From Elusimicrobiota bacterium (lineage in GTDB: Bacteria > Elusimicrobiota > Elusimicrobia > F11), in NCBI GenBank assembly GCA_044221725.1, contig JBGAON010000005.1:32001-96000 (forward strand): 64,000 bases of DNA. The letters are read 5' to 3'. Positions 1 through 64,000 of this stretch are shown piece after piece. Positions within the stretch are counted from its first letter, which is position 1; the number at the start of each line of letters is the position of its first letter. Both the position numbers and the translations under genes were made by a program. The notes below the pieces were generated by a model. It saw only the letters and a program-made list of their open reading frames with translations. It searched no databases and was not told the origin of the DNA.

Positions 1-264
1 AAGAATATCGATATTGTTGAGGAATACCGTTCCGGTTTGGTAAAAGTGCATCCGCTTGCCAATTGGACCGGTAAACAAATTTATTCGTACATGAAGGAAA
101 ATGACTTGCCGTTCCATCCTCTGTGGGAAAAAGGTTATACCAGCATTGGTTGCGAACCCTGCACGACATTGCCACCGCTTGATGGCGGGGAACGAAGTGG
201 CCGATGGGCGGGACTCGAAAAAAAGGAATGTGGAATTCACACGTTTCTCGAAAAGAAAAATTAG
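1..264 (+). CDS. cysH: APS/PAPS reductase, 3' part (truncated by window start)
   Basis: Frame is open from base 1. Motifs HPLWEKGYTSIGCEPCT, ERSGRW and KECGIH; the CxxC suggests the Fe-S APS-reductase type. Confidence 0.92.
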   Translation, partial: KNIDIVEEYRSGLVKVHPLANWTGKQIYSYMKENDLPFHPLWEKGYTSIGCEPCTTLPPLDGGERSGRWAGLEKKECGIHTFLEKKN

Positions 265-282
265 TTCTCTGGGGAGAATAAT

Positions 283-1026
283 ATGAACAGTCTTATCAGT
301 CAGTTTATGGCCGTGTGGCTGCATCCGTGGGATGCGATGAGTCGCGTGAAAGAAGATGGAGAAGAGGCTGGGATTGCACCATCGATATTATTTGTAATCG
401 TGATGGGACTCGTGAGCGGTTTAATTACGTCGATTCTTGGATCGCTGATCCCGAGTGCGGCAGTGCCAGGCGCCTCAAAGGCAACGATTTGGTTGGCTGT
501 TCTCGTCATGCCCGTTGCATCACTGTTGGGCAGTTTTATTGGAACCGCGATTGTGTGGAGCTTCTTGTTGTACGGTCTTTTGCGAGGAAGCTGGTCACAA
601 TTTAAGGTCGTGTATCGATTGATGGCGTTGCTCTCGGCTTTTTCGCCGGTTTCTTCGTTGCTTTCGCCGATCCCGAAAGTCGGCACCTATCTCGCCATTG
701 CGCTCACAATCTGGATGACAATCGTTATGATCAAAGGAATCATTATTGTCTGTGACACAGCGCCCGTTCGCACATGGGTGACCTGTATCGTTTTCTTTGG
801 TTTGTTGTTGCTGCTGGGTTTCGTGGCCCGCATGGCCGCGCAGCGCGAATTGGCAGCCAACGGACCGGGCGGCTTCAACGATTACGGAACCACAGACTTT
901 GGTGGAGCGACCGATGACCTCGGCGCCACCAGCGACAATTTGGAAAAAGATCTTCAAGGGCTCGCTGAAAAAGCGAAAGAAGATCAAAAAGCCGGAGACA
1001 AAACGCCGGAACAACCAAAGAAGTAA
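283..1026 (+). CDS. Yip1-like multipass membrane protein
   Basis: About 5 hydrophobic segments and an N-terminal 'LHPxxAM' pattern typical of bacterial Yip1 proteins; GGAGA SD. Confidence 0.6.
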   Translation: MNSLISQFMAVWLHPWDAMSRVKEDGEEAGIAPSILFVIVMGLVSGLITSILGSLIPSAAVPGASKATIWLAVLVMPVASLLGSFIGTAIVWSFLLYGLLRGSWSQFKVVYRLMALLSAFSPVSSLLSPIPKVGTYLAIALTIWMTIVMIKGIIIVCDTAPVRTWVTCIVFFGLLLLLGFVARMAAQRELAANGPGGFNDYGTTDFGGATDDLGATSDNLEKDLQGLAEKAKEDQKAGDKTPEQPKK

Positions 1027-1047
1027 GAACAGAAGCTTTCAGCTTAG

Positions 1048-1129
1048 CGTCGTCCTGGAAAGTCTTTATCCAGGACCCATTTTCCATGAGGATAAGATGG
1101 GTCCTGGATTTGGGCATTCCAGGGCGACG
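1048..1129. repeat. Palindromic miniature element (RPE/REPIN-like), copy 1
   Basis: CGTCGTCCTGGAA...TCCAGGACCCAT / ATGGGTCCTGGA...TTCCAGGGCGACG. Each arm is a hairpin and the arms are inverted to each other; similar to 24243-24323. Confidence 0.8.
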
Positions 1130-1152
1130 AATTTTAAGGAGATAAATGACTT

Positions 1153-3864
1153 ATGGCAAAGCAACAGAAGTATGTGTACTCATTCGGTGGCGGCAAGGCC
1201 GACGGCAGTGGAAAATTAAAAGATTTGTTGGGCGGTAAAGGAGCGGGTCTTGCAGAAATGTCCAAGGCCGGCGTGCCTGTTCCTCCGGGCTTTACGATCA
1301 CAACCGACGTTTGCCGCTATTATTACGCGAACGGCAAGAAACTCCCGAAAGAATTTGAAGCGCAGTACAAAGATGGCATTAAAAAACTCGAGAAAAATCT
1401 CGGCAAACAATTCGGTTCAACGACCGATCCGTTGCTCGTCTCGGTTCGCTCCGGCGCGAAATTTTCGATGCCCGGTATGATGGACACGATTTTGAATCTC
1501 GGGTTGAATGACAAGGCCGTGGAGGGAATGGCAACGCGCACAGGAAACGAACGTTTCGCTTGGGATGCGTATCGTCGCTTTCTCTCGATGTTCGGCAACG
1601 TGGTTCTCGAAATCGAAAAAGGAAAATTCGAAAAAGAACTCGAATCGGTCAAGCATAAAAAAGGCGTCAATCTGGACACCGAATTGAACGTGAACGACTT
1701 GAAAGAAGTGGTGGAGCTCGAAAAAGCCCTCATTAAGCGTGAAACTGGTGAAGAATTTCCGCAGGATCCGTACGAACAACTCGCGGCCGCTCGCAACGCC
1801 GTGTTCCGAAGCTGGAACAATCCGCGTGCCATCACGTATCGCCGGTTGAACAAAATCTCGGACGACATCGGAACCGCTGTGAACGTGCAAGCGATGGTGT
1901 TCGGCAACATGGGCAACGACTCGGGAACCGGAGTGGGCTTCACGCGCAATCCATCCTCTGGCGAAAAAGTGTTCTTCGGCGAATACCTCACGAACGCGCA
2001 GGGCGAAGACGTCGTGGCCGGAATTCGTACACCGAAACCCATTCTTGAACTCGAAAAAGATTTGCCAGAAGCGTACAAAGAGCTTCGTCAGATCACCGCC
2101 AAATTGGAAAAAGCGTATCGCGACATGCAGGATTTTGAATTCACGATCGAGCGCAAAAAACTGTTCATGCTTCAAACCCGAAACGGTAAGCGTACCGGTA
2201 TCGCCGCGGTTCGCGTTGCCGTTGACATGGTGAAAGAAGGACTCATTTCAAAAGAAGAAGCGCTTATGCGCATCGAGCCGGATCAAATTGCGCAACTTCT
2301 CGCGCCCGTGTTCGATACGCGCGAGAAAGGCGGAGCCATCAAAGGTGGACGCTTGCTTGCCAAAGGTATTGATGCCGGACCTGGCGCCGCAACGGGTCGC
2401 ATTGCGTTCACGTCCGAACGCGCGGTGGAAATGTCGCAGAAAGGGCCAGTCGTATTGGTTCGCCCCGAAACAAATCCGGATGACATCGAGGGAATGGTCG
2501 TTGCTCAGGGTATTCTGACCGCGATCGGTGGCCGTACCAGCCACGCTGCTGTTGTGGCGCGCGGGATGGGAAAACCTTGTATCGTTGGATGCGGCGTTCT
2601 CAAGATCGACGAAGAAGCGGGAACGTTGCGCGTGAACGGAACAAGTCTTAAAGAGGGCGATTTCCTTTCTGTGGACGGTTTCACCGGCGAAGTCATCACG
2701 GGCCAGGTACCGACGTTGCCGTCGGAAGTGGTGCGCGTGTTGCGCGGTGAGTTGGATAAAAAAGAAGCCCCGCTCTACGGTTATTTCAGCCAAGTGATGC
2801 AGTGGGCCGACAGCTACCGCAAAATTGGTGTGCGCGCGAACGCGGACATCCCGCGCGATGCCGTGATGGCGAAAGCGCTGGGCGCCGAAGGGATTGGTCT
2901 GTGCCGCACGGAGCACATGTTCTTTGCGCCGGAACGGTTGCCGTACATGCAACAGATGATTCTTGCCGATAACGAGCACGATCGTCGTGCAGCGCTCGAA
3001 AAGTTGTTGCCGTTCCAAAAAGAAGACTTCAAAGGGTTGCTAAAAGAAATGAAAGGCTATGGCGTAACGATCCGCACGCTGGACCCGCCGTTGCACGAGT
3101 TTTTGCCGAAGACAAACGAAGCGGCGCAAGAACTTTCCGAGAAGATCGGAATTCCCGCCGACAAGATCATGCAGAAAACGCACGAGCTGCACGAGTTCAA
3201 CCCGATGCTGGGTCACCGCGGTTGCCGCCTCGGTATCACGTATCCGGAAATCACCGAGATGCAGGCCCGCGCCATTCTTTTGGCCGCCGCCGAACTCAAG
3301 AAGGAAGGAATCAACGTTGTTCCGGAAATTATGATTCCGCTCGTCGGAAACGTGAAAGAATTAAAAGATCAAACAGCGATTGTTCGAACCGTTGCCGAAG
3401 AAGTGAAGAAGGCAACAGGCGTTGCCGTGAAGTACTTGCTTGGAACGATGATTGAAGTTCCGCGTGCGGCGCTCACTGCGAACGAGATCGCGACGGAAGC
3501 GGAATTCTTTAGCTTCGGAACCAACGACCTCACACAGATGACGCTCGGTTTCTCGCGTGACGATGCGGGCAAATTCACGAAAGTCTATCTTGATAAGAAA
3601 ATTCTCGCCGATGATCCGTTCCAAACGTTGGATCAAACGGGCGTGGGAAAACTTATCAACATCGCGATCAAAGACGGTCGCAGTGTCCGCAAAGACTTGA
3701 AAGTGGGAATTTGTGGCGAGCACGGTGGAGACGCCGAATCGGTGAAGTTCTGCCACCGTTCCGGCTTCAGTTACGTGTCGGCGAGCCCGTTCCGGATTCC
3801 AGTGGCGCGTTTGGCCGCCGCGCAAGCGGTTATCGAAGGTACCACGAAATACTCGAACAAATAA
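1153..3864 (+). CDS. ppdK: Pyruvate, phosphate dikinase
   Basis: LLGGKGAGLAEM, SVRSGAKFSMPGMMDT, GGRTSHAAVVAR (phospho-His) and GICGEHGG; 903 aa; AAGGAG SD. Confidence 0.98.
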   Translation: MAKQQKYVYSFGGGKADGSGKLKDLLGGKGAGLAEMSKAGVPVPPGFTITTDVCRYYYANGKKLPKEFEAQYKDGIKKLEKNLGKQFGSTTDPLLVSVRSGAKFSMPGMMDTILNLGLNDKAVEGMATRTGNERFAWDAYRRFLSMFGNVVLEIEKGKFEKELESVKHKKGVNLDTELNVNDLKEVVELEKALIKRETGEEFPQDPYEQLAAARNAVFRSWNNPRAITYRRLNKISDDIGTAVNVQAMVFGNMGNDSGTGVGFTRNPSSGEKVFFGEYLTNAQGEDVVAGIRTPKPILELEKDLPEAYKELRQITAKLEKAYRDMQDFEFTIERKKLFMLQTRNGKRTGIAAVRVAVDMVKEGLISKEEALMRIEPDQIAQLLAPVFDTREKGGAIKGGRLLAKGIDAGPGAATGRIAFTSERAVEMSQKGPVVLVRPETNPDDIEGMVVAQGILTAIGGRTSHAAVVARGMGKPCIVGCGVLKIDEEAGTLRVNGTSLKEGDFLSVDGFTGEVITGQVPTLPSEVVRVLRGELDKKEAPLYGYFSQVMQWADSYRKIGVRANADIPRDAVMAKALGAEGIGLCRTEHMFFAPERLPYMQQMILADNEHDRRAALEKLLPFQKEDFKGLLKEMKGYGVTIRTLDPPLHEFLPKTNEAAQELSEKIGIPADKIMQKTHELHEFNPMLGHRGCRLGITYPEITEMQARAILLAAAELKKEGINVVPEIMIPLVGNVKELKDQTAIVRTVAEEVKKATGVAVKYLLGTMIEVPRAALTANEIATEAEFFSFGTNDLTQMTLGFSRDDAGKFTKVYLDKKILADDPFQTLDQTGVGKLINIAIKDGRSVRKDLKVGICGEHGGDAESVKFCHRSGFSYVSASPFRIPVARLAAAQAVIEGTTKYSNK

Positions 3865-3874
3865 TCTGAACATT

Positions 3875-3913
3875 GCCCCGGCGAGGACGTGTTCCTCGCC
3901 GGGGCTTTTTTTT
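3875..3913 (+). terminator. Rho-independent terminator after ppdK
   Basis: GC-rich stem GCCCCGGCGAGGA/TCCTCGCCGGGGC followed by T8. Confidence 0.9.
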
Positions 3914-3967
3914 CAACCCGTGGCCCTGAAAATGCCGCGTGTTTCCAGTTATAATTCTGAAATCAAC

Positions 3968-6130
3968 ATGGCGTTAGAAAAACCGTCCTTTCCACCCGAA
4001 CTCATCGCAAAACTAAAAAAGATTGTTGGCGAAAAATCTGTTTTGACTGAGCTTAGCGATCTGTATTTGTATTCGTTCGACTCCGCGCTCGACCGGAGCA
4101 TGCCGCCCGTTGTTGTTTTGCCTGAAACGCCCGATCACGTGTCGCTTGTCATGCGGCTCTTGCACCAAAACAAAAAACCGTTCGTGGCGCGCGGCGCCGC
4201 CACAAGTTTGTGCGGCGGCCCTGTTCCGTTGCACGGCGCGGTGGTGATTGGCTTGTCGCGGCTTACTCGCGTTGGGAAACTCGACAAAGAAAAAAAGGAA
4301 GTTGTTGTTGAGCCTGGCGTTGTGAATTTGAAATTGCAGCAGGTTGTTGCGCCGGACGGACTTTTCTATCCGCCCGATCCGGGGAGTCAAAAGGCGTGCA
4401 CGATCGGTGGAAACATTGCGACAAACGCCGGCGGTCCGCATTGTTTGAAATATGGTGTTACGTCGAACTACGTGCTCGGAATGGATTGGGTTTTCCCCGA
4501 TGGCCAGCAGATGCACCTGCGTGTTGAAGATCCAGGATTTGATGTGCTCGGATTCCTCGTCGGCTCCGAAGGAACGCTCGGGATCGCCACCAAGATTCGT
4601 CTGAAACTTCTGCAGAAACCCGCGGCGATTCGGACAATGCTCGTGAGCTTTCCATCTATCGAACAAGCAATTCAATCGGTGACCGACATTATTGCCGACG
4701 GTTTGTTGCCGGCCACGCTCGAAGCGATGGACAAGACCACGGTTGCCGCGGTCGAAGCGTTCGCGCACGCCGGTTATCCGACCGATGCCGAAGCGGTTTT
4801 GCTGATTGAAGTGGATGGCACCACCGCGGACGAACTTGACGCGCAAGTACAGCGTATTGAAACGCTTTGCAAAAAGAACAATCGCATTGAGTTCCGTTTC
4901 GCAAAGGACGAAGCCGAACGCGCGAAATTGTGGGAAGGTCGCCGTGGCGCGTATCCAGCAATGGCCCGGCTCGCGCCGAACGTGCTTGTGGAAGATGGGG
5001 CGGTACCGCGGACGAAGTTGCCCGAGGCGCTTCGGCAGATCAAACAGATCGCCACCGATGCCGGCTTGCGCGTTGCGCTGTTGTTTCATGCCGGCGATGG
5101 GAACCTTCACCCGCAAATTGTCTTTGATGAGAGAGACGAGCGGCAAACTCGAATCGTAAAAGAAGCCGGGCAGCGAATGCTTAAGGTCTGCGTCGATTTG
5201 GGCGGTACAATTTCCGGTGAACACGGCATCGGCTCCGACAAACGAGAAGCAATGAAGTGGCTTTTCACACGCGAAACATTGACGTTGTTTCGGAAATTGA
5301 AGAACGTTTTTGATCCGGAAAATCTCGCCAACCCCGACAAGCTGATTCCGCTCATTGGGAAATCGGCGCCTTCGCCCGCAACGCCCGCCGCCGAGACGAG
5401 CAACGGCGAGATGCGAGTGCAAACGGTCGCCGACAGCAACCCAAAGAGTGAACAAGAACTGGTGGAAGCCGTGAAACGCTTCGCGAGCCGTAAAGTAGCG
5501 TTCGCTGTGCAAGGGATGCGCACGAAATACACGGTCAGCGAGAATTACGTGCTCTCGATGACCGCTATCAATCAGATCGTGGATTTCGATAAGTCGAATT
5601 TGACGTTGACGGTGCAGGCCGGTGCGGACATCATGAAGGTAATAGCGGAAGTGGAAAAAGAAAATCGATATCTTTGGATCAAGTCGACAGGAACGGTCGG
5701 CGGTGTGGTTGCCACGCGCTCCAGCGTGGTGCCTGCCATGCGCGAACTCATCCTTGGAATGCGTGTCTTGTTGCCAACCGGAGAAATTGTAACGCTTGGG
5801 GCGAAAACGATGAAAAACGTGGCCGGGTACGATGTTCCGAAACTTCTCATCGGTTCGTGGGGAACGCTCGGCATCATTCTCGACGTGACGTTTCGTTTGT
5901 TCCCCTATGCCAAGGAAGCGAAATCGGAGGAAACACTGCGCCCGTTCGTGTTTCGCGATATACATAAAAAAATTCGCCGTGCTTTTGATCCGGAGGGTAT
6001 TTTGTCGCCGAGAATGGTCGCGCTGACCGAGAAGGAAATCACGGATCATCCGAAAGGGGTAACGCAAAACGTACCACAGGCGGGTGTTGAGCAAACCTTT
6101 CGATCGCTTGAAGAGAAGTTCTGGATGTAA
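3968..6130 (+). CDS. glcD: Glycolate/D-lactate oxidase FAD subunit; GlcD fused to a GlcE-like domain
   Basis: PDPGSQKACTIGGNIATNAGG, HAGDGNLHP and SGEHGIG (GlcD), then a second FAD-binding region with MKNVAGYDVPKLLIGSWGTLG (GlcE). Start placed at ATG 3968, downstream of TATAAT at 3950-3955. Confidence 0.88.
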   Translation: MALEKPSFPPELIAKLKKIVGEKSVLTELSDLYLYSFDSALDRSMPPVVVLPETPDHVSLVMRLLHQNKKPFVARGAATSLCGGPVPLHGAVVIGLSRLTRVGKLDKEKKEVVVEPGVVNLKLQQVVAPDGLFYPPDPGSQKACTIGGNIATNAGGPHCLKYGVTSNYVLGMDWVFPDGQQMHLRVEDPGFDVLGFLVGSEGTLGIATKIRLKLLQKPAAIRTMLVSFPSIEQAIQSVTDIIADGLLPATLEAMDKTTVAAVEAFAHAGYPTDAEAVLLIEVDGTTADELDAQVQRIETLCKKNNRIEFRFAKDEAERAKLWEGRRGAYPAMARLAPNVLVEDGAVPRTKLPEALRQIKQIATDAGLRVALLFHAGDGNLHPQIVFDERDERQTRIVKEAGQRMLKVCVDLGGTISGEHGIGSDKREAMKWLFTRETLTLFRKLKNVFDPENLANPDKLIPLIGKSAPSPATPAAETSNGEMRVQTVADSNPKSEQELVEAVKRFASRKVAFAVQGMRTKYTVSENYVLSMTAINQIVDFDKSNLTLTVQAGADIMKVIAEVEKENRYLWIKSTGTVGGVVATRSSVVPAMRELILGMRVLLPTGEIVTLGAKTMKNVAGYDVPKLLIGSWGTLGIILDVTFRLFPYAKEAKSEETLRPFVFRDIHKKIRRAFDPEGILSPRMVALTEKEITDHPKGVTQNVPQAGVEQTFRSLEEKFWM

Positions 6131-7489
6131 ATGGCTTCCGACAAATTGCAACAGTTAAAGAAACTTGAAGAAGTCGTCGCCGCGTGCAACCGGTGCGGTT
6201 TTTGCACATCCTATTGCCCCACGTACAACGCGACCGGTAGCGAGGCGCTGAGCCCGCGCGGACGCAATCAGATCGTGCGCGCGCTCATGGAAGAAAAGAT
6301 TGTTAATCCGGCGCTCGCGAAAGAAAGCGTCGACACGTGTCTTCTTTGCGGTGAATGCACATCCGTTTGTTTCTCGGAAGTTCCAACCGCGCGTCTGATG
6401 GTGGAGACGCGCAATTATTTGAACCAAACGATGCAGGTGCCGAAATCGCTCGATTTTTTTCTAAAAAAAATTCTGCCTTATCCGAAACGCTTTAAAGCGC
6501 TGTTAAAAATTTCGTTCGTACTGAAAAATTTCGGCGGTTCATTGCTGCTCCGAAGTTTTTCGGTGGTGCAAAAAATGTTCCCTACGCTGGCCGCTGCGGA
6601 CGCGTTGCTCGTGAAGGCCCCAATGTCCTTCTTGTTGGAAAAGAAAATGACCAAGGCGTATCAGGAAGGTGTTCGCAAAGAGCTGTCCCACGCGAAGGTG
6701 CTCGCGCAAGAGAAGAGCAAAAAGACTGTGGGCTCCATGCCGACGAAAACTACCTACGCGTATATGCCTGTTTGCGGCAGTCAGTATTTGCGACCGCGCA
6801 TCGGTCTTGCAACGATTCGGTTGTTCGAGAAGCTGCGAATAGATTTTGAAATTCCCGACGCTGTTTGTTGCGGCTTGCCGGCCGCGAGCTACGGTGTGAA
6901 CGACGAGGTGCGGGCGCTCGGCCGAAAGAATATCGCGCATCTTGAAGCGCAAGACTACGAACAAATAATCGTCGATGACTCTTCTTGCGGCGCTCACCTA
7001 AAGGATTTGCCGCTTTTTTTTCAGAGTGATGCGGATTGGATTGCGCGTGCGCACGGTCTCTCACAAAAAGTTCGAGAGCTTTCCGTATTTTTGTTGCAGC
7101 GTGGATTAAAGGAACATTTGAAACTGGCGCCGTGGGTCGGTGGTAGCGTTGCGTATCACGACCCTTGCAAAGCACAATACGGGCAGAAAATTGTGAATCC
7201 GCCGCGCGAGTTGCTCACGGCGATCCCTCGACTTAAGCTCGTGCCAATAGCCGATTCCGATCAATGCTGCGGCGGCGCCGGCACCTACAGCTTTGTTCAT
7301 CCCGAATTGTCGAAGCAGGTGCTCAAAGCAAAAGTGAAAAACATTGTTGCGAGTGGCTGTGAGATTCTCGTCACATCAAGTGCGTCGTGCTTGACCCAGG
7401 TGGCGGCGGGTTTGCGCGATGCCGGATCAAAAATTCAAGTGCTGCATCTCAGTGAGTTCTTGTATCGAGCGCTGGATAAGAGGAGGTAG
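6131..7489 (+). CDS. glcF: Glycolate oxidase Fe-S subunit (CCG domains)
   Basis: CxxCGFCxxxCP and CLLCGEC motifs, two CCG motifs, YHDPC; abuts glcD. Confidence 0.88.
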   Translation: MASDKLQQLKKLEEVVAACNRCGFCTSYCPTYNATGSEALSPRGRNQIVRALMEEKIVNPALAKESVDTCLLCGECTSVCFSEVPTARLMVETRNYLNQTMQVPKSLDFFLKKILPYPKRFKALLKISFVLKNFGGSLLLRSFSVVQKMFPTLAAADALLVKAPMSFLLEKKMTKAYQEGVRKELSHAKVLAQEKSKKTVGSMPTKTTYAYMPVCGSQYLRPRIGLATIRLFEKLRIDFEIPDAVCCGLPAASYGVNDEVRALGRKNIAHLEAQDYEQIIVDDSSCGAHLKDLPLFFQSDADWIARAHGLSQKVRELSVFLLQRGLKEHLKLAPWVGGSVAYHDPCKAQYGQKIVNPPRELLTAIPRLKLVPIADSDQCCGGAGTYSFVHPELSKQVLKAKVKNIVASGCEILVTSSASCLTQVAAGLRDAGSKIQVLHLSEFLYRALDKRR

Positions 7490-7492
7490 TTC

Positions 7493-8485
7493 GTGTCGGC
7501 GAAACGAATCGTTGTTCGAATATTGTTGGTTGCTCTCATAGCAGCGGCCGGTTTTTATCACTGGAGGATGCGACATGTTCCTTTGGCGCCCGGTTTAATT
7601 TCGGTCGATGACAACCAGCGGAACATGGCACTCGCAAAAATTCCGAAGCTAAGCGACAGCGAACGGGCAAAAACAATTTCTGACCTTCTCTCCGAATCAA
7701 AAGGCGTGCGTGACTCTCGATCAAAGCGCTGCATGCTATTCGCCCTTCGGAAACTGGGAGCTTCCCAGCCGGAAGTGCTTGCGCTGAATCTTCAAGCGTT
7801 GTCCGACCCGGACAAGTCGGTTCGCGATGAGGCCGCGGTTTCACTTGGCGAATTTGGGGACGCGGCGATTCCCGAGCTTTTCAAGATGTTGCCGACGTCG
7901 CACGGGGAACTGCAAGATCAACTCGTTCTTATTATTGAACGGTTCAAAGAGAAAGCGACGCCAGGTTGGCAAAAAACGCTGGCGTCGAATGATCCGATGC
8001 TTCGATTGTATGCCGCCGAAGCGTTACATGCGCGCGGCGTGCTTACCGGTTCCATGACGCCGGTTTTGACCAAAGATATGTTAAGCACAAAAGACGATTT
8101 TCGGGACTCCAAGGCCGTGCGCCCTCGGTTGGCGCATTTGCTCGAAAAAATTGATCCGCGTCGCCGCGAGCTTGTGGATCTCGGATTTGATTTGAAACAG
8201 CCGAGGCCCGATATCCGTTACCGCGCCGCTCTGTTTATTTCCGAAATGACGCCGCCCAAAATAGGCGCCGTTGAATCGCTCGCGAACGGATTGAACGATA
8301 AAGATATTAACGTGGCTGCGCGTTGCGCGGTGGGACTCGTGCGAATTGGCCTCGACAAAATAGAACGGCTAAAGAAGACGGTCAAACCAAGGTTGGCCTC
8401 TGTAACAGCGCGAGCAAAGGCCGCAAAAATTGAAGGCTTTGAGGACGCGGTCACGCCCGCCGTGGCGTCTTACTTTAAAAGCTGA
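7493..8485 (+). CDS. Membrane-anchored HEAT-repeat protein
   Basis: N-terminal hydrophobic helix; repeats such as ALSDPDKSVRDEAAVSLG and LNDKDINVAARCA. Confidence 0.7.
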   Translation: MSAKRIVVRILLVALIAAAGFYHWRMRHVPLAPGLISVDDNQRNMALAKIPKLSDSERAKTISDLLSESKGVRDSRSKRCMLFALRKLGASQPEVLALNLQALSDPDKSVRDEAAVSLGEFGDAAIPELFKMLPTSHGELQDQLVLIIERFKEKATPGWQKTLASNDPMLRLYAAEALHARGVLTGSMTPVLTKDMLSTKDDFRDSKAVRPRLAHLLEKIDPRRRELVDLGFDLKQPRPDIRYRAALFISEMTPPKIGAVESLANGLNDKDINVAARCAVGLVRIGLDKIERLKKTVKPRLASVTARAKAAKIEGFEDAVTPAVASYFKS

Positions 8486-11400
8486 AGCGCCAAGTTAACG
8501 TTCGGGTCTTTTTCGAAAGAAATTCGTTTTTTCGCGGTCGCAACAATTTTTTTGCTGCGCGATTGCAAGCACGGCGGAAGATTGGCGACGGCGGAGACGG
8601 CGGTGAGGCGCACAAGCGGATCGTTGTCTTTTAGTCCCACCGTAATTAGTTCTTCCGCTTTTGGCGAAACGGACTGGGTTACCGCTACCATGGCAAGCGC
8701 GCGCGTGCGAATATCCGCATCGTTTTGTGCGCGGGCGAGTGCCGGTAAACTGGCCGGGGCCATTCTTCCGAGGGCGACCGCCGCCGATTCACGCACGCGG
8801 GTGTTCGCGTGCTTAAGCAACGGTTCGATCTTTGCTATGTCGTCTTCGTTCGCGAGTTTTCCAATCCCAATAACGGCGGCGTTAACGGTGGCCGGCCGCG
8901 TGCTTTCCAGCAGACCAACCAGTTGTTCGCGAACGGAAGACTCCATCCCTTCCAGTACCTTTCGTTCATTGTTCACGCGCGCCAAACTATCGGCTCGATC
9001 AGCATAAAGGATTCGTAAATACTCTTTCGCTTCGGGTTCGAGCAGCGCACCAGTGATATCTTCCGGAACGATCGCGAGCATTTGCGTTCGTTTGTCTTGG
9101 TTCAGATCCGTCGCCCCGGCCATTACGCCAACGGAATCGCTAAACCGCATTTGCTGGAGAATCTTGAGCGCCGCTTGTTTCTTGGATTTGTTCTTTACAT
9201 TTTCAAGCGATTCGGCGAGGGCGTCGTATAGTGCACGCGCGCCCGGTTCTCCGCCGGTATCGCGGCTCAACAAGTCCGCCATCGTTCGAATCAGCATCAC
9301 GCGGGTCTCTTCGGTGTTTTTTTCTTGAAGCATCTTCGTCAGGGCGGGGAAAGCGATAGAAGGAGGGCTGCTCCGCAAAAAATTGATTAAAGTCGCTCGG
9401 CGCATCGGCGCTGTTTCCGTTGTTGCTTCGTCTATTAATGCGTTGGCGGTAACCGCTCCGTGGCTTGGAATGGCGACAGCGAGCTGAATCAATTGATCGA
9501 CGGCGGCCGGATCCAAAACTTTTGCGAGCAGCGCTGCTTTCTCGGGGGGCAACATAATCAGCGCGCGCATCGCTTGGCGTGGCGACGCCTTGTCCAAGCT
9601 GAACGCGGCGGCCACATCGACAAGATCATTCACTTCATCGATCGGCGATTTGGAAGAGGCATCCTTTAAATGTTGTTGCAGGTCGACCATTTCGCGTTGC
9701 GTGGCATCTTCTTGCGGCAGCGGCGGCCATTCGGGCGCCTTCAGTCCCAGATTGTCAACGAACGTCACGCCTTGAAACTGATACGTGCCCCACGGTGAGC
9801 GAAGGCGACGGTTCCACGTGTTCGCGTCTTCCTCGGACGGTGGCGAAGAGACCGGCGCTCCCTCGCATTGGAATTGAATGTCGGTGCCCTCGATTAATTG
9901 AATGGAGTACGCGGGTTCATCTCTCACGAAATTGTTTGTGCCGTGGTCGCAGAGTTTCAATTTGTTGCGTTCGCCGCGAATGGCCGAAAATGACAAGCTG
10001 CCAATGGATGCGGTGCCAGAGCCCCATTCCGTTTGCATCTCGTTGTCGTTTCCAAAAATGAGCGCGGAGCCAATCGACCGGTCCCAGCCGTACGCGGGAC
10101 CAACGCCCCAATTAAGAACGCGGTTCTTGTTACCAAGCACATCCAAATGCCCGAACGCGCTGTGCACACCGGAACCAAGGTCGTATCGCCGTGCTTGCAA
10201 CGTGTTGCCGTTGCCTCGCACGCGGAACACACCGAAGCCATGCCAGTAACCAACGCCCTGCGAAAAGTAACTTCCTTTGACGGCGTTGTTGTCGCCTTTA
10301 ACGACCGCCAGTCCCACGCCGCCACCAGCGTACGCGCGTGGACCAAAGCCGACGCCTTGGCAAAGGCTCACCGAGCCGGAGGGCTCACGCGGATCTGGTT
10401 GAACGAGCCCACCTTTAATATCGCCTCCGTCGCCTTCATGAAAAAATATTCCGACGCCGCGCGTGAACGCCGATCCTTGGCCGTTCCGAGTGGCCACATA
10501 CGAAGACTCTTTCGCGTCCCGGTCCACCAATATACCGACACCGAACATTCCCATGCCTTGCACAAATTTCTGTGCCGAAAAGTGCGCCGTCCCGTTCACG
10601 ATCAACGCACCCACACCGGCCAGCCCCAATCCCTGCGAAAACGAACCTGTATGAAATTCCTTTTCTCCGTCTTCGTTCGGACAAACCATAATGCCGATGC
10701 CGAACACTCCGGCGCCAGCGTTTCCGAACAAGTCGGTGTCTCCTTGAACAGAAATTTCAGAACCGAAATCGATCACGATGCGAATCTGTTTCTCGTGCGC
10801 GGTCGCAACCGGTGCTTTGTAAGTGTTTCGTCCGCCAAGATCAATAAGAAGCACCACATTCTTCAATGTTTCGGCGTCGTACGTATCGTCGCCGGTCCCG
10901 CGAATCAGAACATCCCCGTTCGGTGTGGTCCAGCGAAACTGCTGAGAAAAAGGCGCATCGAGGCTTAATTTCGCCTGGGCACGGCCAACGCCTTCAAAAA
11001 TAATTTGTGCGGCGTTATAGAGGTCGCTTTCCGAGAACGTTTTCATTCCTTCGTATTGTTGCTTAATTCTTCGCGCCGAAATTTCTTGCTCCACGGCACC
11101 GGTGTCTGCGTTGGGCCATTCGTTTAATTTCAAAAACTCGGATCGGTTCTTTGCTGGGACCGAATCAACGGCTTTGTTCAGTAACGGTTGCGCGCGCGCA
11201 ATTGCGTTGAGAAGAATACCGATCGGCGCCCGTAATCCATTTGGAATCCCTTCGTTTTTCACCACCGGCGTGTGACTCTCCGGAAATCGCAACGGTTGTC
11301 TCGGACCGTCGAGGATCGACATGGCCACGGTCAGCAGGTCGGTGGGTGTTTCAGAATCCTCAAGCGCGTTGGTCCAATCGGACGCAGTCGTCGGTATGTC

Positions 11401-11682
11401 CAACGGTTTGTTAAAAAAGTTTTCGATGGCGCTAATCGTGTAGGGCAGTGGCCAACCAGCAGAGAGTTTGAAATCAGGCTCGGATAAGCGCACCGATTCA
11501 AACTGCGCGCGAATTTTGTTGATGCTGTTTTGTATCAGCGGGTTGTCGTTTTGGTCTTCGTGGTAGGCAACATCGGATTCAATAGGATCGAGGTCAAAAG
11601 GCGTTGACTTGGAAGTAGTTTGCGAAAACGCCGGCGTCAAAGTGCTTGCGATGAGAATGCCGGCGAGCGCGTTGATTCGCAT
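8470..11682 (-). CDS. Large secreted protein with Gly-rich repeats and C-terminal HEAT repeats
   Basis: Signal peptide ending AFS-Q; repeated (S/G)QGxGxxGxGxL blocks; HEAT motifs KHANTRVRESAAVALG and KDNDPLVRLTAV. Confidence 0.7.
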   Translation of the reverse strand: MRINALAGILIASTLTPAFSQTTSKSTPFDLDPIESDVAYHEDQNDNPLIQNSINKIRAQFESVRLSEPDFKLSAGWPLPYTISAIENFFNKPLDIPTTASDWTNALEDSETPTDLLTVAMSILDGPRQPLRFPESHTPVVKNEGIPNGLRAPIGILLNAIARAQPLLNKAVDSVPAKNRSEFLKLNEWPNADTGAVEQEISARRIKQQYEGMKTFSESDLYNAAQIIFEGVGRAQAKLSLDAPFSQQFRWTTPNGDVLIRGTGDDTYDAETLKNVVLLIDLGGRNTYKAPVATAHEKQIRIVIDFGSEISVQGDTDLFGNAGAGVFGIGIMVCPNEDGEKEFHTGSFSQGLGLAGVGALIVNGTAHFSAQKFVQGMGMFGVGILVDRDAKESSYVATRNGQGSAFTRGVGIFFHEGDGGDIKGGLVQPDPREPSGSVSLCQGVGFGPRAYAGGGVGLAVVKGDNNAVKGSYFSQGVGYWHGFGVFRVRGNGNTLQARRYDLGSGVHSAFGHLDVLGNKNRVLNWGVGPAYGWDRSIGSALIFGNDNEMQTEWGSGTASIGSLSFSAIRGERNKLKLCDHGTNNFVRDEPAYSIQLIEGTDIQFQCEGAPVSSPPSEEDANTWNRRLRSPWGTYQFQGVTFVDNLGLKAPEWPPLPQEDATQREMVDLQQHLKDASSKSPIDEVNDLVDVAAAFSLDKASPRQAMRALIMLPPEKAALLAKVLDPAAVDQLIQLAVAIPSHGAVTANALIDEATTETAPMRRATLINFLRSSPPSIAFPALTKMLQEKNTEETRVMLIRTMADLLSRDTGGEPGARALYDALAESLENVKNKSKKQAALKILQQMRFSDSVGVMAGATDLNQDKRTQMLAIVPEDITGALLEPEAKEYLRILYADRADSLARVNNERKVLEGMESSVREQLVGLLESTRPATVNAAVIGIGKLANEDDIAKIEPLLKHANTRVRESAAVALGRMAPASLPALARAQNDADIRTRALAMVAVTQSVSPKAEELITVGLKDNDPLVRLTAVSAVANLPPCLQSRSKKIVATAKKRISFEKDPNVNLALQLLK

Positions 11683-11703
11683 AAAGCAAAGTATAATGGA
11701 TTT
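11683..11703. promoter_or_regulatory. Bidirectional promoter with overlapping -10 boxes
   Basis: Top-strand TATAAT (11692-11697) lies 6 nt before ATG 11704; bottom-strand TATACT (11695-11690) lies 7 nt before ATG 11682. Confidence 0.65.
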
Positions 11704-13479
11704 ATGCCTGGCTCACCCCAAAAAAATTCCGGCTCCATCTTATTAATTGAGGACGATACGGCTCTTACCAAAAGTATCGGTGAAACACTCACAGATGCTG
11801 GCTATTCGGTGACGCCTGTGACATCGTCCCAAGCGGCGTTTGCGTCGATTTTTAAAACGCCGCCGGATGTGGTTATTCTCGATATCAACCTGCCCGACTT
11901 GGACGGGTTTCATATTGCACGCGAGCTGAAAAGAAACGTGATGTTTCGACAAATCCCAATGATTGTTTTGTCCAACCGCATTGACTTTCTCGACAAGATG
12001 CGAAGTTTGGACGTCATCATGGACGAGTATTTGGTGAAGCCGATCGATGCAAAAGATTTGTTGCTGCGAACGCAGCTCGTTGCTCAGCGTGCTGAAGCAA
12101 ACCTTGATGCCAACCCGCTCACGCATTTGCCGGGCAACCGCGCGATCATGAAAGCGATCACTGAACGCATGGCCGAAGGCAAACCGTTCGCTGTGGGGTA
12201 TGCGGACTTGAACAACTTTAAGGCGTTTAACGACAAATACGGATTCTCAAACGGCGATCTGTTGATTCAGTACACCGCGAAAACACTGATCAGTGTCGTC
12301 GAAAAGTATTCGCCAAACAATAATTTTGTCGGGCATGTCGGCGGCGACGATTTTGTGTTCATTTGCTCGTATGAGAGCGCGAACGACATCTGCCAGGTTA
12401 TCGCGGAACAATTTGATAAAGGAGCGGCGGAATTTTATTCCGAGGAAGACCGGCAGAAAGGTTACATCGTGGTAGAAGACCGTCGCGGCATTGTTTCCCA
12501 GATCCCGCTCGTGTCCATCGCGATTGGTATGGCCTCCGACGAGGGAAAGAAGTTCACGAATTTGGGCCAGGTGAATCACGCGCTGACGCAACTGAAAAAA
12601 TACGCGAAGTCGTTTCATGGTAGTGCGTTCGTGCGCGACCGCCGCAATTTAACCGCGCAGATGGCCGAGTTCACCTGGGGTCCCGGCTCCGCCAATGTTC
12701 CTCCGAAAGTGCTGGATCAAATCACGACTGCGCTCGGAGAGTATTTGCCCAAGCAGCTATCGGACATCATCAAGAATCAATCGATTAGCGTGCTTTTTCA
12801 GCCCATCATCGATATGAAGACCGACGATGTGATTGGTCACGAAAGTTTGGTTCGCGGGCCCGCTGGAACGCCGCTCGAATATCCGGACGCTTTGTTCCAA
12901 ACGGCACGAACATCCAATCAGGTGCTGCCGCTCGACCATCTTTGCATGCGAAAGATTGTGGTGGCGGCATCGCAGCTTCATCGCGGTATGAAACTTTTTA
13001 TCAATGTGTTTCCAGAAACATTCATGGACAAAAATCTTTTGAACCTTGAACTGTTTAAGGGGCTGGAAAAACGCGGCATTGAGACGGTGTTGGAGCTGAC
13101 GGGCGCTCAGCGCGCGAACGATCCGGTGGAAATTTACGCGGAGCTCGCTCGATTCAAAGCGAAAGGTTTTCGGATCTCCGTCGATGCCACATCCGCCGCG
13201 TTCGACGATGGACTACGGTTCCTCACCGAGTTACGCCCACACTATGTGAAACTCAACATGATGCCCTACAAAGACATGGTTAATGATTTTCAAAAGCAAA
13301 CGCAGTTCCTTAAAAACGTCGGCCTTTTGCGACAAACGGGAGCTGTGCTGATCTGCACAAAGCTAGAATCCCGATCCGATAGTTACCTGGCGTTGAAGGC
13401 CGGTGTTCCATTGGGTCAAGGATATTTGTTCGCCCGCCCTTCTCAAGTCCCGCACACACCAGAAAAACCCAGCAAATAA
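11704..13479 (+). CDS. Response regulator-GGDEF-(degenerate) EAL protein
   Basis: REC domain (IEDD...LDINLPDLDG); GGDEF domain (NPLTHLPGN, FKAFND, GHVGGDDF); EAL domain reads ESLVR and lacks DDFG. Confidence 0.88.
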   Translation: MPGSPQKNSGSILLIEDDTALTKSIGETLTDAGYSVTPVTSSQAAFASIFKTPPDVVILDINLPDLDGFHIARELKRNVMFRQIPMIVLSNRIDFLDKMRSLDVIMDEYLVKPIDAKDLLLRTQLVAQRAEANLDANPLTHLPGNRAIMKAITERMAEGKPFAVGYADLNNFKAFNDKYGFSNGDLLIQYTAKTLISVVEKYSPNNNFVGHVGGDDFVFICSYESANDICQVIAEQFDKGAAEFYSEEDRQKGYIVVEDRRGIVSQIPLVSIAIGMASDEGKKFTNLGQVNHALTQLKKYAKSFHGSAFVRDRRNLTAQMAEFTWGPGSANVPPKVLDQITTALGEYLPKQLSDIIKNQSISVLFQPIIDMKTDDVIGHESLVRGPAGTPLEYPDALFQTARTSNQVLPLDHLCMRKIVVAASQLHRGMKLFINVFPETFMDKNLLNLELFKGLEKRGIETVLELTGAQRANDPVEIYAELARFKAKGFRISVDATSAAFDDGLRFLTELRPHYVKLNMMPYKDMVNDFQKQTQFLKNVGLLRQTGAVLICTKLESRSDSYLALKAGVPLGQGYLFARPSQVPHTPEKPSK

Positions 13480-13495
13480 ACGGAGGATTTTTGTC

Positions 13496-16219
13496 GTGAA
13501 GAAGCATTCCCTGTATCATTTTTCAGATGCGCATGGCTCGTTCCATGTGAACCGGCCGTCGGACCAAGGGGTTCTGTATTTTCCATTGGTCAACGAGCAA
13601 GCGTTTATGTCGGCCATTTCGCCGGATTTGGCCGGCGACATAAAATTGGACCAGCATTCGTTCCTTACCATTCCCGTCGCTTACGAAGATTTGCATCTCA
13701 GTCGCGCCACGCGGAATTTCTGGTTCGGATTTCGCTCGAAAGGCGATCCGGTGTTGTGGTCCGTCGCGGGTCGATCGGTGTGGCAGCGCGTAAACAAAAG
13801 CGATGAGACGTCCGAAATGGAAGCCGGACTTTTATGGCAACGCGTTACGCGGACCAACAAAAAGCTTGGGCTTCACACGCGTGTATTGAGTTTTGTTCCG
13901 GCTGGTAATTTCAATTTTGAAGTGATGCACGTTGAAGTAAAGAATATTTCGAGGAAGCCGATCACGGTGACGGGCACGTCCGCAATTCCGCTGTATGGCC
14001 GTTCGGCCGATAATTTGCGGGACCACCGGCATGTGACATCGCTTTTGCATCGGCTGAAGCGCGAGAAATTCGGCATCAACCTAACGCCGACCATGACGTT
14101 CAACGAGCGGGGACATCTGATCAATTCGACCTCCTATTATGTCATTGGCGTTGATGAGAAAGGCGGCGCGCCCACCGGCATTTTCCCGACAGAAATCTCG
14201 TTCATCGGTGAAGGCGGCGACCTTGAGCGGCCGCTCGCGTTGATGGAAAATCGTGCGCCCCAAACACGTATCAACGAAACGGATCAAGGCAAAGAAGCCA
14301 TCGGCGCGTTGCAATTTCGCTCGGTAACACTAAAGCCCGGCGCTTCGACGACGTACACATTGCTCTTGGGAATTGACCGTCAGCCGACCGATCATGAGCA
14401 ACTGATCCACGATTTTACCGGCCCAGAAAAAGTGCAAGCGCATTGGCTGCGCACCAAACAATTTTGGGACGAGAAACTCTCAACCATCGTTTTTGAAACG
14501 GGGGACCAAGATTTCAATGCATGGGTGCGTTGGGTTCAAGTTCAGCCTGTGTTACGAAAACTTTTTGGATGTTCGTTCTTGCCCGACTTTGACTACGGTC
14601 GTGGCGGCCGCGGCTGGCGCGATTTGTGGCAAGACTGCCTGGCGCTTTTGCTGCAAAGTCCCGAAGAGGTTCGCGACGACATTCTCCACAATTTTGGCGG
14701 CGTCCGCATGGATGGCTCGAACGCGACGATCATTGGGCGAAAGAAAATCGGTGAGAAATGGTTTCCTGAATTTATAGCGGACAGAAACAACATCGCTCGC
14801 ACGTGGATGGATCACGGTGTATGGCCGTTTCTTACCACGTTGCTTTATTTGAACCAAACAGGCGACTGGAATGCGCTGCTCGAGAAAGCGCCGTATTTCC
14901 GAGACGCCCTCACGCACCGTGGAAAGAAAGTGGATCCAAACTGGGCCACCAACAAGAACGCGAAGCCGGTGGCCGGCACGATTCTCGAGCATATGCTCGT
15001 TGAGCTCGTGGTGCAGTTTTTTAATGTTGGCGAACACAACATCATTCGTCTTGAAGACGCCGATTGGAACGATGGATTGGACATGGCGCACCGCCGCGGC
15101 GAAAGCGTGGCGTTCACGAACATGTACGGCGGTAACATGGCCGCGCTCGCGGACCTGCTGGAAATGCTCATGAACAAGCACGCATGGAAAGACGCCGAGA
15201 TCGCCTCGGAGCTGCTTCTGCTGATCGTGGGTTCAAAGAATTCCGTTGATTACAACGACGCATCGGCCAAGCAAAAGCGATTGGCCGAATACTTTGCGGT
15301 CGTGGCGGACGGAATCTCCGGGAAAAAAATTTCTGTTTCGATCGAAGATCTCGTTCGCGATCTGCGCGAAAAAGCGAAATGGATTAAAGATCACGTTAAC
15401 AACGCCGAATGGGTCTCCTACGGAGGAGAAGCGTGGTACAACGGTTACTACGATGACGAAGGGCACCGTGTCGAAGGGAAAAATGGCGACGGGCGGATTC
15501 GCATGACGTTATCGGGGCAGGTGTATCCGATCATGGCCGGCATCGCCGATGACGCGCGGATCAAATCCGTCATTGCGGCTGTGAATAAGCATTTGTTTGA
15601 CGCGAAGCTAAACGGTTTCCGGCTCAACACCGATTTCGGTGCCATTCAACCGACGCTCGGGCGTGCATTCTCTTTTGCGTACGGTGAAAAAGAAAATGGC
15701 GCGGTGTTCAGCCATATGGCGGTGATGTACGCGAACGCGCTTTATCAACGGGATTTTTCTGAGGAAGGGTTCCGGGTTCTCAACTCGTTGTTCGAAATGG
15801 CAAAAAATAGCGCGAGAAGTAGAATTTTTCCGGGACTTCCGGAATACTTTAACAACGAGGGTCGCGGTCGGTACATGTACCTCACGGGTTCGGCCAGCTG
15901 GTACGTTTTGACGTTGTTGACGCAAGCCTTTGGTGTGCGCGGATTAAACGGAGATTTGTTAATTGCTCCAAAGCTCGCGCCCGAACAGTTCGACAAAAAA
16001 GGCCGTGCGTCGGTTGTTGTGCGTTTCGCTGGTTCAGAGGTGCGCGTGAATTTTGTTAATCCGAACCGGGTCGCCGCGAACAGAATTCGGGTCGAAGACG
16101 TGAAAAGCGACCAGGTTGAAGTTTCATATGAACGGATGTCTGAAAAAGAAGTTTTGATTCGACGTGATGTGATTTCGACAAAGAAAAACTGGATTATCGA
16201 GGTAAAACTTGGATCATAG
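13496..16219 (+). CDS. GH94 glycoside phosphorylase, laminaribiose-phosphorylase-like
   Basis: LYFPLVNE, IPLYGRSADNLRDHRHVTSLLHR, DYGRGGRGWRDLWQD and ADWNDGLD match my recollection of Paenibacillus laminaribiose phosphorylase. GTG start after GGAGG. Confidence 0.85.
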   Translation: MKKHSLYHFSDAHGSFHVNRPSDQGVLYFPLVNEQAFMSAISPDLAGDIKLDQHSFLTIPVAYEDLHLSRATRNFWFGFRSKGDPVLWSVAGRSVWQRVNKSDETSEMEAGLLWQRVTRTNKKLGLHTRVLSFVPAGNFNFEVMHVEVKNISRKPITVTGTSAIPLYGRSADNLRDHRHVTSLLHRLKREKFGINLTPTMTFNERGHLINSTSYYVIGVDEKGGAPTGIFPTEISFIGEGGDLERPLALMENRAPQTRINETDQGKEAIGALQFRSVTLKPGASTTYTLLLGIDRQPTDHEQLIHDFTGPEKVQAHWLRTKQFWDEKLSTIVFETGDQDFNAWVRWVQVQPVLRKLFGCSFLPDFDYGRGGRGWRDLWQDCLALLLQSPEEVRDDILHNFGGVRMDGSNATIIGRKKIGEKWFPEFIADRNNIARTWMDHGVWPFLTTLLYLNQTGDWNALLEKAPYFRDALTHRGKKVDPNWATNKNAKPVAGTILEHMLVELVVQFFNVGEHNIIRLEDADWNDGLDMAHRRGESVAFTNMYGGNMAALADLLEMLMNKHAWKDAEIASELLLLIVGSKNSVDYNDASAKQKRLAEYFAVVADGISGKKISVSIEDLVRDLREKAKWIKDHVNNAEWVSYGGEAWYNGYYDDEGHRVEGKNGDGRIRMTLSGQVYPIMAGIADDARIKSVIAAVNKHLFDAKLNGFRLNTDFGAIQPTLGRAFSFAYGEKENGAVFSHMAVMYANALYQRDFSEEGFRVLNSLFEMAKNSARSRIFPGLPEYFNNEGRGRYMYLTGSASWYVLTLLTQAFGVRGLNGDLLIAPKLAPEQFDKKGRASVVVRFAGSEVRVNFVNPNRVAANRIRVEDVKSDQVEVSYERMSEKEVLIRRDVISTKKNWIIEVKLGS

Positions 16220-16222
16220 CGT

Positions 16223-16732
16223 ATGATCGCTCCGGCTTTCCCACGATGGGTTCGTAAATTTTTTAAAAACGAACAACATTCGGAAGCCATCGATTTTTTC
16301 CGGAATGTTCCGTTGTTTCACGGGCTTTCCACCCGCCAGTTGGGCCGCATAATGTTGGCCATGCAACCCCGCGAATATCACGCCGGTGAACAGCTGTTTG
16401 AAGAAGGCCAGGCCGGCAAGGCTGTTTTCATCATCAAATCCGGCAAAGTTGAACTTACACGTCTCGCCAATGGACAGCCGCGTGTTCTCGGAGTTTTGGG
16501 AACGGGCCAAATGTTCGGGGAAATGGCGCTCTTGGAGCAAATGAAACGCACCGCGACGGCCACGATTGTCGAAGACGGCACCGTGTTCTTGCTTTACACG
16601 GCAACGCTTGATGCGTTGATGCGCGACCAGCCCGAAATTGGAGTCAAAATTCTCCGCAACATGGCCATTATGCTGTCGGCGCTTTTGCGCCGCACGAATC
16701 AAGAACTGGATCGCCGCATGAAGGCGGCGTAG
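16223..16732 (+). CDS. Stand-alone cyclic-nucleotide-binding domain protein
   Basis: FIIKSGKVE...GQMFGEMALL...RTATA; no HTH domain. Confidence 0.88.
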   Translation: MIAPAFPRWVRKFFKNEQHSEAIDFFRNVPLFHGLSTRQLGRIMLAMQPREYHAGEQLFEEGQAGKAVFIIKSGKVELTRLANGQPRVLGVLGTGQMFGEMALLEQMKRTATATIVEDGTVFLLYTATLDALMRDQPEIGVKILRNMAIMLSALLRRTNQELDRRMKAA

Positions 16733-17799
16733 TGAGAGAAGTTCGAATCGGTCGCGGGATTTTCTTTGCTGTGGCGTTGGCGCTCACGTTTTATTTGCTC
16801 GCTCGCGTGTGGAATGTGCTTATCCCTTTTGTGTTGGGGTTGGTCGCCGCTTACATGGTTCAACCACTGGTTGACCGTTTTGTGTCGCTTGGACTTCGCC
16901 GAGACCGAACGGTGCTGGTTCTCTATGTTTCACTGCTCGCCGCCGTGATCGGCGCGGGTTGTTTCCTGATCCCGAATTTGATTCGTGAGGCGAACGCGTC
17001 GCTCCAGTCGCTACCGGAATATGCCGCCCGGTTTAACACGATAAACGACAAGGCAAGCGCTGCGATAAACAAAACTTTCGTGCATCTTTTGGGCAAGAAA
17101 GCGCATCCTATGAGCCTTCCATTTCATGCTGACGCGCTGGCCGAACGCTTTGTGACCTCCTTGCCGGAAAATATTTCGAGTGTTGCGCATTTCGGGCTGT
17201 GGATCTTCATAATTCCATTCGTATGTTATTTCGCGCTCGCGAACGGAAAAGAATGGATGAACACGCTGTTCAACCTAACGCCGAGCGATCATGTGGAAAA
17301 TTTGCTGGGAGTTGTCGCCGAAGTAAACGCCACATTGGGCGCTTATATTCGCGGGCAGTTGTTGGATGCGATGTGTGTGGGCCTTCTTACAATGGCCGGG
17401 TTGTGGGCTATCGGTTTCGATCAGGCCATTTTGTTTGGGATTCTCTGCGGATTCCTAAACCCCATTCCGTTTCTTGCTCCGATTGTGGGCGGGTCGCTCG
17501 CGCTCCTCATGGCCTATTTCCAAGGGATGCCGGCGTCGTCGATCGTCGGGATCTTTTTTCTTTTCATCATCGTTAGATTGTGCGACGACTTTATTTTTGT
17601 GCCGTTTATCGTTGGGCAGAGCGTGAAATTGCATCCCGTTATCATCATGTTTGCGATTCTCGCAGGAGTGGAGCTTGGTGGCTTTCTCGGCCTGGTGTTT
17701 GCGATTCCGGTTACCGCCGTCCTTAAAGTGGTCCTGTCGATATTGCTGAAAGATCGACGAAAGAATATATTTCTCGTTCAACATCACATCGCTTCTTAG
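16732..17799 (+). CDS. AI-2E (PerM) family transporter
   Basis: YIRGQLL, PFIVGQSVKLHP and GFLGLVFAIP motifs; about 8 TM segments. Confidence 0.9.
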   Translation: MREVRIGRGIFFAVALALTFYLLARVWNVLIPFVLGLVAAYMVQPLVDRFVSLGLRRDRTVLVLYVSLLAAVIGAGCFLIPNLIREANASLQSLPEYAARFNTINDKASAAINKTFVHLLGKKAHPMSLPFHADALAERFVTSLPENISSVAHFGLWIFIIPFVCYFALANGKEWMNTLFNLTPSDHVENLLGVVAEVNATLGAYIRGQLLDAMCVGLLTMAGLWAIGFDQAILFGILCGFLNPIPFLAPIVGGSLALLMAYFQGMPASSIVGIFFLFIIVRLCDDFIFVPFIVGQSVKLHPVIIMFAILAGVELGGFLGLVFAIPVTAVLKVVLSILLKDRRKNIFLVQHHIAS

Positions 17800-17809
17800 C
17801 GACACGAAA

Positions 17810-18148
17810 ATGGGAGGGTCTATGGTGCATCCAATGATGGCTGGTGGAGTCGGAAAAGTTCCGCTTTTGCTTTTGGCGTTGGCCGCTGGGTACGGCGTTT
17901 TGGTGCTGGCGAACAAACAGGAAAGGCCCTTGGACAGGCTGGGACGCCTCGTCGGTGGAATTGTATTGGTGGTGTCGTTTGTCGGACTGCTTTGCGTGGC
18001 CGTCTGCTCAATAATGTGTCGTGTGTCGTGTCACGGCGAACGCATGGGCGCTGCTTGCGGCATGGCGAAGCCAACGTGTCCCTATTCGGGCAACCACGAC
18101 GACGCTTCCGCCCCGCCCGCTGAAAATGATCAAGCGCCGGCAAGGTAA
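17810..18148 (+). CDS. Small two-TM membrane protein with Cys-rich C-terminus
   Basis: Two hydrophobic helices followed by six Cys; fills an operon gap. The start may be 17822. Confidence 0.55.
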   Translation: MGGSMVHPMMAGGVGKVPLLLLALAAGYGVLVLANKQERPLDRLGRLVGGIVLVVSFVGLLCVAVCSIMCRVSCHGERMGAACGMAKPTCPYSGNHDDASAPPAENDQAPAR

Positions 18149-18171
18149 CGGATTTTATTTTGGAGACGACT

Positions 18172-18441
18172 ATGGAAGCGAAAGAAAACAAAGTTACGAA
18201 TATTGAAGAGACCAAGAAAAAAGTGGAAGCGGCGTTAAACAAAGTTCGCCCCGCACTTCAGGCCGATGGTGGCGACGCTGAAATCGTCGACATATCGTCC
18301 GACGGTGTTGTGACGCTGCAATTGATGGGCGCGTGCGGTGGTTGTGCGATGTCGACCATGACGCTCAAGCAAGGCATCGAGCGCATCGTAAAAATGGAAG
18401 TACCGGAGATCACCGCCGTCGAAGCGATGTCAATGGAGTAA
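18172..18441 (+). CDS. NifU C-terminal (Nfu-type) Fe-S carrier
   Basis: VRPALQADGGD...GACGGC...TLKQGIE; ATG after GGAG. Confidence 0.9.
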   Translation: MEAKENKVTNIEETKKKVEAALNKVRPALQADGGDAEIVDISSDGVVTLQLMGACGGCAMSTMTLKQGIERIVKMEVPEITAVEAMSME

Positions 18442-19499
18442 TGCCTACCGTTTCTGAAATCCGCAAAGTTCTTGCTACCGTCGAGGAACCCGAGCTCCGC
18501 AAAGATATTGTCTCGCTGAACATGGTGAAAAACATCACGACCGAAAACGGCGTGGTGGCCATCAATGTTGAGCTGACGACGCCCGCGTGTCCCTTAAAAG
18601 ACGAAATAAAGACGCGCATCGTTAATGCGGTCAACAAAATTTCCGGTGTGAAAAGCGTGGACGTGGAATTTTCCGCGCGTGTTTTGCAGGCGCGGCCCGT
18701 GCAGGCAAGAGCCGCGATCGAGGGCGTGAAACACATCGTTGCGGTCTATGCGTGCAAAGGCGGTGTCGGAAAATCCACGGTGTCCACAAATTTGGCCACG
18801 GCGCTCGCGGTTCGTGGCGCCCGTGTGGGACTGCTGGACGCCGATATTCATGGGCCGAACGTGCCGCTCATGATGGGCGCGTCTGGGCGCGCCGAGGTGT
18901 CCGACAAAAACAAAATAACACCGATCACGGCGCATGGCGTGAAAACCATGTCGCTCGGTTACGTGATGGATACCGATGCACCGAAGATTTGGCGCGGACC
19001 GATGATTCATGGAGCCGTGCAACAATTGTTGCGAGATACCGAATGGGGCGAGCTTGACTACCTTATTATTGACCTGCCTCCCGGGACAGGCGATGCGCAG
19101 TTGACCGTTGTTCAATCTGTGCCGTTGTCGGGCGTCGTGGTTGTGTCGACGCCGCAAGCGGTCTCGCTTTTGGACGGTGCCAAGGGAATTGGCATGTTTC
19201 AAAAATTAAATGTGCCGATGTTGGGGCTTGTGGAAAACATGTCGGGTTTTGAGTGTCCGCATTGTCATGAAGTGACCAATATTTTTTCGACCGGCGGTGC
19301 AAAGGCCGAAGCGGAACGACTAAAAATTCCGTTTCTTGCGGCCATCCCGATTGATCCGCAGATTGTCGTTGGTGGAGATTCCGGGAAGCCCGTTGTTGTC
19401 ACAAGTCCGTCATCCCAAACCGCACAACTATTTTTCAACGTCGCTGAAAGGGTCGCCGCAAACATCAGCATAAATCAATTCGAAATGGCGAACGCCTAA
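18441..19499 (+). CDS. mrp: Mrp/ApbC/NBP35 Fe-S carrier ATPase with N-terminal DUF59 domain
   Basis: LTTPACP, KGGVGKST, DADIHGP, DLPPGTGD and ENMS...CPHC; start coupled to the upstream stop. Confidence 0.93.
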   Translation: MPTVSEIRKVLATVEEPELRKDIVSLNMVKNITTENGVVAINVELTTPACPLKDEIKTRIVNAVNKISGVKSVDVEFSARVLQARPVQARAAIEGVKHIVAVYACKGGVGKSTVSTNLATALAVRGARVGLLDADIHGPNVPLMMGASGRAEVSDKNKITPITAHGVKTMSLGYVMDTDAPKIWRGPMIHGAVQQLLRDTEWGELDYLIIDLPPGTGDAQLTVVQSVPLSGVVVVSTPQAVSLLDGAKGIGMFQKLNVPMLGLVENMSGFECPHCHEVTNIFSTGGAKAEAERLKIPFLAAIPIDPQIVVGGDSGKPVVVTSPSSQTAQLFFNVAERVAANISINQFEMANA

Positions 19500-19579
19500 A
19501 TAGGGCTTGCTGGCCCTAGGGTCTCATGGTATTTTTGGTTCATTCTGAATTTTAAATGTGTTTTAAGGAGGCCTAACCG

Positions 19580-20017
19580 ATGAAGTACGCCATTGCCGGT
19601 TTAACCGCATTGCTGTTGGTTGGTTGCGGAGGCAGCAAGTCCTACGTGAAAAAAGGGGAAATATCAAAAACCCTCGACCAAGAGGCTGTGCAGAAAAAAT
19701 ATCTCGAAGCCATTGGTATCGGCGCGGCCGATCAGACCTTAACGAACACCACTCAAAAGCGCGCCACGTCCCGCAATGCCGCGATTGTGGCCGCGCAATA
19801 CGAAATGTTGTCGATGATCAAAGGTGTTGAGCTCGAAGGTGGAATCCGCGTAGAGAAGGCGATGGAAACAGATTCGGTGCTGCAAACAAAAATCGACGAA
19901 GCCATCAAAGGTGCTGAGATCATTAAATCGGAATGGACCAACGACGATGGTTGTTTGGTCACAATTCGATTGGACAAGAAACGGCTCCAGGACATGATGG
20001 GAGTGAAATTTAAATAA
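19580..20017 (+). CDS. Lipoprotein, LPP20/FlgP-like
   Basis: Lipobox LVGC; AIGIGA...A..AA...A...L...IKGV pattern; AAGGAGG SD. Confidence 0.65.
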   Translation: MKYAIAGLTALLLVGCGGSKSYVKKGEISKTLDQEAVQKKYLEAIGIGAADQTLTNTTQKRATSRNAAIVAAQYEMLSMIKGVELEGGIRVEKAMETDSVLQTKIDEAIKGAEIIKSEWTNDDGCLVTIRLDKKRLQDMMGVKFK

Positions 20018-21222
20018 TGGAAGGCCGTCGTCGTTCCCGCGTTAGCGGGAACCCAGACAAATCAGAATCGGCACGCAAAAATGTCGGTGTCTGGGCCCCC
20101 GTCCCATCAAAACTAGGACGGCACCGACATTTATCATTGTCGAACGGTGCCGCCTACGCGGGGGCGACGATGTTGCTTCTTTCCGTTTCAATCTTGGTTG
20201 GGTGTGTTGGTCCGAAATCTCGGTTGAAACTTGGCAAGACAGCCGAAGGTGAAGTTGTCGAAGCCGAGGGGTTTGCGCCGAACGATCCGAAAGACATTCT
20301 CGCTACCAAAAGAAGTTCGCTTGTTGATGCTCAACGCAATGCCATAGAAAAAGCCGTCGGTGTTTTCGTTTCGGGCAAGACGATGGTCGAAAAAGCCATC
20401 GCCATTGAAAACAATATCCTCGCGAAGAGCGACGGCTACATCAAGAAGTACGACGTTATCGCCGAAGGTCCCTCCGAAAACAACCTTTACCGAACCAAAA
20501 TCCGCGCACTCGTCGCGCTGAAAGATCTCGAAAAGGACTTGAAGCAAATGTCGCTTCTCAAAACGGCGCAAGTGCTTCGCCCGCGCGTGACAATCGACCT
20601 TGTTGAGAAAGTGGACAAAGCCGCGGTTGATGAAGGGGCGGCCTCGAGCGCGCTGCAGCAAAGTCTCATGCAGCAAGGTTTTGTTGTGGTTCAAGGCGAC
20701 CGTGCCAAAGAGGCGGAGCTCGTCATCAAAGGCAAAGCGTCGTCGTTTCCATTTCAAACCGAAGGATTGGGTGGATTCGTTTCGTACCGCGCGCGATTGG
20801 CTGTGCAGGTCATGCGCCCTGGTACGCAAGACGTTGTTTACTCAACGAGCAAAGAAGCGAGCGGGCTGGGCGGCAATGCTGACTTGGCCGCGCTTAAATC
20901 CCTCGAGACGGTGGGCGATGTGACAGGCAAAGAGATGGGCACGCAGTTAACTGATTTGTGGTCCAAAGGTGCGAACGCACTCGTTTATGTGGAAGGTGTG
21001 AAATCTTTCGGCGACGTTGAGCGCGTGCGGAAGCATTTGGTTTCTCAGCCGGGCGTGGCCGATATTGCACTGCGGTTGTACGATGAAGGCATGGCTCAAT
21101 TTGAACTCCAATTGGACAAGGTTCAGCTGGCCGAGCTCGCGGCGACATTGGAAAAAAGTCAGTCGTTGCCGCTGAAAGTTCTTGAAACAACCCCACAATC
21201 CCTCCGCCTAAATCTTCCTTAA
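20017..21222 (+). CDS. Lipoprotein with FlgT N-terminal-like domain; signal peptide interrupted by a palindromic element
   Basis: TAATG coupling to the upstream gene; lipobox LVGC; VEAEG...DAQRNAIEKAVGVFVS...GYIKKY pattern. Confidence 0.65.
   Translation: MEGRRRSRVSGNPDKSESARKNVGVWAPVPSKLGRHRHLSLSNGAAYAGATMLLLSVSILVGCVGPKSRLKLGKTAEGEVVEAEGFAPNDPKDILATKRSSLVDAQRNAIEKAVGVFVSGKTMVEKAIAIENNILAKSDGYIKKYDVIAEGPSENNLYRTKIRALVALKDLEKDLKQMSLLKTAQVLRPRVTIDLVEKVDKAAVDEGAASSALQQSLMQQGFVVVQGDRAKEAELVIKGKASSFPFQTEGLGGFVSYRARLAVQVMRPGTQDVVYSTSKEASGLGGNADLAALKSLETVGDVTGKEMGTQLTDLWSKGANALVYVEGVKSFGDVERVRKHLVSQPGVADIALRLYDEGMAQFELQLDKVQLAELAATLEKSQSLPLKVLETTPQSLRLNLP
20029..20169. repeat. RPE-like palindromic element inside coding sequence
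   Basis: Terminal inverted repeats CGTCGTTCCCGCGT / ACGCGGGGGCGACG; inner CCCAGACA/TGTCTGGG; 141 bp long. Confidence 0.8.
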
Positions 21223-21909
21223 ATGTTTCGTCTGTCCGTTGCCTGTCCGACGGTAATGTTATCGTTGTTTCTGGCCGGATGCAAAGTCGAACCACCGAAA
21301 CCACAGACCGTTAAAACGATTGCAATTTTGCCGTTTGACAGCGAAGCGACGAACATTAATGCTCCCGATGCTTTGCAGCGACTGGTCTATCGCGCATTGA
21401 AACATTCGTCCTACACGGTGTCGGACATCGGCGAAACGAACAAAAGGCTGGCTGATGTTGGGATTGTCGACGGCGGCCAGCTGCCCGCGCTTGATCCCGT
21501 TAAAATTGCAAAGGATTTCGGTGTACAGGCGTTGTTGTATGGAAACGTGGCCAGTTTTGGCTATGCGAATATTGGCTTTTATTCGCAGCGGAAGGTGGCT
21601 TTGGAGCTCTGGCTCGTCGATGGGACCACCGGACAAACGATTTGGGAGCACACGGGAAGCGGCACAACGCGGAACTTTGCGACGGACTCCAAGCAAGCGC
21701 AGGCAAATTTCGAGAAGAGTCTTGCCGAGCAGTTGGTGGACAAGCTTTTAAAGAATCCATTGGACGGTGAATCACGCCTTGCTACACTCGACGCGCTTCG
21801 AACATTGCCGGGCTTTTTGTTTAGCGGGTTTGCTGACGATGGCCAGAGCCCTTCGGACGCCACACGCGGCGTTCAGAAATCGATCACGGATTTTATTCGC
21901 AAAAAGTAG
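21223..21909 (+). CDS. Lipoprotein, DUF799/GNA1162 (CsgG/FlgO-fold)-like
   Basis: Lipobox LAGC; TIAILPF...GVQALLYGNV...LVDGTTGQTIW. Confidence 0.7.
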   Translation: MFRLSVACPTVMLSLFLAGCKVEPPKPQTVKTIAILPFDSEATNINAPDALQRLVYRALKHSSYTVSDIGETNKRLADVGIVDGGQLPALDPVKIAKDFGVQALLYGNVASFGYANIGFYSQRKVALELWLVDGTTGQTIWEHTGSGTTRNFATDSKQAQANFEKSLAEQLVDKLLKNPLDGESRLATLDALRTLPGFLFSGFADDGQSPSDATRGVQKSITDFIRKK

Positions 21910-21921
21910 GAGGAGGACACA

Positions 21922-22854
21922 ATGAAAGCATCAAAGTTTTTATCCGCGAACGTTGGTGTGTTGTTGATGTTAACGGCGTGCGCGCCGGGCACGAAAATTA
22001 CCGAAAAGAACTCCACGACTGTCAACGAAACAAAAAAAGTTGAATCAAAATACACGGGACCGAAACGTCGCATTGGTGTCGTGTCATTCGAAAACAAGGC
22101 GCCCTACGCGCAGAACCGAATCGGAAACACGGCCACCGATATCCTTATTACCGAGCTCACGAAATCTGGAAAATTTATTGTCGTTGAACGTGACAAGATG
22201 GACAAGCTTCTCGAAGAACAAAAACTTGGGCAGTCGGGCGCCATTGATCCGAACACGGCCGCCAAAGTCGGAAAGATTCTTGGGCTGAACGCCATTGTCA
22301 CGGGAAGCGTATCTCAATTTGGTGTGAAAAAAGAAGGGAAGGATTTTATTATCTCGGAAAGCAAACAGCAGATCGTCGAATGCACTGTCGACGTGCGCGT
22401 TGTTGATGCCGAAACGGGTCAGGTATTGTTGGCCGATTCCGGAAAAGGTGTTGTGAAAAAATCCTCTGGCAAAATCTTGGGCATGGGAAATCAGTCGAAG
22501 TATGACGAGACGCTTGAAGGTGAAGCGTTGCGTGCCGCGATCGTTAAATTCGTCGACAATATTATTTATCAAGTGAACAAGAAGCCGTGGAGCTGCCGCG
22601 TGGCGGCTGTTAAAGATGGCAAAATCTATTTGAACGCTGGAATCGAAGCGGGTCTGCAAGAAGGTCAGAAGCTGCGTGCGTTTTCGCAGGGTGCGGAAAT
22701 TTTGGATCCCACAACCGGCCTTGTCATTGGGCAAGAAGAAGAGGAGCTTGGTGTTCTGAAGATAGCCTCGTTCTTCGGTGACAACGGTGCCATCGCCAAC
22801 GTCATTTCGGGATCTGTGCCCAAACCAAAGGATTTATGTCGTTTGGCGGACTAA
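21922..22854 (+). CDS. CsgG/HfaB-family lipoprotein with FlgT-C-like domain
   Basis: Lipobox LTAC; KRRIGVVSFEN, FIVVERDKM and VDVRVVDAETG; C-terminal IYLNAG...LDPTTG. Confidence 0.8.
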   Translation: MKASKFLSANVGVLLMLTACAPGTKITEKNSTTVNETKKVESKYTGPKRRIGVVSFENKAPYAQNRIGNTATDILITELTKSGKFIVVERDKMDKLLEEQKLGQSGAIDPNTAAKVGKILGLNAIVTGSVSQFGVKKEGKDFIISESKQQIVECTVDVRVVDAETGQVLLADSGKGVVKKSSGKILGMGNQSKYDETLEGEALRAAIVKFVDNIIYQVNKKPWSCRVAAVKDGKIYLNAGIEAGLQEGQKLRAFSQGAEILDPTTGLVIGQEEEELGVLKIASFFGDNGAIANVISGSVPKPKDLCRLAD

Positions 22855-22920
22855 AAAAGTACTTCGTAAAGCGTACTTCGTGCTTCGAAGTACGGGGCGC
22901 GAGGGACTAGGTACCTTTTT

Positions 22921-24240
22921 ATGGATGTTATTCTCGTTCACGGTTACAACGTTACGTCGACAAACACCTACGGTGTGCTGCCGCAGCGTCTAAAAGCGGC
23001 CGGCCACAACATCAAGGATGTTTATCTCAGCAAGTACGTCACGCTTGATAACGACATTGCGATTGGTGACATTGTTCGCGCTTTCCAGGCGGCGCTTCTC
23101 GACGTGTACGGTGGAAAATTGGAACAACCGTTTGCCTGCATCACGCATTCCACCGGTGGACTTGTGGCACGGTCATGGATCGATGCCTATTACGGGAACG
23201 CGATGGCGTCCTTGCCTATGACGCACCTCATTATGCTGGCTCCGCCCACAAACGGTTCCCGCCTCGCTGAGCTGGGGAAATCGCGATTGAGTCGACTGCG
23301 CAGCCTCGTTGGCGTCGAGCCGGGACTCAAAGTTCTCGATGCGCTCGAGCTCGGCAGTGAATTCCAATGGGAATTGAACTCGCGTTGGATGCAAAAAAAA
23401 TTGCACGCAGCGCCCGGTTTTTATCCCGTTGTGATCGCCGGGCAATGGATCGATAAAAAGTTGTGGGACTCGATTATTCCCGCGACCTACGAACGCGGAT
23501 CGGATGGCGTTGTGCGTGCGTCCGCTGCGAATCTTAATATGCAAAAGATTACGGTAAATCCGGATGGAACAATTTTGCGGGAAGTGATGGGAGGCATTCC
23601 ATTTCTTATTACGCCAAAAACGTCGCATTCGGACGAACGGTACGGAATTATGGGCAGCGTTCCAGCGCGCGGAAGTCATCCGGTTCTGGACGGGATTCTC
23701 GCGGTGCTCGACGTTGACAGCCGTGAAGAATACGACGCGCTCGAAGCCGATTTTGCAATGAAAACCACAATGCTTCAGCGCAAAGAGACCTATTACGACG
23801 GATCAAAGCTCGAGCGCTATTCGCAAGTTGTGTTTCGTGTGATGGACAATGCGGGCAACAGATTGGATGACTACGCGCTTGAAATTATCGATGCGTCCGG
23901 TCGCGGCGACCGGTTGCCAAGCGGATTCTTTGGCGATAAACACAAGAACGAAAACAGCCCTGAGAAATTTGTTTATTACGTCAACTACGACCGTATGTCC
24001 GATATCAAAGGTGGAAAGGTGGGCTTTCGAATCACCTGCGCTCCCGATACGCCGTTGGTCAATTATAAGGAAGCTACGTTTCTAGCGCCGCTCGATGTGA
24101 GCGGCGTGGTGAAGCCCAATCAAACAACGTTTGTTGATGTGATCCTAAAGCGGCGCATTAACCGCAATGTTTTCCAAATCACGAACGACTTCTCTTATCA
24201 GAAAATTACCGGACAGCCCGGCGAAGAGTGGATCGATTGA
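22921..24240 (+). CDS. plaB: PlaB-like phospholipase A (alpha/beta hydrolase)
   Basis: VHG...TNTYG.LP, FACITHSTGG, LIMLAP..GS.LA.LGKSRL and GSDGVVR match my recollection of Legionella PlaB. Confidence 0.78.
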   Translation: MDVILVHGYNVTSTNTYGVLPQRLKAAGHNIKDVYLSKYVTLDNDIAIGDIVRAFQAALLDVYGGKLEQPFACITHSTGGLVARSWIDAYYGNAMASLPMTHLIMLAPPTNGSRLAELGKSRLSRLRSLVGVEPGLKVLDALELGSEFQWELNSRWMQKKLHAAPGFYPVVIAGQWIDKKLWDSIIPATYERGSDGVVRASAANLNMQKITVNPDGTILREVMGGIPFLITPKTSHSDERYGIMGSVPARGSHPVLDGILAVLDVDSREEYDALEADFAMKTTMLQRKETYYDGSKLERYSQVVFRVMDNAGNRLDDYALEIIDASGRGDRLPSGFFGDKHKNENSPEKFVYYVNYDRMSDIKGGKVGFRITCAPDTPLVNYKEATFLAPLDVSGVVKPNQTTFVDVILKRRINRNVFQITNDFSYQKITGQPGEEWID

Positions 24241-24242
24241 TT

Positions 24243-24323
24243 CGTCATCCTGGCATGTCGTTAGCCAGGATCCATGGAAACAGTGGGAAAAGTGGGCCCT
24301 GGATAGAGACATTCCAGGGCGAC
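24243..24323. repeat. Palindromic miniature element, copy 2
   Basis: CGTCATCCTGGC...GCCAGGATCCAT / GTGGGCCCTGGA...TTCCAGGGCGAC; lies between convergent genes; homologous to 1048-1129. Confidence 0.8.
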
Positions 24324-24326
24324 AGC

Positions 24327-25631
24327 TTAAATCGGTTCCGCCGAGAATTCGTAAGCGTCGTAGCTGGTTAACTTCGCAGTAACGAAACGGCCGCCGCGCG
24401 CAGCTTTGGCTGGTAGGCGCACCACGGCGTCAATTTCGGGGGCTTCTTTGGCCGTGCGGCCCAACACAAAGTCGCCTTCCTCTTCCTCAATCAAAACCGT
24501 TTCGTTGTCTCCAATCCTTTTTTGGGATTTGAAATGGGAAACGTTGAATTGTGTGGACATCAACGCTTCAAGGCGTTCTTTCTTTATTTCCTCCGGAATT
24601 TGGTCGGTTCGCACGGCGGACGGTGTGTTTTCTTCTTTTGAATACGTGAATGCGCCCATGTAATCGAAATGTCCCTCGTTCACGAAAGCATTCAGTTTTG
24701 TGAATTGGTCGTCGGTTTCTCCTGGATGTCCGACGATAAATGTCGTTCGAAGGCTGAGGTTCGGAAGTTTCTTGTGAATTTTTTCAAGCAACGCGCGCAG
24801 CTCGCTTTCTCCGAGCAGACGGTTCATCTGCGTGAGCATCGCACCGTCAATATGCTGAAGCGGCATGTCGAGGTACGGGAAAATTTCGGGTGATTCTGCG
24901 AACACAGCCAGTAACTCGTTGGAAAAAGAATGCGGATGCATGTACATGAGACGGATCCAACGAAGCCCTTTAATCTCGCGCATCTTGCGAAGAAGGCTCG
25001 GCAATCGGCGCTCCTTGTATATGTCGCGACCCCAGTCGCCAGTGTCCTGGCCGATAATTACAATCTCCTCGATGCCACGCCCCGCCAGCTTCCGCGCTTC
25101 GTCCAAAATCTTTTCTTCCGGCCGACTTTGCAAGCTTCCGCGCAGTTTTGGAATCACGCAAAAGGAACACGGATGACTGCAGCCTTCCGATAACCGGAGA
25201 TTTGCGGTGGGTCCGTTCTCGGAAAGCTCCCGCTCCGCGTCCGGATCGGTTAGCCCGCCCGGGTTCGTTCGATCGAGAAACCGCTCACGCGGGTTTTTAA
25301 GCAAATCTGGAATCTGGCTCAGCTGACCGGTTCCAAGGAAAGCGTCCACTTCCGGCAACTCGACCATCATTTCTTTGCCGTGTTGCTGAACCATGCAACC
25401 GGTCACGTACAGCTTTTTCTTTTCGCCTTTAAGCCGCGCGGCTTCGAGGATTGTCTGAACGGATTCTTTTTTGGCTGCCTCAATGAACGAACAAGTGTGA
25501 ATGACGATGGCGTCCGCGTCGGCGGCGTCTTTTTCAACAGAGAATCCTTGTTTTTTTAGGAGGCCGGTGAGGTTTTCGGTATCGTTCGTGTTCTTCGCGC
25601 AACCCAGCGTGATGATTGAAACTTTTTCCAT
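24327..25631 (-). CDS. rimO: Ribosomal protein S12 methylthiotransferase
   Basis: TLGCAKN, TCSFIEAAKKES, radical SAM CSHPCSFC, RTTFIVG and EAPEID. Start taken at MEKVS. Confidence 0.95.
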   Translation of the reverse strand: MEKVSIITLGCAKNTNDTENLTGLLKKQGFSVEKDAADADAIVIHTCSFIEAAKKESVQTILEAARLKGEKKKLYVTGCMVQQHGKEMMVELPEVDAFLGTGQLSQIPDLLKNPRERFLDRTNPGGLTDPDAERELSENGPTANLRLSEGCSHPCSFCVIPKLRGSLQSRPEEKILDEARKLAGRGIEEIVIIGQDTGDWGRDIYKERRLPSLLRKMREIKGLRWIRLMYMHPHSFSNELLAVFAESPEIFPYLDMPLQHIDGAMLTQMNRLLGESELRALLEKIHKKLPNLSLRTTFIVGHPGETDDQFTKLNAFVNEGHFDYMGAFTYSKEENTPSAVRTDQIPEEIKKERLEALMSTQFNVSHFKSQKRIGDNETVLIEEEEGDFVLGRTAKEAPEIDAVVRLPAKAARGGRFVTAKLTSYDAYEFSAEPI

Positions 25632-25716
25632 GGACGGCGGAGAATACACTTTTTGGTATTATTCCGGCCGATATGTTGAGTTTCGCTCTAACCTTTTCTC
25701 CGTCGGAGAACATTTG

Positions 25717-28272
25717 ATGCAAGCCGTTATCCTTGCTGGGGGATTTGGAACCCGGTTGCGTCCTTTGACCATCAACCTGCCAAAGCCCATGGCCCCCGTC
25801 GTGAATCAACCGATGATGGAGCACGTGGTGCGCTTGCTTGAAAAGCACGGATTTCGCGACCTGTTGTGTATGCTGCATTACTCACCGGACGTCATTACAC
25901 GGCATTTTGAGAGCGGAAAGAATTGGGACGTGAACATGTCTTATCTGCGCCCCGAAGTGGACTTGGGAACGGCCGGGTGCATTCGTTACGCGGCCGATAC
26001 GGTTGAGCACAAAGATCTTGCCCGCGAACCATTTGTTGTGATGTCTGGCGACGTGTTGACCGACATTGATCTCACGAAAGCCTGGGAATTTCATAAGCAA
26101 AAGAAAGCCGCGGCGACACTCGTGCTCACGCGCACGATAAAGCCGCTGCAATACGGCGTTGTCATCACCGACGATGAAGGGCGCATTGTTCGCTTTCTTG
26201 AAAAGCCAACCTGGGGCGAAGTTTTTTCCGACACCGTTAACACAGGTATCTATATTCTGAGCCCCGAAGCCGTGAAATTAATTCCGCCGGACGAGGCGTT
26301 CGATTTCTCGAAAAATTTATTTCCAAAGATGATCAAGCAGGGATTGCCGCTGTACGGATACGTGGCGCCCGGTTATTGGAAAGACGTTGGTGATTTGACC
26401 GAATACCGAATGGCGCATATCGATATTCTCGAGAACAAGGCTCATGTGAAAGTGAGCGGCACCCCTTTGAAAGAATTTCCAAACGTTTCGGTGGGAGAGA
26501 ATTGCGAGATTGAGCCTGGCGTTCGTTTTGAAGGAAACGTGGTGCTTGGAAAAGGCGTGCATATCGGTCGCGATGCGGAGATCACGCAGTCCGTCATTGG
26601 AAATTTTGTGCGCATTGGGTCGGGCGCCAGCATTCGGAAGTCCGTTGTGTGGGACCGCACGCTTATTTTGCCGGAAACGGATTTACGAGAAGCCATCGTT
26701 GGACGCGGTGTGCGGATTGGGCAGCGCGCGCGTATTGAAGTGGGCGCGGTCGTGGCGAGTCGTTGTGAGATCGGTGCGGACGCTGTGCTCAAGCCCTCGG
26801 TCAAAATGTGGCCGGAAAAAACGCTCGAAGAAGGAGCGGTGTTGTCCAGTTCGCTCGTGTGGGGCGAACGTTGGACGAAACAACTTTTTGGAAACGCTGG
26901 CATCACCGGCCTCGCAAATATTGAAGTGACGCCCGAGTTCGCTGCGAAACTGGGCGCCGCCTACGGCGCGATGCTTGGTCAAGGTGCGTACGTGATCACA
27001 TCGCGCGACGCTCACAAGGCCAGCCGACTTCTTAAGCGCGCGCTTATTTCTGGTTTGCTCTCCGAAGGCGTTCGCGTCGGAGATCTTCGCATGGTGCCGG
27101 TGCCAATTGTGCGGTACGAAATGGGGAAAGAAGGCGAGTCCGGAGGCGTGCACGTGCGGTTATCGCCGTTCGATTCGCGTATGGTCGATATTCGAATTTT
27201 TGATCGCGACGGAAACGATTTGCCAATTGCCAAAGAAAAAGCGATCGAACAACTTTTCATGCGCGAGGATTTCAAGCGCTCGGCTGTGCAGGATGTTGGG
27301 GAAATCACGGTGCCGCCCCGGGTGCAAGAGTATTACCGGACGGGTTTCCTGAAAAACATCAATTCCTCCACGCTCAAGCATCGCCGGTTCAAAGTGGTTA
27401 TCGATTATTCGCATTCGGCAGCTTCCCAAATTCTTCCCGACCTTCTTGGAGAACTCGGAATTGAGTCGGTGGCTATCAATGCGCACACCTCCACCGCCCA
27501 TGTGACGCGCACGGAGGCGGAGTTCCAGCGGTCGCTGAACGAACTTTCCAATATTGTCACCACGCTCAAGGCCGACGCCGGCTTCTTAATTGACAATGGC
27601 GCCGAGAAACTATTTATCGTAAATGAAAAGGGACGCATCATTTCGTCGGAAGAAGCGCTCGTGCTTGTTGGCTTATTGGTGTTGCAAGGCCACAACCGGG
27701 ACGTTATAGGGTATCCGGTTCGCGCTTCGTCGCTGTTGGAGCAGCTTGGCACAATGAAAGGCGCAACGGTCCTGCGCACGCCGATCAATCCCCGTCATAT
27801 TTTGGATTACGCACGCAAACCCAACATGGGATTTGTGGGCGATGCCGAGGGTGGTTTCATTTTCCCGAAATTCCAACCAGCGTTTGACGCGATGTACGCG
27901 GTGGCGCACATTTTGGAAATGCTGGCCGAGCTCAATACCGCGCTCGGCGATTTTTGGGACCAGCACGCGCAGCCGATTCATCTTTTGCATCGCCGCGTTC
28001 CGTGCTCGTGGGGAAAGAAGGGCCAGGTGATGCGCTTGGCTCAAATGGTGAAGGAAGGGCAGCGCATTGAGCTTTTGGACGGCGTGAAGATTCATTTTAC
28101 GGATGGTTGGGTGCTGGTTTTGCCCGACGGGAACGAAGCCTATTGTCACTTGTGGGTGGAGGGAAAAACCGAAGCGGCCGCCCGAGCGTACATGGAAAAT
28201 TACACGAAGAACGTGCACGAGTGGCAGTCGATTGAGGACGAAGAGATTCAAAAAGAGTCTCCAGTGAAATAA
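25717..28272 (+). CDS. Mannose-1-phosphate guanylyltransferase-like NTP transferase with hexapeptide repeats and a PGM/PMM-like domain
   Basis: ILAGGFGTRLRPLT...PKP, FLEKP, a left-handed beta-helix region, then LFG..GITGLAN (PMM-like). Confidence 0.88.
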   Translation: MQAVILAGGFGTRLRPLTINLPKPMAPVVNQPMMEHVVRLLEKHGFRDLLCMLHYSPDVITRHFESGKNWDVNMSYLRPEVDLGTAGCIRYAADTVEHKDLAREPFVVMSGDVLTDIDLTKAWEFHKQKKAAATLVLTRTIKPLQYGVVITDDEGRIVRFLEKPTWGEVFSDTVNTGIYILSPEAVKLIPPDEAFDFSKNLFPKMIKQGLPLYGYVAPGYWKDVGDLTEYRMAHIDILENKAHVKVSGTPLKEFPNVSVGENCEIEPGVRFEGNVVLGKGVHIGRDAEITQSVIGNFVRIGSGASIRKSVVWDRTLILPETDLREAIVGRGVRIGQRARIEVGAVVASRCEIGADAVLKPSVKMWPEKTLEEGAVLSSSLVWGERWTKQLFGNAGITGLANIEVTPEFAAKLGAAYGAMLGQGAYVITSRDAHKASRLLKRALISGLLSEGVRVGDLRMVPVPIVRYEMGKEGESGGVHVRLSPFDSRMVDIRIFDRDGNDLPIAKEKAIEQLFMREDFKRSAVQDVGEITVPPRVQEYYRTGFLKNINSSTLKHRRFKVVIDYSHSAASQILPDLLGELGIESVAINAHTSTAHVTRTEAEFQRSLNELSNIVTTLKADAGFLIDNGAEKLFIVNEKGRIISSEEALVLVGLLVLQGHNRDVIGYPVRASSLLEQLGTMKGATVLRTPINPRHILDYARKPNMGFVGDAEGGFIFPKFQPAFDAMYAVAHILEMLAELNTALGDFWDQHAQPIHLLHRRVPCSWGKKGQVMRLAQMVKEGQRIELLDGVKIHFTDGWVLVLPDGNEAYCHLWVEGKTEAAARAYMENYTKNVHEWQSIEDEEIQKESPVK

Positions 28273-29096
28273 TGAAGAAGATTGCGATTACCAATCAAAA
28301 GGGTGGCGTCGGGAAAACGACGACCGCGATTAATCTATCAACGGCGGTCGCATTGGCCGGCGTGAAAACGCTTGTGGTGGATTTGGATCCGCAAGCGAAC
28401 GTAACGTCTGGCTTCGGCGTGGAAAAAGCCGGTGTCGATTCGAACGTGTACGCTGCAATAATTGGAAATCGGCCGATGGCGGAAGTGATTGTCAAAACAC
28501 AAGTGCCCAATTTGAGCTTGGCGCCTTCTGGCATTGACCTTGTGGGCGCAGAGCTTGAGCTGGCTTCAATGGACGGCCGCGAAAACCGGCTTAAGAACGC
28601 GTTGGCGACGCTTAACGATGAATACCAATTTGTATTTTTTGACTGCCCGCCGTCCTTGGGGCTTATTACCCTGAATGCGTTAATCGCGGCGGATTCGATT
28701 CTTATTCCGATTCAGTGCGAGTATTACGCGCTTGAAGGACTCACGCAGCTCGTGACCTCGATAGAATTTATACGCAACCGGTTTAATGCAAACTTGCAAG
28801 TGGAAGGTTTGGTTTTTACGATGTACGACGGCCGCTCGAACCTCACTCGGCAAGTGCGCGAAGAAGTGGAAAAGCATTTTTACGGCAAAACCTATCGCAA
28901 CTGGATTCCGCGCAATGTTCGATTGGCCGAGGCGCCGGGCTTTGGTAAGCCAGGCGTAATCTACGATCCGCAATCGGTCGGCTCGCGCGCGTACAAACTT
29001 TTGGCGGACGAATTTTTACAAAACAACGGCATTCGGCCTTACGAGAACACAGTGACGGAAACAGCAGCATCACCGGAGCCGGCGGGGGTGGCATAA
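28272..29096 (+). CDS. parA: Chromosome partitioning ATPase ParA/Soj
   Basis: NQKGGVGKTT, DLDPQAN, DCPPSLG and IPRNVRLAEAP. Confidence 0.96.
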   Translation: MKKIAITNQKGGVGKTTTAINLSTAVALAGVKTLVVDLDPQANVTSGFGVEKAGVDSNVYAAIIGNRPMAEVIVKTQVPNLSLAPSGIDLVGAELELASMDGRENRLKNALATLNDEYQFVFFDCPPSLGLITLNALIAADSILIPIQCEYYALEGLTQLVTSIEFIRNRFNANLQVEGLVFTMYDGRSNLTRQVREEVEKHFYGKTYRNWIPRNVRLAEAPGFGKPGVIYDPQSVGSRAYKLLADEFLQNNGIRPYENTVTETAASPEPAGVA

Positions 29097-30004
29097 TGGC
29101 TGGACACAAAGCACTGGGACGTGGACTCGAAGCACTCTTCTCTTCAGCGCAAGCAAAAGTGAAAACCGATGCACCGGTGGCGACCGCGCCAACCGCCACA
29201 ATCGATGCTCCCGTAAATCAAATCCGTGAAATTTCTGTTTCGCACATCAAACCGAACCGTCATCAACCGCGCACACAATTTGATCCGGCCGCGCTGCAGG
29301 AACTGGCCGACTCGATAAAATCGCACGGCCTCGCGCAACCTTTGCTGGTAACCGAAACCGCGATGCCCGGCGAATACGAACTTGTTGCCGGCGAACGCCG
29401 ATTGCGCGCATCGAAAATGGCGGGGCTCACTGTGGTTCCTTGCACCGTTCGAAAAATGTCGAACCGCGAACGGTTTGAAGTCGCACTGATTGAAAACATT
29501 CAGCGTCAAGATTTGAACGCGCTCGAAGAAGCCGCGGCGCTTGATGGTCTTATGAAGGAATACGATTTGACGCAGGAAGATGTGGCAACGGCGATCGGCA
29601 AAAGCCGCTCCGCTGTTGCGAACGTGCTTCGCTTGCTGCGTTTGCATGAAGATGTTCAGGCCGCGGTTCGCGCCGGTACGATTTCCGAGGGCCACGCGAA
29701 ATGTCTCGCCGGTGTAGCCGAACACACCGAACAATTGCGTCTTCTCATTAAAATTATCGAGGAGCACCTGAGTGTTCGTCAACTCGAAGCCTTGCTCGCG
29801 CCGGGAACGTTCAAGAAAAAAAGTGCGAACTTCGGCCCAAAGGCGGCGCTGCCGGAAGTTCTCAAATATCAAGAAGAGATCCAGCGTGTTCTCGGTCGCC
29901 GCGTCGAAATCCAATCGAGTGGCGGAAAGAAAGGTTGGATCAAGTTCGAGTTTTACAACCCCGAGGACTTGGATACGCTCTGCCAAAAGTTGGGACTGAA
30001 GTAG
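29096..30004 (+). CDS. parB: Chromosome partitioning protein ParB
   Basis: ALGRGL, QPR, AGERRLRA, ENIQRQDL and an HTH region GKSRSAVAN. Confidence 0.96.
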   Translation: MAGHKALGRGLEALFSSAQAKVKTDAPVATAPTATIDAPVNQIREISVSHIKPNRHQPRTQFDPAALQELADSIKSHGLAQPLLVTETAMPGEYELVAGERRLRASKMAGLTVVPCTVRKMSNRERFEVALIENIQRQDLNALEEAAALDGLMKEYDLTQEDVATAIGKSRSAVANVLRLLRLHEDVQAAVRAGTISEGHAKCLAGVAEHTEQLRLLIKIIEEHLSVRQLEALLAPGTFKKKSANFGPKAALPEVLKYQEEIQRVLGRRVEIQSSGGKKGWIKFEFYNPEDLDTLCQKLGLK

Positions 30005-30007
30005 GAA

Positions 30008-31156
30008 GTGTCTCTCCTCGATGCGTCGGCTCAAAAGAAATTCCTAAAAAAGCTGCTCGCGTGGTACAAGAAGCACGGTCGCCACGATATGCCTTGGCGA
30101 AAAACGAAAGATCCGTACGCGGTGCTTCTTTCCGAATTCATGCTGCAACAAACGACTGTTGCGACGGTTCGCCCGTATTACGACCGCTTTCTGAAAAAAT
30201 TTCCGACGCTTCAATCGTTGGCCGACGCCGAACTTAATTCGGTCCTCGCGTTGTGGTCGGGGCTTGGTTATTACGCGCGGGCGCGAAATCTTTGGGCGGC
30301 TGCGCGCGCGATTGTGACGGATCATAATGGAAAAATTCCATCCGACGTGGTTGCGCTTGAAAAGCTTCCGGGCATTGGCGCGTATACGGCGGGCGCGATA
30401 TCCGCGTTCGCGTTTAATCGGCCGGCCGCTGTGCTTGATGCCAACGTGAACCGAGTGCTTATGCGGCTTCTCGCTATCGAAGACGACCCGCGCTTGCGCG
30501 CGGTTCAAATCGTTCTGCAAAAAATGGCGCTGGAGCTTGCGAGCATGCCGCGTCCGGTGACCACGTCAATTCCGAGCCGTGGTCAATCGTGCTCGCGCGA
30601 TACAAACCTGGCGCTGATGGATATTGGATCGACCGTTTGTTTGCCGGCCAAGCCACTGTGCGAACAATGCCCCGTATCGGAGTTTTGCTTGGCACTTCAA
30701 GCGGGAAAGCAAGAAGCCATTCCGCTCAAAGGCGAAACACCCGAGCGGCCGAAAATTCGGCGTTTGTTCGCCGCGCTCCAATACAAAGGCGCATGGCTCA
30801 TGGGCCAACGTCCCAAAGAAGGTTTGTTCGGAGGATTGTGGGAATTAATTGGCGTGGATGTGCCCACGAGCGTTGAGCCGGTGGAATATCTCGAAGAATT
30901 TGTCGAGCAGGAGATTGGTTTCAAGATTCGCGTGCGGCAGGCCATTCCTATGTTCGAGCACCAATTGTCGCACCGCATCTTTGTTGTCCGTGCCTTCCTT
31001 TGCGATCCAATGACCACCGGGCCCGATCTTCTCCCCACGAAAGGGAAGCGGTATGACCGGTTTAAATGGGTAAAGCCGTCCAAAATGAATTCGCTCGGAA
31101 TCTCCTCCATTACACAGCGTATTTTTGCGCTATTGGAACAAACTCCGTCTTCTTAA
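30008..31156 (+). CDS. mutY: A/G-specific adenine glycosylase
   Basis: SEFMLQQT, WSGLGYY, LPGIGAYTA and the Fe-S motif C-x6-C-x2-C-x5-C. Confidence 0.95.
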   Translation: MSLLDASAQKKFLKKLLAWYKKHGRHDMPWRKTKDPYAVLLSEFMLQQTTVATVRPYYDRFLKKFPTLQSLADAELNSVLALWSGLGYYARARNLWAAARAIVTDHNGKIPSDVVALEKLPGIGAYTAGAISAFAFNRPAAVLDANVNRVLMRLLAIEDDPRLRAVQIVLQKMALELASMPRPVTTSIPSRGQSCSRDTNLALMDIGSTVCLPAKPLCEQCPVSEFCLALQAGKQEAIPLKGETPERPKIRRLFAALQYKGAWLMGQRPKEGLFGGLWELIGVDVPTSVEPVEYLEEFVEQEIGFKIRVRQAIPMFEHQLSHRIFVVRAFLCDPMTTGPDLLPTKGKRYDRFKWVKPSKMNSLGISSITQRIFALLEQTPSS

Positions 31157-31163
31157 TTTTTTG

Positions 31164-31192
31164 TTGACGGCCAACGGCAACTAAGCTACCAT
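31164..31192 (+). promoter_or_regulatory. Sigma70-type promoter for the rpsP operon
   Basis: TTGACG-17 nt-TACCAT. Confidence 0.65.
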
Positions 31193-31291
31193 CCGCCACA
31201 GCTTTTGCCAAAAAACCCCCCTGTCTGGTCAATCCATGAGAGGAACCCGCACGGGTGTTTTGTTGGCTATTTTAATTAGAGTGAGAAAAAA

Positions 31292-31627
31292 ATGAGTGTT
31301 CGAATTCGTTTCAATCGTATCGGTCGGCCGCACGCCGCCTATTATCGTCTGGTCGCCATCGATCGTCGCCAAGCACGGGACGCTTCTCCAATTGAAGTGC
31401 TTGGCACATTCAATCCACGCAACATGAAAAACCCCGAAGTGATCCACGTTGAACGGATCAAATATTGGGTTGGCGTCGGCGCACTCCCGACCGAATCCGT
31501 GGTCCACACATTGAAACAAGCGGGTATTTGGGAACAAGTGAAGCCCGCTGCGAAAGCGGCTCCTGCAGCGAAGCCAGCCGCGGAAAAACCGGCGGCCAAA
31601 TCCGCCAGCAAAGCTTCAAAAAGTTAA
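31292..31627 (+). CDS. rpsP: 30S ribosomal protein S16 with Ala/Lys-rich tail
   Basis: VRIRFNRIG...YRLVAID...IEVLGTFNP...WVGVGA.PT. Confidence 0.95.
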   Translation: MSVRIRFNRIGRPHAAYYRLVAIDRRQARDASPIEVLGTFNPRNMKNPEVIHVERIKYWVGVGALPTESVVHTLKQAGIWEQVKPAAKAAPAAKPAAEKPAAKSASKASKS

Positions 31628-31671
31628 ATCCTCTTTTTCCGTCCTGTCGTTGACTCCCGGTCGTCACCGTT

Positions 31672-31911
31672 ATGGATGAGAACGTTTATCAAGTAAAAGA
31701 TTTGGCCGGGTGCGTGGTCGTCACCACAAAAGGGGAAACGCTCGGGCTTCTGCGCGATGTGTTGCCCACCGGCGCAAACGACATTTATGTGGTTGGCGAA
31801 GGCAAGGACGAGGTTTTGATTCCGGCTTTAAAGTCTGTTGTCCGGAAAATTGATATTGCAAACAAACGTATTGACGTCGAATTGCCGGATGGGTTGCGAG
31901 ATCATCCTTGA
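31672..31911 (+). CDS. rimM: RimM, C-terminal PRC-barrel domain only
   Basis: DLAGC.V...G..LG....V..TGANDIYVV...LIP.....V..ID; lies between rpsP and trmD; only 79 aa. Confidence 0.85.
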   Translation: MDENVYQVKDLAGCVVVTTKGETLGLLRDVLPTGANDIYVVGEGKDEVLIPALKSVVRKIDIANKRIDVELPDGLRDHP

Positions 31912-32594
31912 CGTTGGCCGTTGATATTCTCACGATTTTTCCTTCGATGTTAGAAGGTCCGCTTTCGGAAAGTTTGATAAAGAAAGCGCAAGACGCGGGA
32001 CTTTTAAAAATTCGTGTGCACAATTTGAGAGAGTGGTCGGACGATAAAAGGCATCGAAAGATTGATGATCGTCCGTATGGCGGCGGAGCGGGTATGGTGT
32101 TCCGGCCGGAACCGATTTACCAAGCGTTGAAAGCGCTGGGTGGTTTAAAGAAAGGCAAATCAGCGCCGTGGGTTGTTTATCTTTCGCCGCAGGGCAAGAT
32201 GCTCACCCAAAAGTTGGCGGAAAAAATTGCCACAAAGAAAAATTTGATTCTGTTGTGCGGGCATTACGAAGGTGTGGATGAGCGTGTGATGGACTTCGTT
32301 GATCAGGAAATTTCGATCGGCGATTATGTTTTGACCGGCGGAGAGCTGCCGGCGTTGGTGTTGGTGGATGTGCTGGCCCGGTTTGTGCCGGGCGTGGTGG
32401 GGGATCCAGATTCGGTAAGAAACGATTCGTTCTCCACCGGCATTTTGGATCACCCGCATTACACGCGACCCAGTGAATGGCGCGGAAAGAAAGTGCCCAA
32501 TGCGCTGCTGTCTGGAAATCATCGTGAGATCGATGCGTGGCGAAAGAAAGCAGCCTTGCAACAGACAAAGCGGAAAAGACCAGATTTGATTTAA
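31908..32594 (+). CDS. trmD: tRNA (guanine37-N1)-methyltransferase
   Basis: [21 protein letters not shown] and [11 protein letters not shown]. Confidence 0.97.
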
Positions 32595-32596
32595 AC

Positions 32597-32627
32597 CTGA
32601 CTCCTAGCCATGAATGCCGGGATGACG
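32597..32627. repeat. Degenerate half copy of the palindromic element
   Basis: CTGACTCCTAGCCATGAATGCCGGGATGACG resembles the reverse complement of the left arm at 24243. Confidence 0.5.
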
Positions 32628-32647
32628 ACAAAAAGGATGAAATGATT

Positions 32648-33097
32648 ATGAACAAACAAGAAATTCTTAACTACGTTGATAAGAAATACGAAAAGAAAGA
32701 AGCCAAAGAATTTCGCGTCGGTGATACCGTACGCGTGTCTGTTCGAATCACCGAAGGTGGCGCTACCCGCGTTCAGGCGTTTGAAGGAACGGTCATTTCA
32801 TTCAAAGGTCACGGCGGAGCTCGAACCTTCACGGTCCGGAAAATTTCATTTGGTGTGGGTGTGGAACGGTGCTTCCCGCTGACGTCGCCGACACTCGATA
32901 AAATTGAAATCGTTCGTTCGGGCCACGCTCGCCGTGCAAAACTTTATTATCTGCGTGACCGTATCGGGCGTGCTGCGAAACTTGAAGATAAAGACGCGCT
33001 TCAGGCCGACCTTAAAAAAACGGCCGCGGCAACCGCCGACGCAAAAGCGGCTCCTTCGGCTCCTCAACAGGAACTGGCTGCCGCCATCAAAAAATAA
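32648..33097 (+). CDS. rplS: 50S ribosomal protein L19
   Basis: [29 protein letters not shown] and RRAKLYYLR. Confidence 0.97.
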
Positions 33098-33112
33098 CGT
33101 AACGGCGTTTTT

Positions 33113-33736
33113 GTGCAGCAGCTGGACGAATACGAATTCGATTCAAAAATCCTTTCCAGCTTAAACCTCTCAAAAATCCCCGCGCTCGCCGGCGTCGATG
33201 AAGCTGGCCGTGGTCCACTCGCGGGTCCCGTGGTTGCAGCGGCTGTTATCCTCCCGTTCGACTCTCGTATTGAAGGTCTTCGCGACAGCAAAGTTGTGCC
33301 CGTTGAACAGCGAGAAGCCTTGTTTTGCGAAATTCAGGAAACCGCTCTCGCTTTTGAAGTTACCGTGGTCCCCCATGAACTTATCGATTGTCTGAACATC
33401 CTCGAAGCGTCGCTTTATGCGATGCGACGCTCCGTGCAGGCGCTTTCCATGAAACCTGACATTGTCGTTGTGGACGGAAACAAAAAACCGGGAAGTGGTT
33501 TTCTTGAGCAAGCGATAATTCAAGGGGACGGTCAGAGCGCTGCCATCATGGCCGCCAGCATCCTTGCGAAGGTAACGCGCGACCACATTATGACGGAATT
33601 CCATGAGCTTTATCCGATGTACGGATTTGACGAACACAAAGGGTACAGCTCTGCGCAGCATTTGGAAGCGTTGCAAAAATTCGGTCCCTCCCCGATTCAT
33701 CGGCGAAGTTTTGAGCCGGTTCGGGTAGCGGGATGA
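33113..33736 (+). CDS. rnhB: Ribonuclease HII
   Basis: GVDEAGRGPLAGPV, DSK and AASILAKVTRD. Confidence 0.97.
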   Translation: MQQLDEYEFDSKILSSLNLSKIPALAGVDEAGRGPLAGPVVAAAVILPFDSRIEGLRDSKVVPVEQREALFCEIQETALAFEVTVVPHELIDCLNILEASLYAMRRSVQALSMKPDIVVVDGNKKPGSGFLEQAIIQGDGQSAAIMAASILAKVTRDHIMTEFHELYPMYGFDEHKGYSSAQHLEALQKFGPSPIHRRSFEPVRVAG

Positions 33737-34101
33737 CGAAAACCAAAAAGTATTTCGGCGCTCACGGCGAGCAACAGGCAAAAAACTTCCTGATTGAGAA
33801 AGGCTACCGCTTTGTCGAAGAAAACTTTTGCATCCGCGGCGGCGAAATCGACCTCATCATGGAAGATAAGAAGACGCTCGTTTTTGTTGAAGTGAAGTAT
33901 CGAAACAATTTTGTACAAGGTCCCGCCGAAGAAGCCATCACGCCGAACAAAATCCATTTTGTTACGCGAACCGCGCTCCTCTACATCAAAGCGCGCGGCT
34001 TTCTGGAGCGCGCGATTCGTTTTGACGTGGTGATCATCGATAATAACGGTGTGAAGCATTACCCGGATGCGTTTCAAGCGAGAGGGAATTACTATTATTA
34101 A
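33733..34101 (+). CDS. yraN: YraN family nuclease
   Basis: GE..A..FL..KGY, GEIDLI, LVFVEVK.R and RFDVV. Confidence 0.93.
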   Translation: MTKTKKYFGAHGEQQAKNFLIEKGYRFVEENFCIRGGEIDLIMEDKKTLVFVEVKYRNNFVQGPAEEAITPNKIHFVTRTALLYIKARGFLERAIRFDVVIIDNNGVKHYPDAFQARGNYYY

Positions 34102-34107
34102 TGAACC

Positions 34108-34656
34108 ATGTTGATACGAAAACTTTTTAAAGCCGAGATGGCGCACACCACGGTCGGTGCGTACACCAAGCGATGCCACCATATTCACGGACACAGTTAT
34201 CGTTTCGAATTGTTCCTAAAAAGCACGAAGCCGAATCCCGCTATGATGGTTTCCGATTTCCGCGCCGTTAAAGATGTCGGCATCAACGATTTTTTCGATT
34301 CGTTCGACCACGCCGTGACGATTTGGCATAAAGACCCGCGCGCGAAAATTATTCGTCAGATCAATCCCGATCGGCATATTCTCGTGCCGTTTAATCCGAC
34401 CGCGGAAATGTTATCGAAGGCCTTTTTTGTGGTTGCCGAGAAAATCCTAAAGGTGGGGGAAAAACTTAGCGGTGAACAAGATGTGTCGGTGTCGCACGTG
34501 ATCGTGCATGAAACCGATACGGGCTTTGGAATGTTCAGCGCGCAAGACGTGGCGTTGGATGGATTTCCTGACGTGAAACTAAAAGATTGGGTTTTCTCTG
34601 ACGGAATTCAATCCGAATGGGAAAACAAGCGCTGGCACAAAAAAGTTTTTCGGTAA
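34108..34656 (+). CDS. queD: 6-carboxytetrahydropterin synthase (QueD/PTPS family)
   Basis: AH...C...HGHSY, FDHA, NPTAE and VHET. Confidence 0.85.
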   Translation: MLIRKLFKAEMAHTTVGAYTKRCHHIHGHSYRFELFLKSTKPNPAMMVSDFRAVKDVGINDFFDSFDHAVTIWHKDPRAKIIRQINPDRHILVPFNPTAEMLSKAFFVVAEKILKVGEKLSGEQDVSVSHVIVHETDTGFGMFSAQDVALDGFPDVKLKDWVFSDGIQSEWENKRWHKKVFR

Positions 34657-34659
34657 TGC

Positions 34660-35109
34660 TCAGTAACTCGACCACGGACTCGATTTGGTGTCCGGATGGC
34701 TGCAGTTAACGAACACGCTTCCTTCGTATGGATTTCCCGGCAGGGTGTAGTACCACGCACCGCTTGCGGAGTCATCGAATGTGCTCGTAATTCCGGTTTT
34801 ATTGTCATGTCCGGACGAGGGAACGCCGCTAACCGCGGGAATTGAATAACTTGGAATAGAGTCGATGTACTTTTCGTCGGTTAGCAATGCGGTTGGAAGA
34901 TCATCCGGATAGGCCTGGACATCGGAATAATAAATGCTGATTGCGCTTCGGAGCGCTCCCAGGCCCGCTTTTACCTTTGATTCTTTCGCTTTCGTAACAA
35001 GCTCGGCAAATTTTGGAATCGCCACGGCGGCTAGCACACCTATGATAGCCACCACGATCATAAGTTCAATCAGCGTAAACCCATTGATTCTTGGGGTATT
35101 TCGTTTCAT
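34660..35109 (-). CDS. Type IV pilin/pseudopilin
   Basis: Prepilin cleavage site G|FTLIELMIVVAIIGVLAAVAIP. Confidence 0.9.
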   Translation of the reverse strand: MKRNTPRINGFTLIELMIVVAIIGVLAAVAIPKFAELVTKAKESKVKAGLGALRSAISIYYSDVQAYPDDLPTALLTDEKYIDSIPSYSIPAVSGVPSSGHDNKTGITSTFDDSASGAWYYTLPGNPYEGSVFVNCSHPDTKSSPWSSY

Positions 35110-36953
35110 TTCATAGCGAGTGTAACCAAAAAAATGGCGGTTACAAATGTAATTAGCGCTCCGATGCGAAATGAATTCGGCACATACGCAAAGGTGACGG
35201 AGTGACTCCCTGCTGGTACGTCCACACTGAGGAACGTGTTTTCATAGGGTGTTAGTGCTGCGGGCACCCTGTCTACCCAAACCTTCCATCCCGGAAAAAG
35301 AGTCTCGGTAAACACCACTTTCACGGGACCTATTGCTTGCAATGCGATGCGACTTTCATTCTGTTCAATGATGTTCACTTTTTGATTCGGAATAGTGACT
35401 ATGTTCGCTAAAAAATCCGCGTTGTCGAACACTACCACGTCATTCCAATCTGGGATTGGTTTTCCTAAGGCACTATCTTTCAAATCGATAATCTTGCTGA
35501 TTCCGGCCAAATCAAATAAGCGAGATTCCGGCGCCGCCGAACTGAGTCGACTAATAAACCGGCCTGCGCGTTTGCTCAAGAGGATATCGTAGCTGATGGA
35601 TTCGTTAATCCCAGCACCTGCCGCAATGGATGGTGCCAGAATGCTTTTAATAAACATCAAGTCCTGCCTCGTCTCGACACGCCAGGTATGAATGGTGTTG
35701 GTAATCGCTGATGAATGAAACACTCGACTGCCCGTGGGAATGGATTGAAGTTCCGCGCGCGGCGCGTAGAGTTGAGTGAAAAACGCTTCGCTGGTCCAAG
35801 CGGTGTGAAGTGGGAAACTGTAAATCAAAAAGTCCAAAGCCACGAGGCCGACAATCGAACACGCAAATTTCTGGCTATTGAAATGCTTAATCCCGTTAAC
35901 TGCAACAAGAACCATTAAAGTGGTTGCAACAAGCAGCCAGTGTGCGGGGAACCGGAATACACTGATAAAGGGGATAAAACGGTAAACAGGATTGTACTTC
36001 CCGAGTGCAAGCGAGAACGCCATGAGCGATGCCGCCGCAAGTATTCTTTCTTGCCGGCCGCCTTTGGTCACCGCCCATACAAAAAGAAGCAACATTATTG
36101 GACCCACATAAGAGCTGACAATAGCGGGATCCGAGTTGGTTACCGGTGTGAGGCGCGACAAAAGAAAACCAGGCATGAATATTTGCCGAAATAATTCGAG
36201 CGGGTGTAACGAGAACTCGAATGCTTGATTCGAAGACACCAATACTGGTCGGATCGATTCCCTGAGCATTTCGAAAAATGGAACCCACTGAATAGCGCAG
36301 ATTCCGAGCATCACGCATAACGCTTTGGATAAAATCCGCCAATCTATACGAGGGTAAGACTCCGAAAAAGAGATGCTCAATAAAATAAAAATGGACAGAA
36401 TGAAAAATGGAGGGAAACCTGCCATCCATTGACACGACAAAAGCAGACCTAATGTTATTGGCTTTTTTTCCATCTCCGCCCAAATGAGTGCGGGCACCCA
36501 CGCCATCGCCGCGAAAGGTGTCATAAGAGTAACTCGAGCAAGAAACATTCCGCCAAATGCAAATGCAACGACGGCCAGCGCCCCGCCCGATTTGTTTTGT
36601 GATATTTTCTGCCCGATCAAAAAGGAAAACATCGCGGCCAATAAAACATGCGCGACAATGAACACCCGTTCATAATCAAGGAAACCAAAAGCGACCGAGA
36701 GAAATCGAAACGGGTACAGTGCTTGATTTTGGGGATCAGCTAGGAAGGGTTGTCCGAAATTACGAGTCGGATCCCACAGAAAATTCCAATCCAACAGAAA
36801 TCGTTTCCCAATGGACCAGGACGGATAGAAAAACCGAAGAGTATTGCCATCGAACGGGATCAGCGAGCGTAACAACAAGCGGTGCCAATAAACCAAAACG
36901 TAACTCGTTGCAAGCAGCGTCACTGTCAGCGTTTGCTTGTATCTTGGGCGCAT
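35106..36953 (-). CDS. YfhO-like GT-C membrane glycosyltransferase
   Basis: WDP..FGQPFLADPQ...YP, many TM segments, and C-terminal FPGWKVWVD...VPAG.H.V.F.Y.P. The start is 36953 or 36962. Confidence 0.75.
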   Translation of the reverse strand: MRPRYKQTLTVTLLATSYVLVYWHRLLLRSLIPFDGNTLRFFYPSWSIGKRFLLDWNFLWDPTRNFGQPFLADPQNQALYPFRFLSVAFGFLDYERVFIVAHVLLAAMFSFLIGQKISQNKSGGALAVVAFAFGGMFLARVTLMTPFAAMAWVPALIWAEMEKKPITLGLLLSCQWMAGFPPFFILSIFILLSISFSESYPRIDWRILSKALCVMLGICAIQWVPFFEMLRESIRPVLVSSNQAFEFSLHPLELFRQIFMPGFLLSRLTPVTNSDPAIVSSYVGPIMLLLFVWAVTKGGRQERILAAASLMAFSLALGKYNPVYRFIPFISVFRFPAHWLLVATTLMVLVAVNGIKHFNSQKFACSIVGLVALDFLIYSFPLHTAWTSEAFFTQLYAPRAELQSIPTGSRVFHSSAITNTIHTWRVETRQDLMFIKSILAPSIAAGAGINESISYDILLSKRAGRFISRLSSAAPESRLFDLAGISKIIDLKDSALGKPIPDWNDVVVFDNADFLANIVTIPNQKVNIIEQNESRIALQAIGPVKVVFTETLFPGWKVWVDRVPAALTPYENTFLSVDVPAGSHSVTFAYVPNSFRIGALITFVTAIFLVTLAMK

Positions 36954-37072
36954 TGTCGGCATTGTAACATGGACCGATTTGCCTTTCTGAAATTAGATTT
37001 ATTAGAGTGCTCGCCCTTCTCCAACGCCCTCCGTCGGATAACTGTTGTCGATCCCCTTCAAAGGCTGGCATT

Positions 37073-38602
37073 ATGCTTTCTCATGTATTAACCGCTTCGG
37101 TGTACGGTGTGGACGGTTACGCGGTTACCGTCGAAGTCGATTTTCGAGCGGGACTGCCCTCGTTCAATATCGTTGGTTTGCCGGATGCGAGTATTCGCGA
37201 GTCTCGTGAACGGGTTGTTGCGGCGATTAAGAATTCGGGTTTTGTTTTTTCTCCGCAGCGGATCACCGTTAATCTTGCGCCGGCCCATTTAAAAAAGGAA
37301 GGGCCCGCTTTCGATCTGCCAATCGCGATCGGCATCCTTGTGGCCGCGGAAATAATAAGCGCCGATGTTTTGTCGGGGTGTGCGTTCCTCGGGGAGCTCG
37401 GTTTGAATGGGGACCTGCGCGCCATTCGCGGTGTGTTGCCTTGCGCCATCGGCTTGCAGAAAAAAGGTGTTTCCCGGTTGGTGCTACCCGAACGAAATGC
37501 CAACGAGGCAGCGGTTGTTCAAGGGATTGAGGTGCTTCCGTTTCGAACTCTTGCCGAAGTGGTGGCCTATCTCCAGGGCGAGATCAACAAGAATCCGCAT
37601 GAGATCGATCGAGCGAATATTTTCGAGCGCTCGCTGGCCCACAACGTGGATTTTTCTGACGTAAAAGGACAGGTCATCGCAAAGCGCGCGCTGGAAATAG
37701 CGGCTGCCGGAAATCATAACGCGATTCTCGTCGGGCCTCCAGGTTCCGGAAAGACGCTTCTTGCGAGACGATTCCCGAGTATTTTGCCTGACATGGAATT
37801 TGATGAAGCATTGGAAACCACCAAAATTCATTCCGTCGCCGGATTGTTGCGCGAATCCACGCAGCTGGTTGCAACCCGGCCTTTTCGAAGCCCTCATCAC
37901 CAGGTAAGTAATGTTGCCTTGATCGGTGGTGGTAGCAATCCCAAGCCCGGGGAAGTATCGCTGGCTCATCGCGGCGTTTTGTTTCTCGACGAATTTCCAG
38001 AATTTGGCCGAAGCGTTTTGGAGGGTCTGCGGCAACCATTGGAAGACCGTTTCGTTACGATTGCCCGGATTTCAAATTCGGTTCGATACCCATCCGATTT
38101 TTTGCTGCTGGCGGCAGCGAATCCGTGTCCGTGCGGTTATTGGGCCAGTGGTGTGCGGCCGTGCTCCTGTGCGCCGACGCTGGTTCAAAAATACAGGTCG
38201 AAGATGTCGGGGCCGCTTCTGGACCGGATCGATCTTCACGTGGAAGTCCCGGCTCTCAAGCTCGATGAGATTACCGATGCCGAGAGCAGCACCGAAGCAT
38301 CCGCCGCCGTGCGCGAGCGCGTCATTCGCGCGCGTTTGATTCAAAAAAACAGATTCGCGGGCCTTGGAATTTATGAAAATAGCCGAATGTCGGTGCCTCA
38401 TATCAAAATGTTCTGTCGTCTCGATGGAAACGCGAGGAAACTGCTGAAGGATGCTATTCGACGTCTGGGTCTTTCCGCGCGCGCGTACGACCGAATTCTC
38501 AAAGTGTCTCGAACTATCGCGGATCTCGAAGCCCAGCCAGATATAACAGCTGCGAATGTCGCGGAAGCCATTGGATTTCGGTTTTTGGATCGGCCCACAT
38601 GA
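37073..38602 (+). CDS. comM: ComM/YifB Mg-chelatase-like AAA+ helicase
   Basis: IVGLPD..IRESRERV, GPPGSGKT, PFRSPHH, GEVSLAHRGVLFLDE, NPCPCG and SGPLLDRID. Confidence 0.95.
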   Translation: MLSHVLTASVYGVDGYAVTVEVDFRAGLPSFNIVGLPDASIRESRERVVAAIKNSGFVFSPQRITVNLAPAHLKKEGPAFDLPIAIGILVAAEIISADVLSGCAFLGELGLNGDLRAIRGVLPCAIGLQKKGVSRLVLPERNANEAAVVQGIEVLPFRTLAEVVAYLQGEINKNPHEIDRANIFERSLAHNVDFSDVKGQVIAKRALEIAAAGNHNAILVGPPGSGKTLLARRFPSILPDMEFDEALETTKIHSVAGLLRESTQLVATRPFRSPHHQVSNVALIGGGSNPKPGEVSLAHRGVLFLDEFPEFGRSVLEGLRQPLEDRFVTIARISNSVRYPSDFLLLAAANPCPCGYWASGVRPCSCAPTLVQKYRSKMSGPLLDRIDLHVEVPALKLDEITDAESSTEASAAVRERVIRARLIQKNRFAGLGIYENSRMSVPHIKMFCRLDGNARKLLKDAIRRLGLSARAYDRILKVSRTIADLEAQPDITAANVAEAIGFRFLDRPT

Positions 38603-40101
38603 GGCTAAACCGAATCTTTGTCGGTTCGTTTTTTGTTGGCGTTGCCGCACTCTATTGGGTGTGTCGGAACGCGTACTTTGTTGGGTTCTTCAACGATGAC
38701 GCTTTTTATCTCATCGGTGCACGATCACTCTTGCTCGGAAAATATGTCGCTTTGAACGAACCAACCGAGCCGATGCTGGGCTATATGCCCGGCTATTCGA
38801 TGCTGCTCGCGCCAATCAGTTTCTTTGCGCGCAGTTGGTTTCTGCCGCATCAGATTTTTTCGATCTTGCTGAGTATGCTCTCGCTGGTCGCCTACCGATT
38901 CTTCCTCAATAAGAAAATGCCCGCAGCCACGATCAACGCGGCGTTAATAATTGCGGCATTAAATCCTCTTGCGGTCTCGCTTTCGGGTACAATTTTGTCG
39001 GACGTTCCATATTTGCTTTTTTCCATGATCATCGTGTTGTGCTCCGAACGAGCGTGGAACGCGGAAAAAAACGTCGTCGCCGATTGGTTCGTGCTTTTCG
39101 TTTTGTGTGTTTACGCGGCGATGCTGCGTCCGTCCGGTGCGGCGTGGGGCATCGCTGTGGCGGTCGCGTTGGCAATTGACAAAAAATGGACCAGATTTGC
39201 CGCTTTTTCGGTGGCGTACGTCGTTATGGTGTTCGCGATAGCATGGCCAGAAATCAGGCGTTATCTATTCGAATTAGGTTCAGCGGACACGCTTCACAGG
39301 GTATCGAGTGCGCCAGCCGAGTACGTGGTAAGGAACATACGTTTCTATTTGCACGAACTGTTCGTGCACAACTTAATTCGTTCTGGAAATCCCATCTTTC
39401 AGTTTTCAACAATTGTCGTTTGCTTCGCACTGATGGTAACCGGTGCGTGGCGATACGGAGTTAATGGTCAGCGAAAAGTACTTCTCATTTATTTGGCTCT
39501 CTACGCACTCATTCAGCTTGCCTGGCCGAAACAATCCGGCAGATATGTTTACGCAGTTTTTCCGTTTGTGGTTTTCTTTATCTCGTTAGGATTGGTTCGC
39601 ACGGATAGAACTAAAACCTCTGCGCTCGTCTCTATGTTCCTCGGGCTCACGCTATTCTGCATTGTTCCGCCAATTCGCGCGATTGTGCGTTCGTCCGTAT
39701 CTCGCGATACGCCACTCAGTTCACCGCCGTCTGAGATGTTGGAATGGATTTCGAGAAACACCGCCCGCACGGATATATTTGCGGCAGAATTGGATGGAGC
39801 CTTTTATATTCAAACGGACCGAAAAACGTATCACCTTCCGAAGATTTTTCACACGGATGAGTTTTTCCGTTGGTGTGAGCAGCGGGCGGTTAAATATGTT
39901 GTGTTCGATTCAAGGGATTTTATTATGCGAACACCCGGCGGAAATACAGTGCACGACCCCTTTCCGAACGAAGAATTGGCGAGAATTCTATCGACCCCCG
40001 ACGCATTTAAGGAAGTATTCCACTCGTCGCAGGGTGAACAACGGATTTATCGCGTCAACATTCTTAAAGCGTCCCTTGACACAGGCACGTTCACAACTTA
40101 A
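38599..40101 (+). CDS. GT39/ArnT-like GT-C membrane glycosyltransferase
   Basis: NDDAFY in the first loop, PGYS.LLA, LSDVPY, RY..(A)VFP; about 12 TM segments. Confidence 0.7.
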   Translation: MRLNRIFVGSFFVGVAALYWVCRNAYFVGFFNDDAFYLIGARSLLLGKYVALNEPTEPMLGYMPGYSMLLAPISFFARSWFLPHQIFSILLSMLSLVAYRFFLNKKMPAATINAALIIAALNPLAVSLSGTILSDVPYLLFSMIIVLCSERAWNAEKNVVADWFVLFVLCVYAAMLRPSGAAWGIAVAVALAIDKKWTRFAAFSVAYVVMVFAIAWPEIRRYLFELGSADTLHRVSSAPAEYVVRNIRFYLHELFVHNLIRSGNPIFQFSTIVVCFALMVTGAWRYGVNGQRKVLLIYLALYALIQLAWPKQSGRYVYAVFPFVVFFISLGLVRTDRTKTSALVSMFLGLTLFCIVPPIRAIVRSSVSRDTPLSSPPSEMLEWISRNTARTDIFAAELDGAFYIQTDRKTYHLPKIFHTDEFFRWCEQRAVKYVVFDSRDFIMRTPGGNTVHDPFPNEELARILSTPDAFKEVFHSSQGEQRIYRVNILKASLDTGTFTT

Positions 40102-40162
40102 CTTTAGTGGGAGTTTTCATAATTGCATCGAAATAGTGTGGTGTTCCGGAGGTTTTCGAAAA

Positions 40163-40744
40163 ATGAAAAAGGTTCTTATTAGATTTGGACTTGCGTCCAC
40201 CTTCGTTTTGTCTCTGTATTTCATGATTACGCGGTCCCAAGCGGAAGACACGAATGTGATTGTTGAAGATGAAAGCGCGGCACAGCCTGCCGCCGCCGCT
40301 GCCGATACCGCTGAAGCTGTTCCGGCCGAAAAGGTTAAAGAGGAAGAAACTCCCGCCGAGGAAACTCCGGTCAAACCAAAATCAACGAAACCAGCAAAAC
40401 GAACGGATCGCGCAGATGCTTTTGTGGCAGGCGCCGATTGGGAATTTGATGGATTTGTCGCTGGCGGACAGGATTCCAATGTTCGGAGCATGTTTTACCT
40501 GAACGACCTGATTTATGTGAATATCGGTTCTCAGCAAGGGGTGGGGACGGGCGATAAGATCGGTATTTATAAGAGAGGCGATCGGTTGCGCGATCCACAG
40601 AGCGGAAAATTCATCGGCTACGAAGTTCGACGGGCGGCAATCGCGCGTGCCACCGATCGCGTCGAAGATGAGACCGCGGCGCTGCGGATCACGAACACGT
40701 ACGAACCTGTTGAGATTGGTGATCTCGTTCGCCGGGAACAGTAG
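40163..40744 (+). CDS. Exported protein with acidic linker and FlgT-C/TsaP-C-like domain
   Basis: Signal peptide ending SQA-E; Glu/Pro/Ala-rich linker; IYVNIG..QGV..GD...RDPQSG..IG...IGDLV; GGAGG SD. Confidence 0.6.
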   Translation: MKKVLIRFGLASTFVLSLYFMITRSQAEDTNVIVEDESAAQPAAAAADTAEAVPAEKVKEEETPAEETPVKPKSTKPAKRTDRADAFVAGADWEFDGFVAGGQDSNVRSMFYLNDLIYVNIGSQQGVGTGDKIGIYKRGDRLRDPQSGKFIGYEVRRAAIARATDRVEDETAALRITNTYEPVEIGDLVRREQ

Positions 40745-40747
40745 TCG

Positions 40748-41119
40748 TTGCGAAATTTTTTCATTTTCGTTGTTGTGCTCGTCGTCGGCGTGAAGTTTGG
40801 AGCCGATTATTTGCTATCCGACAAGTTCGAGGATTACGCAAACCAAACAAAAGAACCCATGACCTGTCAGTTTGAAAACACGCTTGGCTATTTGCATATG
40901 ATGATGAGCGAATACAAAAAAGGGTATTACCGGTTTTCTCACACTATTGATCGGTGCCCGGATACCCCGGTCGCGGAAACCGCCGAATTTAATCTTGCTC
41001 GATGCCTCGAAGGCATGGGCGAGCGCGACAACGCCGTCAGGGCGTACGACGCTTTTGCGAAGAAGTATCCGAACTCGGATCGAGCGAAAATAGCGTATAG
41101 AGCGTCTGGCACGTTGTAA
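40748..41119 (+). CDS. Small membrane-anchored TPR (BamD/YbgF-like) protein
   Basis: N-terminal TM; AEFNLARCLEGMG...A..AY..F..KYPNS..A. Confidence 0.65.
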   Translation: MRNFFIFVVVLVVGVKFGADYLLSDKFEDYANQTKEPMTCQFENTLGYLHMMMSEYKKGYYRFSHTIDRCPDTPVAETAEFNLARCLEGMGERDNAVRAYDAFAKKYPNSDRAKIAYRASGTL

Positions 41120-41133
41120 TCGTTTTCCATTCT

Positions 41134-41154
41134 CCCCTCCAACCTTAGGAGGGG
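41134..41154 (+). promoter_or_regulatory. Hairpin sequestering the dprA Shine-Dalgarno
   Basis: CCCCTCC-AACCTTA-GGAGGGG, ending 4 nt before the ATG. Confidence 0.6.
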
Positions 41155-41158
41155 TCTT

Positions 41159-42265
41159 ATGTTCACAGAAGAAGTATATGCGTCGTTGCTGTTAAACAGC
41201 ATTCCCGAAATTGGGCCGAAGCGGTTTCAATCATTAATCGAAATTTTTGGATCCGCACACTCCGCGCTCAAAGCGCGTGCAACAAATTGGCGATCGGTTC
41301 CATTTTTCGAACAACACATTCTTGAGAAAATAGAAAGTCAGTTTGTCGATATTCAACGCGCGGCTGAGAATGATCTCGAAGTCGTCAACCGATCCGGTGT
41401 TAAAGTGTTTCTGGCGCATCAAGGGGATTACCCGGCGCTTTTGAAACAGACGGTAAACCCTCCGCCGGTTCTGTACGTAAAAGGAGCCGATATCTTAGCT
41501 CAGCAGCCTGCGATAGCAATGGTGGGAAGTCGGCGGTGCAGTTATTACGGCGAAAAAATGGCGACGACGCTGGCGGGCGATCTCAGTGCTTTTGGCATCA
41601 CGACCATCAGCGGCCTTGCCCGTGGAATTGATACGTTTGCGCATCGCGCTTCCCTGGCCGCCGGCGGAGAGACATGGGCTGTAATTGGCGCGGGCCTTTC
41701 TCGAATCTATCCTCCGGAAAACAGCAATCTGGCGGCTGAGATAGAGAAGCGCGGGGCGATTATTAGCGAGTTCCCGATGGCGACGCGCCCGCTTCCTGCT
41801 AATTTTCCCCGCCGAAATAGAGTAATTGCCGGTTTCGCTCAGGCAACGATTGTGATTGAAGGCACCGCGCGGAGCGGCTCGCTGATCACCGCGCGGCTTG
41901 CGGCCGAACAGGGCCGCGATGTTTTTGCAGTTCCGGGTCCCGTCACGTCGCCACTTAGCGAAGCGCCGCATCAATTGCTGCAGATGGGAGCCGCGATGGC
42001 GGTTTCGGCGGAACAAGTGCTTCGCGATTTGGGAATTTCGGTTCAAAAGCAAGCCGCGATGGCCATCGATAAAAGGACCGGGGACGCGAGGCATTCCGAA
42101 ACTTTTCGACGGGTTCTTTCGTTTCTCGGAGAAGAAACGGTGCCGCGAGAAATTTTGGCGCAGAAGTTGAATTGCACGACAAGTCAGCTATCCTCCTTAT
42201 TATTACAGATGGAAATGGCTGGAATTATCCGATCGGTTCCGGGCGGAGGCGTGCTTAAATCTTGA
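41159..42265 (+). CDS. dprA: DNA-processing protein DprA
   Basis: AMVGSR, SGLARGID, FPRRNRVIAG, SGSLITA and GRDVFAVPG. Confidence 0.96.
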   Translation: MFTEEVYASLLLNSIPEIGPKRFQSLIEIFGSAHSALKARATNWRSVPFFEQHILEKIESQFVDIQRAAENDLEVVNRSGVKVFLAHQGDYPALLKQTVNPPPVLYVKGADILAQQPAIAMVGSRRCSYYGEKMATTLAGDLSAFGITTISGLARGIDTFAHRASLAAGGETWAVIGAGLSRIYPPENSNLAAEIEKRGAIISEFPMATRPLPANFPRRNRVIAGFAQATIVIEGTARSGSLITARLAAEQGRDVFAVPGPVTSPLSEAPHQLLQMGAAMAVSAEQVLRDLGISVQKQAAMAIDKRTGDARHSETFRRVLSFLGEETVPREILAQKLNCTTSQLSSLLLQMEMAGIIRSVPGGGVLKS

Positions 42266-42289
42266 CTTAGTTGTTACAATGCCAAACCT

Positions 42290-44452
42290 ATGGAAGCGTT
42301 AGTAATAGTCGAATCTCCTACCAAAGAACGAACCATTGGTAAATTTTTGTCGAAAAAATTTACCGTGAGAAGTTCCTATGGTCATGTTCGTGATCTGCCA
42401 CAGCGAAAACTTGGGGTGGATATTGATCATGAATTCGAGCCGAGCTACGTCATTCTTCCACGCGCAAAGAAATTATTGCCCGAACTGAACAAGTCGGCCA
42501 AACAGGTGAAAACAATTTTCTTAGCGACGGACTACGACCGCGAAGGGGAAGCCATCGCGTGGCACTTGGCGCAGATGTTGAAAGTCCCCGAAGAGAAACT
42601 TAAACGAATAACCTTCCATGAAATTACGCCGGATGCGATCAAGGCTGCTCTGGCGAGCCCCCGAGAATTGGACCCGCATTTGGTGGACGCACAGGTAGCA
42701 CGGCGCGTGCTTGATCGGCTTGTGGGTTACAAGCTCTCTCCTCTTTTGTGGCGAAAAGTAAAGCGAGGGTTATCCGCGGGCCGCGTTCAATCTGTCGCGG
42801 TACGAATTATTTGTCAACGCGAAACCGAGATCGAAAAGTTTGTTCCGCAGGAATATTGGACTCTCGGCGTGCAGCTTGAAAAGGGAAGTCATCCGCCGTT
42901 TTGGGCTCACATTCATTCTAAAGGATCGCACAAGTTTGGTCGCCTCGAACTGAGCTCCAAAGAAGCGGTCGATAAAATTTTAGCGGAACTCGAATCCGCC
43001 ACATACGAAGTTGCGAAAGTAGAATCAAAAGAACGGCGCCGCCAGCCGCCGGCACCGTTCACTACCGCGGCGTTGCAACAAGAGGCGTCCCATCGTCTCG
43101 GTTTCCGCGCGCAGCGCACCATGATTGTTGCTCAACAGTTATATGAAGGTCTCGCGCTGGCCAACGGAGAAACGGTCGGACTTATAACCTACATGCGCAC
43201 CGATTCCACGTTCGTGGCGAAGACGGCCCAGGACGAGGCGGCGAAGTACATTCAAGGTAAATTTGGGAAAGAATTGTTGCCGGCGAAGTTTCGTGTTTTT
43301 AAGACAAAGGCCAAAGGCGCCCAGGAAGCTCATGAGGCAATCCGTCCGACCTCGGTGTTTCGTGATCCCGAGAGCGTGAAAGATTACTTAACGCCCGAGC
43401 AGCTACGACTATATAAATTGATCTGGGAGCGTTTTGTTGGCAGTCAAATGACCGATGCGCTGTACGATACGTTGACCGTGGATATTTCCGCAAAACCGTC
43501 TGACATAATTTTCCGCGCCAACGGGCGCACCCTAAAGTTTCCGGGTTTTCTCATTCTCCAGGGAAAAGAATCGACGCCAGAATCTGAAGCCCCGAAAGAA
43601 GAGGACGACGATTCGCAAATTGCCGCGTTACCGCCGTTGGCAGTGTCCGATCAATTAAAGAAGAAAAGCCTCAAGCCCGAACAGCATTTTACGGAGCCGC
43701 CGCCGCGATTTAACGAAGCAAGTCTCGTTAAGACCATGGAGGAGTTGGGCATTGGGCGACCATCGACATACGCTCCTATTATCCAGACAATCTTGGCTCG
43801 CGGCTACGTTCGTTTTGATGAAAGGCGTTTTATCCCGACGGAACTCGGAAAAACGGTCGATCAACAACTCGTCGATAATTTTTCGGAAATCGTCGATGTA
43901 AATTTTACAGCGGGCATGGAGAACATGCTCGATGCGGTGGCCGATGGAAAAGCAAAATGGCAATCCGTAATTCGGAATTTCTGGACGCCGTTTTCAAAAA
44001 AATTATCAACGGCCGAAACCGACATGAAAGTCACGAAGCCGAAAGTTCAAGAGACCGACGTGAAATGCGAGAAATGCGGTGCCATGATGGTTATTCGCGA
44101 GAGTCGCTTCGGAAAATTTCTCGCGTGCTCCACGTATCCAACGTGTAATTACAAAGCATCGCTCGACAAAGAAGGCAATGTTGTAAAGCCTCAAGAAACC
44201 GGAGAAGCCTGCCCGGATTGCGGGAAGCCGATCGTTCAGCGAATGGGGCGACGCGGAAAATTCCTCGCTTGCTCGGGATACCCGAATTGCAAATTTACGC
44301 GATCAATCGCTACGGAGAAAGTTGCGCCGCAGCCCACCGGAGAAAAGTGCGAAAATTGTGGAAAAGATATGGTCATGAAGCGTGGTCGTTTCGGCGAATT
44401 CATGGCGTGCTCCGGTTACCCCACCTGTAAAACAATAAAGAAAGCTGCTTAG
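42290..44452 (+). CDS. topA: DNA topoisomerase I with three Zn ribbons
   Basis: IVESPTK, ATDYDREGE, SAGRVQS, LITYMRTDS and GIGRPSTYA. Confidence 0.98.
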   Translation: MEALVIVESPTKERTIGKFLSKKFTVRSSYGHVRDLPQRKLGVDIDHEFEPSYVILPRAKKLLPELNKSAKQVKTIFLATDYDREGEAIAWHLAQMLKVPEEKLKRITFHEITPDAIKAALASPRELDPHLVDAQVARRVLDRLVGYKLSPLLWRKVKRGLSAGRVQSVAVRIICQRETEIEKFVPQEYWTLGVQLEKGSHPPFWAHIHSKGSHKFGRLELSSKEAVDKILAELESATYEVAKVESKERRRQPPAPFTTAALQQEASHRLGFRAQRTMIVAQQLYEGLALANGETVGLITYMRTDSTFVAKTAQDEAAKYIQGKFGKELLPAKFRVFKTKAKGAQEAHEAIRPTSVFRDPESVKDYLTPEQLRLYKLIWERFVGSQMTDALYDTLTVDISAKPSDIIFRANGRTLKFPGFLILQGKESTPESEAPKEEDDDSQIAALPPLAVSDQLKKKSLKPEQHFTEPPPRFNEASLVKTMEELGIGRPSTYAPIIQTILARGYVRFDERRFIPTELGKTVDQQLVDNFSEIVDVNFTAGMENMLDAVADGKAKWQSVIRNFWTPFSKKLSTAETDMKVTKPKVQETDVKCEKCGAMMVIRESRFGKFLACSTYPTCNYKASLDKEGNVVKPQETGEACPDCGKPIVQRMGRRGKFLACSGYPNCKFTRSIATEKVAPQPTGEKCENCGKDMVMKRGRFGEFMACSGYPTCKTIKKAA

Positions 44453-44457
44453 GGCTT

Positions 44458-44495
44458 GCCCTCCGTAGCTCGAACGAAGTGAGAGCGTAGGAGGG
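44458..44495. repeat. Short palindrome after topA
   Basis: CCCTCC-GTA-GCTC...GAGC-GTA-GGAGGG imperfect hairpin. Confidence 0.55.
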
Positions 44496-44569
44496 AAAAA
44501 ACGAAGGGCCCACCGCCGTCCCCTCCAACGTGGTGAGCCCTTGTACCTGTCAAAGACGTCTTAACAAGT
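44496..44569 (-). ncRNA. Candidate ~74-nt small RNA
   Basis: Minus strand shows a TATAGT -10 box (44581-44576), two stem-loops whose G-U pairs work only on this strand, and a U6 tail. The loop is complementary to the dprA and comM leaders. Confidence 0.5.
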
Positions 44570-44650
44570 GCGCACACTATAGCGCGAAGAGCCTGCGTCC
44601 AATGTCAGCTGTGTGTAAGTTAATTGTAAATTCTTCGACGGAAAAACCAA

Positions 44651-45361
44651 TTAAGAGTCCCGACGGAGCGCTTCGTTCTCGTCGATTTTTGGGGGGCGGA
44701 ACTGCGGTTTGATCGGATTTTTGTAGGTGGTTTTATCGAGCAGCCCCGCCAATAGAAAGGCACGGCGTCGCTCAGCGCATTTGTTGCATACGCCGCAATG
44801 GATATGGCCCTGCGGGTTAATGCACGAAAACGAATATTGCAGCGGCAGTTGCTGGTATCGTCTAAGAATCTGTGTTTTTGTGAAATTTCGGAAGGGCGAG
44901 ATAACTTTTATTTTTTTCCGAAAACTTTTTTGGAGTAGTTTTTCCATCGTGTGAAAGTAGGCGGGTGTGGCATCCGGAAATGGATTTCCTTTCAGTGTGC
45001 CGATGGCAATCTCCCACACATTTTTTGGCGAGAGGGCGAGAAGTGCTTTAACAGTGAGCAGAAGATTTCTTGCCGGCAAAAAAACTTCCTTGTCGTCGCT
45101 TGTGGCATTGGGCGTGTGGCCGCGTTGGCTCCAATTGCTTTTGTACGCCCCTTCCAAAAGCAATCGAATGGGGAGAATTGGTTTTACGCGGTTAGAGCGA
45201 AGCGATCGAAGAAATCGTTTTGCCCAGTATTTCTCTGTTTTTTCCCAGGGGAGTTTGCACGAAACATACACGGGGAAAACCGTGTAATTTTTTTCCACCA
45301 AATGGCCCACGAGCGTGGCGCTATCGAGACCGCCGGAGTACAGGACTCCGATTTTTCTCAA
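44651..45361 (-). CDS. queC: 7-cyano-7-deazaguanine synthase
   Basis: LYSGGLDS, PARN, TK..I, and SC...HCG.C..C.ERR; TTG start after GGTGA. Confidence 0.88.
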   Translation of the reverse strand: MRKIGVLYSGGLDSATLVGHLVEKNYTVFPVYVSCKLPWEKTEKYWAKRFLRSLRSNRVKPILPIRLLLEGAYKSNWSQRGHTPNATSDDKEVFLPARNLLLTVKALLALSPKNVWEIAIGTLKGNPFPDATPAYFHTMEKLLQKSFRKKIKVISPFRNFTKTQILRRYQQLPLQYSFSCINPQGHIHCGVCNKCAERRRAFLLAGLLDKTTYKNPIKPQFRPPKIDENEALRRDS

Positions 45362-45371
45362 GGCGTCACCG

Positions 45372-45728
45372 TCATGATCGTCTTCGCGTGATGCATGCTC
45401 CGATCCCCGCAATATCGGCAAACACTTTCTTGGAGGCTTTCACTTCAACGGCATCGATCCGTTTGTCGGAAAGAACAATTTCGGCAATTCTTTCGGCAAG
45501 CGTTTCGACGAGAAAAAAAGTCTCCGATTTTGTTGTTTCCTTGATATGGGAGACGATCGCTGCGTAGTCGACGGTGTCCTTGATGTTGTCGGTTTTGGCC
45601 GGCTTTTCGAGAGGAAGAAATAGTTTTAGGCAAACGGTTACGATTTGTGGGAACGCCTTTTCCTCGTCGGTAATTCCGATTCTGCACGGAACTTGGAAGT
45701 CTTCGATGAACAAAAAATCACTGGACAT
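45372..45728 (-). CDS. folB: Dihydroneopterin aldolase
   Basis: IG...EE...PQ, D.IKDTVDY and LVETLAERIA. Confidence 0.9.
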   Translation of the reverse strand: MSSDFLFIEDFQVPCRIGITDEEKAFPQIVTVCLKLFLPLEKPAKTDNIKDTVDYAAIVSHIKETTKSETFFLVETLAERIAEIVLSDKRIDAVEVKASKKVFADIAGIGACITRRRS

Positions 45729-45842
45729 ATTTTCTCTTTACAAGATTTTCAATATTAATGTAGAGTACCGCCGGTTTCGATGAGAGCAATTCCACGTTAC
45801 CAATTTCTAAAAGCGAGTCGTTATCTTTAGGAAATTTTGTTG

Positions 45843-45872
45843 TTGACTTAGTATCAACGTTTAAGATATAAA
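45843..45872 (+). promoter_or_regulatory. rRNA operon promoter
   Basis: TTGACT-18 nt-TATAAA, an AT-rich upstream region and a GC-rich discriminator. Confidence 0.6.
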
Positions 45873-45930
45873 GCCGGTCCCGAAATAATTTTCCCCGCGA
45901 AGATTATATTGCTTCGCGAGGCCATTTTTT

Positions 45931-45942
45931 TGTTCTTTGACA
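45931..45942 (+). promoter_or_regulatory. Leader boxA antiterminator
   Basis: TGTTCTTTGACA after a boxB-like hairpin; a second copy TGTTCTTTACA lies at 48157-48167. Confidence 0.7.
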
Positions 45943-46295
45943 TAGACACCATATAACGCTTCCAGCTTAGCTGGAGGTACTGGCCGATAATTAAAATTAT
46001 CGATCAGTGCGCAAGCGGGTGAGTGCCCTTGAGTCATGGGAAACCATGGGATTCAAGAGCCTCTAATTAATGGGTAAGACAGAACGTCTTATCTATATTT
46101 GGTGTGTGTATAACGATGGAAACCATAAAGAGGCCCGTTTATCGAAAGATAGACAATCTTTATGGTGAAACAAATGTCTCGATGCCCTCAAGCGCATCGG
46201 GACAGCCAACGTTGAACTTTGAAGTATAAAGTAATTGTAGAGCCAATTAAAAAACCTCTGATGAAAACCGGTCTCTTAACCCGAGGCTGTAAATT

Positions 46296-47852
<1,557 letters not shown>

Positions 47853-47951
47853 AGTTTTTTTTCTGCAAAGAAAGAAAACAGGTCGATCTCTTGAATACAC
47901 ACAGGGGTACTCACTCGCTTGCGCAAATAATATACATACAGCAAAAATTTA

Positions 47952-48024
47952 GGGGCTGTAGCTCAGCTGGGAGAGCGCCTGCTTTGCAAGCAGGAGGTCG
48001 CCAGTTCGATCCTGGTCAGCTCCA
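47952..48024 (+). tRNA. tRNA-Ala(TGC), CCA not encoded
   Basis: Cloverleaf with acceptor stem GGGGCTG/CAGCTCC and anticodon loop TTTGCAA. Confidence 0.97.
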
Positions 48025-48051
48025 GGATTAAAAGAATCAGCCAAACCATTC

Positions 48052-48125
48052 GGACCCATAGCTCAGCTGGTTAGAGCGTACGCTTGATAAGCGTAAGGTC
48101 GGTGGTTCGATCCCACCTGGGTCCA
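48052..48125 (+). tRNA. tRNA-Ile(GAT), CCA not encoded
   Basis: Cloverleaf with acceptor stem GGACCCA/TGGGTCC and anticodon loop TTGATAA. Confidence 0.97.
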
Positions 48126-48341
48126 TTTCTATTTCGGTGTCTATAAACAGATTTCTTGTTCTTTACATATTTGTCTTATTTTTCGTTCTGTTCTCAAAAG
48201 CCGTCCGGCTCCACGCGATGGAGGTAGGATTCCTTGAGGAGGATTCAGTCGAACGAAATAATAACTTAAGGGAAAAAAATTAAGAAATAAGCGTCAATAG
48301 GATAGACGGATTTTAAACCGATCCGTCATATTCATTAATGC

Positions 48342-51374
<3,033 letters not shown>

Positions 51375-51473
51375 GTATTGATGAATAGAATGTTCGCCAT
51401 CCTTTTGGCGAACGCCTGTTGGCGCTTATTTTTTAGTTTTTTTCCGAGTTAAAAGATTTTTTAGAGGAACGAA

Positions 51474-51591
51474 TGCTGGTGGTAATTCCAAAGAGGTCAC
51501 ACCCGTTCCCATTCCGAACACGGCAGTTAAGCTCTTTAGGGTCGATGGTACTTGTACCGCAAGGTACCGGAAGAGTAGATCGCTGCCAGCA
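51474..51591 (+). rRNA. rrf: 5S rRNA
   Basis: TGCTGGTGG...CCCATTCCGAACAC...CGATGGTAC...CTGCCAGCA. Confidence 0.97.
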
Positions 51592-51611
51592 TTGGTTCCT
51601 CTGGAAATTTG

Positions 51612-52412
51612 ATGAGACATTTGAAATTCGGTTTCGTAGTTATCGGAACTTTTTTTCTAATCAGTAAAACTCAAGCAAGCGAGGTTTTTTCATCGGCCGA
51701 TTCGATGGAAGCCAAGAGCTGGAGTTTTTCTGCTTTTGGTTCGACCAGTAGACTCGAGCCAAAGGTGAAAGTCACGAATAACGGATCGGTTCAGGTGCCA
51801 ACGTCAGGTGGCTCTACTTCGGTGTTCGGGACAACGAACGCTGAAATAAAAATGGAGCAAGAGTCGGAGCAGGTTGTGGGACTCTTTGAATTTCAGCCCC
51901 ATGACGGTCTGAAATACAGATTTAAGATCGGGCAAGTTCGAGAGTTTAATCTTGAGTTTTCATCCGGAAGCCAGACCAACAAGTTGGAAACCACAGGAAG
52001 CGGTTTTGTGTGGGGTGTCGGCATCGGTGGAAGTTTGGCCCCAAGTTCGATTGTTAGTTTAGGAATCCGCTGGGATGTGGCGTACGCGCAGACGAATGTA
52101 AATTTGGACCGGTTGCAAGGTGGTCCGGCCGCGTATGCGGTGGATCAAGATTTTCGACAAGAAGAGATTCAGGGCAGCTTGACACTGAGTCGACGTTGGA
52201 AAATGGTTGAACCGTACGGTGGAGTTAAAGTTTTCCATTTGATGAATCGTCTCGTTGATAACGGGACGAAAGAGAAAATTAAGGGCACGAATGACGAGGT
52301 GAGCCCGTTCGTTGGTTTGCAATGGATGGTCGCCGAGAAGGATAGTTTGGTGATAGAAGGTTCTTTCGTTGGAGAAAAGTCGTTGTCCGCGGGATTTAAA
52401 GCACAATTTTAA
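51612..52412 (+). CDS. Outer-membrane beta-barrel protein
   Basis: Signal peptide ending TQA-S; alternating beta-strand pattern; terminal GFKAQF beta-signal. Confidence 0.7.
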   Translation: MRHLKFGFVVIGTFFLISKTQASEVFSSADSMEAKSWSFSAFGSTSRLEPKVKVTNNGSVQVPTSGGSTSVFGTTNAEIKMEQESEQVVGLFEFQPHDGLKYRFKIGQVREFNLEFSSGSQTNKLETTGSGFVWGVGIGGSLAPSSIVSLGIRWDVAYAQTNVNLDRLQGGPAAYAVDQDFRQEEIQGSLTLSRRWKMVEPYGGVKVFHLMNRLVDNGTKEKIKGTNDEVSPFVGLQWMVAEKDSLVIEGSFVGEKSLSAGFKAQF

Positions 52413-52426
52413 ATTGAGGGAAAAAT

Positions 52427-52954
52427 ATGGCGAGTGCAGTTAAAGAAAAACAAGTTGCGAGTTTGGCCGAAGAGTTGAAAGCGTCTCCGCATGTGGTGAT
52501 TACCCAATACCAGGGAATGACAGCGGAGCAGTTTGATGCTTTGCGGGCAGCGCTTCGTCCTCTTGGCGCGAAGTACAAAGTCGTGAAAAATCGCTTGGCC
52601 AAAATTTCTTTCAATGAAACCGGTTACGGTGATCTTAAAGACCTTATGAAAGGTCCGTCGGCTATTGCATACAAGGGAACCGATGGAGCTGCGATCGTCA
52701 AAGCCCTTTTCAAATTTGGTGAAGCCAATACGAATTTTAAAGTTAAAGCTGGACGTCTTTTTGGAATCACAGCGGATGTTAAAAACCTAAAAGCGATGGC
52801 GGACTTGCCGTCGCGTGAAGTACTCCTAGCCACGCTGTTGGCTCGTTTGAACGGGCCACTGACCAGCCTCGTTACAACGATGAACGAACCCTTGCGCTCG
52901 CTGCATGCCGCGATGAGCGCCCTTGCTAAGAAGAAAGAAGCGAAGGCAGCATAA
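52427..52954 (+). CDS. rplJ: 50S ribosomal protein L10
   Basis: YQGMT...LR, VVKNRLA, GPSAIA and LPSREVLLA. Confidence 0.96.
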   Translation: MASAVKEKQVASLAEELKASPHVVITQYQGMTAEQFDALRAALRPLGAKYKVVKNRLAKISFNETGYGDLKDLMKGPSAIAYKGTDGAAIVKALFKFGEANTNFKVKAGRLFGITADVKNLKAMADLPSREVLLATLLARLNGPLTSLVTTMNEPLRSLHAAMSALAKKKEAKAA

Positions 52955-53048
52955 TTTTCAAATCATAATGTCCGCCATTAAGATTGGCGGGCGCTATCGC
53001 GCAAATCCGTCGTGTGGATCATGGCGTTAGTTGATAAGGAGGAACAAA

Positions 53049-53435
53049 ATGGCACAAGTTACTGTTGAAGACTTCGTCGAATCTCTCGAAAAGTGGACGA
53101 TTCTCGATATCAGCAAAGCAGTTAAATCAATCGAAGAAAAATATGGAATTTCAGCCGCCCCTGTTGCTGTCGCCGCCGCACCCGCCGCTGGTGGCGCTGC
53201 TGGTGGAGCCGCTGCAGAAGAGAAAACCGAATTCACGGTGATGTTGACCGGCGCCGGCGCCAATAAGATCCAAGTGATCAAAGTTGTTCGTGAATTGACC
53301 GGACTTGGACTCAAAGAAGCGAAAGACCTCGTTGAAGGCGCACCAAAACCAGTGAAAGAAAACGTGGACAAGAAAACCGCGGAAGAACTGAAAAAGAAAC
53401 TCGTTGAGCAAGGCGCGACCGTAGAAATTAAATAA
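53049..53435 (+). CDS. rplL: 50S ribosomal protein L7/L12
   Basis: [34 protein letters not shown]. Confidence 0.98.
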
Positions 53436-53449
53436 ATAAGCTGTTGTAG

Positions 53450-53506
53450 GCTGTAAGCCATAAGCCGTAAGCGTTGAGCTTATAGCTTAGGGCTTACAGC
53501 TGTTTT
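53450..53506 (+). terminator. rplL-rpoB hairpin (attenuator candidate) built from heptamer repeats
   Basis: About 23-bp stem GCTGTAAGCCATAAGCCGTAAGC / GCTTATAGCTTAGGGCTTACAGC followed by TGTTTT. Confidence 0.55.
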
Positions 53507-53550
53507 GTCGTTAACGAAGTAATTTTGAAGAACGTTTCAGAGGAGCTACC

Positions 53551-56500
53551 TTGAAAAAGACATCATTTGCTCGGATTAAGCCAGTTATCGAAATTCCCCA
53601 ATTGCTTGAAATGCAACGGGCCTCGTACCGTGAATTTTTGCAAGACGAAGTTCCGGTGAAAGAGCGGAAGATTCAAGGTCTTCAAGCGTCCTTCATGGAC
53701 ATTTATCCGATCATCAATGGCGACGAAAGCCTCGCTCTTGAATTTGTTCAATACAATCTCGGCACACCGAAGCACACCATTGAAGAAGCCATTGATAAAG
53801 ATGGCACCTACGCGGCCCCTCTGAAGGCTGTCATGCGTTTGGTTCACCGCCAGCCCTCCGGAAAACCAAAAGTCCTCACCGAACAAGAAGTTTATCTTTG
53901 CGAGTTGCCGCTCATGACCGAAACCGCTTCCTTCGTTATCAATGGTGCGGAACGCGTTGTTGTCAGTCAGCTGCACCGTTCGCCGGGCGTTATTTTTGAA
54001 GAAGACGAAGAGAAAAATATTTCGTCGTACGGTAAAAATCTTTTCTTCGCGCGCATCATTCCTTATCGTGGCGCTTGGGTTGAATTCGAATTCGATTTGA
54101 ACAACGCGATCTTCGTCCGCATCGACAAGAAACGCAAATTTCCGGCCACCACGCTTCTGCGCGCTGCCGGTATTGAAACCAACGCACAAATTCTTGAACT
54201 CTTCTACGACACCGAAACCTTGCCGGTTGAAGGCGGTAACCTCGCGGGCCGCGTGCTTGCCGACGATGTTGTTGAAAATGAAACCGGCGAAGTGTTGCTC
54301 GAAGCAAACGCCGAAATTTCGAAGGAATCCGCGCTGCGCTTTCAAGAAAAGAAAATTAAGAACGTGAAAGTTATCATCACGGACCCAGCGCTCAACGACA
54401 TTGCGATCCGCAACACGCTGCTCAAAGATCCGGTCCGCAGCCGCAAAGAAGCGATCCATCAAATCTACCGCGTCGTCCGTTCGCAGGAATTTATTGTTCC
54501 GGAACAGGCTGAAAATTATCTCGACACGCTACTTTTCAAATCCATCCGTCACTACGACTTCACAAAAGTCGGACGCTTCAAAATTAACCGCAAACTCCTT
54601 CCGCTCTATTCGAACCTCATTAAGAAGAAAGGCTTCGGTTTTGAAATTCCAGCGGAACGCCGCCGTACGTTGAGCTTGGAAGACATTATCGTGACGTTGC
54701 AATACGTGATCGCGCTCAACAACGGTCAAACATCGATCAAAGTTGGCGACGATCAGATTAAAGTTGAAGTCGACGACATCGACCATCTTGGAAACCGCCG
54801 CGTTCGTGGCGTGGGCGAATTGCTCGAGAACCAAATCCGTATGGGCTTGGCGCAAATGTCCCGTATGGCGCGCGACCGCATGAATCTGCAAGACGAACCG
54901 AACCCGACGCCGCGCTCGGTATTAAACACCGCGCCCGTGGCTGCCGCGGTCCGCAAATTCTTCGGATCGAGTCAGCTGTCGCAATTCATGGATCAAACAA
55001 ATCCTCTTTCGGAGCTTACGCACAAACGTCGTATGTCGGCTCTTGGCCCGGGCGGTTTGCACCGGAAACGCGCCGGCTTCGAAGTGCGTGACGTTCACCA
55101 TACTCATTACGGACGTATCTGTCCGATCGAAACTCCGGAAGGACCGAACATCGGTCTCATTACGTCGCTGGCTTGCTTTGCGCGTATTAACCAATATGGT
55201 CTTATTGAATCTCCGTATCGCGCCGTGAAGAAAGGAGAAGTTTCCGACGAAGTCGAGTACTTAACCGCGGACAAAGAGGACGATTACACGGTTGCACAAG
55301 CAAACGCGGCGATCGACAAAAGCGGGAAATTCCAAGCCGATCTCGTGGCGTGTCGTTTCCGTGGCGACTTCCCGCAGAAGAATCCGAACGACATTAATTT
55401 CATGGACATCTCACCCGCCCAGGTGGTCTCTATTTCCACCGCGCTCATTCCGTTTCTTGAGCATGACGATGCGAACCGCGCTCTCATGGGCTCGAACATG
55501 CAACGGCAAGCAGTTCCATTGCTCGTTCCCGAAGCACCGTTCGTTGGAACCGGCATTGAAGCGGCTGTTGCGCAAGACTCTGGCGCCGCGCTTGTGGCGC
55601 GTCACGCTGGTGTTGTGACATCCGTGTGGAGCGATCAAATTGCAATTTATACCGACGAAGGCGATGTGGACATTTACCGCCTTCGCAAATACGCGCGTTC
55701 GAACCAAGATACCTGCGTAAACCAAATTCCGTATGTGAAAGTTGGTGACCGCGTGAAAAAAGGCGACGTGGTTTGCGATGGTCCGTCCACGGATCAAGGG
55801 GAGCTCGCGCTCGGCAAAAATCTCACCGTGGCGTTCATGCCGTGGGAAGGGTACAACTTCGAAGACGCTATTCTTTTGAATGAGAAACTGGTTCGCGAAG
55901 ATCTTTTTACATCGATTCATATTTCCGAATTCCAAATCGAAGCGCGCGACACAAAGCTCGGTGCCGAAGAAATTACGCGCGATATTCCAAACGTGGGCGC
56001 CGATGCGCTTGTGAATTTGGACGAAAACGGAATCATCCGCTCGGGCGCCGAAGTCGGACCCGGCGATATTCTCGTCGGTAAAGTTGCACCGAAAGGCGAA
56101 CAACAAATCACGCCGGAAGAGCGCCTCCTGAAAGTTATCTTCGGTAAAAAAGCCGAAGACGTGATGGACGCTTCGCTGCGCGTTCCGCCGGGAATCCATG
56201 GAAAAATTATTGCGACACGTTCGTTCATCCGCAAAGAGAAGCTGAGCAAGAAAGAAGAAAACAAGCGGATGAAAGACATCGAGACCGAACTCGAAGACAA
56301 GCTCGCTTGGATTCGTGAGCAGAAAAAAGAACGTCTCGCTCGCTTGGACAAAGAACTCGACGCGAAAGAAATTTCCCCGAAGCAAGCGTCGGAAGGCAAA
56401 GACGAAGCCAAGGCGTTGGCTCAGAAATTGGAATCCGAGGCGCGCCTTGAAGCTGCGCGTCTCAAAGAAAATCTTAAACATGGCGATGACTTGCCGGTGA

Positions 56501-57369
56501 CCGTGAACCGCGTTGTGAAAGTGTTCATCGGAATGAAACGCAAAGTGCAAGTCGGCGATAAGCTCGCCGGTCGCCACGGAAATAAAGGTGTGGTTGCGCG
56601 CGTGATGTCGCCGCAAGACATGCCGTACATGCCGGATGGAACCCCGGTCGACGTGGTTCTTTCGCCGCTTGGCGTGCCATCGCGTATGAACGTTGGACAG
56701 CTCTTGGAAGTCATGTTGGGTTGGGCTGGAAAAACGCTCGACACGCACATGATTACGCCGGTGTTCGATGGTGCGAAAGAAGAACAGATTCTGGATGCGG
56801 TTCGTCAAGCGAAAGACAGCTTGCGCAAATCCGGCGTCCGCGAAGATTATCTGCCCGGCGATTATTGCGACATGACTCTTTACGATGGTCGCACCGGTGA
56901 ACCGTTTAGTGAAAAAGTGACGGTCGGTGTAATGTACATGCTGAAACTCGCGCACATGGTAGAAGACAAAATCCACGCGCGCTCGACCGGCCCGTACTCG
57001 CTTATCACGCGCCAGCCGCTCGGTGGAAAAGCGCAGTTTGGCGGTCAACGCTTCGGTGAAATGGAAGTGTGGGCGATTGAAGGTTATGGCGCCGCGCACA
57101 TCCTGCAAGAATTCTTGACTGTTAAATCCGACGATGCGAACGGCCGTACGAAAATGTACGAAGCCATTATCCGCGGCGAATCCGTGACCGAGCCGGGTAT
57201 CCCCGAATCGTTCAAGGTGTTGGTCCGCGAGTTGCAATCGCTCGGCGTCAATGTTGAACTGCTCCGTCAAAAAGATGGTACGTCCACACAAGCACTGGAC
57301 TTGACGGACGAAACCCAGAAAGAACCGGAAGCCTCTGCTATAGGCGGAGCTGCGAAGGAGAGGGAATAA
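53551..57369 (+). CDS. rpoB: RNA polymerase beta subunit
   Basis: [25 protein letters not shown] and [12 protein letters not shown] start. Confidence 0.99.
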
Positions 57370-57372
57370 GTC

Positions 57373-60300
57373 ATGGATACAATTACAATCGATAAGAAAA
57401 AAGATCTTCCGCGCGCCGGCAAAAAGAAAGGCGTTCCGGCCGTAAACTTCTCGGACTTCGATTCGATTCGTTTGTCCGTGGCCAGCCCCGAAGAAATTCG
57501 GTCGTGGTCGCACGGCGAAGTGCGCAAACCAGAAACCATTAACTACCGCACGTTCAAACCGGAACGCGACGGTCTTTTCTGTGAACGCATATTCGGCCCG
57601 GTCCGTGACTGGGAGTGCGCGTGCGGAAAATACAAATACATTAAATACAAAGGCACCGTCTGTGATCGTTGCGGCGTTGAAGTCACCGAAGCAAAAGTTC
57701 GTCGCGAGCGCATGGGCTCCATCGAGCTTGCTGTGCCAGTCGCACACGTTTGGTATCTGCGCAAAGCGCCGTCCCGTATTGGTTCGCTGCTCGGCATTCG
57801 TCTCACGGATCTGGAGAAGATTTGTTACTACGCGCGTTTCGTCGTTTTGGAAGATATTAAGTCCGAAGACGGCAAAGTAAAATTCCCAGCCAAAACCCTT
57901 TTGACGGACGAGGAATATCACAAAGTCCGACAAGAGTACGGCGAAAAAGTAAAAGTTGGAATTGGCGCCGATGCGATTCGCCAGCTCCTTGAAAGAATTG
58001 ATTTGCCAGGCGAAGTGAAATACATCCGCGAACGCTTCAAGAACATTGAATCCGAAGCCGAGCGCAACAAACTTATTAAACGTCTTCGCATCGTCGAAGG
58101 ATTTTTGCATTCGAAGAGCCGTCCGGAATGGATGGTTCTGACCGTGCTGCCGGTGATTCCACCGGACTTGCGCCCACTCGTGCCGCTCGAAGGTGGTCGT
58201 TTCGCAACCTCCGACTTGAACGATCTTTACCGTCGCATTATCAACCGCAACAACCGGTTGAAACACATCGAGTCGCTCCGCGCTCCGGAAGTCATGATTC
58301 ACAACGAAAAACGTTTGCTGCAAGAAGCGGTGGACGCGCTCATTGAAAACGGCGCCCGCGGCAAAGTGGTCGTTGGTGCGGGTGGACGTCCGCTCAAATC
58401 TCTGTCGGACATTCTCAAAGGAAAACAAGGCCGCTTCCGTCAGAACTTGCTCGGTAAGCGCGTCGACTATTCCGGCCGCTCCGTTATCGTCGTCGGTCCG
58501 AACTTGAAAATGAATCAGTGCGGATTGCCGAAGGAAATGGCGCTCGAACTTTTCAAGCCCTTTATTATTCGTGAGCTCATGAAACGTGAGAACATCACGT
58601 TGAAAGCTGCGAAGCGTATGTTGGAACGCGTGAAACCCGAAATCTGGGACATTCTCGAACAAGTGACGAAAGACCTCCCGATCTTGCTGAACCGCGCTCC
58701 TACGCTGCACCGTCTCGGCGTGCAAGCTTTCATGCCGGTCTTGATCGAAGGTAAATCCATTCAGTTGCACCCGCTCACCTGCGCCGCGTTCAACGCGGAC
58801 TTTGACGGTGACCAAATGGCCGTGCACGTGCCGCTCTCGATTGAAGCGCAGCTCGAAGCAAAGCTTCTCATGCTCGCATCCAACAACATCTTGTCGCCTG
58901 CGTCCGGTAAACCCATCGCGGTTCCGTCACAAGACATGATTCTTGGTATCGCTTACATGACGAAGATGAAACGTGGCGTTCTCGGCGAAGGCCGTTTCTT
59001 CGCGACGCGCGAAGAAGTGACGTCCGCGTTCCAGAACGAAACGATCTCGCTCCACGCCCGCATCAAAGTGGCCGGCATCAACAAACTTGTTGAAGACGGT
59101 CTCTCTGAAGACGATCAACGCAACCCCGACAAATGGACGTCATGGACGACCGTCGGTCGCGTGATCTTCAATGGCATTGTTCCGCCGGAGATGGGCTACA
59201 TCGACGTGAACATCACAAAGAAAGAAATTTCAAAACTCGTGGACCGTGCGTACCGTGAACTTGGTGCGTATCGTACGTCCACCTTCTTGGATCAAATCAA
59301 AAAGCTTGGTTACACCTACGCAACGAAAGCCGGTCTGTCGATCTCCGTTCAGGACTTCCACATTCCGTCTCAGAAAAACGAACTCGTGACGAAAGCGTTC
59401 GCGCAAGCGAAAGAAATCGCGAAGCAAGCGAAGATGGGTATCATCACCGACTCCGAGCGCTACAACAAAATCATCGACTTGTGGACGCACGTGACGGACT
59501 CCATTGCTGATCACATGTTTGATCAGATGCAAAAACAAGAAGCCGACAAATTAAAAGAAGGCGCGAAGAAGTTTAACCCGGTGTTCTTGATGGCCGACTC
59601 CGGTGCGCGCGGAAGCCGCCAACAAATCCGTCAGCTCGGTGGTATGCGTGGTCTCATGCAGAAACCGCAAAAGAAGCTGACCGGTGCCGTCGGTGAAATT
59701 ATCGAAAACCCGGTTATCGCGAATTTCCGCGAAGGCTTGTCGGTTCTCGAGTACTTCATCTCGACGCACGGAGGCCGCAAAGGTTTGGCCGATACCGCTC
59801 TTAAAACAGCCGACGCCGGTTACTTGACGCGCCGTCTCGTTGACGTCGCGCACGACATTGTCGTGACCGAAGAAGATTGCAAAACCATCAACGGCGTGTC
59901 CGTCGGAACGCTGATGACCGGAGAAGACGTGATCGAAACACTCGAAGAACGCGTGATCGGTCGCGTGACGCTCGACAATATCGTTGATCCGCTCACGGAC
60001 GAAGTGATCGTGAAAGCGAACGAAATGATCTCCGACGAGCAAGCGAAGAAAATTACGAAAGCCAGCATTGACCGCCTGCGCATCCGCTCGATCCTAACCT
60101 GCGAAGCGAAGCACGCGGTTTGCACAAAGTGTTACGGACTGAATCTCGCCACCGGCCGCATGGTCGAAGTCGGCGAAGCGGTTGGAATCATCGCCGCTCA
60201 GTCGATCGGTGAACCTGGTACCCAGCTGACGCTGCGAACCTTCCACATCGGTGGAACCGCCAGCCGCGTTATTCAACAGTCGCAAGTGCTCGCGAAAGAA

Positions 60301-61521
60301 AGCGGCGCCGTTCGTTACCATGGCGTGCGCACGCTGACGAACCGCGAAGGAAACGAAATCTGCGTGTCGCGAAATGGTTTCTTATCCATTCGTGAAACCG
60401 GCGGAAAAGAACGCAACCATTACGAAGTTCCGTACGGTGCGCGCGTGAAAGTGGCCGAAAATAAGCACGCTGAGAAAGGCGACCTGCTCGTTGAGTGGGA
60501 CCCGTACTCGCTTCCGATTATTACGGAAGAAGAAGGAACCGTGAAGCTCGAGGACGTCACCGAAGGTATCACGCTCCACGAAGAAAAGAACCGCATCACC
60601 GGTCTTATCGAAAGAAAAATTATTGAACACCGCGTGGAAGCTTTGCATCCGCAAGTTGTCGTTATCGGCAAATCAGGCAAAGCGGTCGCAACGTATCCGC
60701 TGCCGGTTGACACAAACCTCGTCGTTCAAGACGGCGACAAAGTGAAACAGGGCGATATCGTGGCGAAGATTCCGCAAGAAATCTCGAAGTCGAAAGATAT
60801 CACCGGCGGTCTGCCGCGCGTTGCCGAATTGTTCGAAGCGCGCAAACCGAAGAGCCCGGCCGTTATCTCGGAAATCGAAGGAACCGTGAAACTTGCTTCG
60901 ACACCCAAAGGTGGCCTCAAAGTCATCGTGACGAACGAAGACACGGGCTTGCAACGCGACTACAACGTGCCGCAAGGCAAACACTTGGTCGTGTACGAAG
61001 GGGACCGCGTCGGTGTTGGTGAGCCCATCGTGGACGGAGCAATCAACCCGCACGACATCTTGAAAGTCAAAGGTGCCAAAGAAGTGCAGGAATTCCTCGT
61101 GAACGAAATTCAAGAGGTGTACCGTCTGCAAGGCGTTATCATCAACGATAAACACATTGAAATCATCGTGCGCCGCATGTTGTCGAATGTGGCCATCACG
61201 AAATCCGGAGCAACAGATTTGTTGGCCGGAGAAATTGTGCCGCGCACGCGTTTTGCGGCGCTGAACAAAGGCGTGAAACGCGGTGAGCAGGCCGAAGCGC
61301 AGCCGGTGCTTTTGGGTATCACGAAAGCATCGTTGGCGTCCGAGTCCTTTATCTCAGCAGCCAGCTTCCAAGAAACGACGCGCGTGCTTGTGGAAGCGGC
61401 AACGACCGGTGCGGTTGACGAACTGCTTGGTCTCAAAGAAAACGTAATCATCGGTCATTTAATCCCGGCGGGAACGGGCTTCTATGAACGGAAACTAATT
61501 GAAGAGTCGGAGAAGAAATAA
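57373..61521 (+). CDS. rpoC: RNA polymerase beta' subunit
   Basis: NADFDGDQM, the Zn finger, and SAASFQET. Confidence 0.99.
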
Positions 61522-61910
61522 TGCCAACAACCAGTCAACTCATTCGCGGTATTCGCGAAGCACAAACCAGCAAAACAAAATCTCCGGCGCTTGAGAATTG
61601 TCCGCAGCGTCGCGGAGTTTGCACGCAGGTAAAGACAACGACACCGAAGAAACCAAATTCCGCGCTTCGAAAAATCGCGCGTGTGAAATTGACCACCGGT
61701 GTTGAGGTGACCGCCTACATTCCCGGTGTCGGTCATAACTTGCAAGAACACTCGATCGTCATGATTCGCGGCGGCCGCGTGAAAGACTTGCCCGGTGTGC
61801 GTTATCACATCATTCGCGGTGTGCTCGATTCCGCTGGGGTGACCGACCGCAAACAAGGTCGTTCCAAATACGGAGCGAAGCGACCCAAAGCCAAAGAAGG
61901 AGCGAAATAA
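61521..61910 (+). CDS. rpsL: 30S ribosomal protein S12
   Basis: [10 protein letters not shown] and [12 protein letters not shown]. Confidence 0.99.
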
Positions 61911-61913
61911 GCC

Positions 61914-62393
61914 ATGCCACGCAAAGATTTAAAAGCAAAAGATCGTCGCTCGGGACCGGGTCCAGATCCGGTTTACAAATCGGTGCTGGTCTCCCAGCTC
62001 GTGAACAAATTGATTTATGGCGGCAAGAAATCAACGGCCGAACGGATCATTTATGGTGCGTTGGAAAAGATTAAAGAAAAATCCGGCGAAGAACCGATGG
62101 CAACGTTCAACCGTGCGATCGAAAATGTTCGTCCGTTGCTCGAAGTGAAAGCCCGCCGCGTCGGTGGCGCAACATACCAAGTGCCGTCCGAAGTAACGCC
62201 GGCCCGCGGAACTGCTTTAGCGATGCGTTGGATCTTGACATTCTCTCAGTCCAAAACGGGTAAACCGATGAAAGAACGTTTGGCCGAAGAGCTTTTGGCG
62301 GCCAGCAAAAAAGAAGGACTTTCTATTAAGAAGCGCGAAGACACGCACAAAATGGCGGAAGCCAACAAAGCGTTCGCGCATTACCGTTGGTAA
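61914..62393 (+). CDS. rpsG: 30S ribosomal protein S7
   Basis: [11 protein letters not shown] and [13 protein letters not shown]. Confidence 0.99.
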
Positions 62394-62402
62394 ATTAATC
62401 CC

Positions 62403-64000
62403 ATGGCCACAGCGACAAAAGAAAAAGAAGTAGAAAAATCCAAAATCCGGAACATCGGAATCATTGCGCACATCGACGCGGGTAAAACCACGACGACCGA
62501 GCGTATCCTTTACTACACGGGGCGTATTTACAAGATCGGCGAAGTTCATGAAGGCAACACCGTCATGGACTGGATGGAGCAAGAACGTGAACGTGGTATT
62601 ACCATCACGTCGGCTGCCACGTATTGCACGTGGAAAGAATGCACGTACAACATTATCGATACCCCCGGCCACATTGACTTCACGGCCGAAGTGCAACGCT
62701 CGCTGCGGGTGTTGGATGGTGCGGTTGTTTTGCTCGACGGTTCGCAAGGTGTCGAGCCACAATCCGAAACCGTTTGGCGCCAAGCCACGGAATACCATGT
62801 GCCGCGCATTGTTTTCGCGAACAAAATGGACAAGCTCGGTGCGGATTTCTACATGTGTCTTGACTCCATCCACTCGAAGCTCGGTGCGAATGCGGTGGCG
62901 ATTCAGTTGCCGATCGGTATGGAATCAACGTTCAAAGGCATCATCGATTTGATCAAGATGAAAGCGCTCGTGTGGACCGGCGAAGAGCTCGGAGCAAAAT
63001 TTGAAGAAGTCGAAATTCCCGAAGACCAGCTCGAGCAAGCAAAAAAATATCGCGAGACGATGATTGAAAAGCTCGCGGACTTCGACGATGAGTTGGCACA
63101 CAAATATCTCGACGGCAAAGAAATTACCGTTGATGAAATTTACAAGGTCATGCGCAAAGCAACGATCACTGGAAAATTTTTCCCGTTCATGTGCGGCACA
63201 TCGTTCAAGAACAAAGGTGTTCAGCCGTTGCTTGATGCGGTTAATATGTACCTGCCATCGCCAGTAGAAGTTCCGACGTTGAAAGGGACCGATCCGGATA
63301 ACGGTGAAGAAGTAACGCGCGAGAAAATTGATTCAGCGCCGCTCACCGCTTTGGCATTCAAAATTCAAACCGACCCGCATGTCGGAAAATTAACGTTCGT
63401 TCGCGTGTATTCGGGCAAGCTCACCGCGGGCACCGAAGTTTATAACTCGACCAAGAAAACGCGTGAGCGCATCGGTCGCATCTTGCGCATGCACGCCGAC
63501 AAACGCGAAGAAGTTCAAGAAATCACCGCCGGTAACATTGGTGCCGTGATTGGTCTCAAAGGGGTAACGACCGGTCAAACCATTTCGGATGAAAACAAGC
63601 CGATTGTTATCGAGCCGCCGAAATTTCCAGAACCCGTGATCTCTCTCGCTATCGAACCGAAGTCGCAAGCCGATCAAGAGAAGCTTGGTATCGCCTTGGG
63701 TCGACTTGCCGAAGAAGATCCGACGTTCAAAATCCGAACCGATCAAGAAACAGGCCAGACGATTATTTCCGGTATGGGCGAACTGCACTTGGAAATTTTG
63801 GTCGACCGCATGAAGCGCGAATTTAAAGTCGAAGCGAACATCGGTAAGCCGCAAGTAGCGTACCGCGAAACCATTCGCAAGCAAGTGGAGCAAGAAGGCA
63901 AGTACATTAAACAATCCGGTGGTCGTGGTAACTATGGTCACGTTTGGGTCACGATTGAACCGAACGAAACCGGCAAAGGTTACGAGTTCATCGACAAGAT
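62403..64000 (+). CDS. fusA: Elongation factor G (truncated by window end)
   Basis: Translated by hand from ATG 62403: [35 protein letters not shown] and GMGELHLE. Confidence 0.98.

What the first reader, a model, noticed from the sequence alone, without database searches (positions are those of the whole stretch)
44496..44581. Candidate sRNA complementary to the leaders of competence genes dprA and comM
Seen: between topA and queC the minus strand reads TATAGT, then 6 nt, then A-CUUGUUAAGACGUCUUUGACAGG-UAC-AAGGGCUCACCACGUUGGAGGGGACGGCGGUGGGCCCUU-CG-UUUUUU. That is a -10 box, two stem-loops and a U-tail, about 74 nt; the G-U pairs form only on this strand. The apical segment CGUUGGAGGGGA pairs perfectly over 11 nt with UCCCCUCCAAC in the dprA leader (41133-41143). 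It also pairs with two comM-leader sites: CUUCUCCAACG (37016-37026, 11 bp with 2 G-U) and UCCCCUUCAA (37052-37061, 10 bp with 1 G-U). A given 11-mer is expected about 0.03 times in 128 kb under uniform base composition, before correcting for how many comparisons I made. Known: in Legionella the sRNA RocR (with RocC) controls DNA-uptake genes by pairing with their 5' leaders. Inference: this may be an independent riboregulator of natural transformation encoded next to its targets. Caveats: the -35 is poor (TTGGAC at 15-nt spacing), the RNA could derive from the queC 3' UTR, and SD-like sequences match each other more often than random.
Basis: partly seen in the sequence, partly recalled or inferred. 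Interest (0 to 1): 0.8.

Follow-up and report, generated by a model that had tools for sequence, protein, structure and literature searches.

The report
Small RNA controlling DNA-uptake genes
A short non-coding RNA shared by one family of uncultured bacteria carries a fixed loop that matches sites in front of their DNA-uptake and DNA-recombination genes, which suggests a single RNA switch for when these cells take up foreign DNA, though whether it switches the genes off or on is still open.

Summary
Seventeen copies lie in 10 of 12 genomes of one Elusimicrobiota family, in many different gene neighbourhoods. Each has three 11-bp-spaced repeats, a -10 box 21 nt later, a covarying terminator stem and an invariant loop GGAGGGGA. 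The complement CCCCUCC is the most enriched C/U 7-mer in leaders of dprA, comM, comEC, comF and the integron integrase. Sites occur in 32 of 38 core leaders, against 19 of 135 other leaders of the family and 3 of 52 orthologous leaders in other families. Tad-pilus genes, recQ, recF and weakly recA also carry sites. The conserved seed is 6-8 nt, not 11, and the position next to dprA is limited to one genus. No Rfam match; no ProQ/RocC found. Transcription and pairing are not shown. Direction is unresolved: exposed, SD-less sites against start codons favour RocR-like silencing (about 0.5); SD-locking hairpins, chiefly on dprA and intI, favour activation by an SD-mimic key (about 0.3).

The parts
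44496..44569 (-). sRNA gene, about 74 nt (5' end inferred from the -10 box)
44546..44569 (-). 5' stem-loop SL1, variable in sequence and length between copies
44504..44542 (-). stem-loop SL2, terminator stem that also presents the seed; 12 of 15 pairs show changes on both sides
44519..44526 (-). invariant seed GGAGGGGA (GGAGGG predicted unpaired)
44496..44501 (-). U-tail
44576..44581 (-). -10 box TATAGT
44603..44630 (-). three direct repeats at 11-bp period (TTTACA, CTTACA, CTGACA), last one 21 nt before the -10 box; inferred response-regulator operator
   Evidence: 17 of 17 copies; one metagenome copy
41133..41143 (+). dprA leader site UCCCCUCC(AAC); 5' arm of a hairpin over the SD
41148..41154 (+). 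dprA SD GGAGGGG, predicted paired to the site
41159..42265 (+). dprA (predicted target)
37016..37026 (+). comM leader site 1
37052..37061 (+). comM leader site 3, next to the start region
37073..38602 (+). comM / YifB-family ATPase (predicted target)
42290..44452 (+). topA, convergent neighbour; site in 1 of 8 relatives' leaders, so not a target
44651..45421 (-). queC-like gene upstream on the same strand (context only)

Best explanation
A family-wide, trans-acting sRNA that controls natural transformation and DNA-recombination genes after transcription, most likely by silencing. Step 1 (inferred): a response regulator binds the three 11-bp repeats and turns on the sRNA gene(s). Step 2 (structure supported by covariation): the RNA folds so that GGAGGG is exposed on top of its terminator stem. 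Step 3 (supported by comparative statistics, not shown by experiment): the loop pairs with one to three CCCCUCC-like sites in the leaders of dprA, comM, comEC, comF, the Tad operon (tadE, tadA, probably flp), intI, recQ and recF, weakly recA. Step 4 (inferred): the duplex sits in or beside the ribosome footprint and blocks initiation, so genes that lie in housekeeping operons (dprA before topA, recF after dnaN) can be kept quiet without shutting the operon. I put steps 2-3 at about 0.87 and silencing, given those, at about 0.57.
For: 17 loop-bearing copies in 10 of 12 family genomes plus one metagenome contig holding both the RNA and a dprA site. Loop invariant while stems covary: 12 of 15 pairs, 0 of 500 shuffles, slid controls far lower. 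Sites (pairing score 6.5 or more, -60..-1): core genes 32 of 38, other family genes 19 of 135, same genes in other families 3 of 52, own genome 168 of 2173; intI 5 of 5, recQ 5 of 8, tadA 4 of 6; at score 6, recF 5 of 6 and tadE 3 of 4 relatives plus the own genome. Top enriched C/U 7-mer CCCCUCC, 22 of 43 vs 3 of 135. Its 5' CC is not explained by the gene's own SD (25 of 53 cores vs 14 of 94 genome-wide) and differs from the 16S tail ACCUCCU. Sense-only: 27 vs 0 of 57 leaders. For silencing: 26 of 55 site-bearing leaders are predicted open and 18 of those 26 have a site ending within 15 nt of the start; several have no SD at all (recF in G000, G001, G003, G008; comEC in G003, G005, G008; comF in G008; tadE in G007). 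Precedents: RocR represses comEA, comEC, comF, comM, radC (PMC6744872, section 7 read); sibling csRNAs under CiaR repress comC (PMC4507080 passages).
Against: No transcript shown; the three RNA runs laid were low-depth contigs and uninformative. 24 of 55 leaders have the site paired with the SD (dprA 7 of 8, intI 4 of 5). dprA leaders cost 12.7 kcal/mol to open vs 5.2 in other families, which would hold down the ON state and hide the site. An SD-like seed is a poor design for a repressor. G004 (96% complete) keeps sites but no RNA copy was found. No covariation of the loop flank with targets. C/U-rich sites also occur in 22 of 71 distant, partly redundant dprA leaders from metagenomes. Single sites are common: 26 of 36 own-genome genes picked by site score were unrelated or unknown, and the best duplex energy belongs to an aldo-keto reductase. 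Genomes are kin, so the Fisher p-values (1e-11 to 1e-16) overstate.
Confidence: 0.5

Rival explanations
1. Same RNA and targets, but it activates: the leaders are locked by anti-SD hairpins and the SD-like loop is a master key that takes the anti-SD strand and frees the ribosome site (TfoR-like, but multi-target).
For: An SD-mimic seed is what one key for many anti-SD locks needs. Start regions of site-bearing leaders cost 9.0 kcal/mol to open vs 7.2 (other family genes) and 6.5 (orthologues elsewhere), and 5.7 with sites blocked; drop of 1.5 or more in 35 of 50. GGAG-type SD in 28 of 57 target leaders vs 35 of 135 and 8 of 52; dprA has GGAGGG in 5 of 9 vs 37 of 2173 genome-wide, an extension that fits the site, not the 16S tail. 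Promoter has no consensus -35 at normal spacing, so it looks signal-induced. Precedent: TfoR exposes the tfoX SD (PMC3903286 passages).
Against: Pairing to the SD follows automatically from the seed's sequence. Swapping leader halves between species did not weaken the locks (native stronger in 16 of 39). 11 of 50 site-bearing leaders have no SD and 23 of 50 have a site ending within 15 nt of the start; an RNA bound there should block, not free.
Confidence: 0.27
2. Dual action: it unlocks SD-locked processing genes (dprA, intI, comM, recQ) and blocks SD-less ones (recF, comEC), for example switching RecA loading from RecF to DprA.
For: SD locks fall unevenly: 19 of 28 in dprA, intI, comM, recQ vs 4 of 22 in comEC, comF, tadA and 1 of 5 in recF (counted).
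Against: The split may only reflect SD strength. Repressing comEC while raising dprA is hard to fit to one pathway. Orthologous comEC and comF leaders show both architectures.
Confidence: 0.11
3. The sites are cis-acting dampers of translation (anti-SD or pyrimidine tracts) and the RNA has an unrelated job, such as binding a protein through its GGA loop or sponging a C-rich RNA.
For: Risky genes are often weakly translated (own knowledge). 22 of 71 distant dprA leaders also hold C/U-rich sites. G004 has sites and no detected RNA.
Against: The motif matches the loop (CCCCUCC) rather than the SD consensus or the gene's own SD. RNA and sites share one lineage. Extra exposed sites and sites in SD-less leaders have no cis partner. 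A recalled CsrA motif found nothing in six frames (a weak test).
Confidence: 0.08
4. Not an RNA gene: a terminator, REP or attC-like repeat, queC 3' UTR, peptide leader, or a DNA-binding motif.
For: Tandem copies flank toxin-antitoxin modules in G005 and G007. A start codon follows the SD-like loop in 12 of 18 copies.
Against: Fixed promoter geometry in 17 of 17 copies; invariant loop on a covarying stem; one to four copies per genome; no conserved frame or spacing after the loop; leader sites are sense-only and irregularly spaced.
Confidence: 0.04

Closest known systems
RocR / RocRp with RocC (Legionella)
   Same: About 70-nt sRNA, pairs with 5' leaders of several transformation genes; comEC, comF and comM are shared targets (PMC6744872 section 7; PMC9674577 passages).
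   Different: No Rfam match; no ProQ/FinO protein found; no comEA HHH_3 or radC match in this genome. Predicted targets add dprA, Tad genes, intI, recQ, recF. Seed is an SD mimic on the terminator stem. Sibling copies under a repeat operator. Direction not known.
csRNAs under CiaR (Streptococcus)
   Same: Sibling sRNAs driven from direct repeats at 11-bp period and tied to competence (PMC8186281 and PMC4507080 passages).
   Different: CiaR box is TTTAAG-N5-TTTAAG; here three (C/T)TTACA or (C/T)TGACA repeats. csRNAs pair across the SD-to-start region of the pheromone gene comC; this RNA is itself SD-like and matches leaders of the machinery genes.
TfoR (Vibrio cholerae)
   Same: Competence sRNA that acts on an SD-hiding hairpin (PMC3903286 passages); model for the activation rival.
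   Different: One target, the regulator tfoX, and Hfq-dependent; here many structural targets and no chaperone found.
Arp (Acinetobacter baumannii)
   Same: sRNA that limits DNA uptake through pilin translation (PMC12338739 abstract).
   Different: Covers the SD and 17 codons of one type IV pilin; here a short loop seed and a Tad pilus.
GsrN (Caulobacter)
   Same: Family-restricted sRNA whose most conserved part is a loop seed that pairs with leaders (PMC5869019 passages).
   Different: Opposite polarity (C-rich loop, G-rich targets), stress regulon.

Membership tests
RocR/RocC | Sequence homology to RocR | tested here: inconclusive
   No Rfam 15 family matches, but I did not check whether Rfam holds RocR and had no RocR sequence to align.
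RocR/RocC | ProQ/FinO-domain chaperone in the genome | tested here: not met
   PF04352 0 matches in G000, 94% complete; control rang in E. coli. Only this genome searched.
RocR/RocC | Short RNA with stem-loops and intrinsic terminator | tested here: met
RocR/RocC | Complementary boxes in leaders of comEC, comF, comM | tested here: met
   9 of 11, 6 of 9, 9 of 9 at score 6.5
RocR/RocC | Boxes in comEA and radC | tested here: inconclusive
   Neither gene found with PF12836 or PF04002 in G000
RocR/RocC | Represses translation of targets | not testable with these tools
   Folding evidence is split
csRNA (CiaR) | TTTAAG-N5-TTTAAG operator | tested here: not met
   Same 11-bp period, different hexamer, three repeats
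csRNA (CiaR) | Several sibling copies per genome | tested here: met
   2-4 copies in 5 of 10 carrier genomes
csRNA (CiaR) | Seed that pairs with the SD region of comC | tested here: not met
   Seed is SD-like and matches upstream C-rich sites
TfoR | Opens an SD-hiding hairpin | tested here: inconclusive
   Predicted for 24 of 55 leaders, not for 26
TfoR | Hfq dependence | tested here: inconclusive
   The LSM search missed the E. coli control too; a recalled Hfq motif gave two hits in stop-ridden frames only
TfoR | Target is the master regulator tfoX | tested here: not met
   Predicted targets are machinery and recombination genes; tfoX itself was not searched

The most novel reading that the evidence does not exclude
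An SD-mimic 'master key' sRNA: a signal-induced RNA whose single loop opens anti-SD locks on a whole regulon (Tad pilus, ComEC/ComF, DprA, ComM, RecQ, integron integrase, perhaps Y1 transposases), so that uptake of DNA and the enzymes that rearrange single-stranded DNA are translated together, without any known RNA chaperone.
Probability: 0.3. Interest if true: 0.9.

Novelty: new variant of a known kind. Interest (0 to 1): 0.78.

Why it matters
How most bacteria control competence is unknown, and Elusimicrobiota of this family are uncultured. This gives a sequence-defined regulon that can be tested in a laboratory host with 60-nt leaders. In either direction it would be an independent origin of sRNA control over transformation, would name the Tad pilus as the likely uptake pilus of this lineage, and would link integron integrase to competence at the level of translation; the integron review searched describes that link only through SOS and CRP (PMC8876359 passages). 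If the RNA activates, it is a multi-target activator built on an SD mimic, for which my searches found no precedent.

Tried and rejected
RNA evidence: 4 RNA runs of one study hold part of the stretch; three laid, with one run of unknown kind, gave scattered contigs at depth 2-10, one crossing the promoter (44508-44731); contigs show no strand or ends, so this says nothing. Chimera test for co-evolved locks: negative, 16 of 39; by-eye covariation in dprA is therefore not claimed. Loop-flank covariation: negative. Mobile copies like RocRp: 37 pattern hits in viral contigs, none above 20 bits; plasmids not searched. Wider spread: 98 GTDB pattern hits, 80 listed and scored, 4 above 45 bits; 149 non-family genomes of the phylum gave 3 weak hits without the loop (only 31 candidates scored per genome). 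Pattern was mis-specified and repeated. recA was meant as a control but carries a weak conserved site (10 of 12), so it was not used as one. comF and intI counts used wrong starts and were replaced. Idea that the RNA replaces LexA: LexA present in 5 of 5 genomes. Peptide reading: no conserved frame. The regulator was not identified among 9 OmpR-type proteins. Literature: ten searches found no report of this RNA; the library lacks most subscription papers, and supplements of ncRNA motif surveys were not examined. Earlier findings: searches returned nothing.

Full report
Observation. It folds far better than shuffles (z -4.8). The 11-mer in the dprA leader occurs nowhere else in the genome but in the RNA gene. 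Rfam has no match at gathering scores or at E up to 10, apart from one chance hit. The neighbours are DprA, ComM/YifB, TopA and QueC.

Organism. A GTDB-wide pattern scan gave 98 stretches; the 80 listed were scored with my model and 4 exceeded 45 bits, three titled Elusimicrobiota and one Candidatus Obscuribacterium magneticum. A preprint places the latter in family fen_1177, order F11, class Elusimicrobia (10.1101/2022.07.08.499144, passages; 0 occurrences of sRNA or competence). I infer that this is the window's family (f1, 12 genomes held).

The RNA is a conserved gene. A DNA search found homologues in 4 relatives. Models built from them found 17 loop-bearing copies in 10 of 12 family genomes, with two in G000 (the second at C5:463401-463475), G005, G006 and G010 and four in G007. 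None was found in G004 (96% complete) or G011 (71%), in 29 class-level relatives, or in 149 other genomes of the phylum, where the few weak hits were terminators without the loop. In 15 aligned copies GGAGGGGA is invariant while 12 of 15 stem pairs change on both sides; 0 of 500 shuffles and none of the slid controls reach this (relatedness inflates the shuffle test). All 17 copies have three (C/T)TTACA or (C/T)TGACA-like repeats at 11-bp period and a -10 hexamer 21 nt after the third (register chosen by best fit, some repeats degenerate). The flanking genes differ among genera, so it is a free-standing gene, not a queC UTR. One metagenome contig gives an independent copy beside topA together with a dprA site.

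Targets. In G000, among 2172 called genes, comM is the only leader with three sites and dprA ranks second by duplex energy (my own gene caller, starts imperfect). Orthologues were then read. With a site defined as a pairing score of 6.5 or more to the invariant octamer within -60..-1: dprA 8 of 9, comM 9 of 9, comEC 9 of 11, comF 6 of 9 (32 of 38), against 19 of 135 other family leaders from the same loci, 3 of 52 orthologous leaders in other families and 168 of 2173 genome-wide. The contrast holds at thresholds 6 and 7. Leaders were left out where the match began more than about 25 residues in or the contig ended: intI 2 of 7, tadA 6 of 12, outgroup dprA 5 of 21, outgroup comF 3 of 18; two split comM genes had no locus. 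Genes first picked by their sites in G000 and then tested in relatives: integron integrase (TIGR02249) 5 of 5 including G000, four with two or more sites; recQ 5 of 8; tadA 4 of 6; recF 5 of 6 at score 6; tadE 3 of the 4 relatives where it was found among 8 loci. recA has a weak site near its 5' end in 10 of 12. A probable Flp pilin (Pfam E 0.034 only), a Y1 transposase, an ORF6N, a DUF559 and a Dam gene have sites in G000; only ORF6N was seen in relatives (2 of 2). Tad pili serve DNA uptake in Liberibacter crescens (PMC8513845 abstract), so the Tad link is plausible but inferred; the genome also has other pilus-type ATPases whose leaders showed no clear site.

The match is to the RNA, not merely to an SD. 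The most enriched C/U 7-mer is CCCCUCC, the exact complement of the loop (22 of 43 vs 3 of 135). The 16S tail reads ACCUCCU, and the 5' CC is present in 25 of 53 cores whose own SD does not call for it, against 14 of 94 genome-wide. Sites are on the sense strand only (27 vs 0).

Mechanism. Net binding is predicted favourable for all 12 G000 leaders tried (-5 to -18 kcal/mol). Direction is the open point. Of 55 site-bearing leaders, 24 pair a site with the SD, 5 with the coding start, and 26 are open; 18 of the 26 have a site ending within 15 nt of the start codon, some with no SD at all. An RNA bound there can only block, and one mechanism, occlusion, covers every leader; this and the RocR and csRNA precedents make silencing my first choice. 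But dprA leaders are locked hard (12.7 vs 5.2 kcal/mol in other families), carry an extended GGAGGG in 5 of 9, and targets have more SDs than their orthologues elsewhere (28 of 57 vs 8 of 52). That is what an activating key would need, as with TfoR. The chimera control did not show co-evolved locks. No folding calculation can settle steric effects.

Upstream control. The triple repeat resembles OmpR-family operators (own knowledge; CiaR's has the same period). In G000 the best matches to the sRNA promoter profile are the two sRNA genes and four genes of an outer-membrane cluster at C5:578-595 kb. An earlier AI note (e1-7007329) describes a four-repeat promoter before giant genes; my scan agrees that these share the first two repeats and the -10 position but mostly differ at the third, so the same regulator is possible, not shown.

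Comparison and verdict. It works like RocR in size and target set, but no RocC-type protein was found and homology was not shown; it resembles csRNAs in promoter period and sibling copies with the opposite seed polarity. It is not a member of either. I rate it a new variant of a known kind, interest 0.78: strong comparative support for a real riboregulator with a wider regulon than expected, no experimental proof, and one cheap experiment that decides between a convergent silencer and an SD-mimic activator.

Noticed in passing
L363:771-1634 (G005) and L376:235-1162 (G007): Tandem sRNA copies, promoter included (131 bp at 86%, 143 bp at 99%), flank type II toxin-antitoxin modules: RHH-ParE with BrnT-CopG next to it in G005, HigBA in G007. 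The gene may be an insertion hotspot, as csRNA3 is for a prophage (PMC9764711 abstract).
   Followed up: partly
window 44459-44495: A REP-like hairpin with CCCTCC/GGAGGG arms between the topA stop and the RNA's U-tail; not seen in the two congeners with the same gene order.
   Followed up: no
G000:C4:349855 (L152): comF appears to start at CTG behind an SD-hiding hairpin; relatives have ATG or TTG at the same position.
   Followed up: partly
L344-L355: recA leaders share TTTCCCTCG a few bases after the -10 box in all 12 genomes by eye (10 within -60); could be a weak site or a separate operator.
   Followed up: partly
L114 (G001), L122/L322 (G007): In G001 an ORF6N gene with three sites sits directly before comEC, whose own leader has none; in G007 intI, ORF6N and comEC lie together on one contig.
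   Followed up: partly
G002 (C5:147077, C4:38752) and G007 (C5:17211): comM is split after residue 220 in two genomes, suggesting insertion of an element; G007 also gave no dprA match though 99% complete, and has four sRNA copies.
   Followed up: no
L377:210-275 and L384 (G002): Two terminator-like hairpins with a related loop GGTTAGGGG; possibly another sRNA family or diverged paralogues.
   Followed up: no
L419, L427, L428, L432, L433, L439, L442, L469, L473, L477 and others: A distant soil lineage has TTTCCCTCTCG or TCCCCTTC just before the dprA start; it may have its own loop RNA.
   Followed up: no
G000:C5:570595-604739: A cluster (type II secretion operon, autotransporter, beta-barrel, trypsin-like protease, transglutaminase-like, histidine kinase) in which many promoters carry the same TTACA repeats.
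   Followed up: partly
G000:C2:219210-273230: An 18,006-codon ORF behind a TTACA repeat promoter, followed by an OmpR-type regulator gene on the other strand.
   Followed up: no
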